NCBI GenBank assembly: GCA_963805975.1
Contig: CAWDVR010000005.1
Coordinates: forward strand, 160,001 to 224,000
Direction: 5' to 3'
DNA: 64,000 nt
Source: an uncultured Acidobacteriota bacterium
GTDB lineage: Bacteria > Acidobacteriota > Thermoanaerobaculia > Multivoradales > SZUA-115
Position 1 is the stretch's first letter, and each line of letters starts with the position of its first letter. The position numbers were made by a program, and so were the translations under genes. The notes under the pieces are model-generated. The model saw nothing but the letters and a program-made list of their open reading frames with translations. It had not been told where the DNA came from and searched no databases. Of the stretch, positions 1-64,000 are shown piece by piece.

Positions 1-94
1 CGATGCACGGTCGCGCCGGTCGCCGCCCATGCCGTGGCCAAAGAGCGGTGGTAGCATAAAGCCCAGCGCAAATAGCGATAGCCGGAAACAACCT

Positions 95-1135
95 GTGTTT
101 ACAGACAAGATCAAGCGGCTCGTGGAGCGGGTCCCCAAGAGTCCATCCTTCTGGACCACGATCGTCCCCACCCGAAGATCCATCAACAAGCTCCTGAGGT
201 CCAGAACCCTCGTCCCCCTGCTCGCCGAGATCTACGCTCTGCCCGAGCCGGTTCGCTGCGACCTCCTCCGCGCCGGCTCCAACCACAACTACAAGGTACA
301 GGCAGGCCAAGAGGCCTATGTCCTGCGGGTCTACCTGAACAACCAGTACTACATCGACGGCCCCGACGATTTTCGCTACGAGCTGGACCTGCTGCATTTC
401 CTGTCGAGCCAGGGCATCCCGGTAGCGACCCCCGTCGCCAACGTCTCGGGGGAACGTCTTTCGACCTGCGAGATCCACGGCGAGACCCGCCACATGGCGC
501 TGTTCGAGTTCGCGGCCGGCAAAAACGTCGTCAATCTCCAGGATCACCACGCCTACCTCCTGGGAGAGACCGTCGGCCGTGCCCACCAGGCCGCCGACCA
601 GTTCCAGAGCCCCTACCCCCGCTATCACCTGGACCTGCGCTACCTCCTCGAAGAGCCCCTCGAACGCCTCGGGCAGCAGCTCCAGGAACACAAGATGGGC
701 GACCTGAGCTTCTTCCGCCCCCGTGCGCAAGCCCTCCGTCGAGCCGCTGAGAGCCTGCCCAAGACGCCGCCCGCCTACGGTCTGATCCACGCCGACCTGA
801 ACTTGAGCAACGTCCTCTATCATCCGGACGCCGGATTCACCCTCCTCGATTTCGAGCACGCCGCCTTCGGTTGGCGCGCCTACGACCTGGGCATCTTCGG
901 GGACATACTCAAGGGCCACCGCTGGACCGCCTGCCTGAAGGGCTACGAATCGGTGCGCCCTCTCTCCGCAGCGGAGAAAGAATTCTTCACTTCCTTCTCG
1001 GCTTTTCGAACCCTCTGGGACATCGGTGACATCCTCAACATGATGTCCTCCTGGGGCGAGAAACCCAGCGAGAAATTCCTCAGAGAATGTCTGGCACGGG
1101 TGCAGAGGCTGGCGCGAGAGCCATTGCCCGCGTAG
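95..1135 (+). CDS. APH/homoserine kinase type II-like phosphotransferase
   Basis: Motifs YVLRVY, HADLNLSNV (Brenner-type HxDxxxxN) and LLDFE. The ORF track starts at 29; GTG95 is chosen because a TAGCAT -10-like hexamer lies at 52-57. Confidence 0.8.
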   Translation: MFTDKIKRLVERVPKSPSFWTTIVPTRRSINKLLRSRTLVPLLAEIYALPEPVRCDLLRAGSNHNYKVQAGQEAYVLRVYLNNQYYIDGPDDFRYELDLLHFLSSQGIPVATPVANVSGERLSTCEIHGETRHMALFEFAAGKNVVNLQDHHAYLLGETVGRAHQAADQFQSPYPRYHLDLRYLLEEPLERLGQQLQEHKMGDLSFFRPRAQALRRAAESLPKTPPAYGLIHADLNLSNVLYHPDAGFTLLDFEHAAFGWRAYDLGIFGDILKGHRWTACLKGYESVRPLSAAEKEFFTSFSAFRTLWDIGDILNMMSSWGEKPSEKFLRECLARVQRLAREPLPA

Positions 1136-1162
1136 GGCGTCGCGCGATCCGGGGCCAGGCCG

Positions 1163-1963
1163 CTACCGCACGTCGACCAGCTCCAGCGTCTCCGCGGTCT
1201 CGCCGAGGATGAGGCGGGCGAACTTGCCGAAGCGGCTGCCGGCGTCGGTGACGCAGAAGTGGTGCTCGGGCTCGTGGTCGCCACCGGCGGCGAGGCCGGC
1301 CTGGGCGAGGCCCTCGGCCACGGCCCTGGCGGTCGAGTCCGCGGAGTCGACCATGGTCACTTCCGGCCCCAGCACGCGGGCGAGCGCCGGCTCGAGCAGC
1401 GGGTAGTGGGTGCAGCCCAGCACCAGGGTGTCGATCGCGGCCTCCTGGAGCGGCGCCAGGTAGCGCCTCGCCACCTCCTCGGTCACCGGGTCGTCGAGCC
1501 AGCCTTCCTCGACCAGGGGCACGAAGAGCGGGCAAGCCTGGCCCAGGATCTCGAGATCGGGGCGCAGGGCCGAGAGCGAGCGGCCGTAGGCATTCGAGGC
1601 GATGGTGGACTCGGTGCCGATGACGCCCACTCTGCGGCGGGCCACGGCCGCCGCCGCCCGCGCCCCCGGCTCGATCACGCCCCACACCGGCACCGTGGCG
1701 TAGACCTCGCCCATGGCCACCGAGGAAGCCGTGTTGCAGGCGATGACCACGGCCTTGACGCCGCGCTCGACCAGGAAGAGCACGTTGCGGCGCGTGTAGC
1801 GGCCGACGGTCGCCGGCGACTTGGTGCCGTAGGGCAGGCGTGCGGTGTCGCCCAGGTAGAGGATCGACTCGTGAGGAAGCTGGCGGCGCAGCGCGGCGAC
1901 CACCGTGAAGCCGCCGACCCCGGAGTCGAAGACGCCTATCGGCCGCCCGTCACCGCGTGCCAT
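1163..1963 (-). CDS. murI: Glutamate racemase
   Basis: IGVFDSGVGG, YLGDTARLPYG, IACNTAS and LGCTHYP motifs, with both catalytic Cys. Confidence 0.97.
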   Translation of the reverse strand: MARGDGRPIGVFDSGVGGFTVVAALRRQLPHESILYLGDTARLPYGTKSPATVGRYTRRNVLFLVERGVKAVVIACNTASSVAMGEVYATVPVWGVIEPGARAAAAVARRRVGVIGTESTIASNAYGRSLSALRPDLEILGQACPLFVPLVEEGWLDDPVTEEVARRYLAPLQEAAIDTLVLGCTHYPLLEPALARVLGPEVTMVDSADSTARAVAEGLAQAGLAAGGDHEPEHHFCVTDAGSRFGKFARLILGETAETLELVDVR

Positions 1964-4133
1964 CGGCCTCTCCGGGCCGCCGCGCCAGGAGCGAGAGGTC
2001 CGGGGCGAAGGGCCGGGTGGCGTCGAAGTGGCCGCCGAAGGTCTCCGGCTGCACGCCGTTCCACAGCAGCACCACGCGCCGCACCTCGGAGACGTTGAGC
2101 GACACGGAATTGACCAGGCTCATCACCCGCTGCCACTCCTCGGTCGAGCCCGCGGGCGGGATCCCGCCGCCGCGGCTGCTGGTCAGGTCGATGAACGCGA
2201 TGCCCTCGGCCGAGAGCTGCGCCGCAGCCAGCTCGACGCCCTCGGGGAAAGGTGCCGCGAGCTCGCCGCTCTCGGGCCCGGCGAGCACCAGGCGCACCAC
2301 CGCCTCGAGCTGGCCCTCGGCGTCGCCCTGGGTCTCGATCTCGTGGCGCTCGGCGTGCAGCAGGCCGTCGGCGCCCGGAAAGTACACGTCGACCGGCAGC
2401 GCGTACGCGCCACGCTCGGTGATGCGGGGCGCCTCGTCCTCTTTCGACCCGCGGCAGGCGAGACCGGCGGCGAGCGTGGTGGCGAGCGAAGCCAGCGCGA
2501 GGCCCCGCCGGCGGCGGTGCCGCCTGCTCCGCGAGGCCCCGGCGGTGAGAGCGGCCGGTACAGGCCCGGCCGCTACGTCCGGAGAAGAGCCCTGGGAGGG
2601 CGGTGAGGCAGGAGCCTCGGGCTCGGTCCCGGTTCCGGGAGGGGGCGCGGCGCCGGCACGGAAGCGGACGATGGCGCGCACCAGAGCCGCGGCGAGGGCC
2701 GTGCGGTGGGCCGGCTCCTGCAGCTTGGCCTCCTCGTCCGGGTTGGAGAGGAAGCCGAGCTCGACCAGCACCGCGGGCATCTCGGCGCCCACCAGCACCG
2801 CGAACGGCGCCTGCTTGACGCCCCGGTCCTTCAAGCCCAGGGCGGCGTTGAGCTCGCCCTGGATGAAGCTCGCCAGGCGCTGGCTGTCCGCCAGGTGGCG
2901 GCTCTGCGCCAGGTCCCAGAGGATCAGCTCGAGGTCCCCTGCCGCCTCGTCGCCGGCCGCCCCGCCGAACCGGTTCTCGGACTCGGCGGCGGCCGCCGCC
3001 TGGCGGTCGGATGCCTTGAGGCTCAGGAAGTAGGTCTCGGCACCGAACGGCCGGCCGCCGAGCGAGGAGTTGAGATGGATCGAGATCAGGAGCTCCGCCC
3101 GGTTCTCGTTGGCGACCGCGGTGCGCTCCGCGAACGGCACCGCCACGTCCTTGCTCCGGGTCAGCAGCACGCGCACCGGTGCCGCGGCCTCGAGCTGGCG
3201 CTCGACCTCGAGCGCCAAGGCCAGCGTGAGCTCCTTCTCCACGGCGCCGTTCTTGCCCACGGCACCGGTCTCGGCGCCGCCGTGACCGGGATCGAGCACG
3301 ATGGTGGCCGCCCCACCGCGGGGCGGCAGGGGCAGCAGGTCGGGCACCGCGGCGCCGGGCAGGGCTCCGCGGTGGAGGTCGAACACCAGGCGGAACGGCG
3401 GCTGCTCCAGGGCGTAGCTCTCGGCCACCACCCCCGGCGCCAGCGTGATGCGCAGGCGGTCGCCCGCGAGCTGGAGCGAGCGGATCAACGGATCCTCGGC
3501 CTGGGGCACGGCGGTGCCACGGGCGAAGGCCCCGCCCAGGAGGCGCACGTCGATGGTCTGGCCGTCCTGCTCGATCCGGTAGTGCGGCGCGCTGGCCGGG
3601 AAGCGCACCACCAGAGTGGTAGTGCCCTGGAGGTGGACCACCTCGACCGCGGCCTCGACCTCGGTGGTCCCCGGCCGCTCGGCCGAGAGCTCCTGGCGCT
3701 CACCGTCCCACTGGAAGACCCAGCCCGCGCGCTCGCCGAGGCTCTTTTCGAGCAGGTCGAGCGGCACCAGGATGGAAGATCCTTGCGCCGCGGGCCGCTG
3801 CGAGAGGGCGAGGATCTGCTGGCCGGTGACGAGCTGCGTGCTGGTGGTGCCGAAGAGGAAGCTCGTGCCGTCGATCTCCAGCGCGTAGCCTTGCCCGCCG
3901 GTCGCCGACAGCCTGGCACCGAGCTCGATGGCGAGCGGCTCGAGAGCGACGAGCGTCCCTTCGGCGGTGGTGGCGAACGGCAGCGCGATCGCCCGGCTGC
4001 CGGTGCGCAGCGTGGCGGTGCCGGTCGCGGTGAAGACGGGAGGGGGGAGCGGCTCCGGTTTCTGGGCGCGCGCCAGCACGGCGGCCCAGGCGAGGCAGAG
4101 GGCCAGGACGAAAGCGGCGCCGCGGGCGTTCAC
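1950..4133 (-). CDS. N-acetylmuramoyl-L-alanine amidase (Amidase_3, with N-terminal accessory domains) in frame with a C-terminal GerMN domain
   Basis: Signal peptide, IVLDPGHGG, E(K/L), ISIHLN and VLVELGFLSN. After these comes an internal lipobox LAAGLAC and GerMN-like VYFP...L..E...GP...AFIDL...SLVNSV. Start GTG4133 follows TGnTATCCT; the ORF track start at 4376 overlaps the VOC gene. Confidence 0.85.
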   Translation of the reverse strand: MNARGAAFVLALCLAWAAVLARAQKPEPLPPPVFTATGTATLRTGSRAIALPFATTAEGTLVALEPLAIELGARLSATGGQGYALEIDGTSFLFGTTSTQLVTGQQILALSQRPAAQGSSILVPLDLLEKSLGERAGWVFQWDGERQELSAERPGTTEVEAAVEVVHLQGTTTLVVRFPASAPHYRIEQDGQTIDVRLLGGAFARGTAVPQAEDPLIRSLQLAGDRLRITLAPGVVAESYALEQPPFRLVFDLHRGALPGAAVPDLLPLPPRGGAATIVLDPGHGGAETGAVGKNGAVEKELTLALALEVERQLEAAAPVRVLLTRSKDVAVPFAERTAVANENRAELLISIHLNSSLGGRPFGAETYFLSLKASDRQAAAAAESENRFGGAAGDEAAGDLELILWDLAQSRHLADSQRLASFIQGELNAALGLKDRGVKQAPFAVLVGAEMPAVLVELGFLSNPDEEAKLQEPAHRTALAAALVRAIVRFRAGAAPPPGTGTEPEAPASPPSQGSSPDVAAGPVPAALTAGASRSRRHRRRRGLALASLATTLAAGLACRGSKEDEAPRITERGAYALPVDVYFPGADGLLHAERHEIETQGDAEGQLEAVVRLVLAGPESGELAAPFPEGVELAAAQLSAEGIAFIDLTSSRGGGIPPAGSTEEWQRVMSLVNSVSLNVSEVRRVVLLWNGVQPETFGGHFDATRPFAPDLSLLARRPGEADGTR

Positions 4134-4141
4134 GGCGGGCG

Positions 4142-4150
4142 AGGATACCA
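4142..4150 (-). promoter_or_regulatory. Extended -10 (TGGTATCCT) 8 nt before GTG4133; probable leaderless promoter
   Basis: Minus strand reads TGGTATCCT-CGCCCGCC-GTG, with no SD sequence. Confidence 0.45.
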
Positions 4151-4232
4151 TCGCCCCGGCCCACCCTCCGGCAGTGGCCGGCGGCGCGGGGCTTCTCAAG
4201 TATGCTTGCCCGGTTTCTGAGGAGGAGTCAGG

Positions 4233-4634
4233 ATGGAGATCCGGCAGACCCGCCTCGTGCTCCGCGCCAAGAGCTTCGAGCGCACCACGCAGTTCTACGG
4301 CGAGACGCTGTCCCTGCCGCGCCTCACGAACTGGGACCGCGCGGACGGTCGCGGCGCCTGCTTCCAGGCCGGCCATGCCGTGATCGAGATCCTGGGGCGC
4401 GGCAAGGGCGAGCTGGGCGACCTGCGCGACGAGGCCTTCGAGTACCAGGGGCCGGACCAGAAGATGACGCTGCTCTTCGTGGTGCCCTCGGCGGAGAAGG
4501 CCTACGAGGACCTATTGTTTCGCCAGAAGAACATTCCCGGCGGCCTGCGGCGCGACGTGGACGGCGCCCTGCTCTTCGAGACCCACGACCCCGACGGCGT
4601 CAAGATCTACTTCCGCCAGCTCGAGAGCGCCTGA
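4233..4634 (+). CDS. VOC/glyoxalase family protein
   Basis: FY..L.L, IEI and F.THDPDG.KI motifs. RBS GAGGAG and a TATGCT -10 at 4201. Confidence 0.85.
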   Translation: MEIRQTRLVLRAKSFERTTQFYGETLSLPRLTNWDRADGRGACFQAGHAVIEILGRGKGELGDLRDEAFEYQGPDQKMTLLFVVPSAEKAYEDLLFRQKNIPGGLRRDVDGALLFETHDPDGVKIYFRQLESA

Positions 4635-4645
4635 GAGGCAAGCTC

Positions 4646-5356
4646 TCAGCCGGTGAGCCCCAGGATCGCCGGCAGCGCCTGGAGATTGGTCAGGTCACCC
4701 TGCCCGCGCCGGCGGTCGAGCAGCAGCGCGTGCATGCCGACGGCGATCGCGCCTTCCAGGTCCTCGCGGCGGCGGTCGCCCACGTGCAGCACCTCCTCGG
4801 CCGGGAGGTGCAAGCGGTCGAGCGCGATGCGGAAGATGCGCGGATCGGGCTTCTCGCAGTCGACCTCCGAGGAATAGACCACCGCCTCGAAGCGGGCGGC
4901 CAGCCCGAGCCGCTCGAGGAGCGCCGGCAGCCGCTCGTCCCAGTTGGCGATGGCCGCCAGCTTGAGGCCGGACTCGGCCAGCCGGTCGAGGGCGGGGAGC
5001 GCCTCCGGGTAGATCTCCCAGGCCTCGGCGCGGCCGAAGCGGGCGTAGAGCTCGGCGGCGGCGAAGGGCGAGAGCTCGCCCGCACCCAGGTGCTCCAGGA
5101 TGCGCTCGAGGAACCGCGCCCAGAAGCCGCGCGCGCCCTGCGGGTGCGAGTTGAAGCGGTCGCGGCCGAGCACCGCCGTGCAATCGAGCTCCCGCCACAC
5201 CTCCGCGATCAGCCGCTCGATCCGGTCCGCGTCCGCCACCACACCGTGCCGGGACAGCACCTCGGCGTAGATCTCCCCGCGCAGCGGCGAGTGGAAGATC
5301 GTGCCCGTCAGGTCGAAGGTGACGGCCGAGAGCGAAGAACGGAGCAGGCGGACCGT
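4646..5356 (-). CDS. HAD-superfamily hydrolase (REG-2/HDHD3-like)
   Basis: Motif I VTFDLTGTI lies in frame upstream of the ORF-track start (5260). ANWD, EKPDPRIF and HVGD...D motifs follow. The likely start is ACG5356, 6 nt after GAGGAG. Confidence 0.85.
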   Translation of the reverse strand, partial: TVRLLRSSLSAVTFDLTGTIFHSPLRGEIYAEVLSRHGVVADADRIERLIAEVWRELDCTAVLGRDRFNSHPQGARGFWARFLERILEHLGAGELSPFAAAELYARFGRAEAWEIYPEALPALDRLAESGLKLAAIANWDERLPALLERLGLAARFEAVVYSSEVDCEKPDPRIFRIALDRLHLPAEEVLHVGDRRREDLEGAIAVGMHALLLDRRRGQGDLTNLQALPAILGLTG

Positions 5357-5382
5357 GGTTTTCTCCTCGAGGCGGGGCGAGC

Positions 5383-6156
5383 CTACCCCTGGCGCCAGGC
5401 TTCGACCGGGTTGGCGAGCACTCCGACGCCGGGCACCTCGACCTCCATGCGGTCGCCGTCGGCGAGCGTGCCCACGCCGGCCGGGGTGCCGGTGAGGAGC
5501 AGGTCGCCGGGCTCGAGGGTCATGATCCGCGACACGTAGGCAAGCAGCTCGGCGATGCCCCAGGCCATGTCGCGGGCCTGGCCGCGCTGGCGCTCCTCGC
5601 CGTTGACGCGGGTCACCACCTCGAGATCTTCGAGATCGGCATCCAGCAGGATCGCGGGGCCCAGCGGGCAGAAGCTGTCGAAAGACTTGGCGCGGGCGAA
5701 GGTGGCGTCCTTCTTCTGCAGGTCGCGGGCCGTCACGTCGCAGGCGCAGGTGACTCCCAGCACCGCCGAGCGCGCCTCCCCGGCCGAGGCCCGCCGCAGC
5801 CGCCTGCCCACCACCACGGCGATCTCGCCCTCGTACTCCACGCGTGCGCTCTCCGGCGGCAGCACGACCGGCACATTGGGGCCGACGATCGTCGAGGTCG
5901 CCTTCAAGAAGACCAGCGGCTCGGCCGGCATGGGGTTGCCCAGCTCGGCGGCGTGGTCCTTGTAGTTGCGGCCGATACCGACGATCTTGCCCGGCACGAT
6001 CGGCGCCAGGAGCTTCTCCCGTCCGGGGTCGACCGCCCGCCCGTACTCGTACCCTCCCGGCGCGGTGGCCAGGGGATCGGAGTAGAGCGCGCGGACCACC
6101 CCCTCCGGGTCGGTCGCCGCGTAGAAACCCTCCGGGCTGAGCCGGTAGAGAAGCAT
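5383..6156 (-). CDS. Fumarylacetoacetate hydrolase family protein
   Basis: GIGRNY.DH, VFLK, EYEGE, DVTARD, AKSFD.FCPLGP and LTGTPAG motifs. Confidence 0.93.
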   Translation of the reverse strand: MLLYRLSPEGFYAATDPEGVVRALYSDPLATAPGGYEYGRAVDPGREKLLAPIVPGKIVGIGRNYKDHAAELGNPMPAEPLVFLKATSTIVGPNVPVVLPPESARVEYEGEIAVVVGRRLRRASAGEARSAVLGVTCACDVTARDLQKKDATFARAKSFDSFCPLGPAILLDADLEDLEVVTRVNGEERQRGQARDMAWGIAELLAYVSRIMTLEPGDLLLTGTPAGVGTLADGDRMEVEVPGVGVLANPVEAWRQG

Positions 6157-6163
6157 CGGGGGA

Positions 6164-6169
6164 ATTCTA
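6164..6169 (-). promoter_or_regulatory. -10 box TAGAAT 7 nt before ATG6156; probable leaderless promoter
   Basis: Minus strand reads TAGAAT-TCCCCCG-ATG, with no SD sequence. Confidence 0.5.
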
Positions 6170-6204
6170 CAGGGCCAGGCTCATCGGCGCCGGCCAGCCC
6201 TCGT

Positions 6205-7177
6205 TCAACTCTGTCCCCGCCGCACCAGCAGCCAGAGAAAGAACGGCCCGCCGGCGAGGGCGGTGAGGATGCCTACCGGCAGCTCGGCCGGGGCCATCAG
6301 GGTGCGGGCGGCCAAGTCGGAGAGGGCGAGGAAGATGCCCCCACCCGCGAGGCAGGCGGGTACCAGGAACAGGTGGTCGTGCCCCACGAAGCGGCGCAGC
6401 ACGTGGGGCACGATCAGGCCCACGAAGCCGAGCGGCCCGGCGACCGCCACCAGCGCGCCGATCGCGAGCGACGCGCCGCCCAGGACCAGCAGGCGCAGGC
6501 GCGCGAGGTCGACACCGCGCGCGGCGGCGGTCTCCTCGCCGGTCAAGAGCAGATTGAGCGGCCAGCGCAGGGCGACGAGCAGGCCGCCCAGGCCGAGCGA
6601 CCAGGGCAGGAGCCACAAGCACCTCGCGGTAGCCCACCACGGCGAGCCCGCCCATCATCCAGCGCACCATGCGGAAGGTCTTGGTGGCGTCGGCCGTGTA
6701 CTGGAGGAAGAGGATCAGGGCCGAGGTGGAGAGCGAGATCGCGATACCCGCGAGGAGAAGCGTGCCGGTCTCGAAGCGGTCCTGCCGCGAGGCGAGGCCC
6801 ACCACCAGCGCGGCGGCGGCCAGCGCGCCGCAGAAGCTCGCCAGGGTCACAGAGATTCCCAACCCCTCGCCGGCCAGGGCGATCGCCGCCACCGCGCCGA
6901 GGGCTGCGCCGCCCGCCACCCCCAGTGTGTAGGGCTCGGCCAGAGGGTTCCTGAACAGGGTCTGGAAGGCGAGGCCGGCGCTCGCCAGGATGCCGCCCGC
7001 GAGGAGCGCCAAGAGCACCCGCGGCAGCCGGAGCTGCCAGACGATCACGGCCCCCTGGCCCTCGCCCGAGAGCGCCGTGCCGAGGTCCACCGCCTGGCTG
7101 CCCAGGAGCGGCGCCACCACCAGCGTGGCCACCCAGGCGAGAGCCAGGAGGAGGAGGAAGGCGGCGCGGCGGCTCAA
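6205..7177 (-). CDS. btuC: Cobalamin ABC transporter permease (FecCD/BtuC family); one frameshift near 6620
   Basis: RLPR, FRNPLAEP.TLG and WMMG in one frame, continuing in another frame as GFVGLIVPH and ELPVGILTA. There is one extra base at GTG CTT GTG G. Confidence 0.88.
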
Positions 7178-7989
7178 CCGACGTCCTCGGCCGGAGCGCC
7201 CGCTTCGTCGAAGGCGAGGAGAGTGAGGGGGCGTTCGCCGGATGCCACGACGGTGAACGGCGCCGCGAAGAGCCGGGTGAGGAGCGGCGGCGCCAGGAGC
7301 TCCGCCGGCGTGCCGCTCGCCAGCAGGCGCCCCTCCTGGAGAGCGGCCACCCGGTCTGCGAGCCGCGAGGCGAAGTTGAGATCGTGGGTGGCGAAGACCA
7401 CCGTCTGATCGCCCCGCCGCCGGAGGGCGAGGAGGATGGCGGCCACGTCCCGCTGGTGGCGGGGATCGAGGTGTGTGGTGGGCTCGTCCAGCAACAGGAT
7501 CTCCGCTTCCTGGGCGAGCGCGGCGGCGATGTAGGCGGCCTGGCGCTCGCCGCCCGAGAGCTCATCGAGCCGGCGGCCGGAGAGCGGCGCCACCCCGGCC
7601 AGCTCCAGGGACTCGCGCACGGCACGGTAATCCTGCGGCCTGGGCGCGAGCTGGAAAGCCGAGAGATGCGGGAAGCGGCCCTGGAGCACCAGCTCCTCGA
7701 CCGTGAACGGTACCCGCGCCGGCCGCACCTGCGGCACGTACGCCACCCGCCGCGCCAGCTCGCGCCGGGACAGGCTCGCGTACGGGCGGTCCTGGTAGCG
7801 CACCTCGCCGGCCGTGGGCGGCAGCACCCCGGCCAGCAGGCGCAACAGGGTCGTCTTACCGGCCCCGTTCGGGCCGACCAGGGCCAGGCACTCGCCGCGC
7901 GCCAGATCGAGGTCCAAGGGCCCGAGCACCGTCCTCGCCCCCACCCTCCAGGCGAGGCCGCGCGCCGTGAGGAGGGCCGGCGGGCTCAC
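7174..7989 (-). CDS. btuD: Cobalamin/iron-chelate ABC transporter ATPase
   Basis: GPNGAGKT, LSGGERQ, LLLDEPT and THDLN motifs. It overlaps both neighbours by 4 nt. Confidence 0.9.
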   Translation of the reverse strand: MSPPALLTARGLAWRVGARTVLGPLDLDLARGECLALVGPNGAGKTTLLRLLAGVLPPTAGEVRYQDRPYASLSRRELARRVAYVPQVRPARVPFTVEELVLQGRFPHLSAFQLAPRPQDYRAVRESLELAGVAPLSGRRLDELSGGERQAAYIAAALAQEAEILLLDEPTTHLDPRHQRDVAAILLALRRRGDQTVVFATHDLNFASRLADRVAALQEGRLLASGTPAELLAPPLLTRLFAAPFTVVASGERPLTLLAFDEAGAPAEDVG

Positions 7990-8864
7990 GGCGGGGCCGC
8001 GCCGGCAAGCGCGCGCCTCATCTCGTCGTAGAGCTGCACCAGGCGGGGCCCCGGCACCATCGTGTGGCTGCCGCCGAGCACCGCGATCCTCCGGTCGCGC
8101 ACCGCCGGCACCTCGGGAAAGCGCTCCCAGTCCGCGGTGAGCCGGCGCACCAGCTCGGGCGTCGGTGCTTCGGCCTGCAGCTCGAGGATGACCTCCGGCC
8201 CGCGCCCGAGCACCGACTCGAGGCCGATCTTGGGAAAGGCGAGGTTGGAGTCGGCGAGCACGTTGACCGCCCCCAGGCGGGCCAGCAGCTCGCCGTAGGA
8301 GCTCGACGGGCCGGCCGCCAGCACTTCCTCCAGCTTGCCCGGGTCCCGTTCGAGAGAGAGCAGCACTTTGACTCCAGTCAGTCCCTCGACCGGCGCCAGG
8401 CCGGCGCGGAAGCGGGCGAGGAGCGAGCGCCCGGCCTCCTCGACCCCGCAGCGCCGGGCCACGGCCTCGATCGCCGCCTCGACGTCGGCGAGCGAGTCGC
8501 TGTCCACCTCCAGGCTGTCGATGCCCAGCCGCGCCAGCTCTCCGGCGAGCTTCGCCTCGCTGGGCAGCACCACCGCGAGGTCGGGCGCCAGGGTCACGAT
8601 GGCTTCGAGGTTGGGGTCCACCAAGCCGCCGAGCTTGGGGAGCGCGGCGATCTCGGGCGGGTAGGTGCAGTAGTTGCCCACTCCCACCACGCGGTCCCCT
8701 AGCCCCAGCGCGAAGAGGATCTCGACCGCGCTCGGCGCCAGGGCGATGATTCGTTGGGGGGGCGTGCCGCCGGGCAGAGTGCGCCGCTCGCCGCCGCAGG
8801 CTCCCAGGCCGAGAGCCAGAACGGCGGCGAAGGCGAACGCGAGAGCCCGGCGCCGCAATATCAA
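7986..8864 (-). CDS. btuF: Cobalamin-binding lipoprotein (helical-backbone metal receptor)
   Basis: Lipobox LGAC, RIIALAPS.VE, GV..YC.YP, PNLE.I..L.PDL and PGPR. The TTG start overlaps the btuB TGA; the N-terminal part of the 680-aa track ORF is shadow sequence. Confidence 0.88.
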   Translation of the reverse strand: MILRRRALAFAFAAVLALGLGACGGERRTLPGGTPPQRIIALAPSAVEILFALGLGDRVVGVGNYCTYPPEIAALPKLGGLVDPNLEAIVTLAPDLAVVLPSEAKLAGELARLGIDSLEVDSDSLADVEAAIEAVARRCGVEEAGRSLLARFRAGLAPVEGLTGVKVLLSLERDPGKLEEVLAAGPSSSYGELLARLGAVNVLADSNLAFPKIGLESVLGRGPEVILELQAEAPTPELVRRLTADWERFPEVPAVRDRRIAVLGGSHTMVPGPRLVQLYDEMRRALAGAAPP

Positions 8865-10774
8865 AACGCGACCGTCAAGCCGCCGACCCAGGTACGGCCC
8901 TGGGCCGGGTAGCCGGTGACCTCCTCGTACTGCCGGTCGGCCACGTTCTCGACCCGCGCATAGGGCGCGAGGCGAGCGCTCGCCCGGTAGCGGGCGCCCA
9001 GGTCGAGCCGCACGTAGCTCGGGTTGGTCACGGAAGCGCCGGTCGCCGGGTCGAAGTCCGGCCGTTCGCCCACGAAGCGGCCGGCGGCGGTGAGCGCGAA
9101 GCGTCCGGGTTTCACGGTCACGAAGAGGTTGGCGCTCTCCTGCGGCCGGCGCAGCAGGTCGGTGCCGGTGACCAGATTCTCGGCCTCGAGGTAGGTGACG
9201 TTGGCCCTGAGGTCCACCCACTCGTTGCCCCAGCCGACCGCGCCCTCGGCGCCGCGGCTCCTGGCGCGGAGGATGTTCGCAAAGCGGTTGGCCACGACGT
9301 CGAAGTCGATCAGGTTCTCCTGCTCGAGCTGGAAGACGGTGAGCTCCAGGCTCCAGGTGCCGCGGTCGAGCTCCCAGCCCAGCTCGTAGCTCTCGCCGCG
9401 CTCGGGCTCGAGGCCGGTATTGCCGCTGAAGGGGAAGAACAGCTCGCCCAAGGTCGGCGGCCGGAACGCCTCGCCGTAGTGGAGCTTCAGGCGGCTCTCC
9501 TCCGTCAGCCGCAGGTTGGCGCCAGCCCGCAGGCTGGTCTCGGCACCGAACACGTCGTTGTCGTCGCGCCGCAGGCCGGCGGTGAGCGCGACCCGCCCGA
9601 GCTGATAGTTCACTTCGCCGAAGCCCGCCCAGGTGCGCTGGTGAGACTGTTCGAGGTTGGGGCCGAAGACCGAGACGTCGGTCACCTCGAGCCGCTCGAT
9701 CTCGGCGCCGAGGGCCACCGACAGCCGCTCGTCGCGCCGGTAGGCGACCACGGCGCGGGCCCGCTCGGCCTGGGAGTCGGTGTCCGAGCTGGTGAAGCCG
9801 AAGGCGTCCCCGGGATCGCGGAAGGCGTACTCGGACTCGATGCGCGAGACCTGGCCGGCGAGCGTCCAGGAGTCCCCGAGCGAGGCCGAGAACGGCAGCG
9901 CCAGCTCGCGCTCCTCCCAGGCGATCGAGCCGCTCCTGCTGGGCACGCCGAATGAGAACGGAATGCCGGACTCCGAGTCGTTGACGCGCGCCACGAGCGC
10001 CAGGGACGCGCCGTCGCGGATCGCCCAACCGAGCTTCGCCACCAGCTCCTCGCTGTCGAAGTGGCCGTTGTCGAACTCGCTGTCACCGCGGCGGATGCCG
10101 CCGGCCACGTCGAGGTGGGTCGGGCCGAGGTCGTGCCCGGCCGCGATGCCGGCGCGGTAGTAGCCGTCCTCGCCGCCCTCGAGCCGCAGCTGACCACCAT
10201 CGTGCTGGCCGGAGAGGATCTGCACCACGCCGCCGATGGCGTTGCCGCCATAGAGCGTCGAGGCCGGGCTGCGCACCACCTCGATGCGCTCCACACCCTC
10301 GCTGCCCAGGAACTGCCAGTTGAAGCCGCCGAAGTAGGGGCTGTTGAGCTGCACGCCGTTCCACAGCAGGAGGGTCTGGTCGGACTCGGCCCCGCGCACG
10401 AACACCGAGGTCTGCTGGCCGGGAGGCCCGGCCATGGCGACCGACACGCCGGACACCGAGGCGATGAGGTCGGCGACGGACGGCGCCTGCCGGGCCTCGA
10501 TCTCGTCGCTGTCGATCACCACCACGGAAACCGGCAGCTCGTTGCGTTCGCGAGCGACGGCCGAGGCGGTGACGGCGACGCTCTCGGCGTACTGCGCTCG
10601 TCGCGGCTCCAGGACCGCCGCGTCCTCCGGCTCCTGGGTTTGGGGTTCCACGGCTTCACTCGCGGGAATCGGCTCGGAAACGGTCTGGCCCATTTCGATC
10701 TGACCTGGGGCCGGCATCACACCCCCGAGGATGCCGGCGAGCCCCAGGACGGTGACCCAGAGGGTCTGGCGCAT
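8861..10774 (-). CDS. btuB: TonB-dependent cobalamin receptor
   Basis: Signal peptide, TonB-box-like ESVAVTA, plug (VFVRG, ERIEVVR...LYG..AIGGV) and C-terminal aromatic F. It lies directly downstream of the B12 riboswitch, with RBS AAAGGAG. Confidence 0.9.
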   Translation of the reverse strand: MRQTLWVTVLGLAGILGGVMPAPGQIEMGQTVSEPIPASEAVEPQTQEPEDAAVLEPRRAQYAESVAVTASAVARERNELPVSVVVIDSDEIEARQAPSVADLIASVSGVSVAMAGPPGQQTSVFVRGAESDQTLLLWNGVQLNSPYFGGFNWQFLGSEGVERIEVVRSPASTLYGGNAIGGVVQILSGQHDGGQLRLEGGEDGYYRAGIAAGHDLGPTHLDVAGGIRRGDSEFDNGHFDSEELVAKLGWAIRDGASLALVARVNDSESGIPFSFGVPSRSGSIAWEERELALPFSASLGDSWTLAGQVSRIESEYAFRDPGDAFGFTSSDTDSQAERARAVVAYRRDERLSVALGAEIERLEVTDVSVFGPNLEQSHQRTWAGFGEVNYQLGRVALTAGLRRDDNDVFGAETSLRAGANLRLTEESRLKLHYGEAFRPPTLGELFFPFSGNTGLEPERGESYELGWELDRGTWSLELTVFQLEQENLIDFDVVANRFANILRARSRGAEGAVGWGNEWVDLRANVTYLEAENLVTGTDLLRRPQESANLFVTVKPGRFALTAAGRFVGERPDFDPATGASVTNPSYVRLDLGARYRASARLAPYARVENVADRQYEEVTGYPAQGRTWVGGLTVAF

Positions 10775-10778
10775 AGCG

Positions 10779-10818
10779 CGCTCCTTTCATGGCAGAAGCG
10801 ACGACCGCCGGAGGAGCG
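10779..10818 (-). promoter_or_regulatory. SD-sequestering hairpin (riboswitch expression platform)
   Basis: On the minus strand, CGCTCCT (10818-10812) pairs with AGGAGCG (10785-10779) over the btuB RBS. There is also an inner GGCGG/CTGCC stem. Confidence 0.6.
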
Positions 10819-10910
10819 GGGGGAGAGATGGGGGCGCGAGCGCAGCGGGAAAGAGCCGGAAGCTGCGGAGCGACGTCCTCACACTGCACCCCGCAGCGGC
10901 CGGTGGATCG

Positions 10911-11150
10911 TCGAGCGCGAACGGCAGGTCTCCTGGCTTCCGGATCTCCCTACTCCCGGACCTTCCCACGCGGACAACCGCCGGCCGGCGGGCATCCGTC
11001 GGATGCCTCGGGCCGCGAGCGATCGTGCCGCGCAGTGGTGATCCCGGTTTCGTACCCGGTGACAGTGGCGGGGGCCGCGCCGGATTCACACCGGCTTCCC
11101 TCTTGTCCGCGACCGGAGCCCAGGGCCCCGGCCGCACCGTCGCGCTTCGA
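10911..11150 (-). ncRNA. Cobalamin (AdoCbl-class) riboswitch
   Basis: Minus strand has AAGAGGGAAGCCGGTGTGAATCCGGCGCGGCCCCCGCCACTGT, CCACTG, GGGAAGG and the B12 box AAGCCAGGAGACCTGCC. An extended P1 is formed by TCGAAGCGCGACGG / CCGTTCGCGCTCGA. Confidence 0.95.
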
Positions 11151-11200
11151 ACGTTGTCAAAGAACCGGCCCGCCCACACGGGCGCGCCGGGAGAAGCTCG

Positions 11201-11719
11201 CTACTGAACGGGGGCGCCCTCGCCGGCCGGCGGCGTCACCGGCGCCGGCGGCGGGAGCTGTTGTGGCTGCACGGAGGTTCCGGAGCCGCCGTAGCTGCCC
11301 GGGAACGTGGTGGGGAAACCCCCGCCGATGTCCTCGGGGTCGACGAACTGGTTCTGATCGTAGGAGCGCTCCGGCGCCGGCAGGCCCGCGGCGCCGGCGG
11401 TCGCCTCGTCATAGTCGTTGGCCGACCAGCCGAGCACGATGGTGCTGGCGTCGAGACGCTTGCCGAAGCCCCGGTTGTTGGTGTCCGAAGCGATGCTGAG
11501 GACGTCCTGGCGCGCAATGGCCACCCAGTTGCCGACATCCGACAGCACCATGATCATGTTCTCGTCCCAGCTCGCCTGCTGCGGCGGGTGCCGGGTGAGG
11601 AACGTCCCCCCACCCTTGAGCTGGACGGTGTAGGTCTCGGCCGTGGCCGGCAGCGGGAGGACGGCGACGGCCAGCAGGGCGAGAGCGCTCACCAGGACGA
11701 AGAGCCGTGCGCGGGTCAT
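11201..11719 (-). CDS. Secreted hypothetical protein
   Basis: Signal peptide ending ATA-E, RBS GGAGG, upstream TGCTAGAAT extended -10 near 11757-11765, and a Pro-rich C-terminus. Confidence 0.75.
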   Translation of the reverse strand: MTRARLFVLVSALALLAVAVLPLPATAETYTVQLKGGGTFLTRHPPQQASWDENMIMVLSDVGNWVAIARQDVLSIASDTNNRGFGKRLDASTIVLGWSANDYDEATAGAAGLPAPERSYDQNQFVDPEDIGGGFPTTFPGSYGGSGTSVQPQQLPPPAPVTPPAGEGAPVQ

Positions 11720-11779
11720 GGTCACCTCCGGGGTGCGAGTTCGAGCTAAGTGGGCATTCTAGCACGCACTAGCGGGCCC

Positions 11780-14700
11780 TCAGGAAGGCTGCACCGCCGC
11801 CGCGCCCAGGGCGTCGAGGAGAAAGGCGTAGCGGAAGGCGACCGCACGGTGTCTGGCGTAGCGGCCGGAGGCGCCGGAGTGGCCGGCCTCCATCTCGATC
11901 CGCACCAGCACCTTGGTGTCCGCCGTGTTCGCGGCGCGCAGCCGCGCCGCCCACTTCACCGGGCCCCAGTAGGGGACGCGCTGGTCGTTGTACGAGGTGA
12001 GGACCAGAACCTGCGGGTAGCCCGAAGGATGGACGTTCTCGTACGGCGAGTAGGAGCGCATGTAGTCGAACGTCGCCGCCTCGCTCGGGTTGCCCCATTC
12101 CTCGTACTCGATCACGGTGAGCGGCAGCGAGGAGTCGGTCATGCTGTTGACGAGGTCGACCAGCGCCACGTTCGCCACCGCGGCGCGGAACAGGTCCGGC
12201 CGCATGTTGAGCACCGAGCCCACCAAGAGGCCGCTGGCGCTCGAGCCCTCGATGGCGAGCCGCTTGGGGCTGGTGTAGCCCTGGCGGATCAGCTCCTCGG
12301 CGACGGCGATGAAGTCGGTGAAGGTGTTCTTCTTGTTGAGCAGGCGGCCCTGGTCGTGCCAGACCTGGCCCATCTCGCCGCCGCCCCGCGCGTGGGCCAT
12401 GGCGTAGACGAACCCGCGGTCGAGCAGGCTCAGGAGGTCCGGCGAGAACATGGCCTCGAGCTTGCGGCCATAGGCGCCGTAGCCGATCAGCAGGCAGGGG
12501 TTGTCGCCGTCCTTCACCAGGCCGCGGCGGTAGGCGACGGTGATCGGCACCTCGGTGCCGTCCGGGGCGCGGGTCGAGATGCGCTCGGTGACGTACCTCG
12601 AGGGATCGTAGCCGCGTACCGGGGTCTGCTTCAGGAGCTCGAGTTTGCCCAGGTCCATCCGGTATTCGAAGATCGACATCGGCGTGGTGAGCGAGGTGTA
12701 GCGGAAGCGCAACGCCGGCGAGCCGTACTGCGTGTTGTCCTGCGGCCAGATGGTGTACGAGGGCTCGGGGAACGCCACCTCGTGCTCCTTGCCGGTGGTG
12801 CGCTCGACGATGCGGATACGGGGCAGGCCGCGGCTCTGCTCGAAGAGCACCACGTAGTCCTGGAACACCTCGAAGCTCTCGATGCGGATGCCGGGCCGCT
12901 CGGGCAGCACCTCGCGCCAGCTCGGCCGCGAGGGGCTGGCGACCGGCGTCTCCATCAAGCGGAAGTTCGGCGCGCCGTCGTTGGTGAGGATCAGGAAGCG
13001 GTCCCGCTGGTGCTGCACGAAGTAGTCGAGACCGAGGCGGCGCGGGGCGAAGACCAGGAGTGGCGCTTCCGGCCGGTTGGCGTCGAGGAGCCGCGCCTCG
13101 CTGGTGGTGGCGCTGTCCGCCCGGATCACCAGGTACTGCTGGCTCTTGGTCTTCTCGACGCTGAGATGGAAGGCCTCGTCCGGCTCGTGGTAGACCAGCG
13201 GATCGGCCTCCGGGTCCGAGCCCATGCGGTGCCGGAACACCTTGTACGGCCGGTTCGCGGCGTCGCGCCGGGCATAGAACAGGGTGCGGTTGTCGTTGGC
13301 CCACTGGAAGTCGCGGAAGGTGTCCTTCATCTGGTCGGGGGCCACCTCGCCGGTCTGCAGATCCTTGACCAGCAGCGTGAACCGCTCGTCGCCCTCGGTG
13401 TCGAGGGTGTAGGCCACGAAGCGGTGGTCGGGGCTGGTGCGCACCCGGCCCAGCCGGAAGTAGTCGTGGCCCTCGGCCATGGCGTTGCTGTCGAGCACCA
13501 CCTCCTCCGGCGCCTCCATGCTCCCCTTCTTGCGGTAGTAGGCGCGGTACGGTTTGTCGGGCTCGGCGCGCGTGTAATAGAAGTAGTCGTCCTGCTGGAA
13601 CGGCATCACCGGGTCGGCCTCGTCGCTGTGGCCCAGGAACTCGTCGTAGAGCTGCTTCTCGAGGCCGGCGAGCGGCGCCATCACGGCGTCGGTGTAGCGG
13701 TTCTCGGCCTCGAGGTGCGCCAGGACCGCGGGGTTGTCGCGGTCCATCAGCCAGGCGTAGTCGTCGGTCCAGCGCCGGCTCTCGAAGATGCGCTCGGTGG
13801 GCGCCACGCGCGCCACGGGAGGATTGGGCGGCTCCGCCGCGGCTGCCGGCGCCCCCGTCTGCACCGCGGCCGGCGCGGGGGCGGTGTGCGAGGCCCCGGT
13901 GTGTGAAGCTGGGCCGGACGGCGGCCCCAGGCTCTCGCGCAGCCGCAGGGACTCTTCGAGGTCCGCCATGGTCCCTACGACGCCGTGCGCGCCGACCAGC
14001 TTGTCGATGGCGAGGCCCAGCTCCTGCAGGCGCTTGGCGAGCGCCACGGCGGCGTCGCTCGCCGGCTCCAGCCCGCCGACGCGCGGGATGGAGAAGAGGT
14101 CCGCCTGGAAGAGGATCTTCTCTTGCGGCAGGTAGGCGGCCAGGATCTCGTCGGCATGGGGGTTGGGCCCCAGGTCCAGGATCTCCACCACGCGCTTGCC
14201 GTCGGTGAAGGTCCGCTTCTTGTCGACCAGCTCGAAGCGGGCAGCCTTGGGATCGAGGCTCAGGGCATCGGGATCGACCGTGCGCACCGCCGCCGCCATG
14301 CGCTCGAGGAGCGGCTGCGCGCGGCGGGTGGTGACGACCGTCGCGCTCTCGGCGATCACCGTGCGGACGCCGCCGCTGTGGGTGTCGTGATGGTGAGTGA
14401 GCACGGCGTAGCGGATCGGCTTGTCCGGGATCTTCTGGTGGATCATCCGCACGGCCTGGGCCGTCATGCCGCTGCTCTGCGGCGCGTCCACCATCAGCAC
14501 GTGGTCCGCGAACTCCACGAACAGCACGTTGGCAAGGCCGTCCACCAGGTGGACGCCCGGCGCCAGCTCGGTGAGCTTGGGCTTCGGCGGCTCCTCGTAC
14601 GGCACCTCCTGGTAGCCGGCCGGGACCTGGAACAGGGACTCGTCGAGCGGCTGGTTGACCTTGACCTCGACGAAGCGCAGGCGCTGGCCCGGCTCGCCGG

Positions 14701-15460
14701 CGCTCGCGGTCTGGAAGCCCGCCGGCACCAGCCAGCCGTCGAGCGGCTGGTAGGGCGGCAGGAAGGTGGTCTCGGTCGCCGTGTCGCCGTAGATGTTGTC
14801 GGTCGAGATCCCGTCGTAGCGGGTGAGGAGGTGCGAGGCGGCGTCGAGGAAGAGCGTGAATACCCGGCCGTTGCTCCAGGCGAAGGAGATCACCTCGTGC
14901 TTCTTGCCCTCGAGGTCCACCTCGCCCAGGAAGCGCAGCGAGCGCGCCCGCCGCTGGGCGTGGCCGAGCATCAGGGCCGGGAACACCCGCTCCAGGTACT
15001 CGAAGTCCTCGAGCGCCAGGCGCTCGTTCTTGCGGAACTTCTTCACCACGTGGTTGGTCTCGATCTTCTCCTCGCCCCGCACCCAGACGCTGCTCGAGAT
15101 CACGATGCCGCCGGCGTTGGAGTAGGTGCGGTCGTCGAACACCCAGCCCTCTTCGAGGTCGAAGGCCCAGTGGTCCCAGAGCGGTGTGGTGGCGAAGGGC
15201 GGCTCCACGGCGGGGCTCTGGTTGCGGAGGATGGTCTCGCCCTGGGCTTTGATCGCCAGCGTCTCGATCGAGTCGATGCGCTCCATGCCGCCCATCACCT
15301 CGATGGCGGCGTCGAGGGCCTTGCGCGCGCGCTGGTAGGAGTCGAGGGTGAGCGACGGCGAGGCCCACAGTTGATCCCCGGGGCGACCCCAGAGGAGAGC
15401 CGGGGCCGTCACCAGCGCCAGCAGGAAGACCCACTTCAGACTCCGATCGGGCTTGCTCAA
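11780..15460 (-). CDS. Secreted fusion of an N-terminal beta-rich domain, an MBL-fold domain and an S9A oligopeptidase B
   Basis: TTG start with RBS GAGGAGGAG and a signal peptide. MBL-like THHHDTHSGG, H, ADLF and GAHG motifs, then a Pro/Ala linker. S9A motifs DDYAWL, GYGAYG, RGGGE, GSSASG (Ser), NDQRV (Asp) and AGHSG (His). Confidence 0.88.
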   Translation of the reverse strand: MSKPDRSLKWVFLLALVTAPALLWGRPGDQLWASPSLTLDSYQRARKALDAAIEVMGGMERIDSIETLAIKAQGETILRNQSPAVEPPFATTPLWDHWAFDLEEGWVFDDRTYSNAGGIVISSSVWVRGEEKIETNHVVKKFRKNERLALEDFEYLERVFPALMLGHAQRRARSLRFLGEVDLEGKKHEVISFAWSNGRVFTLFLDAASHLLTRYDGISTDNIYGDTATETTFLPPYQPLDGWLVPAGFQTASAGEPGQRLRFVEVKVNQPLDESLFQVPAGYQEVPYEEPPKPKLTELAPGVHLVDGLANVLFVEFADHVLMVDAPQSSGMTAQAVRMIHQKIPDKPIRYAVLTHHHDTHSGGVRTVIAESATVVTTRRAQPLLERMAAAVRTVDPDALSLDPKAARFELVDKKRTFTDGKRVVEILDLGPNPHADEILAAYLPQEKILFQADLFSIPRVGGLEPASDAAVALAKRLQELGLAIDKLVGAHGVVGTMADLEESLRLRESLGPPSGPASHTGASHTAPAPAAVQTGAPAAAAEPPNPPVARVAPTERIFESRRWTDDYAWLMDRDNPAVLAHLEAENRYTDAVMAPLAGLEKQLYDEFLGHSDEADPVMPFQQDDYFYYTRAEPDKPYRAYYRKKGSMEAPEEVVLDSNAMAEGHDYFRLGRVRTSPDHRFVAYTLDTEGDERFTLLVKDLQTGEVAPDQMKDTFRDFQWANDNRTLFYARRDAANRPYKVFRHRMGSDPEADPLVYHEPDEAFHLSVEKTKSQQYLVIRADSATTSEARLLDANRPEAPLLVFAPRRLGLDYFVQHQRDRFLILTNDGAPNFRLMETPVASPSRPSWREVLPERPGIRIESFEVFQDYVVLFEQSRGLPRIRIVERTTGKEHEVAFPEPSYTIWPQDNTQYGSPALRFRYTSLTTPMSIFEYRMDLGKLELLKQTPVRGYDPSRYVTERISTRAPDGTEVPITVAYRRGLVKDGDNPCLLIGYGAYGRKLEAMFSPDLLSLLDRGFVYAMAHARGGGEMGQVWHDQGRLLNKKNTFTDFIAVAEELIRQGYTSPKRLAIEGSSASGLLVGSVLNMRPDLFRAAVANVALVDLVNSMTDSSLPLTVIEYEEWGNPSEAATFDYMRSYSPYENVHPSGYPQVLVLTSYNDQRVPYWGPVKWAARLRAANTADTKVLVRIEMEAGHSGASGRYARHRAVAFRYAFLLDALGAAAVQPS

Positions 15461-15558
15461 GATTCGGCTCCTCCTCGTTTTCAGGATGCGACGGAGCTGC
15501 CGCTATACTGGTCAGCCCGCGCCCGCTTTCTTGTGTGCCCGACGGGCGAAACCGAGAC

Positions 15559-17139
15559 ATGAGCGCCGACACCATGGGGCGCCTGGCCCGCGCCCCCCAC
15601 CCCGCACTCTTCCGCCTGCTCTACGAGCCGCAGCTCGCGGCCGACAAGGGTCCGCTCGTACCGCTGCTGCTCGCGGTCGACGCCGCGCACGTGGTGATGC
15701 TCGCCGAGCGCGGCCTGCTGCCGCCGGCGGTGGCGGCGCAGCTCCTGGCGGTCAACCGCGATCTCGAGGCGAGAGTCGCCGCCGGCGAGGACCCGATCGG
15801 CGAGCCGGCGAGCCACCGCGGTCTCTACGCGCTCTACGAGCACCTCTACGTCGAGCGCCTGGGCGCGGAGGCCGGCGGCGCAGCCCATTTCGCGAGGAGC
15901 CGCAACGACGTCAACGCCGCGCTGACCCGGCTCCGCCTCGGAGCGGTCCTCTTCGGGATCTCGGAGCAGGCGGCGGCCCTGCTGGAGCTCCTCCTGGCCC
16001 TCGCGGAGCGGCACGCCGGCACGCTGATGGCGGGCTTCACCCACTTCGAGCCGGCGCAGCCCACCTCCTTCGGCCACTACCTCGCGGCGGTCGCCGCCGA
16101 GCTCCTGCGCACGGCGGAGTGGCTGGCCGAGTCCGCGGCGCGCGCCGACCGCTCGCCGCTCGGCGCCGCGGCCGGCTTCGGCACCTCGCAGCCCATCGAC
16201 CGCGAGCGGGTGGCGGAGCTCCTGGGCTTCTCCGGGGTGATCGAGAGCTCGCTCGACGCCGTGGCCTCGCGCGACTACGCGGTGCACGCGGGCGGCGCCC
16301 TCGCCATGCTCGGCATGACCCTCACCCGCCTCGCCTCCGACCTCCAGACCTGGGGCAGCGCCGCCTACCGCTTCCTCGCCTGGCCGGACGAGCTGGTGAG
16401 CACCAGCTCGATCATGCCCCAGAAGCGAAACGTCTTCGCGCTCGAGAACCTGCGCGGGCGCGCCGTCCGGCCCGTGGGGGCGCTCGTCAACCTGTTGCTG
16501 GGCTTGAAGAACACGCCCTTCACCAACAGCGTGGAAGTGAGCGGCGAGGCGACCTCTCACCTCTGGCCGGCGGCCGAGGCCGCGACGCTCTCGCTCGAGC
16601 TCGCCCGCCTGCTGCTCGAAGCGATGGAGGTGGACGCTTCGCGCATGACGGCGTTCCTTTCCGGCCGCCAGACCACCATGACGGCGGTCGCCAACCTCCT
16701 GGTCGAGGACCACGGCCTGCCCTTCCGCACCGCCCACGGCGCGGCCGGGCGCCTGGCGGCCGAGCAGCCGGACGCCGAGGAACGACCCGAGGAGGTGGCG
16801 CGGCGCCTGCCGGAGATCGTGGCGGAGCTGGCCGGCCGGCGGATCGAGATCGATCCCGCCCGCCTGCGCCGGGCCCTCGACCCGGCCGCTCTCCTGGCCG
16901 GGGCCGTCTACGGCGGGGGCCCGGCGCCGGAGTCCGTCCGCAACCAGCTCGCGGCCCTGGGCGGGCGCCTCGCGGCCCTCTGCCGCGACCTCGAAGAGCG
17001 GAAAAAAAGGAAAGAGGAGGCGGCCTGGCGTCTCACCGCGGCGGTTTCGCGCATTCTTAGAGCGAGCGACGAAACCGCCGCCAGGGAGACCCATCGCGAT
17101 GCCGACCCGGTACGACTCACTCCTCGACCCGATCCGTGA
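15559..17139 (+). CDS. Argininosuccinate-lyase-like protein (PacQ/DabB-type)
   Basis: ARSRND, MAGFTH..PAQP, PLGAAAGFG and SSIMPQKRN (fumarase/aspartase superfamily signature). A TATACT hexamer lies at 15504. Confidence 0.9.
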   Translation: MSADTMGRLARAPHPALFRLLYEPQLAADKGPLVPLLLAVDAAHVVMLAERGLLPPAVAAQLLAVNRDLEARVAAGEDPIGEPASHRGLYALYEHLYVERLGAEAGGAAHFARSRNDVNAALTRLRLGAVLFGISEQAAALLELLLALAERHAGTLMAGFTHFEPAQPTSFGHYLAAVAAELLRTAEWLAESAARADRSPLGAAAGFGTSQPIDRERVAELLGFSGVIESSLDAVASRDYAVHAGGALAMLGMTLTRLASDLQTWGSAAYRFLAWPDELVSTSSIMPQKRNVFALENLRGRAVRPVGALVNLLLGLKNTPFTNSVEVSGEATSHLWPAAEAATLSLELARLLLEAMEVDASRMTAFLSGRQTTMTAVANLLVEDHGLPFRTAHGAAGRLAAEQPDAEERPEEVARRLPEIVAELAGRRIEIDPARLRRALDPAALLAGAVYGGGPAPESVRNQLAALGGRLAALCRDLEERKKRKEEAAWRLTAAVSRILRASDETAARETHRDADPVRLTPRPDP

Positions 17140-18224
17140 CCTCCAGATCGTCCGCGTGCCGCGCCGCGGGGCGTTGACCGGCGGTGCCCAGCTCTGGGCC
17201 CAGCTCGAGCTGGGCCTGCCCGGCGGCATGAAGGACCGCGTCGCCCTGCGGATGATCGAAGAAGCCGAGGCGCGAGGCGAGATCCACCCCGGCGACACGC
17301 TCATCGAGAGCTCCTCCGGCAACCTCGCCGAGGGCCTCGCCAGGGTTGGCCGGCTCAAGGGCTACCAGGTCATCATCGTCACCGACCCGCGCATCGACGA
17401 CCTGATGGTGGCGAAGCTCCGGGCCCTGGGAGCGCGGCTCGAGATCGTCGAGGACTACGACCCGGTGGGCGGCTGGCAGAGCTCGCGCCTCAGGCGCCTG
17501 CGCGAGATGCTCGATGCCCTGCCCGGCGCGCACTGGACCATGCAGTACGACACCCCTGCCAATGGCGCGGCCTACACCGCGGTCGGGCCGGCCCTGGTGG
17601 AGCTCCTGGGGCCGCGCATCGGCGCCCTGGTGGGCACGGTTGGGCAGCGGCGGCTCGCTCTGCGGCATCGCCGCCTCGCTCGCACCGCTGGTGCCGGGCC
17701 TGAAGGTGGTCGCCGTCGACGCCGTGGGCTCCGTCCTCTTCCACCAGCCGGACCGCCGGCGCCTGCAATCCGGCCACAGCAACAGCATCGTGCCCGGCAA
17801 CGTGCGCTACGAGCGCATCGACGAGGTGCACTGGCTCTCGGACGGCGAGGTGTTCGACGGCTGCCGCGAGCTGGCGCGGGTGGCCGGCGTCTTCGGCGGC
17901 GGCTCCTCGGGCGCCGCCTGGGTGGTGGCGTCGTGGGTGGCCGGGCGTTTCGCGCCCGACGAGCACGTGATCGCCATCCTTCCCGACCGCGGCGACCGCT
18001 ACGCCAAGACCATCTACTCCGACGCCTTCCTCGAAGAGCAGGGCATTGCCGGCCGCGCCGCCGCCTTGGAGCCGGTGCCGATCCGCTACGGCGAGGAGGT
18101 GGCCGAGGCCTGGAGCTACGCCCCGCTGCCGCACGGCACGGACGTGCCGTACCACGCGGCCTCCGCGCGCCGTACCTCCGACCTCGCCGCCGAGCTGGGC
18201 CTGGTCGAGGCAGCCGTGGTCTGA
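17099..18224 (+). CDS. PLP-dependent cysteine-synthase-like beta-replacement enzyme (DabA/PacS/SbnA-like); frameshift near 17640
   Basis: PGGMKDR (PLP Lys), ESSSGN and QY in one frame; GSGGSLCG, GGSSGA and PDRGDRY in the next frame. Confidence 0.88.
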
Positions 18225-18262
18225 CGGCCGCCCGCGCGCCGCCCTTTGCCGCCCGCCACGCC

Positions 18263-19504
18263 ATGAGGCACTTCGCCTTCGTCGAGAGCAACACCACCGG
18301 CACCGGCCGCCGGGCCGTGGAGCGCCTGCTGGCCGAGGGCGAGCGGGTGAGCTTCCTCACCCGGAGCCGCGGCAAGTACCCGTTCCTCGCGGTACCCCAG
18401 CCCGGCCTCGCGGTCCACGACGTGGAGACCAACAGCGCCCCCGAGGTGACGCGGGCGCTCCAGAACCTCGCCGGCCGCGAGCGGCTGGACGCCGTCGTCA
18501 CCTTCTCGGACTTCTACGTCGACATCGTGGCCGAAGCTGCGCGCCGCCTCGGCTTCCCCGGCCTGGACCCGGCCGCCGCCGCCACCTGCCGGAGCAAGCA
18601 CAAGACCCGGCTGGCGCTCGCCAGGGCCGGCCTGCCGACGCCGGTGGTGCGCCTCGTGGCGAGCGAGGAGGAGGCGCGCCGCGCCGCGGCGGAGATCGGC
18701 TTCCCGGCGGTGGTCAAGCCGATCGCCGACAGCTCGAGCACCGGCGTGAAACGGGTGGAGAGCGAAGACGAGCTCGTGGCCCAGTTCCGCCTGCTCGCCG
18801 GCTGGCAGGAGAACGTGCGCGGCCAGAAGCTCGACGGCAGCGTGCTCGTCGAGAGCTACCTCCAAGGCGACGAGCACAGCGTCGAGACCTTCACCCTGCC
18901 GGCCGGCGAGACGCGCGTCGTGGGGGTGACCGACAAGCACCTGTCGCCGCCGCCGAACTTCGTCGAGACCGGGCACGACTTCCCTTCCGGCGCCGCTCCC
19001 TCCCGCCGCGCCGCGCTCGAAGACGCGGCCCGGGCCGCCCTCGCCGCCGTGGGCTTCGACTTCGGTCCCGCGCACACCGAGATCCGCTTCACCGAGCGCG
19101 GCCCGGTGGTGGTGGAGATCAACGCCCGCCTGGCGGGCGGCATGATCCCCGAGCTGGTGGCGCTCGCGACCGGCATCGACCTGTCGCGCGCCTGGCTCGA
19201 CGCCGCAGCGGGTGGCCGTCCGGCGCTCGAGCCCTCGCGGGCCGGCTGCGCCTCGATCCGCTTCCTGATATCGCCCGCCGCCGGCCGCCTCGCGCGGGTG
19301 GAGGGCGAGGAGGAGGCGCGCGCCGTGCCCGGCGTCACGGAGGTGCTGGTCACCGCCCGGCCGGGCGCCCTGCTGGCGCCGGCGGTGGACGCCTACGGCC
19401 GGCTCGGCCACGCCATCGCCGCCGGCGCCAGCCGCGAGGCGGTCGCCGCCGCTGCCGAGACCGGCACGCGCGCCATCCGTTTCGTCCTGGAGCCCGCCCT
19501 GTAA
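18263..19504 (+). CDS. ATP-grasp amino-acid ligase
   Basis: MRHFAFVESNTTGTG, CRSK..TR, VVKP...SS.GV, VESYL.G.E.SVE, HTEIR and EINARLAGG motifs. Confidence 0.9.
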   Translation: MRHFAFVESNTTGTGRRAVERLLAEGERVSFLTRSRGKYPFLAVPQPGLAVHDVETNSAPEVTRALQNLAGRERLDAVVTFSDFYVDIVAEAARRLGFPGLDPAAAATCRSKHKTRLALARAGLPTPVVRLVASEEEARRAAAEIGFPAVVKPIADSSSTGVKRVESEDELVAQFRLLAGWQENVRGQKLDGSVLVESYLQGDEHSVETFTLPAGETRVVGVTDKHLSPPPNFVETGHDFPSGAAPSRRAALEDAARAALAAVGFDFGPAHTEIRFTERGPVVVEINARLAGGMIPELVALATGIDLSRAWLDAAAGGRPALEPSRAGCASIRFLISPAAGRLARVEGEEEARAVPGVTEVLVTARPGALLAPAVDAYGRLGHAIAAGASREAVAAAAETGTRAIRFVLEPAL

Positions 19505-19559
19505 GTCACGCCAGGGCCCCTCAAGTCACGCAAGGCCAAGGCCACCGCACTACTGCAAC

Positions 19560-20828
19560 GTGCAAACGGAGAGCGACGCCAAGCAGTGGGTCCTGATCGT
19601 GCCCGACGGTGCGGCCGACCTCGACCGCACCGGGGGCCGCTCGCCGCTGGTCGAGGCCCGCACGCCCTATCTCGACTTCGTGGCGCGCGAGGGGCGCTCG
19701 GGCCTGATGCGCACGCTCTACCCCGACCTGCCGCAGGGGAGCATCGTCGCTCTCCTCGGCATGCTGGGCTGGGAGCCGCACCGCTGGCACCCGGACGGCC
19801 GCGCCTCCTGCGAGCTCCTGGCGCTCGACGGCGTCACCCTCGCTCCCGGCGACCTGGCGTTTCGCGCCAACCTCGTCCGCATGGAGGGCGCGCGCCTCGC
19901 GAGCTACAACGCGGGCTACATCGAGAGCGAGCACGCCCGCCTGCTGCTCGAGCGGGTCCGCCGCGCCACCGGAGCCGAGTTCTCCGACTTCGAGCTGTTC
20001 CACAACTCCGACTTCAGGAACTGCCTGGTGGTGCGGCGCGCCGGCGTCGATCCCAAGGACCTCGCCTGCCCCGAGCCGCACGAGCGCCAGGGCGAGGAGT
20101 TCGACCTCGCCCACCTGATCGCCGGCAGCAGTCCCGCCAGCCGCGCCCTCGCCCGGCGCCTCAACGCCTATCTCGCGGCGGTCGCCCGCGTGCTGGCCGG
20201 CGAGCAGGCCAACATGCTCTTCCCGTGGAGCGCCTCGCGGCACTTCTCGCTGCCGGCCTTCCGCGAGGTCTCCGGCGTCGAAGGCCCCACCGCCATCGTC
20301 GGCGCCATGGACTTTCTCCAGGGTATCGCCAAGGCCGGCGGCATCGACTTCCACAAGATCGGCAACGGCCGCCCGCGGACAGACTACGCCGGCAAGGGCG
20401 ACAAGGTGCTGGAGCTCTTGGCGAGCGGCCACCAGCTCGTGGTCTGCCACGTCAACGGCCCGGACGAGGCCTCCCACGAGGGCGACCGCGAGCTCAAGAT
20501 CTCCTGCATCGAGGAGATCGACACCCACATCGTGGGGCCGGTGGTGGAGCATTTCCTGGCCCGCCCGCACGAGCTGGGCGGAGTGATGGTGGTGCCGGAC
20601 CATTTCACCAACTGGGCCGTGGCCCACGGCGAGGGCAGCCAGCGCGCCCAGGCGCACTCGATCGATCCCAGCCCCTTCGCGGTGTGGGACGGCATCCATC
20701 GCGACACCGTCTCGTACTTCGGCGAAGACGCCGCCGCCGGCGGCGCCTTCGGCCCGGAGCCCGTGAGCCACCTGGACCTGCTCCAAGTGCTGGGCGTGGC
20801 GCGGCGGGTGGCGGTGGCGGTCGGCTGA
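19560..20828 (+). CDS. ApgM-type cofactor-independent phosphoglycerate mutase / phosphotransferase (alkaline phosphatase superfamily)
   Basis: IVPDGAAD, TP.LD, PQGS (phospho-Ser), GRA..E, AFRANL, PDEASH, PDH and HS.DP.P motifs. Confidence 0.85.
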   Translation: MQTESDAKQWVLIVPDGAADLDRTGGRSPLVEARTPYLDFVAREGRSGLMRTLYPDLPQGSIVALLGMLGWEPHRWHPDGRASCELLALDGVTLAPGDLAFRANLVRMEGARLASYNAGYIESEHARLLLERVRRATGAEFSDFELFHNSDFRNCLVVRRAGVDPKDLACPEPHERQGEEFDLAHLIAGSSPASRALARRLNAYLAAVARVLAGEQANMLFPWSASRHFSLPAFREVSGVEGPTAIVGAMDFLQGIAKAGGIDFHKIGNGRPRTDYAGKGDKVLELLASGHQLVVCHVNGPDEASHEGDRELKISCIEEIDTHIVGPVVEHFLARPHELGGVMVVPDHFTNWAVAHGEGSQRAQAHSIDPSPFAVWDGIHRDTVSYFGEDAAAGGAFGPEPVSHLDLLQVLGVARRVAVAVG

Positions 20829-20848
20829 GCTACGCGGCGCCCTCCGAA

Positions 20849-64000
<43,152 letters not shown>

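Follow-up and report, generated by a model that had tools for sequence, protein, structure and literature searches.

A phosphoglycerate mutase-fold protein in place of the kinase in a diaminobutyrate-type operon beside a giant NRPS of an uncultured Acidobacteriota bacterium

Results

A four-gene operon converges on a giant NRPS

The window, i.e., the whole stretch of 64,000 nt that was analyzed (positions 160,001 to 224,000 of contig CAWDVR010000005.1), contains a four-gene operon encoding an ASL-like lyase, a PLP enzyme, an ATP-grasp protein, and an ApgM-like protein, all on the + strand (Table 1). The first two genes overlap by 41 nt, and the following gaps are 38 and 55 nt. Downstream lies the thioesterase end of an NRPS assembly line (20849, - strand), 20 nt from the ApgM-like gene; this assembly line has at least 24 A domains and extends to ~C5:270,000. 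The tightly packed operon converging on an NRPS, as given in the preliminary description, is therefore borne out with respect to genes, families, and place.

Table 1. Features of the operon and of the NRPS region, in window positions
Feature	Position	Strand	Basis
ASL-like lyase, DabC C-terminal type; predicted to release fumarate from an Asp adduct	15559..17139	+	Lyase_1 E 1.8e-34, ASL_C2, PRK02186 C-half
PLP beta-replacement enzyme, DabB/SbnA type	17099..18224	+	PALP in two frames; frame broken near 17640
ATP-grasp ligase-like protein, DabC N-terminal type	18263..19504	+	ATP-grasp_4, LAL_C2, PRK02186 N-half
ApgM/HomK-like two-metal phosphotransferase (predicted function), 422 aa, distinct Asn clade	19560..20828	+	PF10143, PF01676
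Ser61 codon, predicted phospho-enzyme nucleophile	19740..19742	+	Ser in 121/121 aligned rows
Asn299 codon, specificity-site column	20454..20456	+	Asn in 121/121 rows
Downstream part of giant NRPS, thioesterase at end, many frameshifts	20849..64000	-	Pfam domains, motif census
Frameshifted A domain, code DIWEITADD	45100..45580	-	Read by hand from two frames

TIGR03945 (SbnA) is the top family for both halves of the PLP gene, the PLP Lys45 is present, and SbnA structures were the first matches for a profile of intact orthologs of this enzyme (E 4e-61). The lyase has the GFTHF and SSIMPQKRN motifs, and the two halves of PRK02186 are here divided between the ATP-grasp gene and the lyase gene. Thus, the components of a DabBC-type system, i.e., an SbnA/DabB-type PLP enzyme together with an ASL-like lyase and an ATP-grasp protein, are present, the latter two as separate genes. 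An ornithine-cyclodeaminase-like dehydrogenase, as in the SbnAB/SulGH route, is absent from the cluster, and the genome's OCD copies lie on different contigs. The reading frame of the PLP gene is interrupted by a single extra base, which is absent from the same-genus ortholog and from the contigs of two of four public runs, the other two having no contig that bridges the site; moreover, the NRPS genes of the window carry many frameshifts of the same sort. Because the base is absent in relatives and the NRPS genes are broken alike many times, it is likely, although not proven, that the extra base is an assembly error. The same four-gene set is intact in other genomes, and, therefore, the operon is not a chance arrangement. 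A promoter scan found none, and there was a single terminator-like match, at chance level.

The A domain with the code DIWEITADD is likely that of a diamino-acid module, based on its similarity to DIW..ADD-type codes, which we take to be linked to diamino acids. Codes like DIW..ADD/CDD are also found in other DabB clusters, both of the kinase and of the ApgM kind; text searches of the literature for the A-domain code strings gave no match.

The ApgM-like protein belongs to a distinct clade next to HomK

The best family score of the ApgM-like protein is for TIGR00306 (apgM; 238 bits, below the cut-off of 320), and it scores 114 bits against NF038358 (PhpG; cut-off 545). The predicted structure (pLDDT 94) has 2zkt as its top fold match, and Foldseek comparisons with archaeal mutases (PDB 2zkt, 3idd, and 3kd8) gave E 1.5e-27 and TM 0.73 at 23-24% identity. 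In the phylogeny, which the preliminary description had suggested as a check, the ApgM-like proteins form a clade of their own (SH-aLRT 100), sister to Glu-type (HomK-type) proteins and apart from the mutases; 7 of the 12 Glu-type proteins are encoded beside threonine synthase. The catalytic Ser and metal ligands S61, D302, H306, D347, H348, and H366 are present in all 121 rows of the clade alignment, D16 is present in 118 rows with gaps in the other three, and Ser61 falls on the GS motif in the alignment with 3idd and HomK-type proteins. The clade is marked by Asn299, in a column that holds Glu in 12/12 HomK-type rows and Lys in 10/10 mutase-type rows; that this is the E299 column of BT2402 was mapped via DH-motif spacing and the Glu/Lys split, with BT2402 itself unaligned. 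The protein lies outside the TIGR02535 (HomK) family (228 bits versus a cut-off of 446; 221-271 bits for five other clade members) and has Asn instead of Glu at the specificity site. In HomK, this Glu probably holds the amino group; its lack here counts against a Ser/Thr phosphotransferase. A scan of a collection of genome contigs with this single protein yielded only one relative, and a plasmid search yielded no match. Fusions to nucleotidyltransferase domains occur in more distant Asn-type relatives.

A separate mutase is encoded by 17 of the 18 carrier genomes, and this genome has two Lys-type mutases (TIGR00306, 314-316 bits, just under the cut-off of 320); we therefore rejected the ApgM-like protein as the host's sole mutase. 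A housekeeping role in threonine synthesis was similarly rejected because this genome lacks homoserine dehydrogenase and has no thrC above the cut-off. SerA and SerC are present, and, therefore, phosphoserine is already made by the host, which argues against a need for a dedicated supplier; canonical SerB was not found in this genome. Among five carrier genomes searched for serC of the canonical type, four lack it.

The Asn-clade enzyme and the kinase exclude each other in DabB genomes

The DabB profile was run against 300 genomes of the order and matched 22. The Asn-clade enzyme is present in 10 of these 22 genomes, a full DabA/PduX-type kinase in eight, and both together in none; in a ninth genome, the contig breaks off within a kinase gene beside DabB. 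Elsewhere in the ApgM genome G938, there is a weak kinase match of 91 residues (E 5.6e-4), which was left out of the count. The Fisher p of 0.0017 for this exclusion is overstated because kin are not independent. The Asn clade is enriched in DabB genomes (10/22 versus 8/278 of the others). In four of the eight kinase genomes, the kinase is not adjacent to DabB but on another contig or 56 kb away, a point against the reading proposed below. In this genome (96% complete), DabA-like queries for a DabA/PacT kinase gave no match, and the only two PF00288 (GHMP) matches are in the mevalonate operon. Accordingly, the absence of a DabA/PacT-type kinase and the co-conservation of the ApgM-like gene with the trio of lyase, PLP enzyme, and ATP-grasp genes were both found as proposed; a kinase elsewhere or a lack of co-conservation had been named as arguing against the proposal.

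Both states, kinase and ApgM, occur within each of two genera. In the DabB tree, from which the broken DabB of the window was omitted in favor of a same-genus ortholog (86-89% identical), the state changes three times, two of which are forced by starred branches, and a single clade of ApgM-partnered DabBs was rejected (AU p 0.0057). The stand-in for the window is sister to DabBs of kinase genomes. No alignment column of DabB cleanly separates kinase from ApgM partners, and the sole hint is a weak tendency, Asn versus Ser/Thr, behind the QYD motif. A Thr aldolase gene is found in none of 11 ApgM-type genome loci versus five kinase-bearing loci with one. In locus L148, the ApgM-like gene has an SbnA-like gene on one side and the trio on the other.

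Most Asn-clade genes lie beside a different PLP enzyme

The Asn clade extends beyond the Dab route, and most copies lie beside a different PLP enzyme. We counted 73 metagenome loci, L107 (Asn, 32% identity) having been removed from the initial 74 because it falls outside the Asn clade in the tree. A CysM-like PLP enzyme is encoded beside the Asn-clade gene in 44 of the 73 loci and in six of eight non-DabB genomes, and in two metagenome loci the gene lies with a threonine-synthase-like enzyme and a PAPS reductase. The best structure match of the CysM-like partner is O-phosphoserine sulfhydrylase, and phosphoserine is its predicted substrate; against this, an Arg of the Mycobacterium enzyme has no counterpart in the aligned loop of the partner. 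Eleven of the CysM-paired loci have the A code DATK[LM]GHVG, which is near that of the discodermin cysteate module (DSTKIGHVGK) but is also just two positions away from plain Asp codes. SbnB/OCD was rejected as the usual partner because it was seen in one locus of the 73, at a distance of 5.9 kb.

The Asn-clade gene is usually within ~100 nt of the partner gene, and trio-linked and CysM-linked copies are interleaved within one clade. The neighbors are secondary-metabolite and polysaccharide loci rather than thrC, and non-NRPS loci (L085, L095, and L097) are included. No partner was seen in 17 of the 73 metagenome loci, most of which are cut short, or within 9 kb in the well-assembled genome G957. 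In metagenome locus L081, ApgM, Thr aldolase, lyase, and DabB are encoded on one strand, an arrangement that suits threonine as the acceptor.

Discussion

Here, we describe a Dab-type operon in which an ApgM-like protein is found in the place of the kinase. We consider it probable that this protein is an ATP-independent Ser/Thr O-phosphotransferase, acting on either acceptor, that feeds PLP beta-replacement enzymes. The chances appear even that it makes O-phospho-L-serine (possibly O-phospho-threonine) for the supply of a diamino acid to the NRPS, and that serine is the main acceptor is a view that we hold about as firmly as we doubt it. Of the two acceptors, serine is nevertheless the likelier, and Dap is the most likely product of the operon. 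In the proposed mechanism, a phosphorylated donor, e.g., 2-/3-phosphoglycerate or PEP, would load Ser61 between two metals, and phospho-Ser61 would hand its phosphate on to the side-chain hydroxyl of free serine, as has been proposed for HomK with homoserine. The PLP enzyme would then eliminate phosphate and add L-Asp, and the lyase would free fumarate and the diamino acid, two steps shown for homologs (PMC10906522); finally, the DIWEITADD module would load the diamino acid. The same source reports that DabBC also make Dap from phosphoserine in vivo with no kinase or helper; this observation, like the host's own production of phosphoserine, counts against a need for the ApgM-like enzyme.

Could the enzyme instead transfer phosphate to threonine alone (e.g., with phosphoserine as the donor), replacing DabA one for one in an operon that makes 2,3-diaminobutyrate? 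Such an enzyme would fill the slot of DabA and exclude it, its phosphoserine donor would be available from SerA and SerC with no canonical SerB found, and DIW..ADD-type modules are common to kinase and ApgM clusters. The Thr aldolase gene between the ApgM-like gene and the lyase gene in L081 points the same way, and the GapMind authors speculate that phospho-Thr is the product of HomK relatives encoded next to cobD (bioRxiv 10.1101/2024.10.14.618325). However, threonine specificity leaves unexplained the commoner pairing with a cysteate-synthase-like enzyme, which would need phosphoserine; the tree has no separate Thr-type subclade; the aldolase is absent from all the ApgM-type genome loci; and in L035, L037, and L064 it is oppositely oriented and may belong to another operon. 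On balance, we regard threonine specificity as unlikely.

The preliminary description also offered a boost of 3-phosphoglycerate flux. An extra mutase would raise 3-phosphoglycerate for SerA/SerC and, indirectly, phosphoserine for the PLP enzyme, an increase that every partner class could use, and both the top family score and the closest solved structures are those of mutases. Nevertheless, this explanation is disfavored and seems improbable to us: the mutase Lys is missing, the tree groups the protein with the HomK type and not with mutases, nearly all carrier genomes already have a mutase, no serA or serC was among the scanned neighbor genes, and four of five carriers lack canonical serC. 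It is similarly improbable that the protein handles phosphate otherwise, as a phosphatase for surplus phosphoserine/phosphothreonine or as a transferase whose target is the peptide product or an intermediate bound to a carrier. Hydrolases exist within the fold family, SerB of the canonical type was not found here, NRPS-cluster copies in L063, L071, and L075 have no PLP partner in view, and distant Asn-type relatives have the fusions to nucleotidyltransferase domains. But a phosphatase would destroy the substrate of the PLP enzyme, and there would be little reason for it to alternate with a kinase; moreover, the gene usually lies ~100 nt or less from its partner and also occurs in non-NRPS loci.

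Returning to a Ser/Thr phosphotransferase, the same clade likely supplies cysteate-forming PLP enzymes in other clusters. More broadly, and with somewhat less than even confidence, we propose a mobile, hitherto undescribed, Asn-marked family of ATP-independent Ser/Thr O-phosphotransferases with a phosphoglycerate-mutase fold that has supplanted GHMP kinases time and again. The family would supply a minimum of three PLP enzymes unrelated to each other, namely the Dap/Dab enzyme and two cysteate synthases, one new and CysM-like and the other threonine-synthase-like; with the CysM-like partner, it would form a two-gene cysteate cassette, a marker of peptides and polysaccharides with sulfonate groups in uncultured soil bacteria. 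If the ApgM-like protein is a Ser/Thr phosphotransferase, it would be the second case, after HomK, in which the mutase fold has taken over from a GHMP amino-acid kinase, and the first that we found in secondary metabolism. The published rule of thumb, by which Dab versus Dap is read from the presence of a Thr kinase, would be broken, and kinase-less clusters would need a third category. The clade could serve as a genome-mining marker for diamino-acid and cysteate peptides in Acidobacteriota and is a candidate for unexplained cysteate supply, e.g., for discodermin, for which the original paper found no known cysteate genes. Because DabA was not obtainable in soluble form (PMC10906522), a soluble ATP-free phospho-Ser/phospho-Thr enzyme would be useful for making Dap/Dab, and the Glu/Lys/Asn switch would make the question of the phosphate donor of HomK easier to test. 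Searches of a library made up mainly of papers outside the subscription journals found no literature that links phosphoglycerate mutase to NRPS and cysteic acid and, by title or abstract, no such enzyme in work on diaminopropionate and lyases.

The ApgM-like enzyme in a Dab-type operon is a new variation on known chemistry. Of the route variant that the preliminary description did not recognize, the ApgM-like protein in the kinase slot stands, but the chemistry of the trio is already published: in dabABC of Burkholderia thailandensis E264 and the friulimicin, pacidamycin, and napsamycin Dab operons, the route passes via an Asp adduct and fumarate loss (Li et al. 2024, PMC10906522). As in dabABC, a PLP beta-replacement enzyme, an ATP-grasp domain, and an ASL-like lyase lie beside an NRPS; unlike in dabABC, the ATP-grasp and lyase are separate genes, there is no Thr aldolase, and the operon has an ApgM-fold protein instead of the GHMP Thr kinase DabA, which was not found elsewhere in the genome either. 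The protein shares the fold and the two-metal phospho-Ser site with archaeal-type ApgM (TIGR00306) but is without the Lys, scores below the cut-off, and is redundant with housekeeping mutases. Like PhpG of phosphinothricin biosynthesis (NF038358), it would be an ApgM-fold enzyme that a natural-product pathway has co-opted as a group transferase; PhpG, however, transfers a phosphonoformyl group, and no phosphonate genes were seen here. SbnI acts beside SbnA as a dedicated O-phosphoserine supplier for a Dap-making PLP enzyme, the role that we propose here, but it has an unrelated fold and uses a nucleotide donor; moreover, SbnA/B use Glu and a dehydrogenase, whereas Asp and a lyase are expected here. 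SbnI of staphyloferrin B synthesis is named as a serine kinase in the GapMind paper (GapMind 2026, bioRxiv 10.1101/2024.10.14.618325), which also describes HomK/ThrB2 (TIGR02535, BT2402) as a homoserine phosphotransferase that complements thrB. Compared with HomK, the ApgM-like protein has only ~30-34% identity, Asn for Glu, and a setting in secondary-metabolite/polysaccharide loci instead of the thrC neighborhood; nevertheless, HomK-type proteins are its nearest group in the tree and share its fold family, catalytic Ser, and metal ligands, and, like HomK, it appears to be an ApgM-fold enzyme standing in for a GHMP amino-acid kinase.

Results

Among named relatives, a Thermoanaerobaculia MAG is closest to the genome (G000; 5.36 Mb, 96% complete), which contains all four genes of the operon of the preliminary description on one strand. 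As stated there, the operon converges with an NRPS line, which comprises at least 24 A domains and extends past the window (Table). SbnA is the best family for the operon's PLP enzyme. The additional base in the PLP gene is present neither in the same-genus ortholog nor in contigs from two public runs; because the NRPS shows many similar breaks, as expected for indel errors of a long-read assembly, this base is probably an assembly error and less likely a true lesion of this strain. Annotation at the protein level will understate the NRPS cluster.

One NRPS module has the code DIWEITADD, of a type that occurs in kinase as well as ApgM clusters. The unusual code DA[WF]YIGE[SA][FY] was found in four ApgM-type DabB clusters (window, L181, L206, and L207) and not in the few kinase-type clusters read; this code is a candidate for Dap or the ATP-grasp product. 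No 2,4-Dab aminotransferase scored over its cut-off in G000. The VioC/VioD-like pair at the upstream end of the NRPS cluster scores 510 for capreomycidine synthase (TIGR03947, above the cut-off of 391) and 407 for Arg hydroxylase (below the cut-off of 419), and a cyclic arginine may be part of the peptide; such pairs likewise lie near the ApgM loci L055, L093, L148, and L239.

Features of the window (C5:160001-224000) and of other loci
Feature	Location	Strand
Apparently secreted protein of 1226 aa in which a metallo-beta-lactamase-fold region is joined to oligopeptidase B (S9), divergent from the operon; 1229-aa ORF at the equivalent position in locus L001	11780-15460	-
Operon: ASL-like lyase, PLP enzyme, ATP-grasp protein, ApgM-like protein	15559-20828	+
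One additional base in the PLP gene	near 17640	
NRPS reading frames interrupted at many sites	20849-64000	
Code DA[WF]YIGE[SA][FY]	58414-58825	-
VioC/VioD-like pair	L004:13598-16083 (G000:C5 about 277,600-280,100)	
Lys-type ApgM fused with a 2-phosphoglycerate kinase domain; archaeal-looking arrangement	L007:6253-8238 (G000:C2)	
Mevalonate operon with HMG-CoA reductase::GHMP kinase fusion and amino-acid-kinase-family gene	L150 (G000:C1:922000-931000)	
DabB operon with ATP-grasp::GHMP Thr kinase fusion; a gene for pyruvate kinase immediately precedes the lyase gene	L151:7062-9296 (G176)	
ApgM, threonine-synthase-like PLP, and PAPS reductase genes in series	L085:9998-13194; L097:5434-8545	

The proposal that the ApgM-like gene replaces the kinase is supported among genomes of the order selected by a DabB profile, and by neither the kinase nor the ApgM-like gene. 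The profile matched in 22 of 300 genomes; ten carry the Asn clade (relatives of the ApgM-like protein with Asn299), eight a full DabA/PduX-type kinase (E 3e-26 or better), and none both, with a weak 91-residue kinase match in one ApgM genome (other contig, E 5.6e-4) left out of the count. The remaining four comprise one kinase cut by a contig end beside DabB, one contig ending within DabB, and two SbnA-like genes without lyase or ATP-grasp. The ApgM-like gene lies inside the operon in 9/10 genomes and, in the tenth, adjoins the lyase on a different contig; the kinase adjoins DabB in 4/8 genomes (once fused to ATP-grasp) and in the other four is 56 kb off or on another contig. Fisher's test for the exclusion gives p 0.0017, the genomes being relatives and not independent; better support comes from the DabB tree and from the occurrence of both states inside two genera. 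In this tree, with four kinase labels assigned at genome level, there are three state changes, of which two are forced by starred branches, and a single ApgM clade is rejected (AU p 0.0057). No DabA-like gene was found in G000, where the GHMP matches belong to a mevalonate operon.

The ApgM-like protein scores under both family cut-offs (apgM, 238 of 320; TIGR02535, 228 of 446), and its structure model is confident (pLDDT 94), with the archaeal mutase 2zkt as best match. A protein search gave 383 matches; across the best 120 of these (55-95% identity), Ser61 and the five metal ligands are unchanged and D16 is present in every aligned row that covers it. As reported in GapMind 2026 (bioRxiv 10.1101/2024.10.14.618325), HomK (TIGR02535) complements thrB of E. 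coli, and a single site separates HomK (Glu) from mutases (Lys). Located by spacing and the Glu/Lys split in an alignment from which BT2402 itself is absent, this site lies three residues N-terminal of a metal-binding Asp and is Glu in 12/12 HomK-type rows, Lys in 10/10 mutase-type rows, and Asn in the family studied here. Threonine synthase adjoins 7/12 Glu-type genes. In a quick tree, 40 Asn-family rows form one long-branch clade (SH-aLRT 100), with the Glu group as neighbour and the Lys-type rows as outgroup. Looser Asn-type relatives make up 23/130 representatives besides the query, some with nucleotidyltransferase fusions; more remote members of the ApgM-like proteins (P0128, P0136, P0143, P0170, P0207, and P0214) likewise have Asn at this position and carry such a domain fused N-terminally.

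The Asn clade, carried by 18/300 genomes, is redundant with mutases: 17 carriers own another one, which is GpmA in ten of them and an additional ApgM in seven; the only carrier without one is a genome 74% complete, and G000 holds two Lys-type ApgM copies. The ApgM-like protein is unlikely to act in Thr synthesis because no homoserine dehydrogenase was found in G000. Genome-wide, neither thrC over its cut-off nor a canonical serB was found, although the genome has serA and serC; it may be auxotrophic for Thr or rely on alternative enzymes.

The family extends beyond the Dab route, as seen in 73 metagenome loci, some near duplicates and many short. A CysM-like PLP gene (roughly 300 aa), mostly adjacent, is present in 44; seven have DabB, lyase, or ATP-grasp, three Thr aldolase only, two a threonine-synthase-like gene plus PAPS reductase, and 17 no visible partner. 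None of the 73 has a DabA-like match. Among eight non-DabB carrier genomes, six have the CysM-like partner and none a kinase. This partner has its top structure match (E 5e-44) in the O-phosphoserine sulfhydrylase CysM of Mycobacterium, but does not keep the Arg of that enzyme at the aligned loop. Phosphoserine and sulfite are described as substrates of cysteate synthases, of which one type derives from threonine synthase (PMC9457059); therefore, each partner class is, or resembles, a consumer of an O-phospho-amino acid. The gene rows of L085 and L097 look like an archaeal-type cysteate cassette. In 11 CysM-type loci, the A-domain code DATK[LM]GHVG matches that of the discodermin cysteate-loading module (DSTKIGHVGK; PMC12858407) at 7/9 positions and shares its small second residue; because plain Asp codes also match at 7/9, cysteate loading is only suggested. 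In L095, L096, and L103, the ApgM/CysM-like pair lies within surface-polysaccharide loci (NeuB, WbqC, flippase) and adjoins an asparagine-synthase-like amidotransferase, which suggests that the polysaccharide bears a cysteate-type amide. In L039, L041, L043, L044, L065, L076, and L104, the ApgM gene is followed by a recurring 369-aa protein, which matched no Pfam or NCBIfam family at the thresholds applied, and then a glycosyltransferase.

Discussion

We consider it probable that the ApgM-like protein is a phosphotransferase, whichever its acceptor. A donor other than ATP would load Ser61, which would then hand the phosphoryl group on to Ser or Thr, and we speculate that the neutral Asn might allow a donor that is a hydroxy acid and an acceptor that is an amino acid to share one site. 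The chances that serine is the main acceptor, with Dap as the product, are about even. Serine is favored by one interleaved clade serving both cysteate-type and Dab-type partners, by one locus in which the ApgM-like gene lies between an SbnA-like gene and the trio, by the lack of canonical serC in 4/5 carriers tested, and by the aldolase, which occurs in 0 of 11 ApgM-type genome loci versus five kinase-bearing loci. However, a serine enzyme is less needed in G000 because SerA and SerC are present, which argues for the alternative that threonine is the acceptor and Dab the product; so do the position of the ApgM-like gene in the exact DabA slot and the aldolase carried by locus L081.

The preliminary description matched the lyase, PLP enzyme, and ATP-grasp protein to known diamino-acid enzyme types, and they match DabB and DabC, whose chemistry is already known. 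As shown by Li et al. 2024 (PMC10906522), DabB couples phospho-Thr or phospho-Ser with L-Asp, and DabC (ATP-grasp plus lyase) frees Dab or Dap; Dab requires the GHMP kinase DabA, whereas Dap is made in vivo by DabBC alone. This chemistry, like the HomK complementation, was established on homologs of the proteins considered here. The literature searched, which misses most subscription journals, held no description of the Asn clade or its swap for the kinase. In two Streptomycetaceae plasmid clusters used as references, the gene order is lyase, kinase, and PLP::ATP-grasp. The feature in the window is real and represents a new variation on known chemistry.
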